Assembly (NCBI GenBank): GCA_902524285.1
Contig: CABZCR010000001.1
Coordinates: 81,774-145,773 of the forward strand
Direction: 5' to 3'
Length of the DNA: 64,000 nucleotides
From: an uncultured Pelagibacteraceae bacterium
Lineage (GTDB): Bacteria; Pseudomonadota; Alphaproteobacteria; Pelagibacterales; AG-422-B15
Shown: positions 1 to 64,000 of the stretch, one piece after another
How the letters are laid out: every line of letters begins with the position of its first letter
How positions within the stretch are numbered: position 1 is the first letter of the stretch
Translations under genes and position numbers: made by a program
Notes under the pieces: generated by a model
Told to the model about the DNA's origin: nothing
The model's database searches: none
Seen by the model: only the letters and a program-made list of their open reading frames with translations

Positions 1-540
1 CAAATAAGAAGTATGTTAAAGCAAAAACCACCAATTCGATTAATTGCTCCTGGAAAAACGTTTAGATGTGATAATGATCAAACGCACTCTCCTATGTTCC
101 ATCAAGTTGAGGGTTTAGTAATAGATCAAGAAAGCAACATGAGCCACCTCAAAGGATGTTTAGAAATATTCCTCAAGACTTTTTTTGAGACTGATAAATT
201 AAATATGAGATTTCGACCTAGTCATTTCCCCTTTACTGAACCATCTGCAGAAGTTGATATTGGATACACTAAGAAAGGAAATCAATTAATTATTGGAGAG
301 GGTGAGGATTGGTTGGAAATTTTAGGGTGTGGAATGGTTCATCCAAACGTACTTGAAAATGTAAATATCAATGCAAATGAATATCAAGGTTATGCATTTG
401 GTATGGGTATAGAGAGGCTTGCAATGCTCAAATACGGAATTAGTGATTTGAGAACTTTCTTTGATAGTGATCTTAGATGGAATAAACATTATGGCTTTTC
501 ACCTTTGAACATACCTTCGATCATAGGAGACTTAAGCTAG
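1..540 (+). CDS. pheS: phenylalanine--tRNA ligase alpha subunit, C-terminal part (5' end outside window)
   Basis: The frame-1 ORF is open from base 1. The translation carries the class II PheRS-alpha core ([34 protein letters not shown]). The stop at 538-540 abuts the pheT ATG. Confidence 0.95.
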
Positions 541-2928
541 ATGAAATTTAGTTATTCGTGGTTAACTGAGCATCTTAAGACAAATGCTCATTTCGAAGAA
601 ATTGAAAAGAAACTCACTTCTATCGGTCTTGAAGTTGAAGATATTCAAGACACAGGTAAAGCATACAAGGATTTTATTGTTGGACAGGTGCTTGAAGAAA
701 AAAAACATCCAAATGCGGATAAATTAAAACTATGCAAAGTTGATATTGGTAAGGAAAAGGTTGATGTAGTTTGTGGTGCACCAAATGTAGAGAAAGGCAT
801 GAAAGTGGTTTATGCGCCGGTTGGTTCAACTATTCCGGTTAATCAAATGAAAATTAAAGCTGCCAAGATTAGGGGAGTTGAGTCTTATGGAATGATGTGT
901 TCAGAATACGAGCTTGGTATCTCAAATGAGCACGACGGAATAATTCGACTTGAGGAAAAAGAAACTATTGGAACATCTTTTTCAGAGATTTATGGCCTTA
1001 ATGATATTGTAATAGAAATTGGTATCACTCCAAATCGACAAGATTGTCTAGGTGTAAAAGGAATAGCTCGAGATCTTGCTTCAGCTGGCATGGGGGAATT
1101 GTTAGAGAGAAAAATATCTAGAGAAAAAGGCTCCTTTAAATCACCAATTAAAATTGAAATACAAGATAATACAATATGCTCAGCCTTTGCTGGAAGATAT
1201 TTTAGAAATGTAAAGAATACTGAAAGCCCGGAATGGCTTAAAAATAAACTTAAGTCAATAGGTTTAAGGCCAATATCTGCGCTGGTAGATATAACTAATT
1301 TTGTAATGTATGACGAGAATCGCCCGCTTCACGTTTACGATGCAGATAAAATAGATGGCAAAATTATAGTACGTAAAGCAAATGATGGAGAAAGTTTCTT
1401 GGCGCTAGACGATAAAGATTATCACCTAAAAAATGGTATGTGCGTAATAGCGGATGAAAAAAAAGTACTAGGCTTAGGGGGAATCATGGGGGGCGAAAGT
1501 ACAGGTTGCAGTACTGAGACAAAGAACGTTTTACTTGAATCAGCCTTATTTGATGAGATTAATACAGCTAAAACGGGAAGAAACTTGTCAATTCTAAGTG
1601 ATGCAAGATATCGTTTTGAAAGAGGCATTGATCCAAATTCAACCTTAAAAGGAATAGACCTTGCAACACAATTAATTCTTGAAATATGTGGCGGTGAGTG
1701 CAGTGAGGTTGAGTTGGCTGGGAATATAAAAGAAAATAAAAATGAGGTGTCAACTTCTAGTAGTTATATTTCGAGAAGACTTGGTTTTGAAGTGTCTGAC
1801 AAAGAATTGATATCAATACTTAGTTCTTTAGGAATTGAAACGAGCCAAACAGGTGATGTTATCAAATGTTCAATACCTTCTTGGAGACAAGATATTCACG
1901 GGGAAGCTGACATAAGTGAAGAAGTTATTCGTATTAAAGGATATGAAAATATTCCGACAAGTAATATTAGACTAAAAAGTAAAATTAATAAAAATATCTT
2001 AAATTACGCACAAAAGAAGTTGATGAAAGCTAGACACTTTATTGCTTCAATTGAATATGATGAATTAGTAACATTTTCATTCACAGACTCAAAAAATTGT
2101 GAAGTATTTGGCGATATAAATAAATTAAAAATTGTAAATCCCATCTCAGAGGAGCTGGATATATTAAGACCTAATCTTCTGCCTAATCTTCTTCAAGCAA
2201 TTAAAAAAAATAAGAAAAGAAACTTTGACTCATTCTCGATCTTTGAGATAGGTAGTCAGTACAGATCAACATCTCCTGAGGATCAGCTGAACGTTGCATG
2301 TGGAATTAAATCTGGAATTAAGACAGAAAAGTCCTGGAAGAATATGCAGACGGAATTTGATATATATGACGTAAAACAAGATTTAACTTCCTTAATTGAC
2401 TATTTAATGCCAGGTAACAAAAAAATATCTGTCTCTAATGACTGTCCTTCCTGGTATCATCCAGGTAGATCTGGTTCGATAAAAATTAATAATTCGGTAA
2501 TTGCTGGATATTTTGGAGAGTTACATCCAAGAGTTGCAAATCAATTTAAGATTAAGAATAAAACAAATATATTTGAGTTATACCTTGATGAACTGCCAAA
2601 CATAGAAAAGAAAACTACCAACAAGCCTGTACTTAACTTAAGTGATTTTCAGATTGTCACAAGAGACTTTGCCTTTGTTATTGATAAAAAAGTAAAAAGC
2701 GAAGAAGTTGTTACTTCAGCCTTTAAGGTAGATAAGGAATTAATTAGAAATGTAGAAATCTTTGATTTATTTGAAGATGATAGTCTTGGAAAAGACAAAA
2801 AGTCTATTGCTATTAAGGTTACATTACAATCTAACGAAAAAACTCTTGCCGATAATGACATTTCTGAAATAAGTTCAAAATTAATTGAATCTGTGAAAAA
2901 GTCTACTTCCGGAACTGTTAGATCCTAA
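541..2928 (+). CDS. pheT: phenylalanine--tRNA ligase beta subunit
   Basis: 795 aa. It has an N-terminal tRNA-binding OB fold (HPNADKLKLCKVDIG), B3_4/B5-type middle region and a C-terminal anticodon-binding-like domain. It directly follows pheS. Confidence 0.95.
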   Translation: MKFSYSWLTEHLKTNAHFEEIEKKLTSIGLEVEDIQDTGKAYKDFIVGQVLEEKKHPNADKLKLCKVDIGKEKVDVVCGAPNVEKGMKVVYAPVGSTIPVNQMKIKAAKIRGVESYGMMCSEYELGISNEHDGIIRLEEKETIGTSFSEIYGLNDIVIEIGITPNRQDCLGVKGIARDLASAGMGELLERKISREKGSFKSPIKIEIQDNTICSAFAGRYFRNVKNTESPEWLKNKLKSIGLRPISALVDITNFVMYDENRPLHVYDADKIDGKIIVRKANDGESFLALDDKDYHLKNGMCVIADEKKVLGLGGIMGGESTGCSTETKNVLLESALFDEINTAKTGRNLSILSDARYRFERGIDPNSTLKGIDLATQLILEICGGECSEVELAGNIKENKNEVSTSSSYISRRLGFEVSDKELISILSSLGIETSQTGDVIKCSIPSWRQDIHGEADISEEVIRIKGYENIPTSNIRLKSKINKNILNYAQKKLMKARHFIASIEYDELVTFSFTDSKNCEVFGDINKLKIVNPISEELDILRPNLLPNLLQAIKKNKKRNFDSFSIFEIGSQYRSTSPEDQLNVACGIKSGIKTEKSWKNMQTEFDIYDVKQDLTSLIDYLMPGNKKISVSNDCPSWYHPGRSGSIKINNSVIAGYFGELHPRVANQFKIKNKTNIFELYLDELPNIEKKTTNKPVLNLSDFQIVTRDFAFVIDKKVKSEEVVTSAFKVDKELIRNVEIFDLFEDDSLGKDKKSIAIKVTLQSNEKTLADNDISEISSKLIESVKKSTSGTVRS

Positions 2929-2940
2929 ATTAAAAATATT

Positions 2941-4740
2941 ATGACTGGCACTAAAAACATAAGAAATTTTTCTATTATAGCTCATATTGATCATGGAAAA
3001 TCTACTTTAGCTGACAGATTGATTCAATTTTGTGGAGGGCTTTCTGAAAGAGAAATGAAAGCACAGGTGCTTGACTCTATGGATATTGAAAGAGAACGTG
3101 GAATAACAATCAAGGCTCAAACTGTACAATTAAAATACAAAGCAAAAAATGGCGAAACGTACACACTAAATATTATTGATACACCTGGCCATGTTGACTT
3201 CAGCTATGAAGTTAACAGATCATTATCTGCTTGCGAGGGATCGCTATTGGTTGTTGATGCAAGTCAGGGTGTTGAAGCTCAAACATTAGCTAATTTATAT
3301 CAAGCTGTAGAAAATGATCATGTAATTATACCTGTTTTAAATAAAATAGATTTACCAGCAGCGGATCCCGAGAGAGTAAAAAAACAGATAGAAGATATTT
3401 TAGGTATTGATACCAGTAATGTAATTGAAATTTCTGCTAAATCAGGTCTCGGCATTGAAGAAGTCTTAGAAAATATTGTAAAGGAATTACCATCTCCTGT
3501 AGGTGATGAAAGTAAACAATTAAAAGCAATGTTAGTAGATAGTTGGTATGATGCCTACCTGGGTGTTGTGATATTGGTTCGTGTGATAGATGGAGTTCTA
3601 AAAAAGGGTATGGAGGTTCGTTTTCATCAAACTAATACAAAACATTTAATAGAGAGAATTGGTTGTTTCACACCAAAAATGGTAGATAACGAGTTTATCA
3701 ATGCTGGTGAATTAGGTTTTATAACAGCTGCAATTAAAGAAGTGGCTCAAACTAAGGTTGGGGATACAATACTACTAGCTAACGATAAACAAACAGAGCC
3801 TTTACCTGGATTCAAGCCAAGTCAGCCTGTGGTATTTTGTGGTTTATTCCCAACAAATGCAGCTGATTTTAAATTCTTGAAAGATGCATTAGCGAAGTTA
3901 AAGCTTAATGACTCCAGTTTTCATTTCGAACAAGAAACCTCAGCAGCTCTTGGAATGGGTTTTAGATGTGGTTTCCTTGGATTATTACACTTAGAAATTA
4001 TTGTTGAAAGACTTGATAGAGAATTTAATTTAGATTTAATAACTACAGCTCCAAGCGTTATTTATAATTTAGTTTTAAATGATGGGAGCTCACTTGAATT
4101 ACATAATCCAGCAGATATGCCTGAAGTTATGAACATTAAAAGCATCTCTGAGCCTTGGATTAAAGCAACAATTATTTGTCCCGATGAATATTTAGGCAGT
4201 ATCATATCTCTCTGTGAAGATAAGAGAGGTATACAAACAGAATTATCTTATTCTGGATCAAGAGTAATTCTAAATTATAAATTGCCTTTAAATGAAATTG
4301 TTTTTGATTTTTACGATCGCTTGAAGTCAATTTCTAGTGGATATGCAAGTTTTGATTATGAAATTGATGAGTATATTGAAAGTGATTTGGTAAGACTGAG
4401 TATATTAGTAAATGATGAATCAGTAGATGCACTATCTATCATTGTTCACAGAAGTTTTTCTGAAAAAAAAGGTCGAGCAGTCTGCGAAAAATTAAAAGAA
4501 TTAATTCCTCGTCATCAATTCCATATTCCAATCCAGGCAGCAATTGGTGGAAAAATTATTGCTCGCGAAACTGTCAGAGGATACCGTAAAAATGTTATTG
4601 AGAGAATACATGGTGGTGGAGCTACAGACAGAAAAAGAAAATTACTTGATAAGCAGAAAAAGGGAAAACAGAGACTTAGAACTTACGGTAAGGTCGATAT
4701 TCCTCAGGAAGCCTTTATTGCTGCTTTAAAAGTTGAATAA
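2941..4740 (+). CDS. lepA: elongation factor 4 (LepA)
   Basis: 599 aa. GTPase motifs [17 protein letters not shown] and NKIDL are present, along with a LepA-type C-terminal domain. Confidence 0.95.
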
Positions 4741-4830
4741 GGAAAGGTGGCCGAGTGGTTGAAGGCGCACGCTTGGAAAGCGTGTATGCGGGTGACCGTA
4801 TCGTGGGTTCGAATCCCATCCTTTCCGCCA
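4741..4830 (+). tRNA. tRNA-Ser (anticodon GGA)
   Basis: 90-nt cloverleaf. Acceptor stem GGAAAGG/CCTTTCC; anticodon stem CACGC/GCGTG with loop TTGGAAA; long variable arm; T-loop GGTTCGAATCC; encoded CCA. It is a GC-rich island in AT-rich DNA. Confidence 0.93.
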
Positions 4831-4870
4831 TTTTAAAGTTATTTTCATTGAAAAATTTTTCTATAATCTG

Positions 4871-5893
4871 ATGGCTATGAATTTAGATAAATTTGAGAAA
4901 TATTCACTTACTTTTGGTCCCACCCCAATAGAATATTTGCCTCGTTTAACTGAAGCAATAGGAGCTGATGTTGAAATATACGCCAAAAGAGATGACTGTA
5001 ATTCAGGTCTGGCTATGGGTGGGAATAAATTAAGAAAACTAGAATACATAGTTCCAGACGCTATTGCATCCGGAGCTGATACATTAGTTTCTATTGGTGG
5101 TGTTCAATCTAACCATACAAGAATGGTAGCTGCAACTGCAGCTAAAATTGGAATGAAATGTGTTGTTGTTCAAGAAAGTTGGGTTCCTCATGAAGATGCA
5201 GTTTATGATCGTGTTGGTAATATTTTAATGACGCGTTTGATGGGAGCAGATAGCAGGTTAGTTCCAGATGGTTTTGATATTGGGATTAGGAAAAGTTGGG
5301 AAGAAGCAATTCAATCCGTGAAAGATAGCGGTGGTAAGCCTTATGCAATTCCAGCTGGGGCATCTGTGCATAAATATGGTGGACTGGGATACGTAGGATT
5401 CGCTGAAGAAGTTCGAACACAAGAAAAAGAGATGTCATTAAAATTTGATTACATCATAGTGTGTGTAGTTACTGGCTCAACTCAGGCAGGGATGATCGTT
5501 GGGTTCGCAGAAGATGACCGTGCACACAGAGTTATAGGTATTGATGGATCGGGCACACCAGATAAATTAGCTAAGCAAGTGAGAGAAATTGTAGATAATA
5601 CAGCTGAATTAGTAGAACTTGGAAGAACAATTAGAGATGATGAAATAATAATAATTCCAGACTATGCATATCCAGCATATGGAGTTCCTAGTGAAGAAAC
5701 TAATGAGGCTATTCGTATGGCAGCAAAAACTGAAGCCATGATTACTGATCCTGTTTATGAGGGCAAATCTATGCAAGGAATGATTGATTTAGCGAGGAAA
5801 GGTTACTTTAAAAAAGGATCTAAAATACTCTATGCTCATCTTGGAGGAGTTCCAGCTATTAATGGCTACTCATATACCTACCGTAATGGATAA
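4871..5893 (+). CDS. acdS: 1-aminocyclopropane-1-carboxylate deaminase / D-cysteine desulfhydrase family PLP enzyme (ACC-deaminase-type residue set)
   Basis: 340 aa. It resembles characterised AcdS along the whole length: [10 protein letters not shown] (PLP lysine), [26 protein letters not shown]. Confidence 0.8.
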
Positions 5894-5966
5894 ATTCATT
5901 TAAAGTCCAGCGGTAATTAGACTTATCGTTTCAAGTACAAGCTATAAAACAAGTATTTTTCCTAAG

Positions 5967-7760
5967 TTAATTACCAAGTGCAATTCCCTCACGTCTAGGG
6001 TCTGAGCCTCCATAAATTTCAGTATCAATGAATATTCCATTCAGGCCTGAATAATATTTTCTTATTTTGGTATCGTATCCCATATCCTTTAGAGAGTTCT
6101 CAAGGTTTGAAGAGTACAAAGATTCTTCTATTTCAAATTTCCCCCATCTATTAATAGCATGAGGATGAGAGACTGCTTCTTGAATATTCATATCCCATTC
6201 TAGTAATGAGATAATTGAATTGACTACAAAGTTGATAATATTGCTACCTCCAGGTGAACCAATAATTATTATCGGTTTTCCATCTTCTAGTACTATAGTT
6301 GGTGCCATTGATGATCTAGGTCTCTTTCCAGGCTCTAATCTATTTGCAATCAGCTTACCATCAGCTTTTTCATTAAATGAAAAATCCGTTAGTTGATTAT
6401 TGAGTAAAAAACCACTTTCGGTCATTAATCTTGATCCAAATGCATTTTCAATTGATGATGTCATTGAGAGTGCATTTCCATACTGATCATAAATTGAAAT
6501 ATGTGTTGTAGATTGCAATTCTAATGAATTATCAAGTCCGTAATTATACACAACATCGTCAGATGGTTTACCTGAGACTATATTTTCAGTTTTAATTCCT
6601 ACTTTAATTTGATTTGATCTTTCAATCAAATAGTCATCACTTAAAAGACCAGACAAAGGCACATTGACATAGTCACTATCTGCTAAGTATCGATCGCGAT
6701 CAGCAAATGCTAAGCGAGTTGCATCTCCAATAATTTGCCATGTAAGAGGATTTGAGATGCCAAGAGATTTTAGATCATAAGGCTCTAAAATTTTAAGTAT
6801 TTGTGCGACCGCTACACCTCCAGATGATGGTGGGCCCATGCCACATATATCGTACATTTTATAATTTATACAAACCGGATCTCTTTCAATTACACGATAG
6901 CTACTCAAATCTTCAAATTCTAAGAAGCCCGGATTTTTACTATAGTTGTTTACTGTGCTTATTATGTCCTGCGCAATTGATCCTTTATAGAAATCATCAA
7001 TAGTATTATTAGCAATAATTTGCATTGTACTTGCATAAGCTGGATTTTTCAATATCTGCTTATGTCTTAAACTATTTCCGTTTGGTATAAAATATTCTTT
7101 TGTTTTTTCTATTTTGCTGAGTCTATCTTTATCTCTCTCAATAGATGAGGATAATTTTTTCGAAACTGAAAAACCATTTTTACTTAGAAAAATTGCATCA
7201 TCAAAAAGTTTTGTCCAATTTTGATTTCCCCATTTTCTTTGAGCTTCGTGCATTAACGCAAGAGTTCCGGGCGTACCTACTGATAGACCGCCTATGACAG
7301 CGTCAAAAAACTTCATTTTAGTTCCATCACTATTTTGAAATTGATTTGAAATTGAGTTTTGTGGTGCAGTCTCACGACCATCTAAAGTAATTATTTTACC
7401 TGTTACACCGTCATACCATAATAAGAAACTTCCCCCACCAATTCCAGAGGACTCTGGCTCAACTAAGCCTAACACAGATTGAGCTGCAACCATTGCATCT
7501 GCTGCTGTACCTCCAGATTGTAATATTTTTGCCCCAGCAGCTGAAGCGTAAGCGTTCGCTGTAACAATCATCCAGTTTTTACTTGATACGAATTTTCCAT
7601 TATCTTTTAGGTTAAGCGATTTTTGAATTTCTAATCTATCAAGTTCAACAGAGGTTCCAGCGAAGATCTCTGGAGGGATATCTTCAATATTCTCATCGGA
7701 ATATGAAGTTTGTAGGAAGAAAAATAATGCGAAAAACATTATCAAGATTTTTTTTCTCAT
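5967..7760 (-). CDS. ggt: gamma-glutamyltransferase
   Basis: GGT family throughout, including the autoprocessing region QSTTHISIYD. I trimmed the start from the ORF-track 7847 to the ATG at 7760, which yields signal peptide MRKKILIMFFALFFFLQTSYS. Confidence 0.9.
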   Translation of the reverse strand: MRKKILIMFFALFFFLQTSYSDENIEDIPPEIFAGTSVELDRLEIQKSLNLKDNGKFVSSKNWMIVTANAYASAAGAKILQSGGTAADAMVAAQSVLGLVEPESSGIGGGSFLLWYDGVTGKIITLDGRETAPQNSISNQFQNSDGTKMKFFDAVIGGLSVGTPGTLALMHEAQRKWGNQNWTKLFDDAIFLSKNGFSVSKKLSSSIERDKDRLSKIEKTKEYFIPNGNSLRHKQILKNPAYASTMQIIANNTIDDFYKGSIAQDIISTVNNYSKNPGFLEFEDLSSYRVIERDPVCINYKMYDICGMGPPSSGGVAVAQILKILEPYDLKSLGISNPLTWQIIGDATRLAFADRDRYLADSDYVNVPLSGLLSDDYLIERSNQIKVGIKTENIVSGKPSDDVVYNYGLDNSLELQSTTHISIYDQYGNALSMTSSIENAFGSRLMTESGFLLNNQLTDFSFNEKADGKLIANRLEPGKRPRSSMAPTIVLEDGKPIIIIGSPGGSNIINFVVNSIISLLEWDMNIQEAVSHPHAINRWGKFEIEESLYSSNLENSLKDMGYDTKIRKYYSGLNGIFIDTEIYGGSDPRREGIALGN

Positions 7761-7801
7761 AAGTACCCAATCAACATGTGAATTTGATAAATGTTCAGGC
7801 G

Positions 7802-7966
7802 CTATAGGCCTCCAGTGATAAGTCCAACCATTCCAAGTACAAGCCATAAGATTAACATTGTTCTTTCATTAAATGCTCTTGTACTTTCAATTTTCTTCAC
7901 CTGCTTATAAATCACCATAGATAAAAGCATTATCAAGACGAGAAGGTATATAATTGTAAATATCAT
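7802..7966 (-). CDS. possible small two-TM membrane protein (54 aa), below the ORF-track cutoff
   Basis: My translation is MIFTIIYLLVLIMLLSMVIYKQVKKIESTRAFNERTMLILWLVLGMVGLITGGL. It has two hydrophobic helices and lies just upstream of ggt on the same strand. There is no SD and no recognisable homology. Confidence 0.3.
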   Translation of the reverse strand: MIFTIIYLLVLIMLLSMVIYKQVKKIESTRAFNERTMLILWLVLGMVGLITGGL

Positions 7967-8012
7967 GTGATTTATAGTATCAATTCGACGTTGGAAGTAT
8001 ATAAATTAAAAC

Positions 8013-9215
8013 ATGCAGTTATTTAGACATTCTTATTCAACGTTAGTAATTATTGGAGGCTGCATACTCTTGCTTGTCTCATTCGGTATAAGGCATTCTT
8101 CTGGTCTTTATTTGATCCCCATTTCTGAACATATACAAACTGGTAGAGAAGTATTTGGGTTTGCCATTGCAATACAGTTTCTTATGATTGGCATCGGATC
8201 ACCAATTTTTGGTGCCATAGCAGATAAATATAGTTCATCAGTAGCTGGTCTATTAGGAGTAATTTTCTTTTTAATTGGACTTTACTTAATGTCGCTTGTT
8301 GAAGGTTCATTACTTCTTATAGTTTCACAAGTAATTTTTGGATTTGGATGCGCTGGATGTGGCACTGCTGTAATATTAGGAGCTGTTGGTAAAGCTGTAA
8401 CAGGCAAATACCAAACATTATCTCTAGGAGTCGTAATGGCTGCAGGCTCGCTAGGTCAATTTTTGATCGTTCCTCTTACAGGCTTCTTAATTGAAATGAG
8501 TGATTGGCAAAGATCAATTTTATATCTTTGTTTTATTTCACTCATTATGATTTTATTCTCCCTTGTCTTAACAAAGCATTCATCCAAAAGTGGAGAAGAT
8601 GATGAAGTTAATAGATCTTTAGCATCTGTCTTAAATGAAGCCTTTGCAAATAAGAGCTATGTCTTACTGACAATTGGTTTTTTTGTTTGTGGTTTTCATA
8701 TATCGTTTATAGCAACTCATCTACCTGCATACCTCGATGATTTATTTTTGCCCATGTGGATCGGTTCCTGGTCTTTAGCACTAATCGGTTTATTTAATGT
8801 AATAGGCACACTTGTTTTCGGTCACTTAGGTGACCTAAGGTCTAAAAAAAATCTCCTGGTAATTCTATACACTTTACGTGCCTTACTGTTCTTGGTATTT
8901 ATCTTTTTGCCTAAAACTGAAATTACAGTTTTAATTTTTGCATCACTTCTTGGGATACTATGGCTATCTACAGTGCCTCTTACCAGTGGAATTATATCAG
9001 TTATTTTTGGATCCAAGTATATGTCTATGCTATATGGGTTTACTTTCTTATCTCACCAAGTCGGTTCGTTTGTTGGGTCATGGTTTGGTGGTAGATTTTA
9101 CGATTACTATGGTTCTTATGATATTATGTGGTGGGCTTGTGTTATTTTAGGATTTGCATCTGCAATCGTTCATTTTCCAATAAAAGAATCACCACTGGTC
9201 AAAATGGCAAATTAA
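8013..9215 (+). CDS. MFS transporter
   Basis: 400 aa with about 12 hydrophobic segments in a 6+6 organisation around a central charged loop (KHSSKSGEDDEVNR). Confidence 0.85.
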   Translation: MQLFRHSYSTLVIIGGCILLLVSFGIRHSSGLYLIPISEHIQTGREVFGFAIAIQFLMIGIGSPIFGAIADKYSSSVAGLLGVIFFLIGLYLMSLVEGSLLLIVSQVIFGFGCAGCGTAVILGAVGKAVTGKYQTLSLGVVMAAGSLGQFLIVPLTGFLIEMSDWQRSILYLCFISLIMILFSLVLTKHSSKSGEDDEVNRSLASVLNEAFANKSYVLLTIGFFVCGFHISFIATHLPAYLDDLFLPMWIGSWSLALIGLFNVIGTLVFGHLGDLRSKKNLLVILYTLRALLFLVFIFLPKTEITVLIFASLLGILWLSTVPLTSGIISVIFGSKYMSMLYGFTFLSHQVGSFVGSWFGGRFYDYYGSYDIMWWACVILGFASAIVHFPIKESPLVKMAN

Positions 9216-9292
9216 ATCAATAGTTTAATTTTTAAACAAATATAAAAACACTATTATTTGATAAAGCTTTATTAGATAACTAATTAAATACT

Positions 9293-9517
9293 GTGCCTAA
9301 AAGTTCAAAAAAAAGATCATTAGTAAAGGCTCTTACCTGGAGAGTAACTGCAACAGCAGATACATTCTTAATAAGTTACTTAGTAATTTTAAAATCAGAT
9401 TTTTCAGTTCTTGAAACTGCTGGTTTAATTGCTGCATTGGAAGTTATTACAAAGATAACTATTTATTATTTTCATGAAAGAATATGGAATTCTTTATCTT
9501 GGGGTATGGAATCTTAA
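9293..9517 (+). CDS. DUF2061-type small membrane protein
   Basis: 74 aa with a GTG start. KALTWRVTATADTFLISYLV ... EVITKITIYYFHERIW matches the DUF2061 pattern as I remember it. Confidence 0.6.
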   Translation: MPKSSKKRSLVKALTWRVTATADTFLISYLVILKSDFSVLETAGLIAALEVITKITIYYFHERIWNSLSWGMES

Positions 9518-9561
9518 TTAAGTATTTTTTATTAAATATTGATTCTTATAGTAAAAACTAT

Positions 9562-9578
9562 TTATCCACTTATCCACA
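9562..9578 (+). promoter_or_regulatory. tandem DnaA-box-like sequence TTATCCAC-TTATCCACA
   Basis: 9570-9578 is a perfect TTATCCACA 9-mer. 9562-9570 is TTATCCACT (8/9). The two are head-to-tail and share one T, within AT-rich non-coding DNA. Confidence 0.45.
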
Positions 9579-9644
9579 TCGTATAAGGAGTTTTTTTAAT
9601 AAAACTTATTTAAAATATTTTTCCTTTTTGCTAATATTTTTTAT

Positions 9645-9750
9645 CGGACGAACAAAGAACGAAAGCCCTTCGGGGAGTTTGTCGGCGGGAGGCCGAGTTT
9701 CGGGGCGGAATGGAGACCTTTAGGGGTTTGTGTTGCGCCCCGTTTTTTTT
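9645..9750 (+). ncRNA. candidate structured cis-regulatory RNA (riboswitch/attenuator-like leader) or small RNA, class unknown
   Basis: This GC-rich block sits in otherwise A/T-only spacer. It contains a C(UUCG)G hairpin at 9666-9675, hairpin TCGGC-GGGAG-GCCGA at 9682-9696 and a terminator helix plus T8. A possible extended -10 (TGCTAATAT) lies at 9629-9637. It ends 28 nt before the LysE-family start codon. Confidence 0.5.
9701..9750 (+). terminator. intrinsic terminator-like helix plus T8
   Basis: CGGGGCG (9701-9707) pairs with CGCCCCG (9736-9742), followed immediately by TTTTTTTT (9743-9750). The 28-nt loop may carry extra pairing. Confidence 0.6.
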
Positions 9751-9778
9751 GCTCCCTTAAATTCTACTGCTCGTTATT

Positions 9779-10405
9779 ATGATCTTTGATTTCTCATTAC
9801 TTTACTTTTTCATACCAGTTTTTTTCATAATATCCATTACCCCAGGTTTATGCATGACACTTGCTTTAACAATGGGAATTACAATAGGCGTAAAAAATAC
9901 AATGAAAATGATGGTTGGAGAATTAATCGGAGTTTTAATTGTGGCAGGTACAGCGGTGGTAGGAGGTGGAGCGATCATCTCTTCTTTTCCAATTGCATTT
10001 GCCGTTTTCAAATATGGAGGAGGTCTTTATTTGATGTTTGTTGGTTATCAGATGATTAACTCAAGAGGATCACTGGCATTAAATTTGGATGGTTCACATT
10101 CATTTGAAATAAATTTTTTTAAGTTAGCAATGCAAGGATTTATAACTGCTGTTGCGAATCCAAAAGGTTGGGCATTTTTTATTGCCATGGTACCTGCATT
10201 TATTAATTACGAAGCAAATTTAATTCCACAAATGTCAGCGCTCGTAATAATTATTCTTATGATTGAGTTTATTTCACTTATGATTTACGCAACAGGAGGT
10301 CAAGCTTTAGGCATTATGCTAAAAAAACAAAATAATATCAGGCTTATTAATGGTTTAGCAGGTTTCTTAATGGTAGGTGTTGGTGTCTGGTTAGCTCTTA
10401 GCTAA
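9779..10405 (+). CDS. LysE/RhtB family amino-acid exporter
   Basis: 208 aa with about 6 TM segments. The N-terminal SITPGLCMTLALTMG motif resembles the LysE-family PGP motif region. Confidence 0.8.
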   Translation: MIFDFSLLYFFIPVFFIISITPGLCMTLALTMGITIGVKNTMKMMVGELIGVLIVAGTAVVGGGAIISSFPIAFAVFKYGGGLYLMFVGYQMINSRGSLALNLDGSHSFEINFFKLAMQGFITAVANPKGWAFFIAMVPAFINYEANLIPQMSALVIIILMIEFISLMIYATGGQALGIMLKKQNNIRLINGLAGFLMVGVGVWLALS

Positions 10406-11133
10406 TGTTTTGAAAAAAGAATTCCTGGGCCAGCAGTACTATCAATTCCAGCCTCTCTTAACATTTGCCAGCTAATCGCCTGATTTGATGAGATTACTGG
10501 TTTATCCAATACTTTCTCTGCCTCATTGATAATCTTAAATGTTTTAAGGTTAGTACATGAAATAAATACAGCTTCACAATCCTGTTTACCAACTTCTAAT
10601 ATAGCTTTAAGGCTGTCTTTATCTGAAATCCTTGCAACGTTCTTATCATCGGATTCATTAAAAGAAATTTGATTTTGAATTATAAAATTATGACTATGTA
10701 AATGATCACGTAAAGATTTTGTTACTGACTCTTGATAAGGTGATACAAAATTTATTTTTCTACAGCCTAACGTAGTCATAGCTTTTTTTACAGCTCTTAT
10801 TGGATCAGTTACAAATGCCGATTTATGTTTTTTATTTATAAGACTTTCAATTTTATCTGAGCCAATAACTGTTGCGCCTGATGTGCAAGCATATCCAATA
10901 CTATTATACTGAATATCAGGTAATAGCGCAGATGCTGCTGGCAATTCTTTTTCCATAAGTTCAAGATTTTCATTGCTTACAATATTGTCACAGTAAATGC
11001 GTGAGTGATTGATTGATATACTTTGATCAAGAATGGTTCTGAATTCTTGCTCGATAGTTTCATCGCTCTGAAGAACGATCAACCCTAATCTCGCTTTGTA
11101 ATATCTATTGTCATCCAATTCATAATTTCTCAT
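10402..11133 (-). CDS. Asp/Glu/hydantoin racemase superfamily protein (maleate isomerase / arylmalonate decarboxylase-like, COG3473-type)
   Basis: 243 aa. It has LGLIVLQSDETIEQEF and two candidate catalytic cysteines (GYACTSGATV, FISCTNL), as in two-thiol isomerases and decarboxylases. Confidence 0.65.
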   Translation of the reverse strand: MRNYELDDNRYYKARLGLIVLQSDETIEQEFRTILDQSISINHSRIYCDNIVSNENLELMEKELPAASALLPDIQYNSIGYACTSGATVIGSDKIESLINKKHKSAFVTDPIRAVKKAMTTLGCRKINFVSPYQESVTKSLRDHLHSHNFIIQNQISFNESDDKNVARISDKDSLKAILEVGKQDCEAVFISCTNLKTFKIINEAEKVLDKPVISSNQAISWQMLREAGIDSTAGPGILFSKH

Positions 11134-12647
11134 ACAAAGGCCTTTTGTGATTTTAAGATAACACTTCGTGTTTCAGATGGATTAATTACTGCATCGATTT
11201 CAAGGTGAGCAGCAGCTTCTATGGCTTTACCTTTATCATAGAGTTTTTCAACTAGGCTATTGAATAATTCCTCTCTTTTTGAACTATCTTCAATTTTTTC
11301 TAACTCTTTTTTAAACCCAAGCTTTACAGCTCCTTCTAGCCCCATTGCTCCAAACTCACCTGTTGGCCATGCTGCTGTATATACTGGCTCATGAAGGCTA
11401 CCACCAACCATTGCCTGAGCTCCAAGTCCATAACCTTTTCTCAAAAAAATTGCAGTTAAAGGTACTTTTACTTTTGATCCTATCTTAAAGAGATTTGACA
11501 TTCTTCTAACAGCCCCTTCTTTCTCACTATCTGGTCCAACCATAAATCCAGGTGTATCAACAAGAGAGATAATTGGTAAGCCATATTCACTACATATTTC
11601 AATAAAAGAAGATGCTTTGTCTGCTCCTTCGGAGTCAATTGCACCACCTAAATGTTGACTATCATTTGCCAATAACCCAAAAGGCTTTCCCTCTATTCTA
11701 ATAAAGCATGAAACAATACCTTTTCCGTACTCAGGTCTTATTTCAGTAAATTGTTCAATATCAGAAATTATTTTTATAATATCTCGAACTGGATAAGACC
11801 ATCTTCTATCTTTGGGCATAATATCACTCAGCTTTGTCTGGTCATCAGCTTTCCAATCTTTAATTTCACCTTGAAAGTATGAGAGTATTTTCTTTGCAAT
11901 ATTAGTTGCGTCTTTCTCGTTTTCGGCAACATAATCAATTACTCCGTTATTTTTCTGAACATCCGTCGGCCCTATTTCTTTTGGATCAAACTTTCCAAGT
12001 CCACCACCTTCAATCATTGCAGGACCTGCCATTCCAATCCAAGAATTCTTTGTAGCAATTCTGATATCTGCACTTCCAAAAAGAGCTGCATTACCAGCAA
12101 AGCAAAATCCATTATTTATAGCAATTCTCAAGCATCTACCGTACAAGCTCGCCCAAAGAGCAAAAGAAGGCACATGTAAACCAGCAACAGATGTTGTTAC
12201 ATCTGTATCACCAGGTCTTCCACCTCCACCTTCAGTATAAATGACTATTGGAAGTTTAAACTCTTTTGCTTTTTCACATATACGATCAAGTTTCATGTGG
12301 TGAAAAAAACCTTGAGTACCTGCCAATACTGAATAGTCGTAAACTATACTGACCGCATCAGATTTTTCTTCACCAATTAGATCAGAATTAATTTTACAAA
12401 ATCCAGTTATAATACCATCTGCTGCAGTATCAATTTGAAGATCTTCGTATTTTCTTCTGTTTCTTTGAGCTGCTACCGCAAAAGCCCCGTACTCTAAAAA
12501 ACTTTCATTATCAACTAAGTGATCGAGATTTTCTCGTGCTGTTCTTAATCCAAGTTTATGTCTTTTGTTTTTTGCTTCAGTTCGAGTTTCATCACTTAAT
12601 TTTTGCAGTCTATCAAGAAATTGAGACAAATTAGGATTATCATTCAT
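11130..12647 (-). CDS. acyl-CoA carboxylase carboxyltransferase (beta-subunit-like) domain protein
   Basis: 505 aa with a two-lobed carboxyl-transferase architecture (GGGGRPGD, VDTPGFMVG, RKGYGLGAQAM). ATGA overlap with the downstream gene. Confidence 0.8.
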   Translation of the reverse strand: MNDNPNLSQFLDRLQKLSDETRTEAKNKRHKLGLRTARENLDHLVDNESFLEYGAFAVAAQRNRRKYEDLQIDTAADGIITGFCKINSDLIGEEKSDAVSIVYDYSVLAGTQGFFHHMKLDRICEKAKEFKLPIVIYTEGGGGRPGDTDVTTSVAGLHVPSFALWASLYGRCLRIAINNGFCFAGNAALFGSADIRIATKNSWIGMAGPAMIEGGGLGKFDPKEIGPTDVQKNNGVIDYVAENEKDATNIAKKILSYFQGEIKDWKADDQTKLSDIMPKDRRWSYPVRDIIKIISDIEQFTEIRPEYGKGIVSCFIRIEGKPFGLLANDSQHLGGAIDSEGADKASSFIEICSEYGLPIISLVDTPGFMVGPDSEKEGAVRRMSNLFKIGSKVKVPLTAIFLRKGYGLGAQAMVGGSLHEPVYTAAWPTGEFGAMGLEGAVKLGFKKELEKIEDSSKREELFNSLVEKLYDKGKAIEAAAHLEIDAVINPSETRSVILKSQKAFV

Positions 12648-12653
12648 ATTTGA

Positions 12654-13181
12654 TCAAAGCATTTTTTTTAATATAGGGTCTTTTTGTATGAGATAATGAT
12701 ACACAACAGCCCCTAAATGAATAGTGAAAAGAAGTACCAAAAAATATGCTGAAATAACATGAACAACGTGGAATTGGTCCGCAAGCTCGTAGTTAAAATA
12801 GTTAATGTGGACCCTAGATATAATAAAATTTACTTCCTCACCAGAAAGTAAAAGTTTTAAGATTCCACTGACAGTGATTAAAAAAAGCACAACATAAAAT
12901 AGTCCATGTACCGCTTTTGATGCTATTAATTGTAATTTATTTACAGCTGAAGTTATTGGCTTAGGATTCAAAAATTTCCAAATTAATCTGAGCAATGTTA
13001 TATAAAAAATACTCATACCAATAACAATATGTATATTTTCAACTGTTAATCTAAATTCAGAAAACTCTAAATTATCTAAATAGAGACCTAATGGTAATTG
13101 AAATAATAGTATTAAAAAGGTGAGCCAATGAAAGAGCCGAGCAAGAACCCCATAAGTACTATTGTCATTTTTAATTTTCAT
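12654..13181 (-). CDS. cytochrome b561 family protein
   Basis: 175 aa with 4 TM segments and His residues in the RLFHWLT and TIHLGAVVYH contexts typical of CybB-type b561. Confidence 0.8.
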   Translation of the reverse strand: MKIKNDNSTYGVLARLFHWLTFLILLFQLPLGLYLDNLEFSEFRLTVENIHIVIGMSIFYITLLRLIWKFLNPKPITSAVNKLQLIASKAVHGLFYVVLFLITVSGILKLLLSGEEVNFIISRVHINYFNYELADQFHVVHVISAYFLVLLFTIHLGAVVYHYLIQKDPILKKML

Positions 13182-13197
13182 AATATATATTTAAGAT

Positions 13198-13650
13198 ATG
13201 AAAATAATTTTGCAAATACTGCTTTCATCAATTTTAGCTTCTTTATTTTTTGTTTTTATTGGTTTCGCTGACGATCATGGAAAAATTATAAAAGAAAGAA
13301 AATCTTTATTTAAGCAAAATTACAGTCATGCAAAAAAAATGTCTGCAGAAATAGCAAGAGGCAACAAAGATAAAGTAATAGAGCTTTCTGAAAAAATGAG
13401 TACAAATTATGATAAGCTCATAGACCTTTTTCCTGATAACTCAAAAACAGGTTATGATACAGAAGCTTTACCAACTATTTGGCTTCAAAAAGATGAATTT
13501 AATGCTTTGATGATTGAAACCTCAGACAAAGTCAAAAAATTTACCCAAATTGCTGCTAACCTTACAGGAGATGAATTAAAAGAGGCTCAAAAGAATTTAA
13601 TTTGGTCAAGTTGCAAAGCTTGCCATGATAAATTTAGAATGCCTCACTAG
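13198..13650 (+). CDS. class II cytochrome c (cytochrome c'/c556-like)
   Basis: 150 aa. It has a signal peptide and looks like a four-helix bundle, with a single C-terminal heme motif CKACH. Confidence 0.75.
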   Translation: MKIILQILLSSILASLFFVFIGFADDHGKIIKERKSLFKQNYSHAKKMSAEIARGNKDKVIELSEKMSTNYDKLIDLFPDNSKTGYDTEALPTIWLQKDEFNALMIETSDKVKKFTQIAANLTGDELKEAQKNLIWSSCKACHDKFRMPH

Positions 13651-14069
13651 GCAATCACTGTCATTGAAATAATTCTTTTTATCCCAAGATCATTATTCTT
13701 GTACCGGTGCTCAAATAAATACACTCCTTGCCATATGCCAAGATCAAGTTTTTTTTCTTTAATTGGAATACTCAGTGTTGTGTTAGTCAGTGAAGATTTA
13801 ATATGTGCAGGCATATCATCCGGACCCTCCTCACTGTGTAAGTAATTATCGTTTTCGGGTACTATTTTGTCGTAGTAATTTTCTAAATCTTTAAGAACGT
13901 TCGGATCTGCATTTTCCTGAATAATTAGAGAGGCTGAAGTATGTTTGATGAATATAGTGCAGATACCTTTTGAAATTCTATGTTTGCTTATAGCTTGATT
14001 AATAATATCTGTAATATTGTAGAGGCCTTTACCTTCGACCACAATTTCAAGTTCTTTTTGAATTAACAT
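13647..14069 (-). CDS. YjbQ/UPF0047 family protein (secondary thiamine-phosphate synthase-like)
   Basis: 140 aa with HTSASLIIQENADP, DDMPAHIKSSL and GIWQGVYLFEHR. Confidence 0.85.
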   Translation of the reverse strand: MLIQKELEIVVEGKGLYNITDIINQAISKHRISKGICTIFIKHTSASLIIQENADPNVLKDLENYYDKIVPENDNYLHSEEGPDDMPAHIKSSLTNTTLSIPIKEKKLDLGIWQGVYLFEHRYKNNDLGIKRIISMTVIA

Positions 14070-14113
14070 TTTGATATAAATATATGTAAAATTAAATTAA
14101 GTTTACAACAACA

Positions 14114-15574
14114 ATGAAGAATAATGTATCCCTTTCTGACTCAGGGTGGAATTTGCAAAGTAATTATACCCAAATATCCGATAAGCTGTTCTCAGAATTA
14201 AAACCAGATGAAGTAACTAATCCAAGAACTGTTATTGTTAATTATGAACTGGCTAAAATGCTTGGTCTAAATTTAAAAAATATTTCAGAAAAAGACTTAT
14301 CCAATTTATTCTCAGGAAATACACTGCCTCATGGTTCAAGGCCATTTGCACAGGCTTATGCAGGACATCAATTTGGGCAATTTACAATTCTTGGTGATGG
14401 TAGAGCCCACGTCCTTGGTGAACAAGTAACTCCGGACGGTGAAATATTTGATATTCAGTATAAAGGTTCGGGGCGTACACCTTATTCAAGAGGAGGAGAT
14501 GGTAAGGCTGCATTGGGGCCAATGTTACGTGAATATCTGATTAGTGAAGCAATGTATCATTTAGGCATTCCAACTACGAGAAGTTTGGCGGTTGTTGAAA
14601 CTGGTGAAAAAGTCTACCGAGAAGTCCCTTTAAAAGGATCAATCTTAACTCGGGTAGCGAGTAGTCATATTAGAATCGGTACTTTCCAATTTTTGGCAGC
14701 GCACAAAGATTATGAAGGCATGCAAGCTCTTTTAGATTTTTCTATAAAAAGACATTTTTGTGATTTGAAATTTTCTAAAAATGTAACTGTTGAATTTATT
14801 CAAGCTGTTATGCATAAACAAATCAAATTGATAGTGGACTGGATGCGAGTTGGATTTATTCATGGTGTTATGAATACAGACAATTCAACAATATCTGGGG
14901 AGACTATTGATTATGGACCGTGTGCTTTTATGGATAGCTATGACGCTAAGACAGTCTTTAGCTCAATTGATACGCAAGGAAGATACTCTTTTGCTAATCA
15001 ACCCTCCATAATTCATTGGAACTTAGTAAGGTTGGCAGAGAGCTTGTTACCTCTCATTGATAAAAATGAAAAGAAATCAATTGAAATTGCTCAAAATACA
15101 CTAAATGAATTTAGTTCTTTATTTAAAAATGAATGGCTCCAAATGATGAGAAAAAAAATAGGAATAGAGGATCGCAGCGAGGAAGATGAAGAACTTATTA
15201 GTAACTTAGTCAATTGGATGCAAAATAAAAGCCCAGATTTTACAAATACTTTTTGCAATTTGATGAATTATAATCATGCAAATGATGAAGTGTTTGGTGA
15301 CAATGATTTTGGTACCTGGAAAAAAAATTGGCAAGAAAGAGTTAAAAATAAAGAATATTTAAAAACGATGATAAATACCAACCCAGTTTTAATTCCTAGA
15401 AATTATTTAGTTGAGGAAGCACTTAATGAGGCCGAAACGAAAGGAAAACTTAATAAATTTAATGATCTTAACAAAGCAATTTCATCGCCTTATCATATAG
15501 AAAAAGTAAATATAAAATACCTAATTACACCATGCAAAACTAATATTCCCTACAAAACTTTTTGTGGAACTTAA
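14114..15574 (+). CDS. selO: protein adenylyltransferase SelO (YdiU/UPF0061)
   Basis: 486 aa with AQAYAGHQFGQFTILGDGRA, YKGSGRTPYSRGGDG and HGVMNTDN. Confidence 0.9.
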   Translation: MKNNVSLSDSGWNLQSNYTQISDKLFSELKPDEVTNPRTVIVNYELAKMLGLNLKNISEKDLSNLFSGNTLPHGSRPFAQAYAGHQFGQFTILGDGRAHVLGEQVTPDGEIFDIQYKGSGRTPYSRGGDGKAALGPMLREYLISEAMYHLGIPTTRSLAVVETGEKVYREVPLKGSILTRVASSHIRIGTFQFLAAHKDYEGMQALLDFSIKRHFCDLKFSKNVTVEFIQAVMHKQIKLIVDWMRVGFIHGVMNTDNSTISGETIDYGPCAFMDSYDAKTVFSSIDTQGRYSFANQPSIIHWNLVRLAESLLPLIDKNEKKSIEIAQNTLNEFSSLFKNEWLQMMRKKIGIEDRSEEDEELISNLVNWMQNKSPDFTNTFCNLMNYNHANDEVFGDNDFGTWKKNWQERVKNKEYLKTMINTNPVLIPRNYLVEEALNEAETKGKLNKFNDLNKAISSPYHIEKVNIKYLITPCKTNIPYKTFCGT

Positions 15575-16329
15575 TACACTTTAAGTTTTTTTTCGAGGCG
15601 TCTCACTAAAAAAGAAACAACTAAAATAAGAACCAAATATTCTAAAACTAGAAAAGTATATATTTCTAACGGTCGATATTGACTAACTACTAGTTCATTA
15701 GCTTTTCTTGTTAATTCGTTCAGGCCAATAATTGATACCAAAGATGACATCTTCAGCATGTACACAAATTGGTTGCCTAATGCGGGTAGTATTATTCGAA
15801 CTGCTTGAGGGAGAGTTATATAATAAAAAATTTGGAAAAAACTCATTCCCATAGAAGAACCCGCCTCTTTCTGACCTTTTGGAACTGCTTGAATGCCAGA
15901 TCTAAAGATCTCAGCAATAAAAGGACTTTCACATATGCTCAATGCGATTATACCTGCAGTAAATGCAGTGAAATTAAGGTTTAGTAAAACTGGTAAACCA
16001 TAATAAACCCATAAAATCATGACTAAGACAGGTATCGCTCGTACAACTTCAGTGTAGCCAATATTAATAGCATTAAGCGTTCTATTCTTTGTAATGCTGG
16101 CCATAGAAACAATCAGACCTAAAAATATTGCTATTGTAATTGAAATAACAGACAGAATTATTGTATATCCAAGGCCTCCAATCAGAAATTCAATATTTGA
16201 CAGTCCAATTTTGTTATTAGGTAAAATAACATACCAGCCCCATTGATAATTTGATGAACAGCCTACTAATACTAAAAAAGTCAAAAGTATGATGAAGATT
16301 TTCATATTTTTAGCAATATTGAAATTCAT
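15571..16329 (-). CDS. amino-acid ABC transporter permease (His/Glu/Gln/Arg/opine family)
   Basis: 252 aa with the EAA-loop region GQKEAGSSMGMSFFQIFYYITLPQA. Confidence 0.85.
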   Translation of the reverse strand: MNFNIAKNMKIFIILLTFLVLVGCSSNYQWGWYVILPNNKIGLSNIEFLIGGLGYTIILSVISITIAIFLGLIVSMASITKNRTLNAINIGYTEVVRAIPVLVMILWVYYGLPVLLNLNFTAFTAGIIALSICESPFIAEIFRSGIQAVPKGQKEAGSSMGMSFFQIFYYITLPQAVRIILPALGNQFVYMLKMSSLVSIIGLNELTRKANELVVSQYRPLEIYTFLVLEYLVLILVVSFLVRRLEKKLKVY

Positions 16330-16344
16330 GATAAAAAATATAAT

Positions 16345-16378
16345 TATAATTTTTAAATATAAACGTATAATTTTTAAA
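16345..16378. repeat. two identical 13-mers TATAATTTTTAAA spaced 21 bp apart in a divergent promoter region
   Basis: 16345-16357 and 16366-16378 are identical. Each copy contains TATAAT. Confidence 0.7.
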
Positions 16379-16402
16379 AAATATTAAAAAAGGAAAAATC
16401 AA

Positions 16403-17167
16403 ATGAAGCTCATACAAGCCCTGTTAATCTCTTTAGTGTTATTTACCTCTTCTTTATCCAATGCATCAACACTTGATGAAATTATGCAAACAGGTGTACT
16501 AAAAGTTGGAACGACTGGCGATTTTCCAGGCTGGAGCTTTATGAATCCTGAAACTAATGAATACGAAGGTTACGATATTGATGTAGCAAAAAAATTAGCT
16601 GAAGATATGGGAGTTGATATTGAATTTGTAGCAACAGATTGGAAAAATCTTGTTTCGGGTGTAGTGGCTTCTAAATACCATATGACATCAAGCGCCTCTA
16701 TAACAACACAGAGAGCACTCACAGCCGGGTATTCAGATTCATATTATGGTACCGGAACAGTTGCAATGACACTTTCTAAAAACTCAGAAGATATTACGAG
16801 TTGGGATAATATTAATAACGCTGACACAACGGTTGCAGTTACGCTTGGTACTGTTTTTGAAAATGAAGCGAAAAAATCATTTCCTGACTCTAAAATTGTA
16901 ATGGTAGAAGCTCCTGCACGTGAATATCAAGAAGTTTTATCGGGCAGAGCCGATGTGTCATTGACAAGTAAAGTCGATGCTATGAAGCTGATTAATTTAT
17001 ACCCTGAGCTGTCAATTATAAATATTGATGAACCTAAAAATGCTAAGCTTTTTGCAATTCTATTACCAAGAGGTGATCAAGAATGGATAAACTTTATTAA
17101 TCATTGGATTTCAGATCAAAAAAATAAAGGTTTTTTTAATCAAACTGCATCTAAGTTTGGTTTATAA
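16403..17167 (+). CDS. amino-acid ABC transporter substrate-binding protein (family 3)
   Basis: 254 aa with a signal peptide and VGTTGDFPGWSF ... GYDIDVAKKLAEDMG, typical of polar amino-acid SBPs. Confidence 0.85.
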   Translation: MKLIQALLISLVLFTSSLSNASTLDEIMQTGVLKVGTTGDFPGWSFMNPETNEYEGYDIDVAKKLAEDMGVDIEFVATDWKNLVSGVVASKYHMTSSASITTQRALTAGYSDSYYGTGTVAMTLSKNSEDITSWDNINNADTTVAVTLGTVFENEAKKSFPDSKIVMVEAPAREYQEVLSGRADVSLTSKVDAMKLINLYPELSIINIDEPKNAKLFAILLPRGDQEWINFINHWISDQKNKGFFNQTASKFGL

Positions 17168-18501
17168 TTTTTTCGCATAAGATCAATTTGGTATACTGAA
17201 AATTTGTAAACAGCTGCTGCGAACATATAGTTAATTGTTAAAACAACTAAAAACATTGTAGTAAAATTAACTTGCAGATAAAGAACTGCTACTGAAAGCC
17301 CGCAAACTGGTAGTATAACCATTCTCATCAAATTAATTACCATTTGATAATTTGGTTTTTTAAGCCCTTGAAGTAATGCTGATGATATAAAGAAAATTGG
17401 ATAGCAGGGTCCTGCAAATGCAGCAATTTTTAGATAAGTGGATCCATAAAAAATAATTTCATCATTATCACTAAAAAAATACATTATGTAATCCGATGAA
17501 AAAAAAACAAACAGTCCGCAGATACCCATAAATAGAGTGCCATAAAAAATTGATCTAGTATATGTTTCATGAATTCTGACAAAATTCATGGCACCAAAAT
17601 TTTGACCAACTAAAGCAAGAGTTGAAGCATTTAAGCCTAATACAGGCAACAAAAAAAATTGTTCAAAGCGAATAGCTGCACCGTACCCGCCAGCGGAGTA
17701 ATCCCCATAAGTTGAAACATAAAATAATAATACAAAAACTCCTAAACCAATAAGCATCATTGAAATTGTAGCGGGAATTGTTTGACTAAATATTTCTTTT
17801 TGCAAATTATATTTTGGGATAAAACATTCAGGATTTAGAAATTTTTTTAAATTCGTTTTATTCACTTTTATAATAATATATATAAGGCCGAAAAGCTGTG
17901 AGCACAGTGTTGCAAAAGCTATGCCCTTAATTCCCATTGCAGGGATAAAATATAATCCATAAATGAATATTGGATTTAAAACTAAATTAAGAAAAAATGT
18001 GATTATCAAAACATTTCTCAAAGACTTCGTGTCCCCTCTTGAAACTAGAAATGAATTAATAGTTAATTGTAAGAAGAATAGAGAAGCACCAAGAAAAATT
18101 ATATCCATGTAATCTTTTGCATAGAATATAATTTCAGGATTTGTTTTTAAAAATTTCAGAATAGGTCCGGTTCCATAAATTCCTACCAATGTCACCAAAA
18201 ATGATATGATTAAACTGGTAAGAATAGCCTGCGCAAGAAGAAGAGATGCTTTTTTTTCGTCATTTTTTCCAATAGCATTTGAAATTAATGCTGTAACGCC
18301 TATAGATAAACCTGCCGTAAAACCAATTATTATAAAGTAAATTGGAAATGATTTCGCAATTGCTGTAATGGCATCAGGGGAAATTAATCCTGCAAACTTA
18401 ACATCTACTATATTATAGAGAGTTTGAAAAAGTGTTCCAATACTTGAAGGTATTGCAATTTGCCTTATTAAAGTTGGAATATTATCTTTAGTTAAGTCCA
18501 T
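17140..18501 (-). CDS. MATE family efflux transporter
   Basis: 453 aa with 12 TM segments. The N-terminus PSSIGTLFQTLYNIVDVKFAG is typical of NorM/MATE. Confidence 0.85.
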   Translation of the reverse strand: MDLTKDNIPTLIRQIAIPSSIGTLFQTLYNIVDVKFAGLISPDAITAIAKSFPIYFIIIGFTAGLSIGVTALISNAIGKNDEKKASLLLAQAILTSLIISFLVTLVGIYGTGPILKFLKTNPEIIFYAKDYMDIIFLGASLFFLQLTINSFLVSRGDTKSLRNVLIITFFLNLVLNPIFIYGLYFIPAMGIKGIAFATLCSQLFGLIYIIIKVNKTNLKKFLNPECFIPKYNLQKEIFSQTIPATISMMLIGLGVFVLLFYVSTYGDYSAGGYGAAIRFEQFFLLPVLGLNASTLALVGQNFGAMNFVRIHETYTRSIFYGTLFMGICGLFVFFSSDYIMYFFSDNDEIIFYGSTYLKIAAFAGPCYPIFFISSALLQGLKKPNYQMVINLMRMVILPVCGLSVAVLYLQVNFTTMFLVVLTINYMFAAAVYKFSVYQIDLMRKNYKPNLDAV

Positions 18502-18585
18502 AAAATCAAGTCATACCTTCTATTTAGATATTAGTATTTTACAAATATAAACATAAAGTTAATTTAATTATTATTATTAAAACAA

Positions 18586-18614
18586 TTTACTTTTAGTCCA
18601 TATGTAGCTATAAG
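18586..18614 (+). promoter_or_regulatory. candidate sigma70-type promoter of cspA (TTTACT-17-TATAAG)
   Basis: -35 at 18586-18591, 17-nt spacer, -10 at 18609-18614. This implies a roughly 70-nt 5' UTR, consistent with the long csp leaders known elsewhere. Confidence 0.3.
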
Positions 18615-18693
18615 ATCCGTCTAAAGATTACGTTTTTGTTCCTTTTTCTGGAGTAATACGAAGTCTAAACTAACTTAAAAAGGAATAACAAAT

Positions 18694-18900
18694 ATGGCTA
18701 CTGGTACTGTTAAATGGTTTAATCCAAAAAAAGGTTATGGCTTTATTGCCCCTGAAGAAGGCGATAAAGATATCTTTGTTCACATCACAGCTGTTCAAGC
18801 TGCGGGTATGAAAAAATTGGATGAAGGTCAGAAACTATCATATGAAGCTGAGGAAAAAGATGGAAAAGTCTCAGCAGTTAATTTACAAGCAGCAGAATAA
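18694..18900 (+). CDS. cspA: cold-shock protein (CspA family)
   Basis: 68 aa with RNP motifs KGYGFI and DIFVH. Confidence 0.95.
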
Positions 18901-19278
18901 TTAAGCAGCTTTATTTATCATATCTAGCCACATCGTGAATTCATCAATGAGTTCACCTGATGGCTGGATGATTTTTACTCTTTTATCTTTAGAACTTACT
19001 TGAGTGACAAGTGAGCCTTTACTAATTTCATCGTTTATAAAATTTATAATAGTTGCTCTAGATGCAAGGTCTGACATATTCTTCGTCAGATATTCTTTCG
19101 TGCACTCAATTTTGTTGATGTTAGAGTCGAAATAAAGTCTCATAATTTCGTAACATATTCTAATACCATAAACCGATCGACGAAAATGGCTAAGACGGCT
19201 AAAAACTTTCCTATCACCCGCACTTTCAAAAACTTTAATCTGTTTGATAACTTGCTCAAAAATTTTTTCAGTTTTCAT
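18901..19278 (-). CDS. hypothetical protein with MarR-like winged-helix region
   Basis: I trimmed the start to the ATG at 19278 (MKTEKIF...). The C-terminal half, LASRATIINFINDEISKGSLVTQVSSKDKRVKIIQPSGEL, fits the helix-turn-helix plus wing pattern of MarR-type regulators. The similarity is weak and judged by eye. Confidence 0.45.
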   Translation of the reverse strand: MKTEKIFEQVIKQIKVFESAGDRKVFSRLSHFRRSVYGIRICYEIMRLYFDSNINKIECTKEYLTKNMSDLASRATIINFINDEISKGSLVTQVSSKDKRVKIIQPSGELIDEFTMWLDMINKAA

Positions 19279-19358
19279 AATAAATCTCTTTATAGGTTTG
19301 AATTGTATTATTAAATAATATGGATAATTATTAATAATAATTATTTGCCAGTTTGGCG

Positions 19359-19371
19359 GCATATAATATGC
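19359..19371. promoter_or_regulatory. perfect inverted repeat GCATAT-A-ATATGC containing TATAAT
   Basis: 6-1-6 palindrome in the divergent spacer between the wHTH-like gene and the 75-aa ORF. Confidence 0.35.
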
Positions 19372-19423
19372 TATAGATTAATAACCTACTGTTTTTATTG
19401 ATTTAAATAATTAGCATTTACTA

Positions 19424-19651
19424 ATGAATGAAGAAAATAAAAAGAAAGTGTGGAAACTAATACAAAAAACTGGTGACGAGTTAAAAGGAAAACTACCCGA
19501 ACACCCATCACATCCAAAAGGTCGTAATCCATACGCCCACATAGCATTAGAGATTAAGAACCATTTTGGAATGTCTTATAATGAAATTTCAGATGAACGA
19601 ATACCTGAACTTGAAAAATTTATATTTTATATTCGTGATAACCCAAAATAA
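19424..19651 (+). CDS. hypothetical protein (75 aa)
   Basis: ORF with a plausible ATG and no family that I recognise (PEHPSHPKGRNPYAHIALEIKNHFG). Confidence 0.4.
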   Translation: MNEENKKKVWKLIQKTGDELKGKLPEHPSHPKGRNPYAHIALEIKNHFGMSYNEISDERIPELEKFIFYIRDNPK

Positions 19652-19658
19652 AGAATTT

Positions 19659-20483
19659 TTAGGGTTTCCACTCTGGTCTTCCAAAAAAAGAAAGAAACTT
19701 TTCTTTAGCGGTTGTTGACACTTTGAAATCAGATATCATTTGTCCCCAAAACATAAATGTTATTTTGATAGGATTGTATGTTTTGACATTTTCCCTAATT
19801 CCAAATTTTACAGGCTCAATTTCCTCTGCAAAAGTTCCAAATAATCTGTCCCAAATGATTAGTAAGTTGCCATAATTTCTATCTATGTAACACTCGTTGC
19901 TCCCATGATGAACCCTGTGTGAAGACGGAGTAACAAGAATATACTCTAAGATACCTAATCTTCTAATCCATTGTGTATGCCCAATAACACCCCAGAGCGT
20001 TGAGGCTACACCTGCTACAGCTGTGATAATTGGGTCAAACCCAACTAATGGCATGAATATAAAAAAGGGTACTTTAGTTATTGGTCCAAACCAGGCCTGT
20101 CTCAAAGAAACAGTGAAATTCATTTCTTCACTTGAATGATGATTCATATGAACAGCCCACATAAATCGTACTCTGTGAGAGAAGCGATGATACCAGTAAT
20201 AGACAAAATCAATCATCACAAATGTAGCAAGCCACACAGCCCATAATGGAAGGAGATCATTGACTGTGATTAATCTAAATTGATATAGATAAATGTATAT
20301 TAAAAAAATTGAGCTTTTAGTCAGAAGCCCAATCAAAAAATTTCCACTCAACAGACCTAGTCCTGCAAAGGTATCCCTTAATTTGTAAAAATTTAGTCCT
20401 TTCACAGAAGAATAAATTACTTCAGCTGTAATAAGCAGTAAAACAATCGGTACCCCGTAAGCATATACGTCTAATTCAGTCAT
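19659..20483 (-). CDS. fatty acid hydroxylase / sterol desaturase family membrane protein
   Basis: Three histidine boxes: HRFSHR, HMNHH, HRVHH. I trimmed the start to the ATG at 20483 (MTELDVY). Confidence 0.8.
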   Translation of the reverse strand: MTELDVYAYGVPIVLLLITAEVIYSSVKGLNFYKLRDTFAGLGLLSGNFLIGLLTKSSIFLIYIYLYQFRLITVNDLLPLWAVWLATFVMIDFVYYWYHRFSHRVRFMWAVHMNHHSSEEMNFTVSLRQAWFGPITKVPFFIFMPLVGFDPIITAVAGVASTLWGVIGHTQWIRRLGILEYILVTPSSHRVHHGSNECYIDRNYGNLLIIWDRLFGTFAEEIEPVKFGIRENVKTYNPIKITFMFWGQMISDFKVSTTAKEKFLSFFGRPEWKP

Positions 20484-20527
20484 AATCTCTATTGAAATAT
20501 ATATCATTAGAATTATTTAGGAAAAGT

Positions 20528-21112
20528 ATGAAAAATATATTCTTTACAATTTTATTAAGCTTCTGTCTGACTGTCACTGTATTAGCTAAAAATGACGGTG
20601 GAGGCGGTAATAGTGGGGGCAATTCAGGAGGTAATTCGGGTGGAAATTCTGGTGGTAATTCAGGTGGAAATTCCGGTAGTAATTCTGGAGGTAGCTCAAA
20701 CGGCAGCGGAGGGGGAGGCCATTATTCAAGTAGCACTGGATATGATAAAGAGCTTAGACGTATCTTGTTTGAAATTGAAAAAAATGAAAACTATGATGGT
20801 GCTTTAAAAGACCTTGAGATTTATGTATACGAAAACCCTCAAAATGCTAATGGATGGAATCTGATTGGTTTCGCAAGTAGAAAGCTTGGGAAATTTGATG
20901 ATGCTGAGCTTTATTATAATACAGGTCTAGAGATCGAACCACAGCACGATGATATACTAGCTTATCAAGGTGAGCTTTATCTTCAGACCAATAGATATGA
21001 AAAAGCACTTGAAAATTTAGCTATACTTACTGAATTGTGCACGTTTAATTGCTCAGAAAAAAAAGAATTGGCCGAGGCTATTAAAAATTACGAAACTGAG
21101 AATAATTTATAA
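20528..21112 (+). CDS. secreted TPR-repeat protein with N-terminal Gly/Asn/Ser-rich linker
   Basis: I trimmed the start to the ATG at 20528, which follows AGGAAA. It has signal peptide MKNIFFTILLSFCLTVTVLA, GGNS repeats, then TPR-like helices (GWNLIGFASRKLGKFDDAELYYNTGLEIEP). Confidence 0.75.
   Translation: MKNIFFTILLSFCLTVTVLAKNDGGGGNSGGNSGGNSGGNSGGNSGGNSGSNSGGSSNGSGGGGHYSSSTGYDKELRRILFEIEKNENYDGALKDLEIYVYENPQNANGWNLIGFASRKLGKFDDAELYYNTGLEIEPQHDDILAYQGELYLQTNRYEKALENLAILTELCTFNCSEKKELAEAIKNYETENNL
20597..20719 (+). repeat. in-frame 12-nt repeat tract encoding (GGNS)x6 plus degenerate units
   Basis: Six perfect GGNS peptide units at 20603-20674, then GSNS, GGSS, NGSGGGG. The DNA units differ at synonymous positions. 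Confidence 0.9.
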
Positions 21113-21164
21113 CTTGTTGATTTATTTGCCTGGTCAACTAATCTTTTATAAATAAAGTTTTGTT

Positions 21165-21383
21165 ATGATAAAAGTCTTAGTTTTTTTTGTGCTTGGAGCA
21201 GCAACCCTATACTTTATTATAAGAGCTCTTGTTAATACAGAGCCAGGTAAATTATCTCGAGTTATAAAAATAATTATATTTGCAGTTATAATAATTGCAG
21301 TTGTTTTTATGTTAACAAGAGGTAACCTTGGGTTTCTTGCGCCTATTATAGGTCTTGCAAGAAGACTGTTAGTGGGTTTTTAG
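21165..21383 (+). CDS. small two-TM membrane protein (72 aa)
   Basis: Two hydrophobic helices separated by TEPGKLSRVIK. It resembles the membrane anchor of some alphaproteobacterial DnaJ-like proteins but has no J domain. Confidence 0.5.
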   Translation: MIKVLVFFVLGAATLYFIIRALVNTEPGKLSRVIKIIIFAVIIIAVVFMLTRGNLGFLAPIIGLARRLLVGF

Positions 21384-21388
21384 ATATA

Positions 21389-23047
21389 ATGTTTAACATT
21401 AAAAAAAGTTTAATAATTACAATTTTCTTTTTGTCATCTTTTATTTTCTTTACTTCATGCGATAATGATCCTAATCAGTCTGCTGCATTTACCGGAGTAC
21501 GAGTAATTGATAATTCTTATTCTCCTCCTGTTGTTAGAATAAATGAGGGAGGTAAGGTTAGATTTAATAATTGGGGTAATAATCCGCATAATGTTATTGC
21601 TGTGGATGAAACTTGGGGCTCATTCGAAGAAATACCTAAAGGTGACTACCTAGATATTACTTATGAATCTGAGGGTTTATACAAATATTTATGTTCATTT
21701 CACGCATCGCCTGACGGTGAGTGGGGAATGGTAGGTTCTGTTGTTGTCGGCGATATTAATTATGAAGATTATACAAACTTTTCAAAAATGGACGTAGTAC
21801 CATCTTTCTCTGGGTCAGTGAGAAATGTACCTGACGATTATGAAACAATTCAAGATGCAGTTAATGCGTCAAATCCTGGGGACTTAATTCTTATTAAACC
21901 TGGGGTTTACTATGAAGAAGTTGTTGTGAATGTTCCATCAATAACAATTCGTGGCTGGGATAGAAATAATACAATAATTGATGGTGAGTTTGAAAGAGGT
22001 AACGGAGTTCTTGTTGCAGGTGTCGATGGCGTTGTGATTGAAAACATCACTGCACGTAACGCATTGCTCAATGGTTTTTACTGGGCAACAGTTAAGGGTT
22101 ATAGGGGATCATATTTAACAGCCTATAACAATGGTGACTATGGTGTTTATGCATTTGACGCAGTTGATGGTGTGTTAGAACATTCGTATGCATCAGGTTC
22201 TCCTGACGCAGGCTTTTATATTGGGCAATGTTACCCTTGCGATGCAATTGTAAATAATGTTATTTCAGAAAATAATGGTCTTGGTTATTCTGGAACTAAT
22301 TCGGGAGGCTCTCTATACATTATTAGTTCAGTATTCAGAAATAATAAAGGGGGGCTAGCTCCAAATACATTAGACTCAGAATTGCTACCTCCTGAAAGAG
22401 AGACGTTTATTATTGGGAATTTAATTGAAAATAACAACAATAATGATGCTCCTGCTACAAAATCAACTTACTTATCCTTTGGCAACGGGGTTATTATTGC
22501 TGGTGGCAACAATAATATAATTAAAAATAATGTAATTGCTAATCATGATCTATACGGCGTTATTCTTACTGCGGCAGCTGATGTAAATTATTGGCCGGCC
22601 CATGGAAACAGAGTTGAAGATAATCTAATTTTATCATCTAACAGGGCAGATATGGCAATTAGTGGTGTATCCAATCTTGGTAATTGTTTTAAGGGAAACT
22701 ATTTTAATACTTCTATACCACCTGGTTTGCAGTCTTTAAATAATTGTGACTCAGGCTTCATTCCATTGAGTTCAGACCTCTCAGGAATGTGGTCGTCACT
22801 TGCAAGGATTATTCATGCAAGCGATGGTGGGTATCAACAAGGTGATTGGAGATCTTTTCCTAAACCTGAAAATCAACCAAATATGCCAATTATGGAAAAG
22901 TTGTTAAATCAAGGATATGATAAGAAAAATTTACCTACCTATATGATCAGAAAGTCTGTAAAGCCAGCAGTCGAGGTTTTTCAACAGTTCGAAGATGTTT
23001 TAGCTGAGATTGAATTACCTGAAGAAGCAAGAAACTATTTGAACTAA
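21389..23047 (+). CDS. lipoprotein with N-terminal cupredoxin-like domain fused to right-handed parallel beta-helix (NosD/CASH-like) repeats
   Basis: Lipobox-like FFTSC. Candidate type-1 Cu ligands are NNPHNV ... YLCSFHASPDGEWGMVGSVVVG. Repeated beta-helix turns follow (IENITARNA, VISENNGLGYSG, NLIENNNN, NNIIKNNVIANH, VEDNLILSS). Confidence 0.65.
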   Translation: MFNIKKSLIITIFFLSSFIFFTSCDNDPNQSAAFTGVRVIDNSYSPPVVRINEGGKVRFNNWGNNPHNVIAVDETWGSFEEIPKGDYLDITYESEGLYKYLCSFHASPDGEWGMVGSVVVGDINYEDYTNFSKMDVVPSFSGSVRNVPDDYETIQDAVNASNPGDLILIKPGVYYEEVVVNVPSITIRGWDRNNTIIDGEFERGNGVLVAGVDGVVIENITARNALLNGFYWATVKGYRGSYLTAYNNGDYGVYAFDAVDGVLEHSYASGSPDAGFYIGQCYPCDAIVNNVISENNGLGYSGTNSGGSLYIISSVFRNNKGGLAPNTLDSELLPPERETFIIGNLIENNNNNDAPATKSTYLSFGNGVIIAGGNNNIIKNNVIANHDLYGVILTAAADVNYWPAHGNRVEDNLILSSNRADMAISGVSNLGNCFKGNYFNTSIPPGLQSLNNCDSGFIPLSSDLSGMWSSLARIIHASDGGYQQGDWRSFPKPENQPNMPIMEKLLNQGYDKKNLPTYMIRKSVKPAVEVFQQFEDVLAEIELPEEARNYLN

Positions 23048-23084
23048 TAGTTTAATTGTTTAACCTATTTATAGGAGATTTTAG

Positions 23085-23405
23085 ATGCCAGGTGTTACTT
23101 TTTTTCCATTAAATGATGTACCGTTTTTATCATTATTTTTTAACTTTTATGGCTACTATCTTCCCATATTTTTATATGCGACTTGGACGTCTACTGCATT
23201 ATTTGATTTATTTCTTTCAAAATACAGAGGCACGACTGGAAAAGTAATTTGGACATTTATCGTCATGTTCATTCCTCTAATCGGCTCATTAATCTATCAC
23301 CTATTTGCAGCTAGGGAGTTAGATGTAACGATTAGGGCGACCATGATCTTTGGTGGTATTGGTATTTTAATAATTGTTTTTCTCTATCTCGGTCTAGCCC
23401 TTTAA
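23085..23405 (+). CDS. PLD-nuclease-N-terminal-domain (PLDc_N) small membrane protein
   Basis: 106 aa. GKVIWTFIVMFIPLIGSLIYHLF matches the PLDc_N pattern. Confidence 0.6.
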   Translation: MPGVTFFPLNDVPFLSLFFNFYGYYLPIFLYATWTSTALFDLFLSKYRGTTGKVIWTFIVMFIPLIGSLIYHLFAARELDVTIRATMIFGGIGILIIVFLYLGLAL

Positions 23406-23414
23406 TCAATAGAA

Positions 23415-24245
23415 GTGATATTTGACACAAGAATTACTCCAATAAGAAGAGATTTAGCATCAACTGCATACAAGGCTATTGTAAAAAGAAAAAAATATGT
23501 AACTGCAAAGCTGGCTACAGTCAAAAGTGCATTTACTCCACTTTATTCAAATAAAGGTTCAAAATTAAGCACCCAACTATTGTATGGTGAAGAATGCGAT
23601 GTCTTTGAAACAAAAAATGGATGGTCTTGGATTCAGTCTCGAAGAGATAATTATGTTGGATATACTCCTACAATTCATCTAACGAGAAAAATCTATAAAC
23701 CTAATTCAAAAGTTATCTCCTTAAGAACAGTTATTTATACAAAACCAGATATTAAAAGTGTTACAAAAGGTTACTTAAGTTTTAACTCATTAGTTGAGGT
23801 AATTAAAATTAAGGGAAAATATTCTTTAATTAAAAATTTGGGCTGGTGCCCAAGTCTAGATCTAGCAAAGATTAAAAGTAGTAAATTCAATCATATAGAT
23901 TTGTCTAAGCAGTACCTAGATACTCCTTATCTGTGGGGCGGAAGAGACTCAATGGGCATAGACTGTTCAGGGCTAGTCCAAAATCTTCATCAGATTAATA
24001 ATAGGTCTTTTCCAAGGGATACAGATATGCAAGAGATATTCGTAACAAATGAAGTCAAGTATGAAAAAGATCTCAAAGCGGGGGATCTAGTATTTTGGAA
24101 AGGGCACGTTGCGATGATGATTGATAATTCAAATATCATTCATGCAAATGCATTTCATATGAAAACAGCGATTGAGCCACTAAGTACAGCGAAGAAAAGA
24201 ATATTAAAATCAAATGGTAAAATAAAAAAGCTTGGAAGATTTTAA
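23415..24245 (+). CDS. NlpC/P60 (C40) family peptidase with SH3-like N-terminal region, no signal peptide
   Basis: GTG start. Catalytic region YLWGGRDSMGIDCSGLVQNL ... GHVAMMID ... IHANA. Confidence 0.8.
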   Translation: MIFDTRITPIRRDLASTAYKAIVKRKKYVTAKLATVKSAFTPLYSNKGSKLSTQLLYGEECDVFETKNGWSWIQSRRDNYVGYTPTIHLTRKIYKPNSKVISLRTVIYTKPDIKSVTKGYLSFNSLVEVIKIKGKYSLIKNLGWCPSLDLAKIKSSKFNHIDLSKQYLDTPYLWGGRDSMGIDCSGLVQNLHQINNRSFPRDTDMQEIFVTNEVKYEKDLKAGDLVFWKGHVAMMIDNSNIIHANAFHMKTAIEPLSTAKKRILKSNGKIKKLGRF

Positions 24246-24246
24246 A

Positions 24247-25578
24247 TTAATTGAATGAAAGTTTATTTCTAATAAACCAAAGCAAAATCAATGAAGGAAT
24301 TACCATGACAGCGGTAATTATAAAGAAAACTCCCCAATCACCCTGCAACCAGTCGACTAATGATCCTGATGATGATGCCATTAGTGTTCTTCCAGCTGTT
24401 CCAAGCGATGCCAAAAGGGCATATTGAGTTGCGGTATATGTTCGGTCAACAAGTAGCGAAATAAAGGTCACAAAGGCCACAGTTGCAAAAGCTGCAGCTA
24501 AATCGTCAAGTAATACAGCGGCAGCAAAAAGTAAAACCGATTTCTCAGACCATGCCATTACACTAAACATAATGTTTGTAATCGCCATTGCAATTCCTGA
24601 AATGAATAGCGCCCTAACCACACCTGATTTTATCGAAAACCAACCGCCTAATAATGTAAATACAATTGTTGTTATCCATCCAAGTCCCTTTGAGTAAATT
24701 GCAATATTGGATTTTGAAAATCCCATTTCATCGTAAAATATAATGGACATACGTCCCAAAAATGCCTCACCAATTTTAAATAAAAATATGAACCCAATTA
24801 TCAATAGACTGATGGTTAAACCATTTTTTTTGAAGAAACTGATTAGAGGGCTTATGATAGTGCTTACAAACCAGGCTGAAAATTTATTTAAATTTAAACG
24901 ATCTTGATCACTCTTTTGAGCAACATGTCTTTTATTCGATAAATCTTCTGGAATAAATAAAAGTCCGATATTAAAAAGAAAAATGATTATGCAAATGAAC
25001 AGAAAAGTTAATTGCCAATAATTAGCTAGGCCTTGCTGCTCAAAATAATCAGCAACAAAAAGTGTGAGCATTCCACCTATTTTATAGCCTGTCCACCAAC
25101 CAACCACAGCTATTGATGCGCCAGCTGCCATAGATGCTTTTTCATTCTCACCTATTTGCTCAATTCGTAAAGCGTCAATTGTTATATCTTGAGATGCCGA
25201 GGAAATAGCTATCAATAATCCAAGTAAAATAATTAATTCTAAATTTGTAATTGGATTGAGTGTCGTCCAAATAAATAGACATACCAGTATTATTGCTTGT
25301 AAAGAAATGATCCACGATTTTCTGTGGCCAATTTTTTGAGTTAAGATAGGAATTTTTACACGGTCAATGATTGGAGCCCAAATAAAGTTAATTGCATATA
25401 CACTAAAAATTAGACCTGCCCATCCAATTGTACTTCTCGATAATTCATAATCTTTTAGCCAAAGCGAAAGAGCGCTACCAATTATCACCCAAGGAAAGCC
25501 ACTAATTGCTCCGAGCAGCAAGATGCGCAACATTCTATTATCAAAATAAATTGATAATCCTACATTTTCTCTAGTCAT
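24247..25578 (-). CDS. ampG: AmpG family muropeptide MFS permease
   Basis: 443 aa with RMLRILLLGAISGFPWVIIGSALSLWLKD and an overall AmpG-type topology. Confidence 0.8.
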   Translation of the reverse strand: MTRENVGLSIYFDNRMLRILLLGAISGFPWVIIGSALSLWLKDYELSRSTIGWAGLIFSVYAINFIWAPIIDRVKIPILTQKIGHRKSWIISLQAIILVCLFIWTTLNPITNLELIILLGLLIAISSASQDITIDALRIEQIGENEKASMAAGASIAVVGWWTGYKIGGMLTLFVADYFEQQGLANYWQLTFLFICIIIFLFNIGLLFIPEDLSNKRHVAQKSDQDRLNLNKFSAWFVSTIISPLISFFKKNGLTISLLIIGFIFLFKIGEAFLGRMSIIFYDEMGFSKSNIAIYSKGLGWITTIVFTLLGGWFSIKSGVVRALFISGIAMAITNIMFSVMAWSEKSVLLFAAAVLLDDLAAAFATVAFVTFISLLVDRTYTATQYALLASLGTAGRTLMASSSGSLVDWLQGDWGVFFIITAVMVIPSLILLWFIRNKLSFN

Positions 25579-25641
25579 TAAATATTAGAATAGGTAATAG
25601 TGCTAACTAACGTCAATCAATATATTGAAGATTATTTGAAC

Positions 25642-26196
25642 TTATTCAATGGGTGCAGGATTATCGCTGAAACTTCTTAAATAAAGTATGACGTTCGCTC
25701 TATCTTTTTCTTTTTTTAGACCCACAAAAGACATTTTTGTACCTTCAATATATTTTTTTGGATTTAAAAGGTAACCGTTAAGCTGCTCGTATGTCCAGTT
25801 GCCACCATATGCCGCCATTGCGTTTGAGTATTTATAATCCTCTTTTGAACCAATATCTTTATTTACAATATCCCAGAGCGCTGGCCCAATTTTATTTGCT
25901 CCGCCTTTTTCCACAACATGACACTGTGAACATTTCTTAAAGACCTTTGCACCTTTTTCTATATCCGCTGATGCAAGCAGAGTCTGAATTGGTATTTCAG
26001 GTTCCGCTGTAGCAGCGTCATCTGCCATTGCTGCTGATGCAGACACTACCATATCTTCAGCACCTTCAACTTGATAGGCTGCTACCTCGGGTTTTTCAAC
26101 ATGATATAAAATCTCACTGAAATTTGCTAAACCGATAAATACAAGGGCCACAACTAATACACAGGCTACGATTTTATTGATTTCAAATGAATCCAT
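25642..26196 (-). CDS. membrane-anchored cytochrome c (CycM-like)
   Basis: I trimmed the start to the ATG at 26196. N-terminal TM anchor, then class I heme motif CSQCH with GPALWDIV and MSFVGLKK. Confidence 0.8.
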   Translation of the reverse strand: MDSFEINKIVACVLVVALVFIGLANFSEILYHVEKPEVAAYQVEGAEDMVVSASAAMADDAATAEPEIPIQTLLASADIEKGAKVFKKCSQCHVVEKGGANKIGPALWDIVNKDIGSKEDYKYSNAMAAYGGNWTYEQLNGYLLNPKKYIEGTKMSFVGLKKEKDRANVILYLRSFSDNPAPIE

Positions 26197-26254
26197 GATG
26201 TCTCTTGACGTAATTAGATAATTATTTAAACAATAACCGAATTTAATCAAGTTT

Positions 26255-26277
26255 TTATGCGTCTTCTAGTCGCATAA
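26255..26277. promoter_or_regulatory. inverted repeat TTATGCG-N9-CGCATAA just upstream of kdsB
   Basis: Perfect 7-bp arms at 26255-26261 and 26271-26277, located 8 nt before the kdsB ATG in a divergent spacer. Confidence 0.3.
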
Positions 26278-26284
26278 TTTATTT

Positions 26285-27028
26285 ATGATAAGCCAAGAAA
26301 ACACAGCGATAATCATCCCGGTCAGATTACAAGCGAGCAGGCTACCAAATAAGCCTTTGCTCGACATTGCTGGCAAACCAATGATCCAACATGTTTGGGA
26401 GTCAGCCATTGCTTCTGATTTAGGTCGAGTAGTGGTTGCTACAGACAGTGATGAAATCGCCAAGTGTATTGAAAGTCTTGGAGGTGATGTATGCATGACT
26501 TCTGAAAATCATCAGACAGGCACTGATCGCATGCATGAAGCGCTTCAAGTAATTGATCCATGTAAAATGATTCATTACATCATTAATTTACAAGGCGACT
26601 TACCTACAATTAACTCGATGGCTTTAGAGAAAGTTTTAAATTTATTATCATCAGAAGATAATGAAATAGGCACATTGGTCACCCAGTTTGAAAGAGAGGA
26701 GGATCAAAAGAAAGAGCAATTTGTAAAAGCAGTCTGTAATTTATCTGGTAGTGAAACTGAATCTTATGCAGAGAATTTTGTAAGAAAACAAGGAGATTAT
26801 GATTCTAAGAACCTTTTTCATCACATAGGTATTTACTCTTTTAAGAGAGATGCTCTAGAAAAATTTGTCACTCTGTCTCAAACTGATCGAGAAAAAAATG
26901 AAAAATTAGAGCAATTAAGAGCACTTGATAATAATATGAAAATAAAAATTGGTTTAATTGACTTTTTACCTCTCGGAGTTGATACTCCGGATGACTTAGA
27001 AGAAATTAGAAAGATATTTAGCAAATGA
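26285..27028 (+). CDS. kdsB: 3-deoxy-manno-octulosonate cytidylyltransferase
   Basis: 247 aa with IIPVRLQASRLPNKPL, GTDRMHEA and GVDTPDDL. Confidence 0.9.
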   Translation: MISQENTAIIIPVRLQASRLPNKPLLDIAGKPMIQHVWESAIASDLGRVVVATDSDEIAKCIESLGGDVCMTSENHQTGTDRMHEALQVIDPCKMIHYIINLQGDLPTINSMALEKVLNLLSSEDNEIGTLVTQFEREEDQKKEQFVKAVCNLSGSETESYAENFVRKQGDYDSKNLFHHIGIYSFKRDALEKFVTLSQTDREKNEKLEQLRALDNNMKIKIGLIDFLPLGVDTPDDLEEIRKIFSK

Positions 27029-27858
27029 AAAAAATAGCTTTCCAGGGTGAACTCGGAGCTTATTCACATCTTGCGTGCATTGAAGCTGCGCCTGATCACA
27101 ATCCTGTTGCGTGCAGAACATTTGAGTCTGCCATGGAGAAAGTTAATGCATCAGAGTGTCATTTAGCCATGATACCAATTGAAAACTCGGTCGCGGGCAG
27201 GGTAGCGGATATTCACTACTTACTTGGTGGATATGATTTACAAATATATTCAGAACACTTTCAAGAGATCAATCATCAGTTAATGGTAAAACCCGGCGCT
27301 TCCTTAGATAAAATTAAAAATGTACGTAGTCATTCTATGGCTATTGGACAATGCAATGCTGCGATAAAAAAATATAATTTAGATGTCATCATAATGGCGG
27401 ACACCGCAGGTTCTGCGAAATTTATTAGTGAGCAAGGGACAATGGAAGATTCAGCCATTGCCTCAACACTTGCAGCTGATACTTATGGATTAGATATAGT
27501 AGATACAAATATTCAAGATATGAAAAATAATACAACTCGATTTTTAATAATGTCAAAAGATCTTCAACAAGAAAGAAAAGAAAACTTGTCATACCTGACA
27601 AGTTGCATATTTGAAGTAAAGAGTGTTCCTTCAGCTCTTTATAAGGCACTCGGAGGTTTTGCTACTAATGGGGTCAACCTAACTAAATTAGAGAGTTTTA
27701 TTGTTGATGGTGATTTTAATAAGGCTCAATTCTATATTGATCTAGATGGCCATGCTGAGGATCAATCGGTAAAAGGAGCTTTAGAAGAACTATCCTTTTA
27801 TACTGAAAAACTTAAAGTCTTAGGCGTTTATCCTAAACATTCATATAGAAACAATTAG
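27025..27858 (+). CDS. pheA: prephenate dehydratase
   Basis: 277 aa with a PDT domain (IAFQGELGAYSH, NNTTRFLIMS) plus a C-terminal ACT domain. ATGA overlap with kdsB. Confidence 0.9.
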   Translation: MKKIAFQGELGAYSHLACIEAAPDHNPVACRTFESAMEKVNASECHLAMIPIENSVAGRVADIHYLLGGYDLQIYSEHFQEINHQLMVKPGASLDKIKNVRSHSMAIGQCNAAIKKYNLDVIIMADTAGSAKFISEQGTMEDSAIASTLAADTYGLDIVDTNIQDMKNNTTRFLIMSKDLQQERKENLSYLTSCIFEVKSVPSALYKALGGFATNGVNLTKLESFIVDGDFNKAQFYIDLDGHAEDQSVKGALEELSFYTEKLKVLGVYPKHSYRNN

Positions 27859-27859
27859 T

Positions 27860-28783
27860 TTACTTATTGTGCATCCAAGCAACAATTAATTGATGGGCTA
27901 CAGCCATTGCAGGAGGTATCCATATTCTGTCAGGGCTTTTACCAACGAATATACGATTTAAGTCTTCTCGAGATAACCATACTGCTTCTTCAATTTCATC
28001 CTGATCTAAATCAGTTGTATCATCATCTGTTTGACAGAAACATGCAATCATTAACTGCGAAGGAAATGGCCATGGTTGGGTAAATTTATACTCAACACTT
28101 GTAACATTTAATCCCACTTCTTCTTTAACTTCTCTAATGACTGCATCTTCGATGGTTTCACCCGGTTCTAAAAAACCTGCCAGTGCTGAGAACATTCTAG
28201 GTGGAAATATCTTTTGGCGACCAAGTAAACATTTGTCTTTAAAAATAGGAAGCATGATGACGACAGGGTCAACACGAGGAAACAATTCTACGTTACAATT
28301 TTTGCAAATTTTTTTGCAACCTGCATCAACAGTTTCAAGTCGGGAACTTTCACATCTGGTACAAAAAATATTGGATGAATTCCACTCGACCATCGACTTA
28401 GCCTGGGCAAGAATACCTGTGTCTTCCGGGGAAATACTCTGCGCTATCGATCTTAAATCAATAAATTTACAGTTTGGAAATGCAGTTTTGTCGAAGTCTT
28501 TGTTACTTTTTGATAAATCAATGGCGTAGTAGCTTTTATTTTTTAACTTGCCTAGGAAAAGCAAATAAGCATCTTCAATAAAATTTTTTATTTGATCATA
28601 TGTGGCTAAAAAAATTGTTGAATTTGTGCCAGGTTCACTGCTCACGTGTATCAATGGTTTTCCTGAGAGAAAAACAACAAAACGTGTTTCATTGTCCAAT
28701 AAATTTGCTTTTTGCCAGTCTTTATCGCTTCTAAAACCTGACATTCTATCGAGAGGATTATTTGCAAATATTATTTTGCTCAT
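27860..28783 (-). CDS. nudC: NAD(+) diphosphatase (NADH pyrophosphatase, Nudix)
   Basis: Zinc ribbon CTRCESS...CKNC. Nudix box GFLEPGETIEDAVIREVKEEVGL. NudC signature QPWPFPSQLM. Confidence 0.85.
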   Translation of the reverse strand: MSKIIFANNPLDRMSGFRSDKDWQKANLLDNETRFVVFLSGKPLIHVSSEPGTNSTIFLATYDQIKNFIEDAYLLFLGKLKNKSYYAIDLSKSNKDFDKTAFPNCKFIDLRSIAQSISPEDTGILAQAKSMVEWNSSNIFCTRCESSRLETVDAGCKKICKNCNVELFPRVDPVVIMLPIFKDKCLLGRQKIFPPRMFSALAGFLEPGETIEDAVIREVKEEVGLNVTSVEYKFTQPWPFPSQLMIACFCQTDDDTTDLDQDEIEEAVWLSREDLNRIFVGKSPDRIWIPPAMAVAHQLIVAWMHNK

Positions 28784-28834
28784 TAATTTATTATTTATTA
28801 AACAACATTTTATTTTCGTTATGATACAATATTT

Positions 28835-28927
28835 TGGGAGATTGAGTAGACAAGTTATTCGCCAATCCGGTCAGGTCTGAAAAGAAGCAGCCGTAACGAA
28901 GATATTTGGGTTACGTTGATCTCCCAC
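28835..28927 (+). ncRNA. ffs: signal recognition particle RNA (4.5S-type)
   Basis: Closing helix GGGAGAT/ATCTCCC. Conserved domain IV CCGGTCAGGTCTGAAAAGAAGCAGCC with a GAAA tetraloop. It sits immediately upstream of dnaX, which is the conserved ffs-dnaX-ybaB-recR order. Confidence 0.85.
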
Positions 28928-28945
28928 TAAAGATTAGTGATTTTT

Positions 28946-30220
28946 ATGTCCGATACAACCAACATACCTATTCCATTAAAATATAGACCACTAAAGTTTA
29001 GTGAACTTATTGGTCAAGATCTCATGTCTAAGACAATACAAAATGCAATTGAGATGAATAGAATTGCCAACGCCTATTTACTCACAGGGGTCAGAGGTGT
29101 AGGGAAAACAACCACAGCTAGAATTATCGCAAAATCACTAAATTGTTTAAATATAATAGAGCAAGACAACAACGAGCCATGTGGGGTTTGTGATAATTGT
29201 AAAGCGATAACAGAGTCCAGAAGTGTTGATGTTTATGAAATGGACGCAGCATCTCGAACCGGAATAGCTGATATAAGAGAGCTGATTGAAGGCGTTCAAT
29301 ACTCGCCTGTGTCATCAAAGTATAAAGTTTATATTATAGATGAAGTTCACATGTTATCGACCGCAGCCTTTAATGGATTACTTAAAACATTGGAAGAGCC
29401 GCCACCTCATGTGAAATTTATTTTTGCAACTACTGAGGTAAGAAAAATACCAACAACCATACTATCAAGATGCCAAAGATATGATTTAAAAAGGGTTGAA
29501 CCTTATGATTTAGTTATTTTTTTAAAATCCATATGTGAAAAGGAGTCAGTTGAGTTTGAAGAAGGTGCATTGAAAATTATCGCAAGAGCTGCAGATGGAT
29601 CTGTAAGAGATGGCCTGTCTATTCTCGATCAATCTATTGCATTTTCAGGTAAGCACATTTCTGAAGAGCAAGTGAAAGAGATGATCGGTTTAAACGATCC
29701 AACCAAAATTTTAGAACTAATCAAATTCATTACTGCCGGTCAAACTCAACAGTCACTTGAAAAAATAAATGAACTTTATGACAATGGAGCTGATCCATCA
29801 ATGATTGTAAAAGATCTGATAGAAACTGTTCATAGTTTGACTATGATTAATATTGATGCAGCTGAGGGAGTTAAAAGCTCACTTACAGACAGTGAATATA
29901 ATGCAGTGCAAGAGGTAGCAGGTAATCTTGATGTATCCACTCTCTCAATGATCTGGCAAATGCTTAATAAGGGATTGCATGAAGTTACAGACTCATTTTC
30001 TCCCATAACTTCTCTTGAAATGTTGATCATTAGGATCATTTATTTAAATGATACACCAAAACCTAACGAATTAATAAGTGAACTAAATAATATGGTTGAA
30101 AAAAATGATAATAAAATACAGGATAAATCAGGAGAAACATCTTCAGAAATGGATCCAAGAGTAAAAGAAATTATTGATTTCTTTCCTGGTACTGAAGTTG
30201 AACAAATTGAAGAGAAATAA
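28946..30220 (+). CDS. dnaX: DNA polymerase III subunit gamma/tau (short form)
   Basis: AAA+ clamp-loader motifs GVRGVGKTT, DEVHML and SRCQRYDL, plus Zn module CGVCDNC. I prefer the ATG at 28946 over the GTG at 28937. Confidence 0.9.
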   Translation: MSDTTNIPIPLKYRPLKFSELIGQDLMSKTIQNAIEMNRIANAYLLTGVRGVGKTTTARIIAKSLNCLNIIEQDNNEPCGVCDNCKAITESRSVDVYEMDAASRTGIADIRELIEGVQYSPVSSKYKVYIIDEVHMLSTAAFNGLLKTLEEPPPHVKFIFATTEVRKIPTTILSRCQRYDLKRVEPYDLVIFLKSICEKESVEFEEGALKIIARAADGSVRDGLSILDQSIAFSGKHISEEQVKEMIGLNDPTKILELIKFITAGQTQQSLEKINELYDNGADPSMIVKDLIETVHSLTMINIDAAEGVKSSLTDSEYNAVQEVAGNLDVSTLSMIWQMLNKGLHEVTDSFSPITSLEMLIIRIIYLNDTPKPNELISELNNMVEKNDNKIQDKSGETSSEMDPRVKEIIDFFPGTEVEQIEEK

Positions 30221-30222
30221 AT

Positions 30223-30546
30223 ATGAATAATTTTAACAATATGATTAAGCAGGCCCAAGACTTGCAAAAAAAAATGGCTGAGGCTCAGGAAAAAGTGGAA
30301 ACACTGGAAGCCGAGGGTATTTCAGGTGGAGGAATAGTTAAAATAACTATAAATGGAAAAAATAATGTAACTTCTGTAAACATTGACGAAACAGCGATAG
30401 ATAAAAATGAGAAAGAAATTTTAGAAGATTTGATAGTTGCAGCTTTTAATGATGCGCGAGACAAAATTCAAAGAAAAATTGCGGATGAAATGAGCTCTCT
30501 TACCGGTGGAATAAAACTTCCTCCAGGAATGAAACTGCCTTTCTAG
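30223..30546 (+). CDS. ybaB: nucleoid-associated protein YbaB/EbfC
   Basis: 107 aa with MIKQAQDLQKKM ... GGGIVKITINGK. Confidence 0.9.
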   Translation: MNNFNNMIKQAQDLQKKMAEAQEKVETLEAEGISGGGIVKITINGKNNVTSVNIDETAIDKNEKEILEDLIVAAFNDARDKIQRKIADEMSSLTGGIKLPPGMKLPF

Positions 30547-30547
30547 T

Positions 30548-31153
30548 ATGAAATCTCGTATATCTAATCCAGAAATTGATAAGTTAATACTTTTAATCAG
30601 TAAACTGCCTGGTTTTGGACCTAAATCTGCGAGCAGAGCAGCACTTCATTTAATAAAGAATAAAGATCAGTTAATGGTCCCACTAGCTGAGTCGCTTTTA
30701 TCATCGAGTGAAAACATTGTTACATGTGAAATTTGTGGAAACATAGATGTAAATTCTCCATGCATGATCTGCACAGATGAAGGTCGATCTAAAAATCAAA
30801 TCTGTGTTGTTGAAAATATCGCAGATCTATGGGCACTTGAGAAATCTGAAGTATTTAACGGACTGTACCATGTGTTGGGTGGTAATCTATCTGCTATAAA
30901 CAGCATTGGGCCCGACGATTTAAATCTAAAAAAACTTATTGATCGAATTGAAGGCGAAAAAATTGATGAAGTCATACTGGCTTTGAGTGCAACAGTTGAT
31001 GGTCAAACAACCGCTCATTACGTAGCAGATAGATTGTCAAAACACAGTGTTGAAGTGAGTCGTTTAGGACACGGCGTGCCTGTTGGTGGTGAGTTGGATT
31101 ACATGGATGAAGGAACTATTGCCGCCGCTCTCAGTGCGCGACAAAAAATTTAG
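30548..31153 (+). CDS. recR: recombination protein RecR
   Basis: 201 aa with an HhH region, C4 zinc finger CEICGN...CMIC and a Toprim domain. Confidence 0.95.
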   Translation: MKSRISNPEIDKLILLISKLPGFGPKSASRAALHLIKNKDQLMVPLAESLLSSSENIVTCEICGNIDVNSPCMICTDEGRSKNQICVVENIADLWALEKSEVFNGLYHVLGGNLSAINSIGPDDLNLKKLIDRIEGEKIDEVILALSATVDGQTTAHYVADRLSKHSVEVSRLGHGVPVGGELDYMDEGTIAAALSARQKI

Positions 31154-31187
31154 TTTTATTGTATTTTCCCAATTTTTTTATTCAATC

Positions 31188-31216
31188 TTGACCTTATATC
31201 TAAGTTAGCCTATCTA
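31188..31216 (+). promoter_or_regulatory. candidate sigma70-type promoter TTGACC-17-TATCTA upstream of def
   Basis: -35 at 31188-31193, -10 at 31211-31216. The def ATG is at 31223, so the predicted start would give a leaderless or near-leaderless mRNA. Confidence 0.3.
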
Positions 31217-31222
31217 AAGATT

Positions 31223-31759
31223 ATGACAGTAAAAAAGATTTTAACTGCTCCAGATCCGTTTTTAAAACAGATTTCAAAACCAGTTGATGAAGTAACTAAA
31301 GAGATCCAGGATCTAATGGACGACATGTTGGATACCATGTATGACGCACCTGGAATAGGTTTAGCAGCAGTTCAAATTGGAGTTCCTTTGCGTGTAATTG
31401 TGATGGACATAAGCTGGAGAAATGAAGAGGGTATAAAAGAACCCCTTTATTTTGTTAACCCTGAAATTACAGTAAAAACAAAAAATCTTTCAACGTATGA
31501 AGAGGGATGTTTATCGGTCCCAGATCAATACGCAGAAATTGATCGTCCAGAAGAATGTGAAATAAACTTTCTTGATTATAATGGAAAAAAGTCAACTCTA
31601 AACGCTAAAGGATTATTAGCGACCTGTATCCAACATGAAATGGATCATCTTGAGGGAATTCTTTTTATTGATCATTTATCAAATATGAAACGCAATATGA
31701 TTGTAAAGAAGCTCATCAAAACAAGAAAACAATCAAAAAAAGAACGAATCGTCGCTTAG
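31223..31759 (+). CDS. def: peptide deformylase
   Basis: GIGLAAVQIG, EGCLSVP and HEMDHLEG motifs. Confidence 0.95.
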   Translation: MTVKKILTAPDPFLKQISKPVDEVTKEIQDLMDDMLDTMYDAPGIGLAAVQIGVPLRVIVMDISWRNEEGIKEPLYFVNPEITVKTKNLSTYEEGCLSVPDQYAEIDRPEECEINFLDYNGKKSTLNAKGLLATCIQHEMDHLEGILFIDHLSNMKRNMIVKKLIKTRKQSKKERIVA

Positions 31760-31764
31760 ATAGA

Positions 31765-32682
31765 ATGAAAAATTATCGCATCCTATTCATGGGCACAGCC
31801 CCATTCGCAGTGCCATCTTTAAAAAAAATTGTTTCTTCAAACAATCATTTGGTAGGTGTATATACATCTCCCGCAAAAAAAGCTAACCGAGGAATGAAAT
31901 TATCAATTTCACCAGTGGCAGAATTTGCTGAAGCTGAAAATATTGAAATTAGCTCACCTCCTTCGATTAGTTCATCAGAGGAATTAAAAAAACTACAAAA
32001 AATGAATTTGGATGTGATAATTGTCGTTGCTTATGGACTGATATTACCTGAAGAAGTAATCAATTTACCTAAACTTGGTTGTTTTAATGTACATGCGTCT
32101 TTACTCCCTCGGTGGCGGGGGGCTGCACCAATTCAAAGAGCAATGATTGAAGGTGATCAGACTACGGGCGTTACAATTATGAAAATGGATAAAGGCCTTG
32201 ATACAGGAGATATTGGGCTGCAAAAAGAAATAAAAATAGAACAACAAAACTACAGTGAATTAGAAAAAGAACTCGCAAATGAAGGAGCTGAATTGCTCAT
32301 AAACTTTCTTGATAGATTAGATGGCTCTATTCAGTTTGCTAAGCAAAATGACATGCAGGCCTGTTATGCGAAGAAAATACAAAAACAAGAAGCTTTAATA
32401 GACTGGACTGAAAATGCTGAGAAAATAAATAGACGCATAAATGCTTATAACCCTAGTCCTTGCGCTTGGTTTTCACTAAATAATAAAAGAATTAAAATAT
32501 TGAAGGCTGAGGTAATTCATGAGAAAGGTGAGGCCGGAAAGATTATGAATGAAGAATTTTTAATTGGTTGTGGTATTAATTCAATTAGACCGTTGCTTTT
32601 AAGAGTTGAAGGTAAACAAGATTGTACAATCAATGACTTTCTACTAGGACATAAAATTGAAGTTGGATCTTATATTCAATGA
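31765..32682 (+). CDS. fmt: methionyl-tRNA formyltransferase
   Basis: 305 aa with NVHASLLPRWRGAAPIQRA. Confidence 0.95.
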   Translation: MKNYRILFMGTAPFAVPSLKKIVSSNNHLVGVYTSPAKKANRGMKLSISPVAEFAEAENIEISSPPSISSSEELKKLQKMNLDVIIVVAYGLILPEEVINLPKLGCFNVHASLLPRWRGAAPIQRAMIEGDQTTGVTIMKMDKGLDTGDIGLQKEIKIEQQNYSELEKELANEGAELLINFLDRLDGSIQFAKQNDMQACYAKKIQKQEALIDWTENAEKINRRINAYNPSPCAWFSLNNKRIKILKAEVIHEKGEAGKIMNEEFLIGCGINSIRPLLLRVEGKQDCTINDFLLGHKIEVGSYIQ

Positions 32683-33419
32683 ACAGGTACAAAATAAAAA
32701 TTGAGTATGATGGTACCCCGTTTATCGGATGGCAAAGACAAGAAAATGGACAATCAGTTCAAGGGTGTATTGAAAAAGCGATAAGTAATATATTTGAGGA
32801 AAACATAATCATTTTTGGGGCTGGTAGAACAGATGCAGGTGTTCATGCAATGGGGCAGGTCGCTCATTTTGATGTCACAGACAAATTACTTGAACCATAT
32901 GTGATTAAGAACGCATTAAATGATCACTTGAGGCCATTTCCTATTTCCATATTGGAAGTGGAGAAAGTACATAATGATTTTCATGCAAGATTTGATGCAA
33001 CTCAGAGAAAATACCTTTATAGAATAGTAAACAGAAAGTCACCACTCACTATTGAGAAGGGAAGAGCTTGGCAAGTACATAAAGATATTGATGTTGATTT
33101 GATGAGGGAATGCATTCCTTCAATTGAGGGTCAGCATGACTTTACAACATTCCGTTCAGCTCATTGTCAATCTGATAGTCCAATAAAAACTTTAGACAGC
33201 CTAAAAATTAGCCAATCAGAAGAAAATATCTATTTTGGTTTCACTGCAAAGTCATTTCTGCATCATCAAGTTAGATCAATTGTTGGTAGTTTAAAGTTAG
33301 TTGGAGAAAAAAGTTGGTCACTTGGTGACTTTGAAAAAGCATTTAATTCAAAAGATCGCTCTAAATGTGGAGCGCTTGCTCCTCCTGAGGGATTATATTT
33401 TATGGAGGTTAAATACTAA
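32679..33419 (+). CDS. truA: tRNA pseudouridine(38-40) synthase
   Basis: 246 aa with GAGRTDAGVHA (catalytic Asp). ATGA overlap with fmt. Confidence 0.95.
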   Translation: MNRYKIKIEYDGTPFIGWQRQENGQSVQGCIEKAISNIFEENIIIFGAGRTDAGVHAMGQVAHFDVTDKLLEPYVIKNALNDHLRPFPISILEVEKVHNDFHARFDATQRKYLYRIVNRKSPLTIEKGRAWQVHKDIDVDLMRECIPSIEGQHDFTTFRSAHCQSDSPIKTLDSLKISQSEENIYFGFTAKSFLHHQVRSIVGSLKLVGEKSWSLGDFEKAFNSKDRSKCGALAPPEGLYFMEVKY

Positions 33420-34241
33420 TTATTGTGAGCAGTTTTCAATTGTTTGAACATCTATATCTAATTTTTCTGCGGTGTTACCATAAAAGATTCCTCTGATTGG
33501 CGCCGCATAACTTGCATCTAAGCCGCATGAAACTCGAATATATCTCTCATCAGGACAACATTGGTTTGTAGGATCAAAGCCAACCCAACCAAGTTGATCT
33601 ATATAAAGTTCAGCCCATGCGTGTGTAGCTTGAAATTCAGAGTCATTTCTATTTTTATGCATGTAGCCATTTACATATCTTGAGGGAATGCCAAAGTATC
33701 TAGCAGCGGAAATCATTATATGTGCTTGATCTTGGCAAACACCCTTCTCTTGATCTATTGACATAGCTGCAGTTGTGTTTGTATTGGTGGTATACGGTTC
33801 ATATTTAATTTTTTTTGCAATTAAGAGCATTAAATCATGAGCAATAGTTACAGTGTCTTCATTTGAGCTATCTTTTGAGGCAATAGAAGCTAGCTCTTTT
33901 ATTTTATCATTTGGCAGTGTTAAAATTGTACTTCTTAAGTAGACATATGGATCGATTTTATCATTCAAACTTTCATACAACCCATTTGTATCAATTGTTT
34001 CAACTTCTCCTTTAACTACAAATTTAATTTCCTTTTCTGATGGCTCGCCTTTGAAGTTAATTATATTATTTCCCTCTCCATCTCTAAATATTTCACCACC
34101 AGATTTGTTATTTCTTTTTACAGTCCAATTCAATATTTTAAGACCATTGTAGGGTGATGGAGTCAACTTTGTTGTTTGTATTAAACCTAATAGGTTATCA
34201 TCATATTCATAATTTGTTGTATGATTGATTGTAAGTAACAT
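33420..34241 (-). CDS. transglutaminase-like family protein (Bact_transglu_N plus transglutaminase core)
   Basis: The Cys-His-Asp triad is visible in GVCQDQAH, THAWAELY and GFDPTN. Confidence 0.85.
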   Translation of the reverse strand: MLLTINHTTNYEYDDNLLGLIQTTKLTPSPYNGLKILNWTVKRNNKSGGEIFRDGEGNNIINFKGEPSEKEIKFVVKGEVETIDTNGLYESLNDKIDPYVYLRSTILTLPNDKIKELASIASKDSSNEDTVTIAHDLMLLIAKKIKYEPYTTNTNTTAAMSIDQEKGVCQDQAHIMISAARYFGIPSRYVNGYMHKNRNDSEFQATHAWAELYIDQLGWVGFDPTNQCCPDERYIRVSCGLDASYAAPIRGIFYGNTAEKLDIDVQTIENCSQ

Positions 34242-34244
34242 GAT

Positions 34245-35180
34245 TTACCTAAAAAAATGATTTTGAATTTGATTGTCTAAGAAAGATATCTTCGATACAA
34301 AATTGGTCACATACTCATGCAAACCATATTCAATAATTGACTCGACAGTTTCGTCTTTTACAGAATTATGAACTGATTTAAGACCAGAGTAAATATCACT
34401 GATTTTATCAGGACTGCATTTCAAACAATTAAGATGATAAACAATATTATTTATACAAAAACTTAAAGAACGTGAACAATCATTATTAAGTATAAAAAAA
34501 TGAGCAATTTTTGTTGAGGTCACGTCTCCATCATAAGCCCATCTAAAAGCGCGAAATGAAGATAGTGATCGTAAAAGTATAATCCATTGTAAATTATCAA
34601 GATTTCCCCCTATATAATCAGCAGTGGGAAGTAGTACAAAATATTTTACATCAAGCAATCTCGCAGAATTATCTGCTCGTTCAATGAATGTGCCAAGAAA
34701 TATAAAATGATATCCGTCATTTCGTAATAATGAGTTTGCTGATCCCCGAAACATATTTACTTGTTGAATAGTCCATTCAGTAAAGTTTGGTAGATCAGCA
34801 CGAGTAAATTTTTTATTTTTTAGCTCCAATATCTCTTTGTATGACTTATTAATTGCAACCCATGCCTCAGGGGTGAATGCAGTCCGCACTAATAGGGCAT
34901 TATTTCTAGCTTTGGATATACAGCTGTACACAGAGGAAGGATTTTCTTCATCAAAAAAAATATAATCCTCAACATTTTCCTGATTTATTTCATTATATTT
35001 AGTAAAGTAACCTTGAGCAGCACCCGCAGCTGATAATACCGAGTCCCATTCATTATGATAGCCTTTAGGGTTAGGAAACAAGGACATTCTATAACCCACA
35101 TCAAGAAGGCGTGCCATAGTTTCTGCTCTTTCCATATATCTACTAATCCAGTAAAGATTCTCTGCTGTTCTGCTTAGCAT
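34245..35180 (-). CDS. alpha-E domain protein (COG2307-type)
   Basis: 311 aa with N-terminus MLSRTAENLYWISRYMERAE and a second repeat FLGTFIERADNSARLLDVKY. Confidence 0.85.
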   Translation of the reverse strand: MLSRTAENLYWISRYMERAETMARLLDVGYRMSLFPNPKGYHNEWDSVLSAAGAAQGYFTKYNEINQENVEDYIFFDEENPSSVYSCISKARNNALLVRTAFTPEAWVAINKSYKEILELKNKKFTRADLPNFTEWTIQQVNMFRGSANSLLRNDGYHFIFLGTFIERADNSARLLDVKYFVLLPTADYIGGNLDNLQWIILLRSLSSFRAFRWAYDGDVTSTKIAHFFILNNDCSRSLSFCINNIVYHLNCLKCSPDKISDIYSGLKSVHNSVKDETVESIIEYGLHEYVTNFVSKISFLDNQIQNHFFR

Positions 35181-35181
35181 G

Positions 35182-36594
35182 TTAATCTGCGAGGACCCAA
35201 GTGTCCTTTACTCCTCCTCCTTGTGATGAATTTACTACATACGATCCTTTATTTAATGCAACTCTAGTTAATCCCCCTGGGCATAATTGTACTTTTTCTC
35301 CAACAAGACAGAATGGACGTAAATCAACTCGTCTTCCTGAAACTTCATTATCTATTAAAGTTGGTGAGGATGATAAGTCTAATGTTGGTTGAGCAATATA
35401 TCCTCGAGGGTTACTTTTCAGTTTAGTAGAGAACTCTGAAATTTGATCTTTAGTTGATTTAGGTCCAATTAACATTCCATAACCACCTGAACCATCAACC
35501 TCTTTCACCACAAGTTTTTCAATATTTTCTAATACATAAGTTAATTCGTCATCTCTTTCACATCTCCACGTTTCAACATTATCTAGAATAGGTGTTTCAC
35601 CAAGGTAAAATTTTATCATTTCAGGAACAAATATATAAATAGCTTTGTCATCTGCGATACCAGCACCAGGAGCTGAGCATATATTCACACCACCTGTTTT
35701 ATAAACTTGAGTGATCCCCGGGACACCAATGACTGAGTCCGGGTTATAACAAAGAGGATCTAAAAATTCGTCGTCAATTCTTCGATATACAACATCTATT
35801 TTTTTTGGTCCATCAACTGTCTTCATATAGAGCAAATCATTTTCAACAAAAAGATCTTGTGACTCCACCATTTCAATACCCATTTGATCGGATAAAAAAG
35901 TATGTTCGTAATATGCACTATTTAAATGGCCTGGAGTTAACAAGACAACTGTTGGTATACTGCTATCACATTTTTTTGGGGCAAGACTCATTAGCGTCTG
36001 CAGTAATCTAGTAGGATAGTCATCAACTCTTAAAACACGATTCGTGTGAAATAAATCAGGAAACATTTTCATCATGATTTCTCTATTTTCCAACATGTAT
36101 GAAACACCAGATGGTGTCCGACAGTTGTCTTCTAAAACATAAAACTCATCTTTTCCTGTTCTGACTAAGTCAACTCCAATTATTGGACTATAAATCTTTC
36201 TTGGAGGTGAAAAGTTGATCATAGACTGATCATATGACGATTTTTTATAAACAATTTCTTTTGGAACAATCCCCGCCTTAAAAATTTCACCACTATTATA
36301 AATATCGTGAAGAAAAGAATTTAGAGCTTTCGCTCTTTGTAAAACACCTTTTTCTATCTTTACCCATTCGTTGTTTGTAAGAATTCTTGGAATTAGGTCA
36401 AAAGGGATGATTCGTTCAGTCATATCATCATCTTTGACCGAAAAAGTAATACCAATTCTTTTAAAATGAGACTCTGCTTCAAAATTCTTTTGGCTAATGA
36501 CCGTGGATGACATAGTTCTCAACCACGAATTTACTTGTAAGTAGTGCTTTCTTATTTGAGCATCATCGCTATACATTTCATCAAACATGGCCAC
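35182..36594 (-). CDS. circularly permuted ATP-grasp protein (COG2308-type)
   Basis: 470 aa with YVLEDNCRTPSGVSYMLENR and VVKEVDGSGGYGMLIGP. The start is either GTG at 36594 or ATG at 36588. Confidence 0.85.
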   Translation of the reverse strand: MAMFDEMYSDDAQIRKHYLQVNSWLRTMSSTVISQKNFEAESHFKRIGITFSVKDDDMTERIIPFDLIPRILTNNEWVKIEKGVLQRAKALNSFLHDIYNSGEIFKAGIVPKEIVYKKSSYDQSMINFSPPRKIYSPIIGVDLVRTGKDEFYVLEDNCRTPSGVSYMLENREIMMKMFPDLFHTNRVLRVDDYPTRLLQTLMSLAPKKCDSSIPTVVLLTPGHLNSAYYEHTFLSDQMGIEMVESQDLFVENDLLYMKTVDGPKKIDVVYRRIDDEFLDPLCYNPDSVIGVPGITQVYKTGGVNICSAPGAGIADDKAIYIFVPEMIKFYLGETPILDNVETWRCERDDELTYVLENIEKLVVKEVDGSGGYGMLIGPKSTKDQISEFSTKLKSNPRGYIAQPTLDLSSSPTLIDNEVSGRRVDLRPFCLVGEKVQLCPGGLTRVALNKGSYVVNSSQGGGVKDTWVLAD

Positions 36595-36647
36595 ATACTA
36601 ATCAAATAGCTATCAATATTAATTTTATGCCTTTGCCAAATTGACAT
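36552..36647 (-). CDS. candidate 31-codon upstream ORF overlapping the ATP-grasp start
   Basis: GGGAGGGG (36654-36661 on the minus strand) lies 6 nt before the ATG at 36647. My translation is MSIWQRHKINIDSYLISMWPCLMKCIAMMLK. It ends 36-42 nt inside the ATP-grasp ORF in another frame. Confidence 0.25.
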   Translation of the reverse strand: MSIWQRHKINIDSYLISMWPCLMKCIAMMLK

Positions 36648-36927
36648 GTTATTCCCCTCCCGAATTCAGCAAATAATCTGTATTTGATGATTATGAAAAA
36701 AATTTTTGAGCAATCATTTAACTACTTTCTTAGGGCTTTCCCAGTAATCTTGACTGTTTACTTTCTTTTTCAAATAGCTGGAGCAATTATTTAGGTATTT
36801 ATTATGTTTGGAACTAGATGGAATTTTAATCCTTCCCCCCTTAAATTGGATATAGCTTTGACCATCATGCTAATGTTGCTAATAGTATAATACCTAAATA
36901 GCTCTAAAATTGATATATAGTTGATTT

Positions 36928-38073
36928 TTATTGAAAGTACTTAGTGATTATAAGACTGTAAATTTCTTTAAGCTTAGTTATGTCCTCAGTTTTTACATTT
37001 TCATCAATTTGGTGTGCGGTTTCTCCAATAAGTCCAAACTCCGCTACCTCGCAGTAATCTTTAAAAAATCTTGCATCTGATGTTCCACCTGTTGTTGTAA
37101 GTGAAGAATTCATTCCTGTAATCTCATCAACAGAACTTTTCACTATCTCTGTAAATTTACCTTTTTCAGTTAAAAATGGTTCTGCAGAATTGTTAAAAGT
37201 TACATCAACTTTATAGTCACTATTATTGATATTTTTTGAAACAACTTCATTGATCATTGATTGAAGACTCTCTTTTGTGTGATTAATATTGTAGCGAATA
37301 TTAAATATTCCAGTTGAGGTTTGTGGAACAATATTAGTCGCACCTTCACTTGACTCAATTTTAACAATTTCCATATTTGATGGTGGAAAGTCTTCTGTAC
37401 CTTTATCAAGCTCTAAATTACACAGTGTATTGAGTATTGATGTCAGAGGATTTATTGGGTTGAGAGTCCATTCTGGATAGGCAACATGACCTTGCTTCCC
37501 TGAAACTTTAATAGTCGTGGTAATACTCCCTCTTCTTCCAATTTTAATCATTTCACCTAAATTACTTGGGCATGTTGGTTCTCCAACTAAGCAACTATCT
37601 ATCTTCTCGCCATTTTTATAAATTTCCTCAAGTACTTTTTTTGTTCCATTGATTGCAGGACCTTCTTCATCATTTGTAATTAAGAGACTTATGGTGCCTT
37701 TCATCTCATTATTCTCTAGGTATTCTCTTACTGCTGAAACAAATGCAGCTATAGCAGATTTCATATCGCTCGCACCACGGCCATATAACTTTCCATTTTT
37801 TTCAGTAGCCTCAAATGGATTTGAATTCCATGCATTTTCATCACCAACTGGAACAACATCAGTATGACCTCCAAAACACAAATGTGGAGCACCACTCCCA
37901 ATCTTTGCAAATAAATTGTCTACATCCGGGGTATCAGTATCACTGAATAAATATCGATTGCATGTAAATCCCATGTCAGTGAGCTCCTTTTGGAGTAGGT
38001 CTAATACCCCTTCGTTATTAGGTGTAACACTTGGACAAGAAATAAGTGATTTTGTTAGCTCAACGACTTCCAT
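36928..38073 (-). CDS. dapE: succinyl-diaminopimelate desuccinylase
   Basis: 381 aa M20 peptidase with HLCFGGHTDVVP, GRGASDMK and NDEEG. Confidence 0.9.
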   Translation of the reverse strand: MEVVELTKSLISCPSVTPNNEGVLDLLQKELTDMGFTCNRYLFSDTDTPDVDNLFAKIGSGAPHLCFGGHTDVVPVGDENAWNSNPFEATEKNGKLYGRGASDMKSAIAAFVSAVREYLENNEMKGTISLLITNDEEGPAINGTKKVLEEIYKNGEKIDSCLVGEPTCPSNLGEMIKIGRRGSITTTIKVSGKQGHVAYPEWTLNPINPLTSILNTLCNLELDKGTEDFPPSNMEIVKIESSEGATNIVPQTSTGIFNIRYNINHTKESLQSMINEVVSKNINNSDYKVDVTFNNSAEPFLTEKGKFTEIVKSSVDEITGMNSSLTTTGGTSDARFFKDYCEVAEFGLIGETAHQIDENVKTEDITKLKEIYSLIITKYFQ

Positions 38074-38076
38074 AAT

Positions 38077-38901
38077 TTATTCTCGTAGTAGATCGTTTAT
38101 CGATGTTTTCTTTCTTGTGTTTTCATCAACTGTTTTAACGATTACAACACAATATAAGCTTGGCTTTTTTGGATCTTCATTAGGAAGACTACCTGGAACT
38201 ACTACAGAATAAGCAGGCACTTCACCGTAACTTATTTCGCCTGTAGACCTGTTCACAATTTTTGTTGATGCTCCTAAGTATACTCCCATTGAGAGAACCG
38301 ATCCTTCTCTTACAATTACACCTTCAGCAACTTCAGCTCTTGCGCCAACAAAACAATCATCTTCAATTATTACTGGATTTGCTTGTAGTGGCTCTAAAAC
38401 ACCACCAATACCAACACCGCCTGATAAGTGACAGTTTTTTCCAATCTGAGCACATGAGCCAACTGTTGCCCATGTATCAACCATTGTGCCTTCATCAATG
38501 TAAGCGCCAATATTTACAAAAGATGGCATCAGCACCACGCCTTTACCTATGAAAGATCCTTCGCGAACGGTACCATTTGGAACATGTCGGTAGCCAGCTT
38601 CTTTCCATTGATCCTCATTCCAATCAACAGTTTTACCTTTCACCTTGTCATACCAAGACGTATAGGGTCCTTTTAAAATTTTATTATCATTTATTCGAAA
38701 TGATATAAGAACAGCTTTTTTTAACCACTGATTAACAATCCAATCATTTCCATTTTTTTCTGCAATTCTAAATTGTCCATTATCAAGTTTTTTTATAACT
38801 TCATTTACAGCATCAGCGATGTCTGCATCGTTAGGAGAAATTTTAGTAATATTTTCCCAAGCACTTTCAATTTTATTTTTTAATTCTGTATTATCACTCA
38901 T
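38077..38901 (-). CDS. dapD: 2,3,4,5-tetrahydropyridine-2,6-dicarboxylate N-succinyltransferase
   Basis: 274 aa with hexapeptide repeats and a DapD-type N-terminal domain. Confidence 0.9.
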
Positions 38902-39785
38902 TTCTTTATCAGTGTTCCTGCACCTTTCGTGGTTAGGAGCTCCATAACCACTGCATTTTGTTTACGACCATCGATTAAAGCAACTCCTTTTGCCCCATTT
39001 TTAAGTGTATTGAAACATGCCTTTATTTTGGGAATCATACCACTTTTTATAGTGCCTTTTTTTATGTATTGAAATGCTTTTTTACGGTCCAGCTCGGTAA
39101 TTAATTTTTTGTTATTATCCATTACCCCTTCTACATCTGTCAAAAGCAGAAGCCTTTCGGCTTTGACTGTCTCCGCGATAAACGCAGCTGCAGTATCAGC
39201 ATTAATATTTAGCGTATTTTTATTTGAATCATATCCCAACGGTGCAATCACTGGTATTTGATTTTTACCCAGCGCTGCTTGAATTAATGATTTATTAATT
39301 TTTTTGGGCTCTCCAACAAAACCAATATTCCCATTCATGGCTATTTTTGAATTGATGATTTTTTGTCTAATACCATCAAAACGTTTAGGTTTACCGCCAT
39401 ATTTTGTAATTTCATGTGAAATAAGTTTATTGAGATCATTGGCTAGAACCGTCTTAACAACACTTAAAATCTGTTTTGTTGTAACCCTTAAACCTTGGTA
39501 TTCCTCATTCTTAATTTTTTTCTCTCTCAATTGATTTTCAATTTGTGGCCCTCCACCATGAACAATAATGACTTTCATTCCCAATTGGTTCAGAAGAGCA
39601 ATATTTTTTGCAAATGATTTTACTAAATGAGGTTTTGTAAGAGCATAACCCCCGTATTTAATAACAATAATTCGATTTTTATATCTTCTAATAAATTGAT
39701 CTGTACTGTTGAAATACTTTTTTCCTGATGGCCAATATTTATGTAAAAGCTTAGAGCTTTCACTCACATTATTTTTTATAGACAT
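38898..39785 (-). CDS. argB: acetylglutamate kinase
   Basis: 295 aa with [18 protein letters not shown] and NINADTAAA. Confidence 0.9.
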
Positions 39786-39786
39786 T

Positions 39787-41508
39787 TTAATTTGTTTTGA
39801 CCGTGGTTCTTTTATTGATTATCCACTGTTGAATAATCGAGAGTACATTATTTGTTGTCCAATAAATTACAAGACCAGCTGCAAATTGCGCTAAAAGAAT
39901 TGTAATAAAAAGTGGTAAGAACATGAATATTCTTGCTTGAATTGGATCTGGGGGAGCTGGGTTGAGTTTTTGTTGTATGTACATCGTTAAGCCCATTAAA
40001 ATTGGCCAAATTCCAATAATTAAAAATGATGGAGGATCCCATGGTATAAGGCCAAATGCGTTGAAAATAGTAGTTGGATCTTTTGAAGCAAGGTCTTGAA
40101 TCCATCCATAAAAAGGGGCATGTCGCATTTCAATTGAAACAAATAACATCTTATAAATCGCAAAGAAAAATGGAATTTGAATAAGTATTGGCAAACAGCC
40201 TGAGATTGGATTTACTTTTTCCTTTTTATACAAAGCCATTAGTGCTTGTTGTTGCTGCGCTCTATCATCTTTGTGGAGCTCTTTAATTCTTGTCATTTCA
40301 GGTTGAAGCATTTTCATCTTAGCCATGGAGATGAATGACCAGTTTGCAAGAGGAAAGAAAACAATTCTTGTAATAACTGTTAATATAATGATAGCCAAAC
40401 CAAAATTTCCTGATAATTCAGAGAAGAAGTAAATTACGTTAAATAAAGGTTTTGTGAGAAAATAGAACCAGCCCCAGTCAATCGCTAAATCAAAATTATA
40501 AATGCCATAATCTTCTTGATATCGATCAATGAGTTTTGCTTCTTTAGCACCAATAAATATTTGACTCTCAACAATGTGATCACTACCAGCTGCAACTTTC
40601 GTTGCATTTAGAGATCTGAAGTAAGCAATGTATCCGTTATCATAAGTATAAATAGCTTTGAATGATTTATTCTGATCTGGAATGAGCGCAGCTAACCAGT
40701 ATTTATCGGTAATTCCTACCCAACCATTATCACTTTCAAAGTTAAGTGTTTCTTCATCATCTTTAAGGTCGTCGTAATCTATTAATTCAAGTTTTTCTTG
40801 TAAGACACCTAGCAGCCCTTCATGCAGAATAAACATTCCTGATAAAGAAGGCGCTTGTTTTCTTGTTACCTTACTTGCGTTATTTATAATAATTTCTTCA
40901 TTCGAATTATTTTTAACCTCTTGCGTAATATCAAATAAATAGTCTTCATCTAAGCCAATTGTAGTTATAAATGTCTGACCAGTTGTATTGCTCCATTCAA
41001 ATTCAACTTCGTTGTTCGATCTAAGAGTAGCATTGCTATTAGACACTTTCCATATAGACTCAGCATTTGGTGTTTCAAAATTAGCGTCTTGATTTTTTAT
41101 CCATCCAAATGTTACTTCATAGCCATCATAAGTATCAATTGGTTGTAAAACTCTAATTTTTTCTGAAAACTCCTCTTGAGTTTCATTATATTTCTTGAGA
41201 ATGATGTCATCAATCCTTAGACCTTTTAGATTAATTGATCCAATAATACTGTCCGTTTCAATTTTTACTCTTTTATCAGCATTTAGTGCCTCGTCTAAAC
41301 CAATGTTATCATTTTCGGCAATACCGAGAGATCTCTCAATTTCATCAATGGCTTCCATATCAAGTTCATTTGAATTAACCTCTGACACATCACCACTTTC
41401 TATTTCTCCATTAAGCACTTCTTGCTCAGGTGCTTCAAAGAAAAAACTCCAGATAAACAGAACACCTACCGAGAGTATTATTGCAAGTATTAGATTTCTA
41501 CTTTCCAT
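39787..41508 (-). CDS. yidC: membrane protein insertase YidC
   Basis: 573 aa with an N-terminal anchor, a large periplasmic domain and a C-terminal 60-kDa IMP core (GCLPILIQIPFFFAIY). Confidence 0.95.
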   Translation of the reverse strand: MESRNLILAIILSVGVLFIWSFFFEAPEQEVLNGEIESGDVSEVNSNELDMEAIDEIERSLGIAENDNIGLDEALNADKRVKIETDSIIGSINLKGLRIDDIILKKYNETQEEFSEKIRVLQPIDTYDGYEVTFGWIKNQDANFETPNAESIWKVSNSNATLRSNNEVEFEWSNTTGQTFITTIGLDEDYLFDITQEVKNNSNEEIIINNASKVTRKQAPSLSGMFILHEGLLGVLQEKLELIDYDDLKDDEETLNFESDNGWVGITDKYWLAALIPDQNKSFKAIYTYDNGYIAYFRSLNATKVAAGSDHIVESQIFIGAKEAKLIDRYQEDYGIYNFDLAIDWGWFYFLTKPLFNVIYFFSELSGNFGLAIIILTVITRIVFFPLANWSFISMAKMKMLQPEMTRIKELHKDDRAQQQQALMALYKKEKVNPISGCLPILIQIPFFFAIYKMLFVSIEMRHAPFYGWIQDLASKDPTTIFNAFGLIPWDPPSFLIIGIWPILMGLTMYIQQKLNPAPPDPIQARIFMFLPLFITILLAQFAAGLVIYWTTNNVLSIIQQWIINKRTTVKTN

Positions 41509-41511
41509 AGG

Positions 41512-41745
41512 TTACTTCTTTTCTTTTGGAACAGGATCGTACCCTTCAGAACCACCTAAAAGTTTTATTGGATGACATTTTGTTATTCTCTTCATACCTA
41601 AATATGTTCCCTTAATTGGGCCGTGCTCTTCAATTGCCTCTTTTGCATACTCAGAGCATGTTGGTATAAAACGACAAGATGAGGGAAAATATGGAGAGAT
41701 TAATCTTTGATATAATACTATAAGAAATATAAATATTGTTTTCAT
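41512..41745 (-). CDS. yidD: membrane protein insertion efficiency factor YidD
   Basis: 77 aa with [23 protein letters not shown]. Confidence 0.9.
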
Positions 41746-41748
41746 TTG

Positions 41749-42081
41749 TTAACTATGAATTTTTTTAATTGCAGCATTCATTTCAAATTCTAGATTTTTA
41801 AAATCTTCAATAAGCGAATTTTTCTTGCCAATAATTACGTAATTCCAATTTTTAATACCATATTCTCCAATAATATTTTTTGCAATTACTCTTAATCGCC
41901 TCTTTATTTTATTTCTTACGACAGCGTTTCCATTTTGTTTTGAAACTGTGTATCCAACTTTTACCTTATTACACGATTTATCCTCGTAAGCCTGTAATAA
42001 AAAGGACTTACTTCTAAAGAAGCGTCCACTTTTAGCTCTCTGAAAATCCTTTGAGGATTTTAATGTCTCTAATTTGTTCAT
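41749..42081 (-). CDS. rnpA: ribonuclease P protein component
   Basis: I trimmed the start to the ATG at 42081 (MNKLETLKSSKDFQRA...). The RNR-like motif is AVVRNKIKRRLR. It follows rpmH. Confidence 0.85.
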   Translation of the reverse strand: MNKLETLKSSKDFQRAKSGRFFRSKSFLLQAYEDKSCNKVKVGYTVSKQNGNAVVRNKIKRRLRVIAKNIIGEYGIKNWNYVIIGKKNSLIEDFKNLEFEMNAAIKKIHS

Positions 42082-42104
42082 TGAATATCTTGTTCTAAGC
42101 TGAG

Positions 42105-42239
42105 AGAACTTTTCTGCCCTTAGCACGGCGCCTAGCCAAAATAATCCTTCCATCTTTAGTCGCAGAACGTGCTCTAAATCCATGACGTCTTTTTCTGACT
42201 AAGTTGCTTGGTTGAAATGTTCTTTTCATAATTCTATTT
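42105..42239 (-). CDS. rpmH: 50S ribosomal protein L34 (below ORF-track cutoff)
   Basis: My translation is [44 protein letters not shown] (44 aa), a canonical L34. Confidence 0.95.
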
Positions 42240-42253
42240 TGTTAGGTGATTGG

Positions 42254-42282
42254 CTTATAAATTGCATTCTATTGATAGTCAA
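42254..42282 (-). promoter_or_regulatory. candidate sigma70-type promoter of rpmH operon (TTGACT-17-TATAAG on the minus strand)
   Basis: -35 is the reverse complement of 42277-42282. -10 is the reverse complement of 42254-42259. The spacer is exactly 17 nt. Confidence 0.45.
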
Positions 42283-42305
42283 TTAATATTCATTAAATAA
42301 GATAT

Positions 42306-43001
42306 ATGTTTAAAAATAAGTCATTAAGGTTACTGGGGATTGGTCTCGCTATCATTCTAATTTTATATTTTCTGGGAAAATATAACCCTATATCCATGGA
42401 ATTTCTAATAAACCAACATGGATATATTCAGGATTATATACTTTCCTATCCATCACTCTCAGTCGTTATATGCATCTTAATAATTGCAGTGATGATTTCT
42501 TTAATGGGGCCAATAACACCAGTGTGTATTTTAGCAGGATTTTACTTTGGTCTATATGTAGGATTACTCATAGCGATAATTGGTGAAATCACGGGAGCAG
42601 TAATTGTATTTTTGTATGGTAGATATTTATTTAAAGCTTATATTTTAAAACAATTCGGTGAAAGATTTAAAAAGTTCAAAGATGGTTTTAATCGTAATTC
42701 GATAAGTTACTTGCTCTTTATAAGAGTTATAGGTGGAGTTCCTTTTGGAATACAAAATTTACTTCCAGCCGTCTTGGATATGAAGTTTAGAGACTATTTT
42801 ATAGCAACGATCTTTGGTGTTATTCCCTGGGCATACATTTTAGTGAGTATTGGAAATGGAATTCAAAATATTATGGAAACGCAAAATTTTTCATCAAGTG
42901 ATATTTTAAAAATTGAGTATTTACTTCCTGTTTTATTGATAAGTATAATTGTAATAGTTCCTGTAATTTACAAATTTATAAAAAAAAGATTTTTGGTTTG
43001 A
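42306..43001 (+). CDS. TVP38/TMEM64 (DedA-related, SNARE-associated) family membrane protein
   Basis: 231 aa, multi-TM, with FLFIRVIGGVPFGIQNLLPAV. Confidence 0.7.
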   Translation: MFKNKSLRLLGIGLAIILILYFLGKYNPISMEFLINQHGYIQDYILSYPSLSVVICILIIAVMISLMGPITPVCILAGFYFGLYVGLLIAIIGEITGAVIVFLYGRYLFKAYILKQFGERFKKFKDGFNRNSISYLLFIRVIGGVPFGIQNLLPAVLDMKFRDYFIATIFGVIPWAYILVSIGNGIQNIMETQNFSSSDILKIEYLLPVLLISIIVIVPVIYKFIKKRFLV

Positions 43002-43033
43002 TTATAAGAAAATAAACTATAATCAACTTATAT

Positions 43034-43110
43034 GCGCCGGTGGCTCAGCTGGATAGAGCACCAGACTACGAATCTGGGGGTCGGGAGTTCGAATCTCTCC
43101 CGGCGCGCCA
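43034..43110 (+). tRNA. tRNA-Arg (anticodon ACG)
   Basis: 77 nt. Acceptor GCGCCGG/CCGGCGC; anticodon stem CCAGA/TCTGG with loop CTACGAA; T-loop GTTCGAATC; encoded CCA. Confidence 0.93.
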
Positions 43111-43119
43111 TTAAAATTT

Positions 43120-43995
43120 ATGTTTAACAAATTATCAAATACAAAAAAGGGAACCCTACTTGCATTCATTGGAGTAATGATTGTTACCCCAGATTCACTA
43201 ATTATAAGACTCGTATCAATAGATACATGGAACCTTTTGTTTTATAGATCTCTGTTTCCTGGAACTGCATTATTAATTGGCTATTTTATTTTCTTCAGTT
43301 CTAGAGCTATCCCAGATTTTATGAGTATCGGAAAACCTGGGCTATTAAATGCAGTCTTAATAATGGGATCTAACATTACATTTATTTTAGCTTTAGCGAA
43401 TACTGATGTCGCAAACGCTTTAATAATGATTAGTCTTGTTCCGATAATTGCGTCAATATTTTCATTTATTTTTCTTAATGAGAAACCTCAATTGATCACT
43501 TGGATTTGCTCTCTTGGTTGTTTGATTGCTGTAATTTATATTTTCTATGAGTCATACGAGCTTAATCGAGATCTTGGTGATTTTTATGGACTCCTATGTG
43601 CTGCTTTTGTTGGAGCAAGCTTAACTGTAATGAGAAGTTCGCCAAATATCAATTTTGTGCCCTCATATATATTAGGAAAACTTTTAACAGCTTGCGTAGC
43701 AGTATTCTTTGTTAATAGTTTTATAATTAATTCAACTGATTTAATACTTTTGTCATTAATGATAGTCACAGTAGGCGTATCTTTTGTATTTATAAGTATT
43801 GCACCACAATTCATTAGTTCTCCTGAAGTAGGAATTTTCTTTTTACTCGAGACCGCTTTAGGACCTTTATGGGTGTGGTTTTTTATCAGTGAAGCGCCAA
43901 CGCAAAAAACCTTGATTGGTGGCATTTTTATAATAACTATTATATTTATTCACTCTTACTATATGATAAGAAAAGAACGTTCAGAACGGAAATGA
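43120..43995 (+). CDS. DMT superfamily (EamA-like) transporter
   Basis: 291 aa with 10 TM segments in two EamA-like halves. Confidence 0.8.
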   Translation: MFNKLSNTKKGTLLAFIGVMIVTPDSLIIRLVSIDTWNLLFYRSLFPGTALLIGYFIFFSSRAIPDFMSIGKPGLLNAVLIMGSNITFILALANTDVANALIMISLVPIIASIFSFIFLNEKPQLITWICSLGCLIAVIYIFYESYELNRDLGDFYGLLCAAFVGASLTVMRSSPNINFVPSYILGKLLTACVAVFFVNSFIINSTDLILLSLMIVTVGVSFVFISIAPQFISSPEVGIFFLLETALGPLWVWFFISEAPTQKTLIGGIFIITIIFIHSYYMIRKERSERK

Positions 43996-45056
43996 TGAAA
44001 AAATTATCAATTTTGGTTTTATTGTCTCTCATCTCTTGTGCTCAACCGCAAATACAGCTTCCAGACTACAGTACAACAATAACTGAAAAAGAGAGAGATA
44101 TACAAAACCAAATGTTCGCTGACTCATGGCTTGATACGTATTTACCATTTTCAACTATGGGCACAGATATATTGTTCAGCGCTTCAGATTTATGTGCTGA
44201 AGATGACAGAATATTTGCCCTTGGAATGAATCTTGCAAATGAGTACTCGGCATATGAAACTATTCGCAAAGAAATTAATAAGAGCCTTGCATTAGGATCA
44301 AAACTAAAAGTTGTGAGTTTAGGCACTAACTCGCCTGCAAGTAAAGCGGGTGTCTTTGTTGGTGATGAGATTTTAGAAATAGATGGTGAAAGCTTAATCC
44401 AGGGGGAAGATGCATTTAAATCTTATATTGAAAAGATTGATAAAGAATACCAAAAATTATATGAATTCAAGATTCTTAGAGGAGATGAATTTAAAAATAT
44501 AAAAATCAGAAGCGAACAAAGATGTCGTTTCAATTTTGTCATTGATCTTGATAACAATACTTTTAATGCTTTTGCAAATGGTGAGATTATGGTTTTTTCA
44601 CTGAGAATGGCAAAGTGGCTAATACAAAATGAAACTGGTGCTGCAATTGTTTTCGCTCATGAATTAGGTCATAATGCCAATAAGCACGTTGCAGACAAAA
44701 TTCAAAATGCAAACACGGGTGCTTTGCTTGGCTTGTTGGTTGGAATTTACGTTGGTCTGCCACAAGACATGATGGAGATGGGTCAAAGCATTGGTGCTAC
44801 AGCTTATTCAATTGAATACGAGAACGAGGCTGATTATCTTAGCATGTATATTTTAGCACAGGCAGGTTATAACTTAGATGACGCTGTAAATTTTTGGAGA
44901 AGATTTGCTGTAGAAGTTCCTAATTCAATTTACTCAACTGGAGGAACTCATCCATCAACTGCAGAAAGATATGTCAGAATGGAGTCAACAATAAAAGAAA
45001 TTAAAGATAAAATAAGTAAAGGCGAAAAACTTATACCATCGTATAAAAAGGAATAA
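43992..45056 (+). CDS. M48 family metallopeptidase lipoprotein with PDZ domain
   Basis: Lipobox LSLISC, PDZ-like segment VVSLGTNSPASKAGVFVGDEILEIDG and zinc motif FAHELGHN. Confidence 0.8.
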   Translation: MMKKLSILVLLSLISCAQPQIQLPDYSTTITEKERDIQNQMFADSWLDTYLPFSTMGTDILFSASDLCAEDDRIFALGMNLANEYSAYETIRKEINKSLALGSKLKVVSLGTNSPASKAGVFVGDEILEIDGESLIQGEDAFKSYIEKIDKEYQKLYEFKILRGDEFKNIKIRSEQRCRFNFVIDLDNNTFNAFANGEIMVFSLRMAKWLIQNETGAAIVFAHELGHNANKHVADKIQNANTGALLGLLVGIYVGLPQDMMEMGQSIGATAYSIEYENEADYLSMYILAQAGYNLDDAVNFWRRFAVEVPNSIYSTGGTHPSTAERYVRMESTIKEIKDKISKGEKLIPSYKKE

Positions 45057-45145
45057 AAAATGAACTTAATTAACGGAGTAATATTTGTAATTGTAATATT
45101 ATTGATCTTTTCTTTTGGTCTTAGCCTCTCTCTTGAGTTTTTATT

Positions 45146-45601
45146 CTAAGAAATTCTAAACTTCTTTTTAATTTTCTTTCGTTCTCTTACTTTGCTCAGT
45201 GGTTGATAAGCTTGTTTATGATGAGCTTGACAGTAGACAAATCCTTCATTCGTATTTCTCCCACAGAACTTAAAATCTATTTCCTCTGGTTCTCCGAGTG
45301 GCCATCTACATAAGCCATCCTTAATATCTTGAAATGATGTTGGATTCATTGGCTCATCAATAACAGGTGAGATATCAATTACTTTTTGACTTCTTAATAC
45401 ATTTATTCTTTTTTTTCGTATTATGGATATACCATTATTCTTGCTTTTCGAGGCCATCCTGCCTGAAAGACCTAATCTGTGCGCTTTTCCAATCACTGCA
45501 TTTCTTGTGACTTCACCTAATTCCGCTGCAATTCTGCTAGCTGTTAGACCTTCATCCCAAAGCTGTTTGAGCTTCTCAATTCTTTCATGTGTCCAGGGCA
45601 T
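45146..45601 (-). CDS. gcrA: cell-cycle transcriptional regulator GcrA
   Basis: 151 aa with N-terminus WTHERIEKLKQLWDEGLTASRIAAELGEVTRNAVIGKAHRLGL and C-terminus CRWPLGEP...FCG...YCQAH. Confidence 0.9.
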   Translation of the reverse strand: MPWTHERIEKLKQLWDEGLTASRIAAELGEVTRNAVIGKAHRLGLSGRMASKSKNNGISIIRKKRINVLRSQKVIDISPVIDEPMNPTSFQDIKDGLCRWPLGEPEEIDFKFCGRNTNEGFVYCQAHHKQAYQPLSKVRERKKIKKKFRIS

Positions 45602-45789
45602 AATTTCTCCTTAATAGATGGCAGATGTTACCACTACATTTTGATAAAATTCAATATAAATATACTAAATGTTGATATTATTGCTCAATCTGTGAGTATA
45701 AAAATTTATCTATAAATATCAGTTGAATAGAATAATTACTGAAATCTGAATATTAATGACATTTTAAGAAATTTAATTAAACAGACGCT

Positions 45790-46557
45790 ATGCGGTACAA
45801 TCCAATAAGTATTATTACTTTATACAAAAAAGAAGTTCAAAGATTTACTAAAATCCCACTCCAGACGATTGTTGCACCTGCAGCAACTAGTTTGCTTTTT
45901 ATGGTAATCTTTACTACAGCGATTGGTTCTGTAAGAACTAATTATCCACTCGATAGCTTTAAAAGTTTTCTATTCCCAGGCTTGATAATGATGACCATCA
46001 TTCAAAATGCATTTATGAATAATTCTTCTTCCATATTGATGTCTAAAGTACAGGGCAATATTGTTGATCTTTTGATGCCGCCTCTTAATAATATTGAAAT
46101 AATTTTAGCTTTTACTTTAGCTGGAATTACTAGGGGGTTAGTCGTTGCAGTTGCTTGCGCTCTCATGATGTACCCTTTTGCTGATGTTAGTATTTATAAT
46201 ATCTATATAATTCTTATTTTTGCTATAATAGCTTCAGCAATCATGTCATTAATTGGAACTATTTCAGGAATATGGGCTGAGAAATGGGATCATCTTGGAA
46301 CGGTAGGCAACTTTGTAATTGTTCCATTGTCTTTTCTGTCTGGCACATTCTATTCGATAACTGTGTTACCCGGACCCATTCAAACGGCAAGTTTATTAAA
46401 TCCATTTTTTTATATGATTGATGGTTTTCGTTATGGCTTCTTAGGTGTAAGTGACTCCTCATACCTTACAGCTATTTTTATATTGTTAGTAATTTTTATA
46501 TTTCTTATCGCGATAAATTATTTGATGTTAAAATCAGGTTATAAATTGAGACCATAA
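45790..46557 (+). CDS. ABC-2 type transporter permease (YadH-like)
   Basis: 255 aa with 6 TM segments and the ABC-2 pattern FLFPGLIMMTIIQNAF. Confidence 0.75.
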   Translation: MRYNPISIITLYKKEVQRFTKIPLQTIVAPAATSLLFMVIFTTAIGSVRTNYPLDSFKSFLFPGLIMMTIIQNAFMNNSSSILMSKVQGNIVDLLMPPLNNIEIILAFTLAGITRGLVVAVACALMMYPFADVSIYNIYIILIFAIIASAIMSLIGTISGIWAEKWDHLGTVGNFVIVPLSFLSGTFYSITVLPGPIQTASLLNPFFYMIDGFRYGFLGVSDSSYLTAIFILLVIFIFLIAINYLMLKSGYKLRP

Positions 46558-46558
46558 A

Positions 46559-47725
46559 ATGACCAATGTTCTTCCGACATACCCTAGATCAAACTTAGAA
46601 TTTACTCATGGAGCTGGTAGCTATTTGTATACAAAATCAGGGGAGAAGTTTTTAGATTTTGGTACAGGAATAGCAGTTAATTCCCTAGGTTACTCAAATC
46701 CATACCTAAACGATAAATTAAAAGAACAAATTGATAAATTATGGCATTTATCAAATGTATATCAGATACCAGAACAAGAAAAACTCGCAAAAAGATTATG
46801 TGATAATTCTTTCGCAGATTATGTATTCTTTTGTAATTCAGGGACTGAAGCTATTGAGGCAAGCATAAAAATTGCTAGAAGATATTTTCACAGTTCAGAA
46901 AATTTGTCACATAAAACAGAAATCTTAAGTTTTTCAGGATCATTTCATGGCAGAACAATAGGGGCACTTGCAGCGGGAGGTCCAGACAAACTCAGCTCTT
47001 TTAATACCAAAGTAAATGATTTTAAATTTCTTGAATTTGGTGATCATGAGCAACTTCAAAATTCAATAAGTGAAAAAACTGCTGCAGTAATTATTGAGCC
47101 AATACAAGGTGAGGGCGGGATAAGAGAAGTTCCTAGGCAATGCCTTGAAGGATTAAGAAAAATTTGTGATGAAAATAACTGCCTTCTAATCTTTGATGAA
47201 GTGCAATGCGGTATGGGTAGAACAGGAAAGTTATTTGCATATGAATGGTCTGAAGTAAATCCAGATATTATGACAATAGCTAAAGCTATTGGAAATGGTT
47301 TTCCATTAGGTGCATGCCTGACATCAAAAAAAGTTGGTGAAAAAATGGATTTTGGTTCGCATGGTTCAACTTTCGGTGGTAATCCACTTGCATGTACAGT
47401 CGGAAATGCTGTTTTAGATATAATGCTAAAAGACAAATTCTTTAGTGAAATTAATTTTGTTGCAAAAAAACTCTATGAAGGACTTCAAAATGTGATTTCT
47501 GATTTTCCAAGCGTTATTGAAAATATCAGAGGAAGAGGATTTATTTTAGGGCTAAAGTGTAAAGTTGAAAATGATAAGTTTGTTAATCTAGCAAGAGAAA
47601 AATATATCCTAACTGTAAAAGCGTCAGACAATGTAGTAAGACTTTTGCCTCCGATAAATCTTACATTAACCGAATGCGATGAAGCAATAGATAAAATAAG
47701 AGCTACTTGCAAGGAGTTAAAATAA
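46559..47725 (+). CDS. argD: acetylornithine aminotransferase
   Basis: 388 aa class III aminotransferase with NSGTEAIEA, FDEVQCGMGRTG and TIAKAIGNGFP. Confidence 0.9.
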   Translation: MTNVLPTYPRSNLEFTHGAGSYLYTKSGEKFLDFGTGIAVNSLGYSNPYLNDKLKEQIDKLWHLSNVYQIPEQEKLAKRLCDNSFADYVFFCNSGTEAIEASIKIARRYFHSSENLSHKTEILSFSGSFHGRTIGALAAGGPDKLSSFNTKVNDFKFLEFGDHEQLQNSISEKTAAVIIEPIQGEGGIREVPRQCLEGLRKICDENNCLLIFDEVQCGMGRTGKLFAYEWSEVNPDIMTIAKAIGNGFPLGACLTSKKVGEKMDFGSHGSTFGGNPLACTVGNAVLDIMLKDKFFSEINFVAKKLYEGLQNVISDFPSVIENIRGRGFILGLKCKVENDKFVNLAREKYILTVKASDNVVRLLPPINLTLTECDEAIDKIRATCKELK

Positions 47726-48633
47726 TGAAAAATTTCATAGATATAAAAGAACTTTCAAAGAGTGAGTTAACTAGCTTATTAGATGATGCCTTGCAAAATA
47801 AGAGGTCAAAAACAACAATACAGAATCATCTGAATGGTAAAAACCTAGTTTTATTTTTTGAAAAAAAATCTACCAGAACAAGGTTATCATTTGATATTGC
47901 AATAAAACAATTGGGCGGTTCCACAACAATTTTAAATAAAGAAGATATTCATCTGGGTAATGACAAAGAAAGCGTAAGTGATACTATTAACACTTTTGGA
48001 CTATATGCTGATGGACTTATTCTTAGGGTCAACGATCATAAAACTATAATGAGTGCTTCCAAGCTATCTCATTTGCCTGTGATAAATGCACTATCAAATT
48101 TATCACATCCTTGTCAGTGCCTGGCTGGACTGATGACGTTATTAGAGGAGAGGGGCAGTTTAGAAAAATTGAATATTGTTTGGATGGGACCTATTACAAA
48201 TGTAGCAAATTCTTGGATTGAGGCTTTTAAAAAAGAATTAGGCTTCTCACTAAATATTTTTTGTCCGGAGGCATGGTTTGAAAAGTATAAAAAAAAAATG
48301 AAGGAATACGACATTTCAACTGATCTCGATGATATCGTACATCATCATATAAATGGCCAAATTCTTGCTCATGCTGATGCCGTGATGACAGATACTTGGA
48401 AATCAATGGGAGAGGATACAAAAAATCAGGATTATGATTTAATGAAAGAATTCAGAGTTACCGAAAAGATTATGAATATGGCTAAACCGGACAGTGTTTT
48501 TATGCACTGTCTTCCAGCAAACAGAAATGAGGAAGTTGAAGCAAGTGTGATAGATGGAAATAATTCAAGGGTTTGGCATGAAGCGAGCAATAGACTGTTT
48601 GTTCAAAAAGAAATTTTAAAAGTAATATTTTAA
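47725..48633 (+). CDS. argF: ornithine carbamoyltransferase
   Basis: STRTR, HPCQ, DTWKSMG and HCLPA motifs. I set the start at the ATG at 47725, which has AAGGAG upstream and a TAATG overlap with the argD stop. Confidence 0.9.
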   Translation: MKNFIDIKELSKSELTSLLDDALQNKRSKTTIQNHLNGKNLVLFFEKKSTRTRLSFDIAIKQLGGSTTILNKEDIHLGNDKESVSDTINTFGLYADGLILRVNDHKTIMSASKLSHLPVINALSNLSHPCQCLAGLMTLLEERGSLEKLNIVWMGPITNVANSWIEAFKKELGFSLNIFCPEAWFEKYKKKMKEYDISTDLDDIVHHHINGQILAHADAVMTDTWKSMGEDTKNQDYDLMKEFRVTEKIMNMAKPDSVFMHCLPANRNEEVEASVIDGNNSRVWHEASNRLFVQKEILKVIF

Positions 48634-50085
48634 TTATTTCTTCCAAAAGGTAGGATGAAAGATAACTAATACAGTTAAGATCTCTAATCTCCCTAATAAC
48701 ATTGAGAATATAAGTATCCACTTAGCAGGATCAGAAACTGCATAAAAAGAATTTTCTGGACCTATTGTGGCTCCAAGTCCTGGCCCAACATTGGCAAGAG
48801 AAGTCGCAGCTGCAGATAATGAAGTTACAAAGTCAAGCTCAGTCATAGATAAAAGCAGAGTAATAGTTATGAAACTGAGTATGAATATAAAGAAGAAACT
48901 CATGACTGAAGATGTTACTTCGTCCTGAATTTTTCTATGATTATAGTGTGGAACAAATACACCATGGGGATGTAAGAGCTTTTGAATTTGTATTTTTAAA
49001 GTTTCAAATAATATCTGAAATCTAAAAACCTTGATCCCGCAAGTAGTTGAACCAGCACAGCCACCAATAAACATGCCAAAGAAAAGTAAGTAAATTGGAA
49101 ATGGTCCCCACAAATTGTAATTATCGGAAGTATAACCTGTTCCAGTAATAATTGAGACAACATTAAATGCGCCATACCTTAAAGACTGTTCAAAATTTTT
49201 AATATCAAATATCCATAAGTAAGAAATTACTAATAAAGAGCTTACCAAAATTATGATTAAAAAAGTTTTTATTTGAGTATCTCTAAAAAAACTTTTGATA
49301 CCATTACGTGTAACCTCAAGATAAATTAAAATTGGAAGGCTACTTAAAATCATAAATAAGATTGCAATGTATTCCGTTGACCGATTATCAAAGCTAGCGA
49401 AGGAGTCATTCCTTGTTGAAAAGCCACCTGTAGCTATCGTTGTCATTGAATGAACTAAAGATTCAAAAAGTCTCATGCCGCTTAACCAGTAAGATATGAA
49501 ACAAACAACGGTTAATGATAAGTATATTATGATTACCGCAAAAGAGACCTGCGCAGTTCTTGGTAAGATCTTTTCAGTTGTATCTGATGATTCTGTTCTG
49601 AAGACCTGCATACCTCCGACTTGCAACACAGGAAGTATGCTAATAGCCATGACTATTATACCGACTCCTCCGATCCATTGGAGAAGTCCTCGCCAAAGCA
49701 GAATACCCTCAGGCATAGACTTAATGTCGCTAAGAATTGTCGATCCTGTTGTTGTAATGCCAGACATAGACTCAAAAATTGAGTCTATGAAACTAATATT
49801 AAGATTTGCTAAAAAGAAAGGCAGGGAACCAAAAATACAAATAAAGACCCAGGATAAAGTAGTAATTAAAAATGCATCTTGAGTTTGGATTTTATTTTCT
49901 GCAGCATTTCTAGTTGAAATAAAAAAAGTAATACCAAATCCTAGAGTAATTATTGAGCTGATTATGAATGATTGCCATGTTTCATTGTTAAAAGCTAGGT
50001 CCAGAAATGCTGGTATTAGTAATATAAAACTTAATGCAATCAGCAAATAACCTAATACATTAAGTATTATTTTAAAATTTATCAT
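48634..50085 (-). CDS. trkH: potassium uptake protein TrkH
   Basis: 483 aa with repeated M1-P-M2 units carrying GTGY/TTGS/ATGGFS-type selectivity loops. Confidence 0.9.
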   Translation of the reverse strand: MINFKIILNVLGYLLIALSFILLIPAFLDLAFNNETWQSFIISSIITLGFGITFFISTRNAAENKIQTQDAFLITTLSWVFICIFGSLPFFLANLNISFIDSIFESMSGITTTGSTILSDIKSMPEGILLWRGLLQWIGGVGIIVMAISILPVLQVGGMQVFRTESSDTTEKILPRTAQVSFAVIIIYLSLTVVCFISYWLSGMRLFESLVHSMTTIATGGFSTRNDSFASFDNRSTEYIAILFMILSSLPILIYLEVTRNGIKSFFRDTQIKTFLIIILVSSLLVISYLWIFDIKNFEQSLRYGAFNVVSIITGTGYTSDNYNLWGPFPIYLLFFGMFIGGCAGSTTCGIKVFRFQILFETLKIQIQKLLHPHGVFVPHYNHRKIQDEVTSSVMSFFFIFILSFITITLLLSMTELDFVTSLSAAATSLANVGPGLGATIGPENSFYAVSDPAKWILIFSMLLGRLEILTVLVIFHPTFWKK

Positions 50086-50095
50086 TCTTAAGATT

Positions 50096-50701
50096 TTAAT
50101 TTTTTTTGAGAATTGATCCTTGGTTGATCATGCTATAGAATTCTCTTCTTGTAGAAGCATCAGTTCTAAACTTACCTAATAATTGACTAGTAACCATTGA
50201 AATACCTGGTGTACCAACACCTCGTGTAGTCATACATTGATGTTGAGCCTCGACAACTACAGCAACACCTTTTGGCTTCAAGACTTCTTGTATACAATTT
50301 GCAATTTGCGCTGTGAGTTTTTCTTGGATCTGCATTCTTTTCATGTATATCCTTGTAATTCTAGCAAGTTTACTAATACCCACTACTCTTTTATTTGGAA
50401 GATATGCAACATGCGCTGAACCAATGAATGGTGCGATGTGGTGTTCACAGTGAGACTCAATCCTAATGTCTCTGAGCATTATTATCTCGTCATATCCCTC
50501 AAGTTCATCGAAAGTTTTTTTTAATACTTCCTTTGGGTCTTCTCTATAACCTGCAAACCAGTCCTCGTAAGCTTTCACAACTCTTTTTGGTGTTTCAAGC
50601 ACTCCTGGGCGTTTAACATCTTCACCCACGAATGCCATAAGGGTTTTAACGGCATCTTCTGCTTGTTGCCTTGTTGGTTTGACTGCTTTTCTTTTTTTCA
50701 T
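50096..50701 (-). CDS. folE: GTP cyclohydrolase I (FolE type 1)
   Basis: 201 aa with [11 protein letters not shown] and QEKLTAQIA. Confidence 0.95.
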
Positions 50702-50724
50702 AATGCAGTGTGAGTACTATATGA

Positions 50725-50747
50725 AAAACTATAAAATTTATAGTTTT
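50725..50747. promoter_or_regulatory. perfect 23-bp palindrome AAAACTATAAA-A-TTTATAGTTTT
   Basis: 11-bp arms at 50725-50735 and 50737-50747 around a single central base, in the divergent folE/lysK spacer. Confidence 0.5.
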
Positions 50748-50848
50748 ATTATTTGATAGATTTATTAATCAGTAAATTTAAATAATTATCATCAAAAAAT
50801 TGTTTATTTTTCAGCGAATTGTACGATATATATGCTAATGTCAATATC

Positions 50849-52414
50849 ATGTTACTAAATAGCGAAATTAGTGAAAACTCTAAAGCCTGGCCAATTTTGG
50901 AAGCTAGAAAGATTATTAATCAAATCCAAAAAAAAAATAAGAAAAAAATAAGACTTCAAACTGGTTATGGACCAAGCGGGCTTCCACACATTGGGACATT
51001 CGGAGAGGTTGCAAGGACCACTATGGTGCTGAATGCTATAAAAGCGTTATCTGACTATGAAGTTGAATTGATTGCTTTTTCTGATGATATGGATGGATTA
51101 AGAAAAGTTCCTGATAATGTTCCAAATCAGGAAATTTTGGAAAAAAATTTACACAAACCACTTACGTCCATTCCGGATCCCTTTGAAACATCCAAGAGTT
51201 TTGGAAACCATAACAATGAAATGTTACAAGAGTTTCTTGATAAGTTTGGGTTTAAATATTCGTTTAAGAGTGCGACAGAGCTTTATAAATCGGGTTTTTT
51301 TAACGACCAATTAATTAAAGTTTTGAATTCTTATGATCTGATTAAAAAAATAATATTACCTACACTAGGAGAGGAAAGAAAAAAAACGTACAGCCCATTT
51401 TTGCCGATTTGCCCAGAAACAGGACATGTACTCGAAGTTGAAATTATTTCAATTAATACTGAAAAAAATACGATTGTTTATCTTCAGAACAATAAGGAAA
51501 TCGAACAGTCAATTTTAGATGGTAATTGCAAACTACAATGGAAAGTGGACTGGGCAATGAGGTGGTGTGCTCTAGATATTGATTATGAAATGTATGGTAA
51601 AGACTTGATACCAACTTTTCAACTTTCATCCAAAGTATGCCGTACATTAGGACATCAACCTCCTGAAAATTATTTCTATGAGTTGTTTCTAGATCAAAAT
51701 GGTGAAAAAATTTCAAAATCAAAGGGAAATGGTTTGAGTATTGAAGAATGGTTATCTTATGCGCCTAAGGAAACATTAAGCTACTTTATGTACCAAAACC
51801 CAAGACGAGCAAAAAAACTATTTCTGGATGTTATTCCCAAATCAGTTGATGAATTTTTGAATCATCTAAATAAATTTAATGATCAAAATGATGATGAAAA
51901 AATTGAAAATCCAGTTTGGCACATCATGAATAGTCAAAATTATATTGGTTCGATACCAATATCCTTCAATTTAATATTAAATTTAGTTTCAGCTAGTGGA
52001 AAAAATGATCCAGAATTCATTCTTGATTTTATAAAAAAATATGATGGTTCCATTATCAATTCTGATCATAATTTCATGTTAGAGTTAATAACTGGAGCAA
52101 TTTCATTTGAACAGAATGTTAATGCTGACAAAATTCAGTATAAAGTACCTAATGAAGAGGAGAAAAATATTTTTTTAGATTTAATTAATCGAATTGATAT
52201 TTTGCCAGATAATGTTGATGCTGAGACTATACAGACTGAAATATATCAAATTGGAAAAGATCATAATTTCGATAATTTAAGGGACTGGTTCAAACTTATC
52301 TATCAAGTTCTATTTGGTAAGAGTGACGGACCAAGATTCGGCACATTTATTGCTATTTACGGCATTAAAGAAACCATACAGCTCATCAGAGAAAGAATAA
52401 AAGTGAGTACGTGA
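50849..52414 (+). CDS. lysK: lysine--tRNA ligase, class I
   Basis: HIGH-type motif PHIGTFGE and KMSKS-type KISKSKG. I prefer the ATG at 50849 over the TTG at 50819. Confidence 0.9.
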   Translation: MLLNSEISENSKAWPILEARKIINQIQKKNKKKIRLQTGYGPSGLPHIGTFGEVARTTMVLNAIKALSDYEVELIAFSDDMDGLRKVPDNVPNQEILEKNLHKPLTSIPDPFETSKSFGNHNNEMLQEFLDKFGFKYSFKSATELYKSGFFNDQLIKVLNSYDLIKKIILPTLGEERKKTYSPFLPICPETGHVLEVEIISINTEKNTIVYLQNNKEIEQSILDGNCKLQWKVDWAMRWCALDIDYEMYGKDLIPTFQLSSKVCRTLGHQPPENYFYELFLDQNGEKISKSKGNGLSIEEWLSYAPKETLSYFMYQNPRRAKKLFLDVIPKSVDEFLNHLNKFNDQNDDEKIENPVWHIMNSQNYIGSIPISFNLILNLVSASGKNDPEFILDFIKKYDGSIINSDHNFMLELITGAISFEQNVNADKIQYKVPNEEEKNIFLDLINRIDILPDNVDAETIQTEIYQIGKDHNFDNLRDWFKLIYQVLFGKSDGPRFGTFIAIYGIKETIQLIRERIKVST

Positions 52415-53454
52415 TGAGTTTGTTAACTGGTTTGCTTCAACTTTTGCCACCTGAGACTGCTCATAACTTCACAATTCAGTTAACAAAATATGGAAGCTCC
52501 TTACTAGGTCCAGGTTTTAGGGATCAAAGTTTGCATACAAATATAAAAGGACTAAGTTTCAGTAACCCACTAGGTATGGCTGCTGGTTTTGATAAAAATG
52601 CTGAATTAATAGATCCTTTATTAAAGATTGGATTTGGATTTGTGGAATGTGGGACTGTTACACCATTGCCACAATTTGGAAATTCAAAGCCAAGAGTTTT
52701 TAGATTAAAACAGGATAATGCTATAATTAATAGATTAGGCTTTAACAACAAAGGAGAAAAGAGATTTGTAAAGAATCTTATGTCTGCGAAAAAGACAGGT
52801 ATTGTTGGATCAAATATTGGACCAAATAAAAACTCTAAAAATTTTATTGATGATTATCTAAAAATTTACAGAAAGATTTCAGCTTCTTGTGATTACGTTA
52901 CCATTAATGTTTCATCTCCAAATACTGAAGCCCTACGTGAATTACAAAGAAAAGAGTATCTTGAAATTCTTTTAAGAGAAGTATCTCAAATTAGGGATCA
53001 GGAAAAAAATAGAAAACCTATCATGTTAAAAATTGATCCAGATAATACAAATGATCACTACAGTATGATCCTTAATCTTGTTGATAAATATAAAATTGAT
53101 GGAATTATTGCTACAAATACTTCACTTTCAAGGCCAGAAATTTTACGAGATCTCAATAAGAAAAGAGAAGGTGGGTTATCTGGCACTCCGTTAAAAGATT
53201 TATCAGATAAAGTTTTAAAATTTTTATATCAAGAGACTAATCAAGAAATCATTTTAATTGGTGTAGGCGGAGTTAGCAGCGCATTAGACGTATATAATAA
53301 AATCAAACTAGGTGCATCTTTAGTACAATTGTATACTTCACTCACTTATGGTGGCCCGCAAATAATAAATAAGATTTTGATTGATCTTGTTAAACTAATC
53401 AAAGATGATGGATTTATAAATATTTCAGAAGCTGTCGGTGTAAATAATAAATGA
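52411..53454 (+). CDS. pyrD: dihydroorotate dehydrogenase (quinone), class 2
   Basis: 347 aa with GFGFVECGTVTP, NRLGFNN and VNVSSPNT. Confidence 0.9.
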   Translation: MMSLLTGLLQLLPPETAHNFTIQLTKYGSSLLGPGFRDQSLHTNIKGLSFSNPLGMAAGFDKNAELIDPLLKIGFGFVECGTVTPLPQFGNSKPRVFRLKQDNAIINRLGFNNKGEKRFVKNLMSAKKTGIVGSNIGPNKNSKNFIDDYLKIYRKISASCDYVTINVSSPNTEALRELQRKEYLEILLREVSQIRDQEKNRKPIMLKIDPDNTNDHYSMILNLVDKYKIDGIIATNTSLSRPEILRDLNKKREGGLSGTPLKDLSDKVLKFLYQETNQEIILIGVGGVSSALDVYNKIKLGASLVQLYTSLTYGGPQIINKILIDLVKLIKDDGFINISEAVGVNNK

Positions 53455-54065
53455 ATAAAACCCTTAATCTTCCTTTTAACAAAAGAAAGAGGCAGCTTAA
53501 CAAGCAACAGAATCGTGACTCTATAATTTTAGCTTCAAGAAAAGTTTTTACTGAAAGGGGTCTTGATAATTCTAATGTAAGGGAGATTGTATCTAGGGCT
53601 GGTTTAGGTTCTGGAACATTTTATAATTACTTTGATGATAAAGTTGAAGTTTTTTTAGTTATTGTAAATAGGCTTATTAATGAATTTAGTAACTTTATCA
53701 TTCCTGAAATTAATAAAGCTAAAACCTTTGATGAATTAGTAAGTATTGCTTTTAATAGTTGGTTTAATTGGATATCTAATGATGCAGAAAATTATATTTT
53801 TTTCAAAAATAATAAGAAATATATATTAGATCTTAAGTGGTTGGGTCAAAATTCGAGAGAATACCAGAATTTTAATAAAAAACTGCTAGAAGTAACAGTA
53901 AATATTTCAAAAATTATTAAATTTCCTCAAAACGATATTTCACTTATGGTAACATCTGTCATTGCCGTTAGTGTTAATCTTGGCGACCAATTATTGGAAA
54001 GAAATGATTTGAAACCGTCTGAGGTAAGCTTATTTGCAACTAAATTATTTTTAAAAGGACTATAA
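53451..54065 (+). CDS. TetR/AcrR family transcriptional regulator
   Basis: 204 aa with N-terminal HTH ASRKVFTERGLDNSNVREIVSRAGLGSGTFYNYF. Confidence 0.8.
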   Translation: MNKTLNLPFNKRKRQLNKQQNRDSIILASRKVFTERGLDNSNVREIVSRAGLGSGTFYNYFDDKVEVFLVIVNRLINEFSNFIIPEINKAKTFDELVSIAFNSWFNWISNDAENYIFFKNNKKYILDLKWLGQNSREYQNFNKKLLEVTVNISKIIKFPQNDISLMVTSVIAVSVNLGDQLLERNDLKPSEVSLFATKLFLKGL

Positions 54066-54071
54066 CTTAAG

Positions 54072-54875
54072 ATGACAAAAAGTATTTTTATTACAGGTGC
54101 AGCATCGGGAATCGGGAAGGCAACTGCAATGTCGTTTGCTAAAAATGGATGGAATGTAGGACTTTTTGATATTAATCAAGAAGGCTTGAAAGAAGTAGCC
54201 GAAATCATTGGTCATAATAGATGTATGTATCAAAAGCTAGATGTAACAAATATTGAAGATTGGATTGAAGCAGAGAAAAGTTTCTCACAGTATACAGGTA
54301 GTAGGTGTGATATATTTTTTAATAATGCAGGCATAGCAAACTTTGCAGGAGCATTTGAGGATATAAAAATTGAGGAAATGAGCAAAATAATTGATGTAAA
54401 CTTTAAAGGTGTTGTTAATGGATGTTTTACAATGCTTGAAATTTTGAAAAGTACGGAAAATAGCATGATACTTAACACAAGTTCAGTTGCGGGACTTATT
54501 ACAGCTCCAGGCATATCAGTTTATGGAGCAACAAAGCATGCCGTAAGCTCTCTAACTGAAAACCTTCGTATTGAGTTTGAGCGATATGGAATTAAAGTGT
54601 CTGAAATTAACCCTTGGTTTACCGAAACACCCATCTTAGATGCTGAAGCAGTTACTTCTGGCACAAAAAGTCAATTAGATCGTGAATTTGTAAATCAAAA
54701 AACAAAAGTTTATCCAGTTGAAAAGGTCGTAAGCTCAGTTTGGTCCGCTTATAATTCAAGTAGAATCCATCATCCAGTTGGATTTGAAGCAAAATTTGCA
54801 TCTTTTTTTATGAGACACCTTCCGTCACTCATAAGAGGTTTGAGCAAAAAGCTTTTTAAAGACTCTTTTATCTAG
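54072..54875 (+). CDS. SDR family oxidoreductase
   Basis: TGAASGIG, NNAG and YGATKHAV motifs. Confidence 0.85.
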   Translation: MTKSIFITGAASGIGKATAMSFAKNGWNVGLFDINQEGLKEVAEIIGHNRCMYQKLDVTNIEDWIEAEKSFSQYTGSRCDIFFNNAGIANFAGAFEDIKIEEMSKIIDVNFKGVVNGCFTMLEILKSTENSMILNTSSVAGLITAPGISVYGATKHAVSSLTENLRIEFERYGIKVSEINPWFTETPILDAEAVTSGTKSQLDREFVNQKTKVYPVEKVVSSVWSAYNSSRIHHPVGFEAKFASFFMRHLPSLIRGLSKKLFKDSFI

Positions 54876-55747
54876 ACAGACCTTTTTGCTTTATCAGCAT
54901 CATTTGAGGCTTTAATCATATTTCTGAGTTGTTCCCACTCCTGATCAGTTACATCTTTTAACATTTCATAGAAATTACCCGCATGATTTAACCATTGAGC
55001 CCCATCAATTGTAATGATTTCTCCAGTTAAGTAGTCAACTCCATCAGCCATTAAAAAAGTTGCTAAATTTGCGAGTTCACTGAGCTCTCCAGTTCTTTTC
55101 ATTGGAATTGACTCCATCATATTTGCGCCTTTGCCCCCTGGTGCTAATCTATCCCAAGCACCTTTGGTAGGAAATGGCCCAGGCGATATAGCATTTAATC
55201 TTATACCTCTATTCCCCCATTCAGCTGCAAGAGATCTTGTCATTGTTGCTAAACCAGATTTAGACATTGCTGATGGAACTGTATATGGTCCACTGCTATC
55301 AATCCATGTAGTTAATATAGAAATTATACTTCCATTTAAATTTTCAGCTAACCACCTTTTACCAATTGCATTTGTCATATAAAAGGTTCCATTGAAAACA
55401 ATATTAGAAATAGCAGTAAATGCTCTTGGAGATAAATCTTCTGTTCTCGAAATAAAATTCCCTGCAGCATTATTTAACAGCCCAGTTAGAGGCCCTTCGC
55501 TCCAAATTTCATCCACCATATCCTCTATAGCCTCAGGAACTTTGATATCACATGAGATCGATTTTACAGATCCCCCATGCATATCCATAAGCTCTTTAGC
55601 CGTTTCATCTAGTACTGACTTTCTTCTGCCACAGATATAGACATCAGCACCAAGTTCTAAATATCTTGTTGCCATAGCTTTGCCAAGTCCCGATCCTCCA
55701 CCGGAAACTAAAATTCTCTTATTTTTTAATAAATCTTTTTGAAACAT
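54872..55747 (-). CDS. SDR family oxidoreductase, 2,4-dienoyl-CoA reductase-like
   Basis: VSGGGSGLGKAM with overall DECR-type similarity. I set the start at the ATG at 55747, which has AGGAG 5 nt upstream just after the ccdA stop. The ORF-track TTG at 55765 is rejected. Confidence 0.75.
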   Translation of the reverse strand: MFQKDLLKNKRILVSGGGSGLGKAMATRYLELGADVYICGRRKSVLDETAKELMDMHGGSVKSISCDIKVPEAIEDMVDEIWSEGPLTGLLNNAAGNFISRTEDLSPRAFTAISNIVFNGTFYMTNAIGKRWLAENLNGSIISILTTWIDSSGPYTVPSAMSKSGLATMTRSLAAEWGNRGIRLNAISPGPFPTKGAWDRLAPGGKGANMMESIPMKRTGELSELANLATFLMADGVDYLTGEIITIDGAQWLNHAGNFYEMLKDVTDQEWEQLRNMIKASNDADKAKRSV

Positions 55748-55757
55748 ATTTACTCCT

Positions 55758-56489
55758 TTATCCAAATTGCGCTAAGAATGGAAAATACTTTATAAAAAAG
55801 AAAGCCAATTCTTGAATTCTATTTGTTAGTATCAGGATACCAAATAAAATTAGTAAAAGACCAGTAAAAATTTCGATTACCCTTATATAATTTCTTATCC
55901 TTGATAAAAATTTCATAAAGCCATTTATCGCATAGGCAGCTATTAAGAAAGGTATTCCTAAGCCAGCCGAATACAGCATCAACAAAATTATTCCATACGT
56001 TACTGTTTCTGAGCTTGCGGCTATTGATAAGACACTTCCTAGAATAGGTCCAATGCAAGGTGTCCATCCAAATGCAAATGACAAACCAATTACATAAGAG
56101 CCAACTACACCTGGTCGATAGTTCTCAATTTGGTATCTCATTTCCCTGTTTAAAAATGGTATTTGTACTATTTGCATAAAATGAATACCAAATATGATAA
56201 TTATTATTCCCCCAACAATACGTAAAATATCAAGATATTCATAAACCAAGCTGCTTAGTAAAGTTGCGGAAGCCCCCAGTATTACAAACACAGTTGAAAA
56301 CCCAAGTACAAAGCTTAATGAAAAATTAAAAACCTTTTTTTTAATTTCATCACCTTCACCCAATTGTAATTTATCTAAACTAGTTCCTGCCATAAAACAC
56401 AAATAACCAGGCACAATTGGTAATACACATGGGGAGAGAAAACTAAGGAGTCCAGCAAGAACTACATACAAATATGAAATTTCAGTCAC
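55758..56489 (-). CDS. ccdA: cytochrome c biogenesis / thiol-disulfide electron transporter CcdA (DsbD family)
   Basis: 243 aa with two conserved Cys motifs, LSPCVLPIVPGY and WTPCIGPILG. Confidence 0.85.
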   Translation of the reverse strand: MTEISYLYVVLAGLLSFLSPCVLPIVPGYLCFMAGTSLDKLQLGEGDEIKKKVFNFSLSFVLGFSTVFVILGASATLLSSLVYEYLDILRIVGGIIIIIFGIHFMQIVQIPFLNREMRYQIENYRPGVVGSYVIGLSFAFGWTPCIGPILGSVLSIAASSETVTYGIILLMLYSAGLGIPFLIAAYAINGFMKFLSRIRNYIRVIEIFTGLLLILFGILILTNRIQELAFFFIKYFPFLAQFG

Positions 56490-57280
56490 TATACTTTTTT
56501 AAATCTTTTAAATATTTCAGCACCACTCCAACCAATAATTATTGCAATAATTAAAGAAATCAATCCGTAAGAGAACGGATAGTTTTTTGAAATTGAATAG
56601 ATTGCCTCTTCTATTCCAACTCTAGTAACCATAAAGTTATATGAATATTCCTGTGATACTTCATTGTCTATAATTAGATAGAGATTAACATTGTATTCTC
56701 CGACAGGAACCGTATTAGGAATATCAATATATGATCTGAAGAGATTTCCATCAATTATTTCAATTTCATCAGATGCTTGTTTATACAAACTATCATTTTT
56801 TTTTGTTCTAATTAAAGCATTATAAAATTCTTCTTTTTCCTTTTCATTTATAACGCTGCCCCAATCAGTAGTCAGTGAGCTCCAATCAATCATCTCTGAT
56901 TTCTTTTTCTCTAGTAGTCCAATTTGATTATTCTCTAAAAATTCGTTCGTGAGTTCAGATGTACTTGAAAGGTAATAGAATCCTGGTACATCCCTGAAAG
57001 TTACACTTTTGGAATTTAACCAAAATCCAAAATATGAGTCTTTCTTTCTTAATGCAACATCCTCTAGAGGACCAACAACTTCGATAAGTATGTCACTCTT
57101 ACTATCCCTTGACTGAGATGGATCAGAAAAAAACGCCCCGAAAACAAGAAGTTCTTCACCTGAAAAATTTGCGTCTATATATATTTCTTCCTGATCTGAG
57201 CCAATAACAAGCGCAATTGATATTGAAGGCGTCAATACTCCAGTCAAAAAATAAAATAGAATAATTAATTGTTTGATCAT
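56489..57280 (-). CDS. Alph_Pro_TM (TIGR02186-like) conserved alphaproteobacterial protein
   Basis: 263 aa with a signal peptide or anchor, a large extracytoplasmic domain and one C-terminal TM segment. The neighbourhood with a TauE/DUF81 gene matches my recollection of this family. Confidence 0.55.
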   Translation of the reverse strand: MIKQLIILFYFLTGVLTPSISIALVIGSDQEEIYIDANFSGEELLVFGAFFSDPSQSRDSKSDILIEVVGPLEDVALRKKDSYFGFWLNSKSVTFRDVPGFYYLSSTSELTNEFLENNQIGLLEKKKSEMIDWSSLTTDWGSVINEKEKEEFYNALIRTKKNDSLYKQASDEIEIIDGNLFRSYIDIPNTVPVGEYNVNLYLIIDNEVSQEYSYNFMVTRVGIEEAIYSISKNYPFSYGLISLIIAIIIGWSGAEIFKRFKKV

Positions 57281-58203
57281 CAGAAAACTAATCGAATTAC
57301 AGATAAATTAAAAATTTCGTTAGGCTCTACTAACAAATCTAGCGCAATTTTAGTTGCTACACCAAGTACTATAATGGCTAGTAAAGCCCTTATTTCTTCA
57401 CCTCTTAATTTATTAGCTGCTAATACTCCGACTTGAGCACCAATTACGGATGAGAGTATTAAAAAGAAAGCTAGTACAGCATCTACAGCAAATGTAGTAG
57501 TTGCATGAAGAATAGTAACTAGCGCAGTTATGAAAATAATTTGGAATAACGATGTACCTATTACTTTTGAGGTTGGCATTCCCAAAAAATAAATCATTGC
57601 AGGGATTAATATGAAAGCACCACCAATTCCCATTGTTGCTGATAAGATACCGATCACAAAACCAATTATAATTGGAGGAATAACACTTATGTATAATTTA
57701 GATTTATAAAATCTAACTTTGAAGGGCAATCTATGCGCCCAGTTATGATAATGAATCTTTCGTTTAACACTTTTTCTTCTTATTCTATCCCTTATTACTT
57801 TAGAACTTTCAATGAGCATTGATAAACCTATACCTGTTAAAAGAGCAAAATATAGAATTGAGATCACAGTATCAATTTGACCAATTGCAACAAGTCTACT
57901 GAATATCCAAATACCCAAGATTGATCCAAAGAAGGCGCCAACAAGCAATACTCCTCCCATCCTAAAATCTACAAGATCTTGTCTCCAATGTCCTAATGTT
58001 CCAGAAATTGAGGATGCAACAATTTGGTTTGCTGAAGTCGCAACTGCAACATTGGTAGGTATGCCTATGAATATTAGTAATGGGGTCATTAAAAAGCCTC
58101 CACCTAAACCAAACATGCCTGATAGAAATCCTACAACTCCGCCTAAAGACAATAATAGAAAAATGTTAACTGAGAGCTCTGCAATAGGCAGATAAATACT
58201 CAT
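57280..58203 (-). CDS. TauE/SafE (DUF81) family anion permease
   Basis: 307 aa with two repeated halves, each carrying a G(L/I)GGG(F/A) motif (GLGGGFLMTP, GIGGAFILIP). Confidence 0.8.
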   Translation of the reverse strand: MSIYLPIAELSVNIFLLLSLGGVVGFLSGMFGLGGGFLMTPLLIFIGIPTNVAVATSANQIVASSISGTLGHWRQDLVDFRMGGVLLVGAFFGSILGIWIFSRLVAIGQIDTVISILYFALLTGIGLSMLIESSKVIRDRIRRKSVKRKIHYHNWAHRLPFKVRFYKSKLYISVIPPIIIGFVIGILSATMGIGGAFILIPAMIYFLGMPTSKVIGTSLFQIIFITALVTILHATTTFAVDAVLAFFLILSSVIGAQVGVLAANKLRGEEIRALLAIIVLGVATKIALDLLVEPNEIFNLSVIRLVF

Positions 58204-58315
58204 AATTCTAAACTTTTCAGACTTTCCCCATCGATATGGCCAACAAAATTAGAAATTTGCAATTTATGAGACAAAGGTTATATATATTTAAACTACAATA
58301 AATATTCTTAAACCT

Positions 58316-60085
58316 ATGTCGTACAAAAGTCCAATAGAAGATTTCAAATACAATCTTGCTATGCTTAACTACGATGAGATCATTGCTGGCATAGAGAAGT
58401 TCAAGGAATATGACTCCGAAACACTCATGAGCGTTGTGTCTGAAATTGGCCGCCTTAATGAGCAAGAAGTACTAGATAGTAATAAAATTGGAGATAGAGA
58501 GGGCTTAAAATATGTCACTAATGGAGCAGAGGGTCCTGAAGTGCACACCCCTGAGAGATTTAAGAAGTTGTATGATGCAGTAAAGGCCTCAGGCTATGTT
58601 GGCGCCACTATGCCCACTCAATATGGTGGTGGTGGAGCTCCTTTCACGACTGCAATACTTGCAGGAGAGATTGGCATTGCTGCTAATATGGCATTCTACA
58701 TGGGTCCGGGATTAAGTCATGGAGCAATGAAGACCATCTTAAAAAAAGCTACAGAGGAACTTAAAGATAAATATTTACCTAACATGACTTCTGGTGAATG
58801 GATGGGTACGATGTGCCTTACAGAACCACAGTGTGGAACTGATCTTGGTTTAATAAAATCAACTGCAATTCCTAAAGATGATCATTATGAATTAACAGGC
58901 CAAAAAATTTGGATTTCATTCGGTGAGCATGACTTGACTGAAAACATTATTCATCTTGTTCTTGCAAGAACACCAGATGCACCTGAGGGTATTAGAGGAA
59001 TAAGTTTATTTCTTGTTCCAAAGCGACTGGATGATAATTCTCGAAATACAATTTATTGCGGTGGCTTAGAACATAAGCTTGGAATTAATTCTTCGCCAAC
59101 TTGCGTTATGAACCTTGAAAATGCAAAAGGTTGGCTTGTTGGAGAAAAAAACAAAGGTATGGAAGCAATGTTTTTGATGATGAATGATGCACGTTTAAAA
59201 GTTGGACTCCAAGGTATAGCAATGTCTGAGATCTCATATCAAAACGCCTTGGAATTTGCAAAAGAAAGAAAACAAATGAGGTCAGTTGTAAAGGATAAGC
59301 AAGACAAAGATAGTAAAGCTGACAACATAATCGTTCATCCTGACGTAAGAAGAATGTTAATGAATGTTAAAGCAACAACTGAAGCAATGCGTGCATTATG
59401 CATTTATACAGCAATGAAAATTGATCTTGCAGAAGATCATCCTGATGAAAAAATAAGACAGGAAGCTGATGATTTTGCTGCATTAATGACACCAATAATT
59501 AAAGCTTACTGTACTGATAGAGGTTTTTTAAATTGTTCAGAATCTCTACAAGTCTTAGGTGGTAGTGGTTTTACAAAAGAATATCCTCTTGAGCAGTACA
59601 TGCGAGATGTAAGAATTACAATGATATATGAAGGTACAAATGGTATTCAAGCTTTAGACTTAGTTGGAAGAAAATTAACAATGCACCAAGGACGGCTGTT
59701 ACAAAATTTCCAAAAAGAGGTTCAAAAATTTCTTTCTGAAAATAAAGATAATGAGGAAATATCCTCATTTATTAAACCTCTCGAGAATGCTCTCAATGAA
59801 GTTACTGCTTCAACAATGTGGTTAATGCAAAACGGTATGCAGGATCCTGAAAATGCTCTTGCTTCCGCTACTGATTACCTAAATTTAGTAGCTCTATCTT
59901 CTATGACATATATGTGGGCACGCATGGCAAAGTTCTCAGTTGGAAAAAATGAACCTATTCATAAAAATAAAATAAAAACTGGAACTTATTTTGTTGAAAA
60001 GATTATGCCAGAGTTAACTATGTACTCAAAAAAAGTGCAAGCAGGCAAGTCATCAATGATGGAAATGGAAGTTGCAGAGTTTTAA
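58316..60085 (+). CDS. long acyl-CoA dehydrogenase (DmdC/FadE-like, with N- and C-terminal extension domains)
   Basis: 589 aa. ACAD core (CLTEPQCGTDL, ISLFLVP, GGSGFTKEYPLEQYMRDVRI) plus extra N-terminal and C-terminal domains. Confidence 0.8.
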   Translation: MSYKSPIEDFKYNLAMLNYDEIIAGIEKFKEYDSETLMSVVSEIGRLNEQEVLDSNKIGDREGLKYVTNGAEGPEVHTPERFKKLYDAVKASGYVGATMPTQYGGGGAPFTTAILAGEIGIAANMAFYMGPGLSHGAMKTILKKATEELKDKYLPNMTSGEWMGTMCLTEPQCGTDLGLIKSTAIPKDDHYELTGQKIWISFGEHDLTENIIHLVLARTPDAPEGIRGISLFLVPKRLDDNSRNTIYCGGLEHKLGINSSPTCVMNLENAKGWLVGEKNKGMEAMFLMMNDARLKVGLQGIAMSEISYQNALEFAKERKQMRSVVKDKQDKDSKADNIIVHPDVRRMLMNVKATTEAMRALCIYTAMKIDLAEDHPDEKIRQEADDFAALMTPIIKAYCTDRGFLNCSESLQVLGGSGFTKEYPLEQYMRDVRITMIYEGTNGIQALDLVGRKLTMHQGRLLQNFQKEVQKFLSENKDNEEISSFIKPLENALNEVTASTMWLMQNGMQDPENALASATDYLNLVALSSMTYMWARMAKFSVGKNEPIHKNKIKTGTYFVEKIMPELTMYSKKVQAGKSSMMEMEVAEF

Positions 60086-61273
60086 TTAAGATCTATATCC
60101 CAATTGTCTTGCAGCTAAATCGTACATTATTTCTTCTGATCCACCGCCAATGGCATTAACTCTTACTTCTCTATAAATCCTCTCAACTTTTCCAGGCCCG
60201 CTATTAGCTCGAAGGTATCCTGCACCACCTAATATTTGCATCGCTTCCCTCGCACATAATTCCATCGCTTTACTTGCATGTACTTTTAGCATCGCCAAGT
60301 CTGCAATCGGGCTTTCACCATTCATTACTCTCCAAGATAGCAATTCAGTCCAAGCTCTTGATGTTTTAACTGCTCTGTTCATATCAACGAGTTTGTGTTT
60401 TATCACTTGATTATCAATCAATGGCTTACCAAATGTTTTTCGCTCTTTTGCCCAAGCTACTGCTTCATCAATACAAATTTGAGAGTACGCATTCATACCA
60501 GCTGCCATACCAAGTCTTTCTTGACTGAAGTTGCTCATTACGCCGATCCAGCCACTGTTTTCTCCACCAATCAAATTTTCTACAGGCACTTTACAATTAT
60601 CAAAGTAAAGTACAGCTGTATCAGAGCTTAGCCATCCCATTTTTTTTAGAGGTGTTTGCGTGAAGCCAGGCGTATCCTTTTCAATAACCAGAACTGATAT
60701 TCCAGTAGCACCTTCACCACCAGTTCTTACTCCAACTACATATGTATCAGCACGCATTCCACTCGTGATGAACATTTTTGAGCCATTAACAATGAAATGG
60801 TCGCCTTTTCTAACTGCTTTGGTTTTCAAACTTGCAACATCTGATCCTCCCGAAGGTTCTGTCATTGCAAGAGCTGCTATTTTTTCCCCTCTTACCACCG
60901 GGGGGATAAATTTTTCTTTTTGTTCTTCTGTACCCAAAGATTGTATCAATGGTATTGCAATATTATGCGATAAAAGACTTGCTGAAACACCGCCACATCC
61001 ATGGGCGAATTCCTCAGCTGTTACGATGCCATGAAAAATATCAATACCTTCTGTTGTACCGCCATACTTTTCATCATAGCCCATTCCCATTAGACCTACA
61101 TCGGCAGCTTTTTTATAGAGTTCTCTTGGAAACTCACCAGCTTCTTCCCATTCTTCAACAAAAGGAGCTATTTCCTTTGAAACAAATTTTCTTACTTCTT
61201 CTCTCCATGCATGATGAGACTCATTATAAAAAAGAGGTTCTTTACCCTTAGAAATTCCAACTTTTGGTATCAT
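60086..61273 (-). CDS. acyl-CoA dehydrogenase
   Basis: 395 aa with LAMTEPSGGSDV and GGAGYLRANSGPGKVERIYREVRVNAIGGGSEEI. Confidence 0.85.
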   Translation of the reverse strand: MIPKVGISKGKEPLFYNESHHAWREEVRKFVSKEIAPFVEEWEEAGEFPRELYKKAADVGLMGMGYDEKYGGTTEGIDIFHGIVTAEEFAHGCGGVSASLLSHNIAIPLIQSLGTEEQKEKFIPPVVRGEKIAALAMTEPSGGSDVASLKTKAVRKGDHFIVNGSKMFITSGMRADTYVVGVRTGGEGATGISVLVIEKDTPGFTQTPLKKMGWLSSDTAVLYFDNCKVPVENLIGGENSGWIGVMSNFSQERLGMAAGMNAYSQICIDEAVAWAKERKTFGKPLIDNQVIKHKLVDMNRAVKTSRAWTELLSWRVMNGESPIADLAMLKVHASKAMELCAREAMQILGGAGYLRANSGPGKVERIYREVRVNAIGGGSEEIMYDLAARQLGYRS

Positions 61274-62118
61274 ATTATTTCACCCACTCCATTTTTAATT
61301 ACCATTTTATCACGTTCTTTTACTTTACACTGATAATAAACATTATTACCATCTTTCCACATTTCTGTAACTATTGTTTCTCCAGGATATACAGGTGAAG
61401 AAAAACGACAATCAAATCTTTTAAGTTTCTTTACATCTTTATCGCAGACACTTTCAATAATTGATCTGCATGCGATACCGTATGTGCACATGCCATGTAG
61501 AATTGGCCGTTCAAAACCAGCAGACTTTGCAAAATTTGGATCAGAGTGTAATGGGTTGTAATCACCTGAAAGTCTAAAAATTAATGCTTGATCAGGTTTG
61601 GTATTTATTTCATGCACATAATCTGGTTTACCCTCAGGTCTTACTAATTCTTTTTTTGGAGACTCAGGTCCACCAAAGCCACCATCCCCCCTTGCGAATG
61701 TTGTACTAACGAGCTTACAGATTTCCGTATTATCTTTTTTAAGATTTACAGTTGTTTCAACCTCAATAACTGCACCCTTACCAGGACCTTTATCATAACA
61801 ACCTATAACTTTTGCGTTGGTTATAAAATCTCCTGAGACAGGTAAAGGATTAGTTATTGATAATCTCTGTTCACCATGAACAACCATAATGAAATTAATA
61901 TTTGTCTTCAGCAATAATGGAGAGTGATATTGAAAATTAGTAGCCATTGATGGCAATGCAATTTGTGAATTTTCATAGACAAACTTTAATTCATCTAAAT
62001 TCATTGGGTCATTCCCAAAACCAACACCTAGACTATAGAGAATTGAATCTTTATCAGTATAGGAAACTTCAATGTTTTCTGAAGTCATGGACATTATTTC
62101 TTCGTAATTAATAGCCAT
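61270..62118 (-). CDS. MaoC-like (R)-specific enoyl-CoA hydratase, double hot-dog
   Basis: 282 aa with an N-terminal hot-dog-like half plus a C-terminal MaoC motif (YNPLHSDPNFAKSAGFERPILHGM). ATGA overlap with the upstream ACAD. Confidence 0.8.
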   Translation of the reverse strand: MAINYEEIMSMTSENIEVSYTDKDSILYSLGVGFGNDPMNLDELKFVYENSQIALPSMATNFQYHSPLLLKTNINFIMVVHGEQRLSITNPLPVSGDFITNAKVIGCYDKGPGKGAVIEVETTVNLKKDNTEICKLVSTTFARGDGGFGGPESPKKELVRPEGKPDYVHEINTKPDQALIFRLSGDYNPLHSDPNFAKSAGFERPILHGMCTYGIACRSIIESVCDKDVKKLKRFDCRFSSPVYPGETIVTEMWKDGNNVYYQCKVKERDKMVIKNGVGEII

Positions 62119-62193
62119 TTTTTATGTATTTCTCTAATTTTTAAATGTATATATACTTTATATAGATCACTTATTTAAAGCGAGGAAAAAAAC

Positions 62194-63045
62194 ATGCCAA
62201 AACCCTTTGATGTTGAAATAAATAATTCAATTGCTCATATCAGGTTCAATAGGCCTGAAAAAAGAAATTCAATGAACGAGGATTTCTGGAGATTATTTCC
62301 AAAGGAAGTTGAAGAGCTAGATGATAGTGGTGAGATTAGAGCTTTAATTGTATCTTCCACGGGACCACACTTTTCTGCAGGAATAGACCTTAGCATGTTT
62401 AAAGATGATGTTGTTGAACACGAAACAAACCAAGAGCTTGGCAGAAGTAGGGGGTATTTTATTCAACAGTTAAAGTTTCTGCAACGTGCTGCTTCATGTT
62501 TGGAGGATGCGAGATTTCCAGTTGTTGCCGCTGTCCAAGGAGGATGTATTGGTGGAGGTATCGATTTAGTCACTGCCGCTGATATAAGAGTGTGTACAAA
62601 GGATGCATTTTTTTTAATTGAGGAAATAAATGTAGGCTTAGCAGCAGATATAGGAACGATCCAAAGATTACCAAAAATTATACCTGCTGGTATAGCGCGT
62701 GAGTGGACTATGATGGGAGAAAAGATATCTGCTGAAAGAGCAAGAGAAGTAGGTCTTGTGAGCTCTTTGCATGAGAGTCATGAAGAAATGATTGATAGTG
62801 CTTTTGAAATGGCTGAAAAATTAGCATCAAAAACACCACTTGCGATGTGGGTTACAAAAGAAGTTCTCAATTATTCAAGAGATCACTCTGTTAAAGAGGG
62901 CTTGGATAATGTGGCACTATGGAATGCAGCTACGCTGCATAAAGAAGATGTAATGACTACAATGATGTCAAAAATGCAAAAGAAAAAGCCAGAGTATAGA
63001 AATCTAAGAGATAAAAATTTCTTGAAACATAAATCAAGTAAATAG
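62194..63045 (+). CDS. enoyl-CoA hydratase/isomerase family protein (dienoyl-CoA isomerase-like)
   Basis: 283 aa crotonase fold with FNRPEKRNSM, HFSAGIDL and VQGGCIGGGIDL. Confidence 0.8.
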   Translation: MPKPFDVEINNSIAHIRFNRPEKRNSMNEDFWRLFPKEVEELDDSGEIRALIVSSTGPHFSAGIDLSMFKDDVVEHETNQELGRSRGYFIQQLKFLQRAASCLEDARFPVVAAVQGGCIGGGIDLVTAADIRVCTKDAFFLIEEINVGLAADIGTIQRLPKIIPAGIAREWTMMGEKISAERAREVGLVSSLHESHEEMIDSAFEMAEKLASKTPLAMWVTKEVLNYSRDHSVKEGLDNVALWNAATLHKEDVMTTMMSKMQKKKPEYRNLRDKNFLKHKSSK

Positions 63046-63068
63046 TATTTTTAACAAATTAAATTTTA

Positions 63069-63938
63069 ATGAGATTTAAAAAAGGCATTATTCTCGCTGC
63101 CGGTAAGGGAACTCGACTTTCGCCTGCAACAAAAGTAACAGTGAAGCCTCTTCTGCCTTTATATGATAAACCTTTACTTTATTACGCGTTATCAAACTTA
63201 ATTAAGGCTGGTGTTCGCGAGGTGCTATTTATATCTCAAAAGAAAAATATACCAGAATTTAGAAAACTATTTGGCTCGGGAAAACAGCTTGGCATGAAAT
63301 TCAGTTACACATTTCAAAAAAAACAAGTTGGAATTCCTGATGCAGTTAATGTTGCCGAAAAATTTATTAATAAAAAACCATTTGTTTTAGCCTTAGCTGA
63401 TAATTTATTTGTTGGTAAGAGCTTCACATCAACTTTAAAAAAAGTTCAGTCGCTCAAGGATGGAGCTGCTGTTTTAGCTGTAAAAACAAAATATCCACAC
63501 AAATCAGCAGTTATTGAATACGATAGAGAAAAAAATATAAAATCAATTATTGAGAAACCAAAAAAACCAAAGAGCAATCTTACAATACCCGGTCTTTATT
63601 TTTATGATAAGGACTCCATATCAATTGTTAAGGATTTAAAGCCCTCCAAAAGAAAAGAATTAGAGATAGTTGATGTTCATCAATCTTATCTAAGAAAGAA
63701 GCTTTTAAAAGTTTTTACATTAAAAAAAGATGTTAAGTGGTTTGACACTGGTGATGCTGAAGAAATGCTTGAAGCTTCAAACTATATTAACAAATATCAA
63801 ATAAAAGAAAAAAAGCTATTTGGATCTATCGAAATGGATTCATATCAAAGTGGATGGATTACAAAAAAACAACTTAGAATTCTTATTAATCAAATGCCGG
63901 ACTCAAAGTATAAAGAAAAATTAAGTTCACTTGCTTAA
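63069..63938 (+). CDS. rfbA: glucose-1-phosphate thymidylyltransferase-like sugar nucleotidyltransferase
   Basis: 289 aa with GIILAAGKGTRLSPATKVTVKPLLPLYDKPLLYYALSNL, close to the RmlA N-terminal signature. Confidence 0.7.
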   Translation: MRFKKGIILAAGKGTRLSPATKVTVKPLLPLYDKPLLYYALSNLIKAGVREVLFISQKKNIPEFRKLFGSGKQLGMKFSYTFQKKQVGIPDAVNVAEKFINKKPFVLALADNLFVGKSFTSTLKKVQSLKDGAAVLAVKTKYPHKSAVIEYDREKNIKSIIEKPKKPKSNLTIPGLYFYDKDSISIVKDLKPSKRKELEIVDVHQSYLRKKLLKVFTLKKDVKWFDTGDAEEMLEASNYINKYQIKEKKLFGSIEMDSYQSGWITKKQLRILINQMPDSKYKEKLSSLA

Positions 63939-64000
63939 TGTTTGATAAAAATTCATTAATAAATTTGTTAGAGTCAAATTCTATTAGTTACAAAATTACT

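Follow-up and report, generated by a model that had tools for sequence, protein, structure and literature searches.

The window, by which we mean the whole stretch of 64,000 nucleotides that was analysed, carries about 9.3 kb of variable genes between a tRNA-Ser gene (4741-4830) and a SelO gene (14114-15574). Within this region lie an MFS transporter gene (8013-9215), a DUF2061 gene (9293-9517) and, on the forward strand, a gene for a LysE/RhtB exporter of 208 amino acids (9779-10405, ATG at 9779), which was assigned by its match to PF01810 (LysE, E = 1e-20). The spacer between the DUF2061 gene and the LysE gene accommodates a compact module, all parts of which are read on the forward strand. 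It starts with two DnaA-box-like 9-mers in tandem (TTATCCAC|TTATCCACA, 9562-9578), which were recognised by comparison, have the same orientation and share one base. They are followed by an A+T-rich spacer from the boxes to the promoter (9579-9608), whose length is kept in related loci while its sequence is not. Next come a -35-like hexamer TTTAAA (9609-9614), read by eye 17 nt 5' of the -10 hexamer, and a putative extended -10 element TGnTAATAT (TGCTAATAT, 9629-9637, with TG at 9629-9630 and the hexamer at 9632-9637), again recognised by comparison. The module ends with a block that conservation and covariance models mark as a putative small RNA gene of about 104-108 nt, extending from the presumed start at 9643 to the end of a U-run at 9750. 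The ATG of LysE follows 28 nt past the U-run, but LysE is no part of the conserved module.

The initial annotation had singled out this block as a G+C-rich exception among spacers of almost pure A/T, in a region otherwise nearly devoid of intrinsic terminators, and both observations hold within the window. The block (9643-9750, + strand) is the richest intergenic sequence in G+C of the 64 kb: GC content amounts to 56% over 100 nt, compared to approximately 20-27% in the adjoining spacer. Among the 23 spacers of at least 40 nt in the window, the one containing the block has the highest value over 60 nt (0.67), with 0.62 for two tRNA spacers and a median spacer GC of 0.26. Another G+C-rich 'spacer' of the window (18502-18900) turned out to be a small cold-shock gene below the 90-aa cut-off used for open reading frames. 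No other hairpin-plus-T-run site in the window comes near the block in strength (-27.6 kcal/mol versus -15.3 kcal/mol for the second-ranked site), and the block carries the sole strong intrinsic terminator of the window, a stable G+C hairpin directly 5' of a U8 tract (9743-9750), which a simple terminator scan missed because of its loop limit of 8 nt. All hairpins originally described were recovered in place. Compared to dinucleotide shuffles, the folding energy has a z-score of -1.8 (143 nt). We regard thermodynamic stability by itself as weak evidence that decides little; the support for the element is comparative. Two covariance models, R1 and R2, score the window copy with 117 and 102 bits, respectively, and find no second copy in the window.

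Distribution and gene context

Copies of the element were gathered by exact-pattern and synteny searches, by which all counts given here are bounded. A LysE-anchored scan with one genome per species yielded 80 loci. An exact-pattern scan of metagenome contigs contributed extra copies of the sequence groups A, B and C together with two new types (group D and the locus L170), and SelO-anchored look-ups provided the variants L181, L184 and L188, group F (L185 and L189) and a number of element-free relatives. When the SelO protein of the window served as seed, all matches had at least 84% identity and thus gave no added diversity, which was obtained after re-seeding with SelO of L170. The comparison of orthologous upstream regions, as first proposed along with the annotation, revealed about 60 marine SAR11-like loci that have kept the element, with covarying helices, but not its flanks.

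Upstream of LysE, the element is present solely where LysE is at least 84% identical to that of the window (80 LysE-anchored loci). The LysE loci bearing it belong to single-cell genomes labelled 'uncultured Pelagibacteraceae' and fall into the groups A, B and C, with the window copy in group A. No element was found at the two loci whose LysE has 82-84% identity (L024 and L040) or at any of the remoter LysE orthologues, and the covariance model detected no copy in 42 element-free LysE loci. Many SelO orthologue loci lack the element as well, including that of a Candidatus Pelagibacter sp. genome. From viral contigs, 12 pattern matches were obtained, none of which was upheld by the covariance model.

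The genes on both sides of the RNA change between lineages. It is located between DUF2061 and LysE in the window, between MFS and LysE in L016 and in groups B and C, and between tRNA-Ser and SelO in groups E and F. The distance to SelO is 20 nt in L170 (group E) and L188, and the RNA lies likewise upstream of SelO in L181, L185 and L189. In group D (L085, L115, L117, L135, L144 and L162), it is preceded by MFS and followed by a convergent Zn-ribbon-like open reading frame of 87-99 aa, the wider order being pheS-pheT-lepA-(tRNA)-MFS, module and convergent gene. We consider this reading frame a real gene since its variants share 75-86% amino-acid identity; in L115, L117, L135 and L162 the RNA abuts its stop codon. 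As the next gene is convergent, the RNA is no 5' leader in group D. Repeated tRNA 3' fragments in L170 and L189 point towards an integration hot spot at tRNA-Ser. SelO of L170 is 54% identical to SelO of the window, yet the RNAs of the two loci are 65% identical overall and 82% identical at the tip of their 5' hairpin (SL1, see below). Constant across these at least four differing gene contexts are the RNA and its immediate upstream DNA. At the level of sequence comparison, the conserved and co-moving unit is thus shown to consist of the DnaA-box-like pair, a spacer of about 65 nt that is rich in A+T and contains the predicted promoter, and the RNA, while the flanking genes change.

Fold, promoter and upstream boxes

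RNAalifold applied to an unfitted MAFFT alignment of 36 sequences returned three helices, namely two small tip hairpins and the base of the terminator. The terminator stem with its extension comprises 17 pairs in this alignment, six of which changed on both sides, and 93.5% of the cells are paired. Single-sequence folds of all groups gave two long hairpins in tandem, SL1 and SL2, with a linker of 3-5 nt in between. A second covariance model was built on this two-hairpin structure and aligned 41 sequences (alignment A3). In this alignment, 84% of the cells are paired compared to at most 58% with partners slid, and 15 pairs changed on both sides (6/9 in the outer helix of SL1, 3/10 in its inner helix and 6/17 in SL2); as the alignment was fitted to the model, these pairing counts are inflated toward the structure. 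The covariation score is 0.201 versus at most 0.108 with partners slid, and none of 500 shuffles reached 0.201. An example visible in the raw sequences is the double change of A6 to U and of U51 to A in L029. Early models with an ACAAA/UUUGU helix and with a 5' hairpin in which nt 2-6 pair with nt 16-20 had 92% and 76% of their cells paired, respectively, showed scant covariation and were replaced by the long hairpins.

SL1 (9644-9696; nt 2-55) forms the 5' hairpin domain, which is backed by the folds of all groups and by covariation. Other lineages have a single long, imperfect hairpin here, which is closed by pairing of nt 2-6 with nt 51-55. The outer helix is built from different sequences depending on the group (UCGG/CCGA, CGGA/UCCG, ACGAACUGG/CUGGUUCGU, CGAUCUGGA/UCCGGAUCG), with swaps from G-C to A-U and from A-U to U-A to G-U. 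At the base of SL1 in the window, a local hairpin UCGGC-GGGAG-GCCGA (9682-9696) is preferred with a pairing probability of about 0.85-0.9; the long-range closure, which has a maximum of 4 bp in group A, is 1.8 kcal/mol worse. The local hairpin is specific to group A and not conserved elsewhere, most group C equivalents having an A-C mismatch and the sequences of groups D to F being different. In group D, the alternative 5' hairpin (nt 2-6 with 16-20) fits better and may be the true fold. The SL1 tip (9660-9681) is the best-conserved part of the RNA, with 82-100% identity across groups, and that of group D matches the window in 22/22 nt. It is composed of a CGAA/UUUG helix, a 2x2 AG/AG internal loop, a CCC/GGG helix and a UUCG tetraloop, the last two forming the hairpin CCC[UUCG]GGG at 9666-9675. 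The C18-G39 and CC/GG pairs are nearly constant (CCY/GGG in general form), and variation of the loop is limited to YNNG (UUCG, UUUG, CUCG, UUAG).

SL2 (9701-9742) is the terminator hairpin and is likewise supported by folds and covariation. A 7-bp G+C base, the inverted repeat CGGGGCG/CGCCCCG (9701-9707 with 9736-9742), is followed by an imperfect extension and a tip, CCU[UUAG]GGG (9717-9726). Predicted energies range from -22 to -26 kcal/mol in all groups (window -26.3 kcal/mol). Of the cells of its 17 pairs, 91.5% are paired in the 41-sequence alignment, with swaps from G-C to C-G to A-U at the seventh base pair and from A-U to U-A to G-C in the extension. The subsequent U-run has a length of U7-U9 in groups A, B, C and E and is broken (UUUCU or UUUCA) in D and F. 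Both tips are built alike, in that a short helix rich in A-U pairs leads to a small internal loop of purines, followed by CCY/GGG and a tetraloop of the form YNNG. The SL2 tip of group E is a near-exact repeat of the SL1 tip sequence, and the two tips look like duplicates. The structure is specific to the + strand because G-U pairs, which would be A-C mismatches on the - strand, are frequent (for example, the tips have U-G in 22/41 and 40/41 sequences, respectively); the 143-nt fold has -50.7 kcal/mol on the + strand versus -41.6 kcal/mol on the - strand. A leader peptide was rejected: neither a 79-aa open reading frame (9484-9723) nor a 16-codon one inside SL2 is conserved in other groups.

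Conservation sets in abruptly at A9643. All 58 distinct upstream sequences have a TAnnnT hexamer at -12 to -7 (+/-1), in which T1, A2 and T6 are invariant, while variation is free in its interior and in the 5-6 nt that separate it from the RNA start. Since this invariant pattern is the signature of a sigma-70 -10 element, the start is expected at the first conserved base, approximately A9643. The TGn extension was found in group A including the window. At a spacing of 17 nt, a -35-like hexamer was read by eye in every group, for instance in the window (TTTAAA) and in groups C (TTTAAT), D (TTGAAA) and E (TTGTTA), of which the hexamer of the window was not reported by a consensus promoter scan of this stretch. 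Comparison places a promoter for the first conserved base, and the small RNA gene should thus have a sigma-70-type promoter of its own and give rise to an RNA from about 9643 to the U-run.

The DnaA-box-like pair is located 80-83 nt 5' of the RNA start in 58/59 copies with complete upstream DNA; L181 has a single box only. This distance is kept though the intervening A+T-rich sequence differs completely between groups A to F. Apart from the pair of the window, whose second 9-mer is a perfect TTATCCACA found nowhere else in the 64 kb, the variants TTTTCCAC|TTATCCACA, TTATCCAC|ATATCCACA and TTGTCCAC|ATATCCACA occur. The pair is present in none of the collected loci without the RNA, in which a single 8-mer is found approximately once per 36 kb. 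Possibly, TTATCCACTTATCCACA is a candidate DnaA target at the module.

Function of the module

We propose, with a probability of roughly 0.7, that an independent gene at 9643-9750, possibly under the control of DnaA, encodes a structured small RNA of about 105 nt, and that LysE is expressed by read-through of the terminator. An independent small RNA had been the fallback option in the initial annotation and is the best fit to the data with regard to contexts, promoter and a conservation that does not depend on the flanking genes. Transcription should begin around A9643 from the sigma-70-type promoter (TTTAAA, 17 nt, TGnTAATAT), and the RNA folds into SL1 as 5' domain and SL2, which doubles as a strong Rho-independent terminator by means of its G+C base and U8. 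The RNA might then act in trans or bind a protein; sequence-specific recognition is suggested by the invariant tip sequences. DnaA bound at the upstream boxes might modulate transcription of the RNA. LysE of the window would be transcribed mainly through read-through, with the terminator as a fixed attenuator and not as a ligand-controlled switch. As the 28 nt before LysE and the 20 nt before SelO leave no space for a separate promoter, such a dependence on read-through is probable, and some role in cis, at least in setting LysE or SelO expression in this way, is plausible. Complements of the conserved G-rich segment GGGGAGUUUG occur in the window at chance level.

But, could the RNA be a leader that senses an amino acid or a related metabolite and controls the LysE exporter via a terminator/antiterminator switch, as the initial annotation had suggested? 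In favour of such a riboswitch, a structured RNA close to its promoter ends in a strong terminator at a distance of 28 nt from LysE and, in L170 and L188, of 20 nt from SelO. A variant would be a tandem-domain riboswitch that has its second domain embedded in the terminator, like the NAD+-I or HMP-PP classes; this would suit the two bulged hairpins, which resemble each other, have invariant regions at their internal loops and of which the second lies inside the terminator. In addition, a different hairpin with a U-run is located directly 5' of rhtB in Candidatus Pelagibacter ubique (Meyer et al. 2009, PMC2704228). The near-repeats on which the proposed switch was based are real and equal the two homologous hairpin tips, and they can pair in alternative ways because these tips are alike. 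Such pairings, however, involve the 5' half of SL1 and the 3' half of SL2 and therefore cannot compete with the terminator during transcription; the AAAGCCC/GGGGUUU pairing, which is of this kind, is disrupted in groups B and C by insertions of 2 nt. Blocking the 3' arm of the terminator in seven lineage representatives cost 14-16 kcal/mol and led to lineage-specific alternative folds, in groups E and F with the 5' arm of the terminator left unpaired, and folds of the nascent transcript offered this arm no conserved partner. The mutually exclusive pairings were thus not borne out, as constrained and nascent folds in seven lineages yielded no conserved antiterminator. The hairpin loops vary, no Rfam riboswitch model matches (weak matches included), the element is absent from LysE orthologues at 82-84% identity and lower, and the downstream gene is inconstant, being LysE, SelO or a convergent gene that leaves nothing co-directional to regulate. 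The changing downstream gene and the lack of a conserved antiterminator make a LysE-specific riboswitch unlikely, so that we see only a slim chance for a metabolite-sensing leader; the element probably does not switch the LysE exporter. Of the original proposal, we retain a previously undescribed RNA that is structured and ends in a canonical terminator, but not its ligand-sensing specificity for a LysE/RhtB exporter.

A purely constitutive role in cis, in which the hairpins do no more than lend stability to the mRNA at its 5' end and fix read-through at a low level while the short RNA is functionless, would agree with a terminator very near the downstream genes in groups A, B, C and E as well as with the short spacers and few regulators of SAR11-type genomes (Meyer et al. 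2009, PMC2704228). Nevertheless, we find this improbable: group D retains the RNA, with its SL1 tip as in the window (22/22 nt), despite a convergent next gene, and a plain stabiliser or terminator would require neither 22 near-invariant nt across lineages with SelO at 54% identity nor a box pair at fixed distance upstream. We attribute hardly any probability to an element acting at the DNA level, be it part of an origin of the chromosome or of an integrated element or a DnaA-titrating site, with the hairpins as DNA features or as an origin-activating transcript. The conserved tandem DnaA-box-like sites, succeeded by an A+T-rich stretch with a fixed length of about 65 nt, would match this idea, as would the position at the tRNA-Ser integration hot spot with its repeated tRNA 3' fragments (L170, L189) and the precedent of the CcnA ncRNA within the Caulobacter origin (PMC8959179). 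However, there are just two boxes, and one in L181, the promoter occupies most of the A+T-rich stretch, pheS-pheT-lepA-tRNA-Ser is transcribed toward the module, and a switch in GC skew is not visible within the 64 kb. Strand-specific G-U pairs and the U-run are signs at the RNA level, and no true copy was found on viral contigs. Judged by these 64 kb, we do not think that the module is the chromosomal origin.

Following the reading as a small RNA gene, why should the RNA be tied to DnaA-box-like sites at all? Few cells in the ocean are as abundant as SAR11-type bacteria, whose stock of transcription factors and non-coding RNAs is very small. A deeply conserved RNA gene is thus likely to have a central role in such organisms. 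The coupling to DnaA-box-like sites hints at a link of replication status to RNA-based regulation. As a tentative idea, which we hold to be possible but rather doubtful, the module could be a riboregulator that streamlined marine alphaproteobacteria couple to replication or to the cell cycle, in which DnaA occupancy would set the level of the small RNA and the duplicated tips would bind a protein or mRNAs. If true, organisms that are very poor in regulators would have a regulatory connection between DnaA and a small RNA. The analysis also corrects a tempting misreading: a strong terminator before an exporter gene resembles a riboswitch, but the conserved unit is the RNA, and the exporter appears to be an incidental neighbour.

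Comparison with known families and elements

The initial annotation had recognised no known riboswitch class by eye, and covariance-model searches with Rfam 15 (4227 models), both strict and permissive, agree with it in that no family matched the element. At gathering scores, the whole window gave just two tRNAs and the SRP RNA; at E <= 10, the region 9500-9850 gave a noise match to snR62 alone; and at E <= 5, the divergent copies L170, L185, L188 and L117 gave no match on the element. Rfam 15 should contain the known riboswitch classes, NAD+-I and HMP-PP included. Our search of the literature on SAR11 small RNAs, the SAR11 oriC and the box-pair sequence retrieved nothing relevant. Judged by these searches, the element is a new small-RNA family that belongs to no described family that was testable.

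The nadA motif (NAD+-I) and the thiS motif (HMP-PP, PMC6478431) have tandem bulged hairpins or an aptamer within the terminator stem. Both resemble the present RNA in their similar tandem or terminator-embedded hairpins closely 5' of a gene, whereas a match in Rfam, a consistent gene association and an alternative pairing are all absent here. Of all published elements, the closest is one from Candidatus Pelagibacter ubique that was named 'rhtB associated element' and the function of which was given as unknown (Meyer et al. 2009, BMC Genomics 10:268, PMC2704228). In roughly half of its examples it is succeeded by U6-9, it also occurs beside other genes, and many examples have a TGnTAtatT-like sequence directly 5' (PMC2704228). 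It has in common with the present RNA that a conserved hairpin is located in a SAR11 spacer beside rhtB/LysE. According to the Stockholm file of its authors, however, its consensus reads GAUAGUCCUn-YYUAGCCAUC-UUUAGCUCCC-GGUUUU...AGGACUAUC (PMC2704228), i.e. a single bulged hairpin with a 9-bp stem (GAUAGUCCU/AGGACUAUC), an inner AGCC/GGUU helix and a conserved 13-nt loop, and DnaA boxes are not among the features reported in its description. The present RNA has two hairpins with CCY[YNNG]GGG tips, and both sequence and fold are unrelated. An identity of the two was also rejected on the basis of a regular expression for stem and core, which gave 0 matches in the window and the loci then collected, including all LysE loci.

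The sole precedent found in the literature for an alphaproteobacterial ncRNA that is physically tied to DnaA boxes is CcnA of Caulobacter crescentus, which lies inside the origin, comprises about 180 nt and has a CtrA-box promoter and a C-rich active loop (PMC8959179). With about 105 nt, the present RNA is shorter and G-rich, a sequence relationship is not evident, and by eye no CtrA box (TTAA-N7-TTAA) was seen in the spacer of the module. Compared to a generic trans-encoded small RNA, its conserved segments are G-rich and mostly base-paired with no open seed, and its hairpins are homologous to each other. It is the duplicated-hairpin design along with the strict coupling to DnaA-box-like sites that makes the RNA unusual. 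In its general layout, with a predicted promoter of its own, a length of about 100 nt, stem-loops, a terminator hairpin with U-tail and a conservation independent of the flanks, it nevertheless resembles such trans-encoded small RNAs.

The region between tRNA-Ser and SelO

The tRNA-Ser(GGA) gene (window 4741-4830) looks like an integration hot spot. Its 3' fragments are present as repeats in two related loci, L170 (1-47, 668-710 and 2223-2265) and L189, and in L170 the fragments are separated by genes for a pilin-like protein and a methyltransferase. In the window, approximately 9.3 kb of variable genes separate tRNA-Ser from SelO (14114-15574), encoding a PALP enzyme, a gamma-glutamyltranspeptidase, an MFS protein, a DUF2061 protein, LysE, an Amdase-like protein, a carboxyltransferase and cytochromes; in other lineages, tRNA-Ser and SelO are adjacent with the RNA module alone between them.

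The 3' flank of the small RNA gene

We found that one public gene call for LysE of the window (P0001, 307 aa, window 9482-10405), which is 100% identical over 208 aa, reaches about 99 codons further upstream and thereby spans the RNA gene (9643-9750, + strand). This extension looks like a gene-calling artefact. In L185, the 521-aa SelO call also runs upstream into the RNA.

In group C of the RNA copies (L026-L041), a second, A+U-rich hairpin of 8 bp with G-U variants (UUUGUAUC ... GAUACAAA) is located just 5' of the LysE start codon, within the 43 nt separating the U-run from the ATG. It is restricted to this group and absent from group A, to which the window belongs. Group D (L115, L117, L135, L162 and L085) carries a conserved ORF of 87-99 aa that lies directly 3' of the RNA, encoded on the other strand, and displays a Zn-ribbon-like CxxC...C...CH pattern and gave no match in Pfam. 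Since the stop codon of this convergent ORF overlaps the interrupted U-tract of the RNA terminator, the terminator may act in both directions in group D.

Other spacer candidates in the window

The sole other intergenic hairpin-plus-T-run candidate, at 19469 on the - strand (-15.3 kcal/mol, T6), is much weaker than the small RNA terminator. An apparent G+C-rich 'spacer' at 18502-18900 was rejected as a non-coding element, as it contains a small cold-shock protein gene that had been missed with an ORF cut-off of 90 aa.

The DnaA-box-like pair

Upstream of the RNA, two DnaA-box-like 9-mers in one orientation, overlapping by one base, are located at window 9562-9578, and loci L001-L041 and L083-L189 have them at the corresponding site. 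In nearly all copies, the pair begins at a fixed distance of 80-83 nt 5' of the RNA start; the spacer between the boxes and the RNA keeps its length across copies, while its sequence is not conserved. The 8-bp register of the pair is unusual for two DnaA monomers.

What the first reader, a model, noticed from the sequence alone, without database searches (positions are those of the whole stretch)
20528..23405. Co-directional envelope cluster centred on a cupredoxin/beta-helix fusion lipoprotein
Four consecutive plus-strand genes encode exported or membrane proteins. They are a TPR protein with a GGNS linker, a 72-aa two-TM protein, a 552-aa lipoprotein and a PLDc_N-type small membrane protein. 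In the lipoprotein, a cupredoxin-like domain has candidate type-1 copper ligands His (NNPHNV) and Cys/His/Met (LCSFHASPDGEWGM). It is fused to a NosD/CASH-like parallel beta-helix and an unassigned C-terminal region of about 100 aa. The His-to-Met spacing in the copper loop is longer than in textbook plastocyanin or azurin loops. Cupredoxin plus beta-helix is not a combination I can assign to a characterised enzyme. It may be a periplasmic redox-linked carbohydrate- or polymer-acting protein, or a copper-handling protein with membrane partners. The gene also looks somewhat more GC-rich than its neighbours.
Basis: partly seen in the sequence, partly recalled or inferred. Interest (0 to 1): 0.6.

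Follow-up and report, generated by a model that had tools for sequence, protein, structure and literature searches.

The report
Blue-copper/beta-helix lipoprotein with membrane partner
A SAR11 ocean bacterium carries a two-gene module, a blue-copper electron-transfer domain fused to a beta-helix domain plus a small membrane protein, that is conserved across many bacterial phyla but has never been characterised; the other two genes in the reported "cluster" are a local insertion.

Summary
The four plus-strand ORFs and their domain calls are real. The window comes from a Pelagibacteraceae (SAR11) genome. The 552-aa lipoprotein has a type-1 copper cupredoxin domain, a right-handed beta-helix and a helical C-terminal region (AlphaFold pLDDT 87).

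The copper ligands His67, Cys102 and His105 are essentially invariant in 185 homologous domains. The axial position is Met in 171, Gln in 13 and Leu in 1.

The conserved unit is only two genes: this protein plus the downstream PLDc_N membrane protein.
- PLDc_N is fused to the C-terminus in Leptospira and several other lineages.
- Where the cupredoxin is not fused, a separate cupredoxin gene lies directly upstream of the beta-helix gene in 42 of 51 evaluable metagenomic loci.
- Outside SAR11, 44 of 50 genomic loci add a two-domain multicopper oxidase and 26 of 50 add SCO1. SAR11 has neither nearby.

The TPR and 72-aa genes, with a fatty-acid hydroxylase, form a three-gene insertion found only in some SAR11 subclades.

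The GC claim fails (z = 0.78; GC3 z = -0.04).

The beta-helix fails the NosD and TIGR03805 cut-offs. No functional study was found. The Leptospira homologue LIC12217 is merely annotated "petE".

Best reading: a membrane-tethered periplasmic copper redox module with an unknown substrate.

The parts
21389..23047 (+). CupBH: 552-aa periplasmic lipoprotein made of a signal/lipobox, a type-1 copper cupredoxin, a right-handed beta-helix and a helical C-terminal region. This is the core gene.
   Evidence: ORF. Pfam and NCBIfam scans. AlphaFold pLDDT 87.2, pTM 0.84. Homologues at 97-42% identity in SAR11, Leptospira, Gemmatimonadota, Acidimicrobiia and others.
21389..21460 (+). Signal peptide with lipobox FFTS-C24. 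Asp follows the Cys, which under the E. coli rule suggests inner-membrane retention (inference).
   Evidence: Helix 2-22 in the model. Hydrophobic segment 4-26. Cys24 at least 90% conserved. UniProt names the L. interrogans homologue Q8F5W3 'Lipoprotein'.
21485..21751 (+). Cupredoxin domain (aa 33-121). Type-1 copper ligand codons: His67 (21587-21589), Cys102 (21692-21694), His105 (21701-21703), Met114 (21728-21730).
   Evidence: PF00127 scores 23.1 bits, above the 21.2 cut-off. Family profile against PDB: 5fc9 E 1.4e-10, plastocyanins 2e-8. Foldseek TM 0.77-0.80 to 5fc9 and 1bxu. Ligand conservation in 185 domains: H 185, C 185, H 184, M 171 / Q 13 / L 1. Codon positions checked.
21815..22723 (+). 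Right-handed parallel beta-helix (aa 143-445). Family-wide conserved residues: R188, D191, R192, D198, E218, Y251, Y254, D273, Y277, C281-x-P-C284 (22229-22240), D421, C433.
   Evidence: PF13229 39.5 bits. TIGR03805 73.8 bits, below the 141.5 cut-off. Strand ladder 144-435 in the model. Foldseek top hits are the AlgE4 epimerase, PL6 lyases and pectin methylesterase at 10-17% identity. Conservation measured over 136 cluster representatives.
22724..23044 (+). Helical C-terminal region (aa 446-552). It contains conserved Cys453 and the motif P491-x-P493...M499-P500. In fused homologues it leads directly into the PLDc_N domain.
   Evidence: Helices 447-551 in the model. Conservation. Leptospira alignment.
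23085..23405 (+). PLDc_N small membrane protein (106 aa, about 3 helices). It is the conserved partner of CupBH.
   Evidence: PF13396 30.1 bits, above the 23.3 cut-off. It lies directly downstream of CupBH in every SAR11 locus with visible downstream sequence. A homologous domain is fused to the CupBH C-terminus in Leptospira and in Gemmatimonadota, Actinomycetes and other MAGs, and in 23 of 150 cluster representatives. Three helices are predicted in the fused model.
21165..21383 (+). 72-aa protein with two hydrophobic segments. It ends 5 nt before CupBH. It is SAR11-subclade-specific and not part of the conserved core.
   Evidence: No Pfam hit. Found in 25 loci, all SAR11; absent from L024-L031 and L083.
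20528..21112 (+). Exported TPR protein (194 aa from the ATG at 20528) with a (GGNS)n linker. It is SAR11-subclade-specific and not part of the conserved core.
   Evidence: TPR_1 and TPR_2 above cut-off. 12-nt tandem repeat at 20621-20693. Found only in SAR11 loci.
19659..20507 (-). Fatty-acid hydroxylase family membrane protein. It is the third member of the inserted block.
   Evidence: PF04116 105 bits. It sits between the 75-aa gene and TPR only in loci that also carry TPR and the 72-aa gene.
19424..19651 (+). Conserved 75-aa SAR11 gene, used as a synteny marker. In distant SAR11 subclades it lies directly upstream of CupBH, which defines the insertion.

Best explanation
Genes 3 and 4 form a two-gene periplasmic copper redox module.

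Components:
- The 552-aa protein (CupBH) is a lipoprotein tethered to the membrane.
- Its N-terminal cupredoxin carries a functional type-1 (blue) copper centre that acts as a built-in one-electron relay.
- The beta-helix with its helical C-terminal region is the working part. It belongs to a distinct, uncharacterised family that is strongly conserved: about 50% identity between SAR11 and Leptospira.
- The 106-aa PLDc_N protein is its integral-membrane subunit or anchor.

Proposed mechanism:
1. A periplasmic substrate (unknown) is bound and oxidised or reduced on the beta-helix. The site would be built from the conserved Asp/Tyr/Arg residues and possibly the C281-x-P-C284 pair.
2. The electron passes through the type-1 copper.
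3. The copper centre exchanges electrons with a separate protein. In Leptospira, Gemmatimonadota and some Proteobacteria this is a two-domain multicopper oxidase encoded next door, with SCO1 to load copper. In some other lineages it is a di-haem oxidoreductase. In SAR11, which has neither nearby, it is presumably respiratory-chain cytochrome c or the oxidase.

Shown here:
- domain identities and the conserved copper ligand set;
- cupredoxin/beta-helix fusion-fission;
- PLDc_N fusion and adjacency;
- the variable redox neighbours.

Inferred:
- catalysis on the beta-helix;
- direction of electron flow;
- the partner in SAR11;
- inner-membrane location.

The TPR and 72-aa genes are not part of this module.
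For: 1. The type-1 site is under strict selection. In 185 fused or free cupredoxin domains of the family, His/Cys/His are 185/185/184. The axial residue is Met in 171, Gln (a known alternative) in 13, and Leu in 1. The family profile hits blue copper proteins at E 1e-10.
2. Cupredoxin and beta-helix are linked by fusion and fission. In 80 metagenomic loci found with a cupredoxin-less beta-helix profile, 21 carry the fusion. Of the 51 unfused loci with visible upstream sequence, 42 have a separate cupredoxin gene immediately upstream on the same strand. One example scores PF00127 41 bits.
3. PLDc_N is fused to the CupBH C-terminus in Leptospira (668 aa) and several phyla, including variants without the cupredoxin. 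It is adjacent in all SAR11 loci with visible downstream sequence, in Gammaproteobacteria and in L084.
4. Redox and copper partners recur. A two-domain multicopper oxidase lies directly downstream in 44 of 50 non-SAR11 genomic loci, and SCO1/SenC in 26 of 50. A di-haem oxidoreductase (PF06537, 212 bits) lies downstream in 5 of 51 loci of another branch.
5. The beta-helix core is much more conserved than a scaffold would need to be. About 14 polar or Cys positions are at least 85% identical across 136 50%-identity cluster representatives.
6. The model is confident as a single multidomain body (pLDDT 87.2, pTM 0.84).
Against: - No catalytic activity, cofactor or substrate can be deduced for the beta-helix. 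Many of its invariant residues are Gly/Asn ladder positions, which are structural.
- The two conserved Cys pairs could simply be periplasmic disulfides.
- I could not read the model coordinates. The copper-site geometry and its distance to the conserved beta-helix patch are therefore untested.
- In SAR11 and Acidimicrobiia no electron partner is encoded nearby, so the electron path there is a guess.
- The SAR11 PLDc_N groups with the free Leptospira paralogue, not the fused one, on an unsupported NJ tree. The fusion argument therefore holds at family level, not as strict orthology.
- The only published datum found is a 1.6-fold transcript change of the Leptospira homologue in serum (PMC2841595).
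Confidence: 0.5

Rival explanations
1. NosD-like copper-insertion or maturation factor. The beta-helix, perhaps through the CxPC pair, receives copper and hands it to a periplasmic cuproenzyme, as NosD does for N2O reductase. PLDc_N would play the role of the membrane component.
For: A two-domain multicopper oxidase is downstream in 44 of 50 non-SAR11 genomic loci, and the copper chaperone SCO1 in 26 of 50. There are weak NosD model hits: PF05048 19-43 bits in relatives and TIGR04247 26-63 bits. A conserved C-x-P-C pair is present.
Against: - SAR11 (33 loci and the whole 64-kb window), Acidimicrobiia and 50 of 51 metagenomic loci of another branch lack the oxidase. Yet the protein stays about 50% identical.
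- No NosF/NosY-type ABC transporter is adjacent in the window or in the Leptospira-type loci.
- Solved NosD (7o0y) matches the family profile only at E 0.02.
- All NosD model scores are far below cut-off.
- A chaperone has no obvious need for a strictly conserved type-1 electron-transfer site.
Confidence: 0.2
2. Glycan- or cell-wall-acting beta-helix enzyme (epimerase, lyase or esterase type) working on the envelope, with the cupredoxin as an accessory.
For: Foldseek top hits are the AlgE4/AlgE6 mannuronan epimerases (E 1.8e-7), PL6 alginate lyases, pectin methylesterases and AlgG. The N-terminal cap matches pectin methylesterase (E 1e-5). In SAR11 the next genes are an NlpC/P60+SH3 peptidoglycan hydrolase and AmpG.
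Against: - Identity to these enzymes is only 10-17%, with TM 0.26-0.43 normalised to the query. That is expected for any beta-helix.
- The epimerase DPH(D/E) motif is absent.
- NlpC/P60 and AmpG adjacency is confined to SAR11.
- The neighbours conserved across phyla are redox or copper proteins, not glycan enzymes.
Confidence: 0.1
3. Plain electron carrier. This is the 'plastocyanin/petE' of current annotations: the cupredoxin shuttles electrons in respiration, and the beta-helix and PLDc_N serve only as an inert membrane-proximal scaffold.
For: The type-1 ligand set is conserved. Current annotations read plastocyanin or petE. A membrane-anchored cytochrome c gene lies about 2.6 kb away at 25642-26250.
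Against: - The beta-helix is the most widespread and most conserved part. Most cluster representatives (about 110 of 150) have it without a fused cupredoxin.
- A scaffold would not keep about 14 polar or Cys positions at 85% or higher identity across phyla.
Confidence: 0.1
4. One reading: all four genes (TPR, 72-aa, CupBH, PLDc_N) act together as one envelope system.
For: The genes are co-directional with short gaps of 52, 5 and 37 nt. The arrangement is conserved in 24-26 closely related SAR11 loci.
Against: - TPR and the 72-aa gene are absent from more distant SAR11 loci (L024-L031, L083). There a conserved 75-aa gene abuts CupBH instead.
- Neither gene was found in any non-SAR11 locus.
- Short intergenic gaps are the rule in this genome.
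Confidence: 0.05

Closest known systems
Type-1 blue copper proteins (plastocyanin, amicyanin, pseudoazurin; Nitrosopumilus Nmar_1307, PDB 5fc9)
   Same: The N-terminal domain has the cupredoxin fold and the His-Cys-His-Met ligand set. Pfam PF00127 is above threshold. The best solved relative is 5fc9 (E 5e-5 with the single sequence, 1.4e-10 with the family profile).
   Different: It is not a free ~100-aa carrier. It is covalently joined to, or encoded next to, a 400-aa beta-helix module and is lipid-anchored. The His-to-Met loop has 6-8 intervening residues, against 4 in the plastocyanin aligned.
NosD, the periplasmic beta-helix of the NosDFY N2O-reductase assembly machinery (PDB 7o0y; TIGR04247, PF05048)
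   Same: It is a periplasmic right-handed beta-helix in a copper-protein context with a membrane partner. There is weak sequence similarity in parts of the helix.
   Different: All NosD models score below cut-off. The PDB profile match is E 0.02. No nosZ or ABC-transporter (NosF/NosY) genes are adjacent. NosD carries no cupredoxin domain. The membrane partner here is a 3-helix PLDc_N protein.
NCBIfam TIGR03805 'parallel beta-helix domain-containing protein'. From my memory, it is paired with SO_2930-family di-haem cytochromes c.
   Same: It is the best-scoring curated model for the beta-helix (64-97 bits across the family). If my recollection of its di-haem partner is right, it shows the same logic of a beta-helix paired with an electron carrier.
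   Different: Scores stay below the 141.5-bit cut-off, so this is a sister family, not a member. The carrier here is a cupredoxin. The TIGR03805 family is itself uncharacterised. Its partner was recalled from memory, not tested here.
Polysaccharide-active beta-helix enzymes (AlgE4/AlgG C5-epimerases, PL6 lyases, pectin methylesterases)
   Same: The overall fold is shared (Foldseek E 1e-7 to 1e-4), as is the N-terminal cap motif.
   Different: Identity is 10-17%. No epimerase DPH(D/E) motif is present. There is no glycan-metabolism context outside SAR11.
Leptospira interrogans LIC12217 / LA1553 ('petE, plastocyanin'; UniProt Q8F5W3 'Lipoprotein')
   Same: It is a homologue at about 51-52% identity over the whole 552 aa, with the same domain order.
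   Different: The Leptospira protein has PLDc_N fused at its C-terminus. It sits in an operon with a second PLDc_N, a two-domain multicopper oxidase and SCO1. It is uncharacterised apart from one transcriptome table (PMC2841595).

Membership tests
Type-1 copper cupredoxins (Pfam PF00127 Copper-bind) | Sequence score at or above the Pfam gathering threshold | tested here: met
   23.1 bits against a 21.2 cut-off at residues 43-120. Relatives score 25-41 bits. Family profile against PDB blue copper proteins reaches E 1.4e-10.
Type-1 copper cupredoxins (Pfam PF00127 Copper-bind) | His, Cys, His plus an axial Met/Gln ligand at the canonical positions | tested here: met
   H67, C102, H105 and M114 align with the plastocyanin ligands. 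Conservation in 185 domains: 185/185/184, with axial M 171, Q 13, L 1.
Type-1 copper cupredoxins (Pfam PF00127 Copper-bind) | Greek-key beta-sandwich fold | tested here: met
   Model strands 34-120. Foldseek TM (target-normalised) is 0.77 to 5fc9 and 0.80 to 1bxu.
Type-1 copper cupredoxins (Pfam PF00127 Copper-bind) | Copper actually bound, with blue (~600 nm) absorption and correct site geometry | not testable with these tools
   Model coordinates are not exposed, and there is no experiment.
NosD (TIGR04247 / PF05048) | Sequence score at or above the curated cut-off | tested here: not met
   TIGR04247 scores 26.4 bits against 300. PF05048 scores 19.0 against 23.6. Solved NosD 7o0y matches the family profile at E 0.02.
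NosD (TIGR04247 / PF05048) | Encoded with the NosF/NosY ABC transporter and nosZ | tested here: not met
   None of these appears among the genes flanking CupBH in the window or in the annotated related loci. ABC-2 genes occur at a distance only in two Acidimicrobiia loci.
TIGR03805 beta_helix_1 | Sequence score at or above the curated cut-off (141.5 bits) | tested here: not met
   73.8 bits for the window protein and 41-97 bits for ten relatives.
TIGR03805 beta_helix_1 | Adjacent SO_2930-family di-haem cytochrome c (recalled from memory) | tested here: inconclusive
   No such gene is next to CupBH in the window. A di-haem oxidoreductase (PF06537) follows the beta-helix gene in 5 of 51 metagenomic loci.
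Mannuronan C5-epimerase / PL6-type beta-helix enzymes | Catalytic motif (epimerase DPH(D/E), recalled from memory) | tested here: not met
   No DPH string occurs anywhere in the protein. Similarity is at fold level only, at 10-17% identity.
PLDc_N (PF13396), for the 106-aa protein | Sequence score at or above the Pfam gathering threshold | tested here: met
   30.1 bits against 23.3 at residues 38-74.
Bacterial lipoproteins | Signal peptide ending in a lipobox with an invariant Cys | tested here: met
   FFTS-C24 follows a hydrophobic helix at 2-22. Cys24 is at least 90% conserved. Actual lipidation is not testable here.

The most novel reading that the evidence does not exclude
The cupredoxin/beta-helix/PLDc_N unit is a new class of periplasmic copper-dependent oxidoreductase. 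In it a beta-helix domain, a fold known for glycan chemistry and for NosD, is the catalytic subunit, wired to a dedicated type-1 copper relay. In SAR11, the most abundant heterotroph in the ocean, it would feed electrons from an as yet unrecognised periplasmic substrate into respiration. Candidate substrates are a reduced metal, a sulfur species or an organic compound. Leptospira and others couple the same unit to their own multicopper oxidase.
Probability: 0.25. Interest if true: 0.75.

Novelty: new variant of a known kind. Interest (0 to 1): 0.45.

Why it matters
This module is kept in a streamlined SAR11 genome at about 50% identity to the copy in the pathogen genus Leptospira. It also occurs in Gemmatimonadota, Acidimicrobiia, Myxococcota and others. 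That level of conservation points to an important, unrecognised periplasmic copper function.

Current annotations ('plastocyanin', 'petE', 'NosD') are misleading.

The comparative pattern gives a concrete, testable model and a genetically tractable host (Leptospira biflexa). The pattern is:
- the cupredoxin is either fused or encoded next door;
- PLDc_N is either fused or encoded next door;
- the oxidant-reducing partner is optional.

For ocean biogeochemistry, it would add a copper-dependent redox step to SAR11 physiology. It could also bear on copper demand and copper limitation.

Tried and rejected
- **Horizontal transfer or GC anomaly:** rejected. GC z = 0.78 and GC3 z = -0.04.
- **Multicopper oxidase or SCO1 elsewhere in the window:** tblastn with the Leptospira proteins found nothing.
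- **NosD membership:** rejected on scores, context and the PDB profile match.
- **TIGR03805 membership:** rejected on scores.
- **Four-gene co-conservation:** rejected by the locus survey and the insertion analysis.
- **Copper-site geometry:** could not be checked because the tools do not return model coordinates.
- **Second model, of the fused Leptospira protein:** mediocre (pLDDT 68.6). It showed only that the PLDc_N part forms three helices.
- **Pfam census of all 150 representatives in one call:** Replaced by local HMMs.
- **First metagenome query alignment:** too divergent. A smaller alignment worked.
- **Literature:** searches for the fusion, PLDc_N plus copper, NosD-like plus cupredoxin, and Leptospira plus NosD or multicopper oxidase found no functional study.
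- **SAR11 paper on a 'plastocyanin-like' gene (PMC12636525):** it describes that gene in a small coastal subset with a multicopper oxidase and copper-resistance context. That context does not match this locus, and identity with this gene could not be established.
- **Homologue search with the 106-aa PLDc_N protein:** returned only close SAR11 relatives and no new architectures.
- **Promoter and terminator scans:** at chance level.

Full report
**1. What is in the window**

The window is about 34% GC. It matches Pelagibacteraceae (SAR11) single-cell genomes at 97-98% protein identity for the central gene. Below, CupBH is my label for the 552-aa cupredoxin/beta-helix protein.

- **TPR protein.** The ORF listing ORF starts at a TTG at 20492 and overlaps the divergent upstream gene.
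- **72-aa protein**, 21165-21383, with two hydrophobic segments.
- **552-aa protein**, 21389-23047.
- **106-aa protein**, 23085-23405.

Pfam confirms TPR repeats, PLDc_N (30.1 bits against a 23.3 cut-off), Copper-bind (23.1 against 21.2) and Beta_helix (39.5 against 25.9). The gaps between the four genes are 52, 5 and 37 nt. Promoter and terminator consensus scans are at chance level.

The gene is not compositionally unusual. Its GC is 0.359 against a gene mean of 0.340 ± 0.025, and GC3 is exactly average.

**2. Anatomy of the 552-aa protein**

AlphaFold with a 33-sequence alignment gives pLDDT 87.2 and pTM 0.84. The model contains:
- an N-terminal helix at 2-22 ending in the lipobox FFTS-Cys24;
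- a beta-sandwich at 34-120;
- a linker;
- a long strand ladder at 144-435;
- helices at 447-551.

Foldseek against PDB matches the sandwich to blue copper proteins (5fc9, plastocyanins, amicyanins; target-normalised TM 0.67-0.80). It matches the ladder to generic right-handed beta-helix enzymes (AlgE4 epimerase at E 1.8e-7, PL6 lyases, pectin methylesterases) at 10-17% identity.

By sequence, the single protein hits 5fc9 at E 5e-5, and a family profile hits it at E 1.4e-10. In the plastocyanin alignment, His67, Cys102, His105 and Met114 sit on the four copper ligands, with four extra residues between His and Met.

**3. The copper site is under selection**

I collected 185 cupredoxin domains of this family, fused or free, from genomes, metagenomes and cluster representatives. 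His/Cys/His are present in 185/185/184 of them. The axial position is Met in 171, Gln in 13 and Leu in 1. The His-to-Met spacing is 6-8 residues in 182 of them.

This is the pattern of a working type-1 centre. I could not check the geometry because model coordinates are not returned.

**4. How big and how known the family is**

A word-indexed search found 4242 homologues. They range from marine sequences at 63-97% identity to 640-680-aa Leptospira proteins at about 52% identity over the full length. Sources name them 'plastocyanin', 'right-handed parallel beta-helix repeat-containing protein' or 'NosD'.

An exhaustive search of 50%-identity cluster representatives found 7564 hits at E <= 1e-3 and 356 at E <= 1e-30. 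These include SAR11, Leptospiraceae, Gemmatimonadota, Myxococcota, Steroidobacteraceae, Desulfobacterales, Thermoanaerobaculia and Actinomycetes.

The L. interrogans copy is AAN48752 / Q8F5W3 'Lipoprotein', which is LA1553 / LIC12217. One serum transcriptome table lists it as 'petE plastocyanin' at -1.62-fold (PMC2841595). No other paper in the library mentions it, and none describes the fusion.

A 2025 SAR11 pangenome paper reports a 'plastocyanin-like' gene in a few coastal genomes, within a multicopper-oxidase and copper-resistance context (PMC12636525). That context does not match this locus, and I could not tell whether it is the same gene.

**5. Which neighbours are really linked**

I called ORFs in 82 genomic loci plus the window and searched them iteratively with each neighbour.

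*PLDc_N*
- In Leptospira the CupBH protein continues into a PLDc_N domain. A second, free PLDc_N gene follows it.
- Gammaproteobacterial loci have two free copies. Fused forms also occur in Gemmatimonadota, Actinomycetes, Thermoanaerobaculia and other MAGs.
- PLDc_N is fused in 23 of 150 cluster representatives, including proteins without a cupredoxin.
- Every SAR11 locus with visible downstream sequence has the free 106-aa gene right after CupBH.
- On an unsupported NJ tree, the SAR11 protein groups with the free Leptospira paralogue.

*Cupredoxin*
- Most representatives are beta-helix only.
- A metagenome scan with a cupredoxin-less beta-helix profile returned 80 loci. Of these, 21 carry the fusion. 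Of the 51 unfused loci with visible upstream sequence, 42 have a separate cupredoxin gene directly upstream on the same strand. One example scores PF00127 41 bits.
- Fusion and fission of both the cupredoxin and PLDc_N with the beta-helix, in independent lineages, is the strongest evidence that the three parts work together.

*Redox and copper partners*
- Outside SAR11, 44 of 50 genomic loci have a ~340-aa two-domain multicopper oxidase directly downstream. It carries Cu-oxidase_3 and Cu-oxidase_2 domains and is only NirK-like, at 80-97 bits against a 296 cut-off.
- 26 of 50 also have SCO1/SenC.
- In the metagenomic branch the oxidase is rare (1 of 51). Five loci instead have a di-haem oxidoreductase downstream (PF06537, 212 bits), and in one of these (L131) the upstream cupredoxin is fused to an esterase-like domain.
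- Acidimicrobiia carry the gene alone, after pepA.
- SAR11 loci and the whole 64-kb window have no multicopper oxidase or SCO1.

*TPR and the 72-aa gene*
- These occur only in SAR11, and only in 24-26 of 33 loci.
- In more distant SAR11 subclades (L024-L031, L083), a conserved 75-aa gene lies directly upstream of CupBH. In the window that gene is at 19424-19651.
- The fatty-acid hydroxylase (-), TPR (+) and 72-aa (+) genes are therefore a three-gene insertion, not part of the conserved module.
- The NlpC/P60 and AmpG genes downstream are syntenic only within SAR11.

**6. What the beta-helix is and is not**

NCBIfam's best model is TIGR03805, at 73.8 bits against a 141.5 cut-off. Ten relatives score 41-97 bits. 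NosD (TIGR04247) scores 26-63 bits against 300. A beta-helix-only family profile hits the pectin methylesterase N-terminal cap at E 1e-5 and solved NosD (7o0y) only at E 0.02. The protein contains no epimerase DPH motif. It is therefore a separate family within the pectate-lyase-like fold.

Across 136 representatives, the positions at least 85% conserved include many Gly/Asn ladder residues. They also include R188, D191, R192, D198, E218, Y251, Y254, D273, Y277, C281, C284, D421, C433 and C453, plus a P-x-P...M-P motif in the C-terminal region. The two Cys pairs may be disulfides or, for C-x-P-C, a metal or redox site. This cannot be decided here.

**7. Mechanism**

The evidence fits best a membrane-tethered periplasmic redox module:
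- the beta-helix is the working domain;
- the type-1 copper domain is its dedicated electron relay;
- PLDc_N is the membrane subunit;
- the oxidant-reducing partner is interchangeable (multicopper oxidase, di-haem oxidoreductase, or the respiratory chain in SAR11).

The architecture, ligand conservation, fusion-fission and partner census are shown. Catalysis on the beta-helix, the direction of electron flow, the SAR11 partner and inner-membrane retention (Asp after the lipid-modified Cys, by the E. coli rule) are inferred.

The main rival is a NosD-like copper-delivery factor for the neighbouring oxidase. It explains the Leptospira-type operon. It does not explain retention of the module at about 50% identity in lineages without the oxidase, nor the strict conservation of an electron-transfer site. 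A glycan-acting role rests only on generic fold similarity and SAR11-only synteny.

**8. Verdict**

The 'four-gene cluster' shrinks to a two-gene conserved module plus a local insertion. The GC hint is void.

The protein belongs to a very large, catalogued but functionally unstudied family. Its architecture is a new variant combining known parts: a blue copper domain, a beta-helix of the NosD/CASH fold class, and a PLDc_N membrane element.

Interest is moderate. The conservation, the presence in SAR11 and Leptospira, and a clear set of tests count in its favour. The absence of any functional handle counts against it.

Noticed in passing
window 19659-21383: A fatty-acid hydroxylase (-), the TPR gene (+) and the 72-aa gene (+) form a three-gene block. 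It is present in the window's SAR11 subclade but absent in others, where the 75-aa gene abuts CupBH. This is a clean indel polymorphism within SAR11.
   Followed up: yes
window 20621-20693: A 12-nt tandem repeat (about 6 copies) encodes the (GGNS)n linker of the TPR protein. The TPR ORF length varies from 187 to 239 aa among closely related single-cell genomes, which suggests repeat-number variation.
   Followed up: partly
window 19424-19651: A conserved 75-aa SAR11 protein with the motif HPxHPKGRNPYAH has no Pfam hit. It was found in 29 SAR11 loci and in no non-SAR11 locus.
   Followed up: partly
window 18901-19362 (-): A 153-aa ORF has no significant family hit. Homologous 120-127-aa ORFs sit at the same position in distant SAR11 loci.
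   Followed up: no
L001 12046-14142 (Leptospira borgpetersenii) and 40+ other loci: A conserved operon reads CupBH-PLDc_N fusion, free PLDc_N, a ~340-aa two-domain multicopper oxidase (His-Cys-His motif; only distantly NirK-like) and SCO1/SenC. The oxidase family itself looks uncharacterised.
   Followed up: partly
L131 3591-7828; also L129, L133, L134, L164: A variant arrangement reads alpha/beta-hydrolase (esterase-like) fused to a cupredoxin (Pfam-confirmed in L131), then the beta-helix gene, then a di-haem oxidoreductase (PF06537).
   Followed up: partly
P0229, P0243 (cluster representatives): Here the beta-helix module is fused to a C-terminal TolB-like PD40 beta-propeller (about 790 aa). 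P0121 and P0135 carry two beta-helix modules.
   Followed up: no
L011 8001-9659: In single-cell genome AG-919-N17 the CupBH gene is split into two ORFs of 230 and 291 aa. This is either a pseudogene or an assembly error.
   Followed up: no
window 28833-28931, 4741-4827, 43034-43107: Rfam gathering-threshold hits: a bacterial small SRP RNA and two tRNAs. No other RNA family was found in the window.
   Followed up: no
window 20492-20527: The mechanical ORF call for the TPR gene starts at a TTG that overlaps the 5' end of the divergent hydroxylase gene. The ATG at 20528 is the likely true start.
   Followed up: yes

Follow-up and report, generated by a model that had tools for sequence, protein, structure and literature searches.

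What a compact three-gene cluster in a Pelagibacteraceae (SAR11) genome encodes, whether its presence there speaks for an indispensable function, and what that function might be are the questions raised by the locus described here, which lies within a 64,000-nucleotide stretch of DNA (the window). A first-pass annotation had proposed three tightly packed minus-strand genes for a circularly permuted ATP-grasp protein, an Alpha-E protein and a transglutaminase-like protein with a Cys-His-Asp triad, and each of these elements was recovered. The three open reading frames (35182-36594, 34245-35180 and 33420-34241) are separated by only 1 and 3 nt in an operon-like packing, and Pfam assigned the expected domains to all three proteins. 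The locus comprises the following features, with the evidence for each in brackets:

33420..34241, minus strand: gene 3, transglutaminase-like (papain-fold) protein of 273 aa (Pfam, PDB alignments)
34245..35180, minus strand: gene 2, Alpha-E protein (COG2307 type) of 311 aa, all-alpha (Pfam PF04168)
35182..36588, minus strand: gene 1, circularly permuted ATP-grasp protein (COG2308 type) of 468 aa (Pfam, match to PDB 3N6X)
36589..36692, no strand: true intergenic region of about 100 nt, from the ATP-grasp start to the divergent small ORF 1 (alignment of 11 SAR11 loci)
36619..36646, minus strand: conserved element TGTCAATTTGGCAAAGGCATAAAATTAA (SAR11 locus alignment)
36693..36794, plus strand: small ORF 1, 33 aa, MKKIFEQSFNYFLRAFPVILTVYFLFQIAGAII (frame and length kept in relatives)
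36804..36890, plus strand: small ORF 2, 28 aa, MFGTRWNFNPSPLKLDIALTIMLMLLIV, with a hydrophobic C-terminus (codon changes, identity)

The mechanically called frame of gene 1 starts with a GTG at 36594 and comprises 470 aa. This GTG is not kept in relatives, the ATG at 36588 is conserved, and among the matches listed nearly all full-length database gene calls have 468 aa; judged by this conservation, the ATG at 36588 is the true start. The protein matches CP_ATPgrasp_2 (PF14403, E=1.9e-153) and CP_ATPgrasp_1 (PF04174, E=2.7e-137) over its full length, is 60-62% identical to its Rhodobacterales orthologues and has a dN/dS of 0.03-0.10. An AF2 model based on a shallow alignment was poor (pLDDT 51). 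The fold is nevertheless effectively known, since gene 1 is a full-length orthologue of PDB 3N6X (E=4e-175), the sole match in a profile search of the PDB. 3N6X, which we take to be Methylobacillus flagellatus Mfla_0391, is a structural-genomics structure, and its name, putative glutathionylspermidine synthase, is the depositors' annotation and not an experimental result. The Yersinia bercovieri orthologue has been found to release orthophosphate from ATP (PMC6376114).

Alpha-E spans the entire PF04168 profile (positions 1-294 of 294, E=8.6e-83) and is 45-50% identical to the Rhodobacterales versions. It consists of an internal tandem duplication in which a helix of the type ERA[ED]xxARLLDV occurs at residues 17-28 and again at 167-178, and hhalign aligned the N-terminal with the C-terminal half at a probability of 97.3% (E=2.4e-11). 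The AF2 model (pLDDT 84, pTM 0.85) contains 15 helices; no relative was found in the PDB by sequence, and the best Foldseek match reached E=0.39. E17, R18, E20 and R24, as well as E167, R168, D170 and R174, are invariant in 36 sequences. Given that its invariant positions include E, R, D, H and W, an enzymatic activity of Alpha-E itself is conceivable. Gene 3 combines Bact_transglu_N (E=8.9e-10) with Transglut_core (E=1.9e-21) and is about 40% identical to the Rhodobacterales transglutaminase-like protein. Its motifs GVCQDQAH (from residue 167), THAWAE (from 206) and GFDPTN (from 221) define an intact triad, Cys169-His207-Asp223, each residue of which is at least 98% conserved among 79 orthologues. 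The protein aligned to PDB 3ISR (E=5e-12) and to TgpA (6G49), in both cases with matching triad motifs. As no signal peptide is visible, it is presumably cytoplasmic.

The gene order ATP-grasp, Alpha-E, transglutaminase-like protein was the same in all 80 genome loci in which it was scored, that is, wherever the contig extends far enough, and in two operon-less SAR11 loci (L092/L093) the three coding sequences are missing as a single unit. On this sequence evidence, 33420-36588 on the minus strand is a co-transcribed three-gene cassette. No curated NCBIfam model matched any of the three proteins, but the system is not new: the COG2308/COG2307/COG1305 module was already recognised in 2008-2009 as the core of the 'Anbu operon', in which, in Proteobacteria and Cyanobacteria such as Yersinia bercovieri, Pseudomonas aeruginosa, P. 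putida and Cereibacter sphaeroides, these three genes are followed by that of the proteasome homologue Anbu. The SAR11 cassette agrees with this in its three families, their order and their tight same-strand linkage, but lacks the proteasome-beta homologue that stands fourth in the strict operon. Using Cereibacter Anbu as a tblastn query, Anbu was found adjoining the triad in 46 of 51 non-SAR11 loci; it was found in none of the 29 SAR11 and second-marine-clade loci (L001-L029), nor in the window (best E=7.6). The cassette is thus almost certainly an Anbu-less form of the widespread module. Rv2411c-Rv2410c-Rv2409c of Mycobacterium tuberculosis, compared by description, is presumably the same kind of uncharacterised Anbu-less triad. 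The first-pass annotation had further stated that no substrate or biochemical role was established for the three proteins, which is borne out, as no paper defining either was found in the literature up to 2026. The biochemistry encountered there comes down to the orthophosphate release by the Y. bercovieri ATP-grasp protein and a negative result for Rv2411c, described below.

Retention in so compact a genome had been taken to argue for an important function. This argument does not hold, since the cassette is variably present and near-identical relatives have lost it by clean deletion. The metagenome loci comprise 12 carriers and 13 dapE-truA junctions without the cassette, so that about half of the SAR11 junctions sampled lack it; in 11 of the 13, dapE directly adjoins truA. 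L092 and L093 have lost exactly the three coding sequences, with flanks that match those of the carrier L091 at 96% and 93.5% identity, and a separate 3.5-kb deletion distinguishes L102 from L100, so that clean deletion occurred independently in at least two lineages. Allelic replacement is also seen, a cassette of about 78% identity residing within flanks of about 95% identity. Thus, in SAR11 the cassette is very likely an optional, recombining accessory element and not part of the core genome. Where it is present it is under strong purifying selection, as judged from a dN/dS of at most 0.2 wherever dS is finite.

The operon had also been described as preceded by the largest non-coding spacer in the window. 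The 333 nt at 36595-36927 indeed form the longest stretch in the window that is free of ORFs of 40 aa or more, as the sole bigger gap in the crude gene call (18502-18900) contains a 68-aa cold-shock gene; the spacer is not, however, non-coding, since it carries the two small plus-strand ORFs. Small ORF 1, which resembles a single-pass membrane peptide and is divergent from the operon, keeps its frame and its length of 33 aa at 48-55% identity in L008-L010, and its exact sequence occurs as an unnamed gene call in JGI metagenomes. Small ORF 2 was absent from the protein collection searched, but its coding signature is clear: the window and L009 differ by 15 synonymous and 3 non-synonymous codon changes, amino acid identity is 82-89% while the adjoining non-coding DNA is far more diverged, and by these measures it is clearly under purifying selection. 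Neither peptide has a Pfam match.

The operon promoter presumably lies in the true intergenic region. Its conserved element includes an imperfect palindrome, TGTCA-N3-TGGCA (36634-36646), which begins exactly 58 nt upstream of the gene 1 ATG and is fixed at this position in all SAR11 loci covering the ATP-grasp start at the dapE-truA site. The half-sites are invariant, the centre varies (ATT, GAT, TAA, TTC, AAA), and the surrounding DNA diverges among SAR11 loci; in the deletion variants L092/L093 the palindrome is kept as a relic. This conservation makes it a candidate for an operator or promoter element. The 64-kb window contains a single copy without mismatch, and matches with one mismatch occur at chance level, so no regulon can be defined from the window. 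Scans for sigma-70 promoters (16 found, 21 expected) and for terminators (3 found, 1.6 expected) both performed at chance, so neither kind of element is called here, and 36589..36692 contains no convincing sigma-70 consensus site; at the downstream end, the stop codon of gene 3 abuts that of the convergent truA. A riboswitch or structured leader was considered and rejected, because the spacer had no Rfam match at E<=1 and the 5' region of the operon folded no better than shuffled sequences (z=+1.48); at the gathering threshold, Rfam recognised just two tRNAs and the SRP RNA in the whole window.

The first-pass annotation had regarded the physiological role as not established, and this needs to be divided: the substrate is still undefined, but a context of nitrogen limitation is experimental in P. 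putida and Burkholderia cenocepacia. In P. putida under nitrogen limitation, the operon was described as comprising the most up-regulated genes (PMC3235984). The best experimental evidence found comes from the B. cenocepacia cluster I35_5080-5083 (BCAM1233-1236), which unites DUF404/407 (ATP-grasp), DUF403 (Alpha-E) and transglutaminase-like proteins as in SAR11, whereas it differs in its fourth gene, for a large transglutaminase-domain protein, and in its regulation by NtrC/sigma-54, which SAR11 is not known to have; in an ntrC mutant I35_5080-83 changed by -8.2, -9.4, -9.4 and -6.0, and transporters for polyamines, urea and amino acids are regulated together with the cluster (PMC5491218). 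For the Bradyrhizobium gene, prediction places a sigma-54 promoter upstream (PMC13207237), and marine metagenomes show covariation of the triad domains with those of urea metabolism (PMC3597751). A distance of 2.8 kb separates the triad from ureDABCEFG in the second marine clade. Upstream of Rhodobacterales-type loci, an NtrC-like palindrome, GCNN-(AT-rich 7)-NNGC, was present in 37 of 51 cases at about -115, compared to 3.5% of control windows, a pattern formulated post hoc; a looser, first NtrC-box pattern was weakly enriched (35% vs 19%). SAR11 instead has TGTCA-N3-TGGCA at -58, and its upstream regions contain no NtrC-type box. To our knowledge, SAR11 also lacks NtrC, PII and sigma-54, so that the nitrogen link is transferred to this group from distant proteobacteria. 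By this analogy, it is conceivable, if somewhat short of probable, that the cassette serves under nitrogen limitation in SAR11 as well, where it might be deployed to remodel or recycle peptide or protein nitrogen, with the palindrome taking the place of the NtrC-type box and the module representing an option for particular niches and not a housekeeping function. That the Anbu-less triad is, in full, a strain-variable SAR11 nitrogen-stress module under a previously undescribed operator, TGTCA-N3-TGGCA at -58, and a regulator yet to be identified is a more speculative proposal, which we consider improbable as it stands.

With regard to chemistry, we tentatively favour a ligase/amidase pair acting on peptides or proteins. 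The ATP-grasp enzyme would use ATP to activate a carboxylate as acyl-phosphate, presumably on a cytoplasmic peptide or protein, and join an amine to it in a peptide, isopeptide or gamma-glutamyl-type amide bond; the Cys-His-Asp enzyme would transfer or hydrolyse the same type of bond, and Alpha-E, duplicated, helical and without known structural relatives, might be an adaptor or regulatory subunit. Genes 1 and 3 would in this way resemble the two halves of E. coli glutathionylspermidine synthetase/amidase, in which an ATP-dependent, ATP-grasp-related synthetase is paired with a papain-like Cys-His amidase that reverses the same bond. In the E. coli enzyme both activities reside on a single polypeptide, the amidase domain is of the CHAP type and an Alpha-E partner is absent, and the likeness is a functional analogy, the PDB profile search having reached 3N6X alone.

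The classical reading of the Anbu operon (Iyer 2009, cited via PMC6376114 and PMC5666114; Valas and Bourne 2008) is one of pupylation-like tagging, in which the ATP-grasp enzyme attaches a peptide or an amino acid to target proteins as a tag, the transglutaminase-like enzyme removes or cross-links it and a protease degrades the tagged proteins. The frequent position of Anbu after the triad outside SAR11, the tagging or DUB-like roles proposed in the literature (PMC6376114, PMC5666114) and the induction by nitrogen limitation, which fits a raised protein turnover, are in line with this idea. Yet the triad must function without Anbu in SAR11 and the second marine clade, which lack it, and COG2308 in Anbu-less genomes had already been noted by Valas and Bourne. 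The operon contains no tag gene and no conserved same-strand small ORF, the window has no proteasome homologue, and the pairing of a small tag gene with a linked proteasome-type protease that marks Pup-proteasome systems is therefore missing. Anbu itself showed neither detectable peptidase activity nor a complex with its operon partners, and pull-downs in Y. bercovieri yielded no stable complexes (PMC6376114). We thus consider tagging unlikely for the cassette. A similarly low probability applies to small-molecule metabolism. In this case the ATP-grasp enzyme would produce an amide conjugate of low molecular weight that stores nitrogen or buffers redox state and is hydrolysed by the Cys-His-Asp enzyme; candidates are polyamines linked to a gamma-glutamyl group or a peptide, as in glutathionylspermidine. 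Both the name given to 3N6X by its depositors and the co-regulation with transporters in B. cenocepacia point in this direction, as does the related case of Rv1722, which illustrates that ATP-grasp enzymes can make unexpected metabolite conjugates (10.64898/2026.04.15.718621); the chemistry of Rv1722 is an ester ligation. The same preprint was rejected as a source of function for the triad, since Rv2411c is a negative candidate for GABA-trehalose synthetase there, a product it did not make, which counts against this reading. So does the characteristic preference of transglutaminase-core proteins for proteins or peptides, the frequent linkage of the triad to a proteasome-like protein elsewhere, and the lack of transporter or other pathway genes linked to the SAR11 cassette.

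The product of the upstream small ORF had been put forward as a candidate substrate, and a RiPP-like pathway, with the adjoining small ORFs as precursor peptides modified by the ATP-grasp enzyme, would be its natural extension. Two real small ORFs do adjoin the operon, in the loci sampled they are confined to lineages that have, or recently had, the operon, and the indel between L100 and L102 removes small ORF 2 and the operon together. Both ORFs are, however, on the opposite strand and membrane-peptide-like, remain intact in L092/L093 despite the operon deletion, which makes them unlikely substrates, and have no homologues beside the operon in the second marine clade or Rhodobacterales; a co-oriented, co-inherited precursor gene next to the ligase is not present. 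Graspetide pathways use ATP-grasp enzymes of the RimK/MdnC type, and gene 1 matches only the circularly permuted Pfam families. The small ORFs are probably neighbours and not part of the system, and a RiPP-like role is very improbable. Even less credit is given to a mobile or defence-type cassette, anti-phage or selfish, as the cause of the patchy presence. That the cassette is polymorphic for presence and subject to allelic replacement at one fixed site would fit, as would a phage-type integrase 2 kb downstream of the triad in one second-clade locus, but PADLOC-DB gave no match at E<=0.01 for any of the three proteins, the SAR11 site shows no mobility genes or compositional anomaly, the ATP-grasp protein is about 60% identical between SAR11 and Rhodobacterales at a dN/dS of at most 0.1, and expression is nitrogen-regulated in other bacteria. 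The best overall explanation joins the identity of the module and its accessory status to the ligase/amidase chemistry and the nitrogen role, a combination for which we regard the chances as evenly balanced.

Among conserved bacterial gene clusters for which no substrate is known, the triad is one of the more widespread, and in other bacteria it belongs to the genes most strongly induced by nitrogen starvation. That the most abundant marine heterotroph has it in its minimal form, without Anbu, shows that the three proteins are a self-sufficient unit, and almost identical genomes in which it is naturally knocked out allow its role to be approached by comparison, through association with the nitrogen regime. 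If the cassette is indeed a SAR11 nitrogen-stress module, its presence could associate with ocean nitrogen regimes in metagenomes; this would for the first time give ecological access to a module that has lacked an assigned function since 2008, and a new peptide or protein amidation chemistry might come to light.

The three genes of the cassette are readily identified on the minus strand, at the positions and with the tight spacing (gaps of 1 and 3 nt) proposed in the first-pass annotation, and their Pfam assignments are unambiguous.

Genes of the cassette
35182-36594 (mechanical ORF), minus strand: gene 1, ATP-grasp; Pfam CP_ATPgrasp_2 (E=1.9e-153) and CP_ATPgrasp_1 (E=2.7e-137)
34245-35180, minus strand: gene 2, Alpha-E; Pfam Alpha-E (E=8.6e-83), all 294 profile positions
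33420-34241, minus strand: gene 3, transglutaminase-like; Pfam Bact_transglu_N (E=8.9e-10) and Transglut_core (E=1.9e-21)

No NCBIfam model matches any of the three proteins. Comparison with relatives places the conserved start of gene 1 at ATG 36588 and not at GTG 36594, which is not kept in the alignment of SAR11 loci; nearly all full-length gene calls among the database matches listed are 468 aa long. PDB 3N6X, a structural genomics entry without functional data, is a full-length orthologue of this protein. The motifs previously assigned to the Cys-His-Asp triad of gene 3 are found in the sequence, and Cys169, His207 and Asp223, which are at least 98% conserved among 79 orthologues from related loci, match the triad motifs in an alignment with PDB 3ISR. 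The three cassette proteins are intact, co-inherited and presumably cytoplasmic, and their catalytic signatures are preserved. Within Alpha-E, the N-terminal and C-terminal halves match each other in hhalign (probability 97.3%, E=2.4e-11) and each carries one invariant ERA[ED]xxARLLDV helix; the protein is thus an internal tandem duplication. A Foldseek search with the confident AF2 model found no relative in the PDB, and Alpha-E may be read as an adaptor or as a new enzyme.

The best genome matches are SAR11 (uncultured Pelagibacteraceae) single-cell genomes with 99-100% identity. The window is ~96% coding, with a GC content of ~0.30-0.38 and no anomaly at the operon. Ordinary housekeeping genes flank the cassette: recR, def, fmt and truA toward one end, and dapE, dapD and an amino-acid kinase toward the other. 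The order ATP-grasp, Alpha-E, transglutaminase-like is found in all of the 80 genome loci with a sufficiently long contig; amino acid identity between SAR11 and Rhodobacterales amounts to 60-62% for the ATP-grasp, 45-50% for Alpha-E and ~40% for the transglutaminase-like protein. The cassette is the COG2308/COG2307/COG1305 cluster. The earlier annotation was right; the system itself is more than 15 years old in the literature, where its original description centered on Anbu, a proteasome homologue (Valas and Bourne 2008, PMC3235984; Fuchs 2017, PMC5666114; Piasecka 2018, PMC6376114). In the Anbu operon of Cereibacter, Anbu follows the triad, and by tblastn it adjoins the triad in 46 of 51 non-SAR11 loci. 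In contrast, the same search was negative for all 29 marine loci and for the 64-kb window, and the SAR11 cassette therefore represents an Anbu-less core. Since Anbu is absent from SAR11, the triad must act alone there, and its purpose cannot be only to feed Anbu.

The region upstream of gene 1 (36595-36927), previously described as the largest non-coding spacer, is indeed the longest stretch of the window in which no ORF reaches 40 aa; it is, however, not non-coding, as it harbors two small ORFs, leaving ~100 nt of true intergenic DNA.

Features of the spacer, and the cold-shock gene
36619-36646, minus strand: conserved block TGTCAATTTGGCAAAGGCATAAAATTAA, from comparison of SAR11 loci
36693-36794, plus strand: sORF1, 33 aa, conserved in SAR11 relatives
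36804-36890, plus strand: sORF2, 28 aa, conserved in SAR11 relatives
18694-18900, plus strand: cold-shock-domain protein, 68 aa; Pfam CSD (E=4e-25)

The cold-shock gene is contained in the only larger gap of a crude gene call, the would-be largest one at a 70-aa ORF cut-off, and leaves a 192-nt upstream region. Within the conserved block, an imperfect palindrome, TGTCA-N3-TGGCA, begins at a fixed distance of 58 nt before the ATP-grasp ATG in all SAR11 loci that cover the start of this gene at this site; its half-sites are invariant and its center is variable. The block persists as a relic in the deletion variants L092 and L093. The ~100-nt intergenic region has no Rfam match and its predicted RNA stability is not unusual (z=+1.48). 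We read the element as a candidate DNA operator or promoter element for a putative regulator. Across the whole window, the only Rfam families at gathering threshold are a bacterial small SRP RNA (28833-28931, plus strand) and two tRNAs (4741-4827 and 43034-43107, both plus strand).

Retention of the operon in a streamlined genome had been taken to argue for an important function. This is contradicted by population data, in which the cassette is variably present between dapE and truA. A metagenome search anchored on the neighboring dapE, whose sample is not an unbiased census, yielded 12 loci with the cassette beside dapE and 13 with a dapE-truA junction lacking it; in 11 of the latter, dapE and truA are immediate neighbors. 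The site varies in three ways, by clean deletion of the genes only, by larger deletion and by allelic replacement. Metagenome locus L092 follows the cassette-bearing L091 at 96% identity for 6.5 kb, stopping ~10 nt short of the ATP-grasp ATG, lacks exactly 3202 nt (L091 8283-11484) containing the three coding sequences, and then resumes at 93.5% identity; the deletion spares the small ORFs and the region with the operator-like element, and L093 has the same junction. In L102, which belongs to a different lineage, a 3513-nt block (L100 3079-6591) comprising sORF2 and the operon is missing between flanks that are 86-91% identical to L100. The two pairs represent two independent clean cassette deletions in near-identical SAR11 backgrounds. 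Compared with the loci L007 and L085, the window is 94-98% identical in the flanks and only 65-84% from ~36700 to ~33300, a drop that spans the cassette with its promoter region and reaches ~100 nt into the end of truA; dS is ~2.6-3.2 for the operon genes versus 0.3-0.6 for dapE and truA. The identity drop and the high dS therefore indicate that the whole cassette was replaced by a divergent allele through recombination. Some SAR11 lineages show further variation here, an extra 4HBT_2 hotdog-fold thioesterase-like gene (L009 5263-5679, minus strand; same position in L011; Pfam E=1e-14) being inserted between dapE and sORF2. Wherever dS is finite, dN/dS of the cassette genes is 0.02-0.19, so that, where present, they are under strong purifying selection. 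Given this selection and the deletions and replacement, the cassette is probably functional but dispensable, a small flexible locus and not a retained core function.

Upstream of the ATP-grasp gene, a GCNN-(AT-rich 7)-NNGC palindrome, a pattern defined post hoc, occurs in 37 of the 51 Rhodobacterales-type loci (L030-L080) compared to 3.5% of control windows, mostly 113-139 nt before the start. In its GC[AC]C-(AT-rich 7)-GGGC form, e.g. GCCCAAAAAATGGGC or GCACAAAAATTGCGC, it presumably resembles the NtrC box TGCACC-N5-GGTGCA, the NtrC upstream activator site, whereas the SAR11 element is not of that type. The same loci share a second conserved string, GCTGATTAACTG, ~45-55 nt upstream of the start, and loci L014-L029, from a second marine alphaproteobacterial clade (ATP-grasp ~75% identical), have their own conserved non-coding string, CCATAGCTAAGCATGAA, at ~95-115 nt and with no consistent reading frame. 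In L083, from the same second clade, ureDABCEFG is located 2.8 kb upstream of the triad and a phage-type integrase 2 kb downstream of it (1-4200, 12282-13340). Within the literature searched, papers up to mid-2026 define no substrate or product for the cassette proteins, as the first-pass annotation had stated; regarding the physiological role, it overlooked that a nitrogen-limitation context is already partly known. In nitrogen-limited P. putida the operon was described as comprising the most up-regulated genes (PMC3235984), and in a B. cenocepacia ntrC mutant under nitrogen limitation I35_5080-83, encoding ATP-grasp (DUF404/407), Alpha-E (DUF403) and two transglutaminase-like proteins, change by -8.2, -9.4, -9.4 and -6.0 (PMC5491218). 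For the Bradyrhizobium gene, a prediction places a sigma-54 promoter upstream (PMC13207237), and in marine metagenomes the cassette domains co-vary with urea-metabolism domains (PMC3597751).

We tentatively favor a ligase/amidase pair that would act, when nitrogen is limiting, on carboxyl and amide groups of peptides or proteins. Going by family chemistry, the ATP-grasp would make an amide bond by way of an acyl-phosphate, the Cys-His-Asp enzyme with its papain fold would transfer or hydrolyse such bonds, and Alpha-E might couple or regulate the two. Release of orthophosphate from ATP was observed for the ATP-grasp of Y. bercovieri; complexes of the operon proteins and Anbu peptidase activity were both not detected (PMC6376114), and a 2021 survey still lists Anbu as without known function. 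A strict degradation-tagging system is unlikely. Metabolism of small-molecule conjugates is likewise doubtful; Rv2411c was a failed candidate for GABA-trehalose synthesis, tested only as such (preprint 10.64898/2026.04.15.718621, 2026).

A RiPP pathway would draw on the small ORFs, whose product had been suggested as a candidate substrate. These tandem, unannotated ORFs are kept in SAR11 relatives, where the adjoining non-coding DNA is far more diverged: sORF2 differs between the window and L009 by 15 synonymous and 3 non-synonymous codon changes, and sORF1 preserves its 33-aa length and hydrophobic tail. Both resemble small membrane peptides, with a hydrophobic C-terminus; neither gives a Pfam hit, and sORF2, below the length for standard gene callers, is absent from the protein collection searched. 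Among the sampled loci they are confined to lineages in which the operon is present or was until recently, and in L102 sORF2 is gone together with it. Against a role as substrate, they are transcribed divergently from the operon and persist in the operon-less L092 and L093, and no counterpart adjoins the operon of either the second marine clade or Rhodobacterales. A functional link to the cassette is thus very unlikely, and a RiPP pathway highly improbable. A defence or mobile cassette, for whose proteins PADLOC gives no match, would be an exceedingly improbable reading.

Useful additions to a known system are the minimal form of the cassette without Anbu, the operator-like element at its fixed position, the internal duplication of Alpha-E together with its orphan fold, and the SAR11 variants in which the cassette is naturally deleted or replaced.
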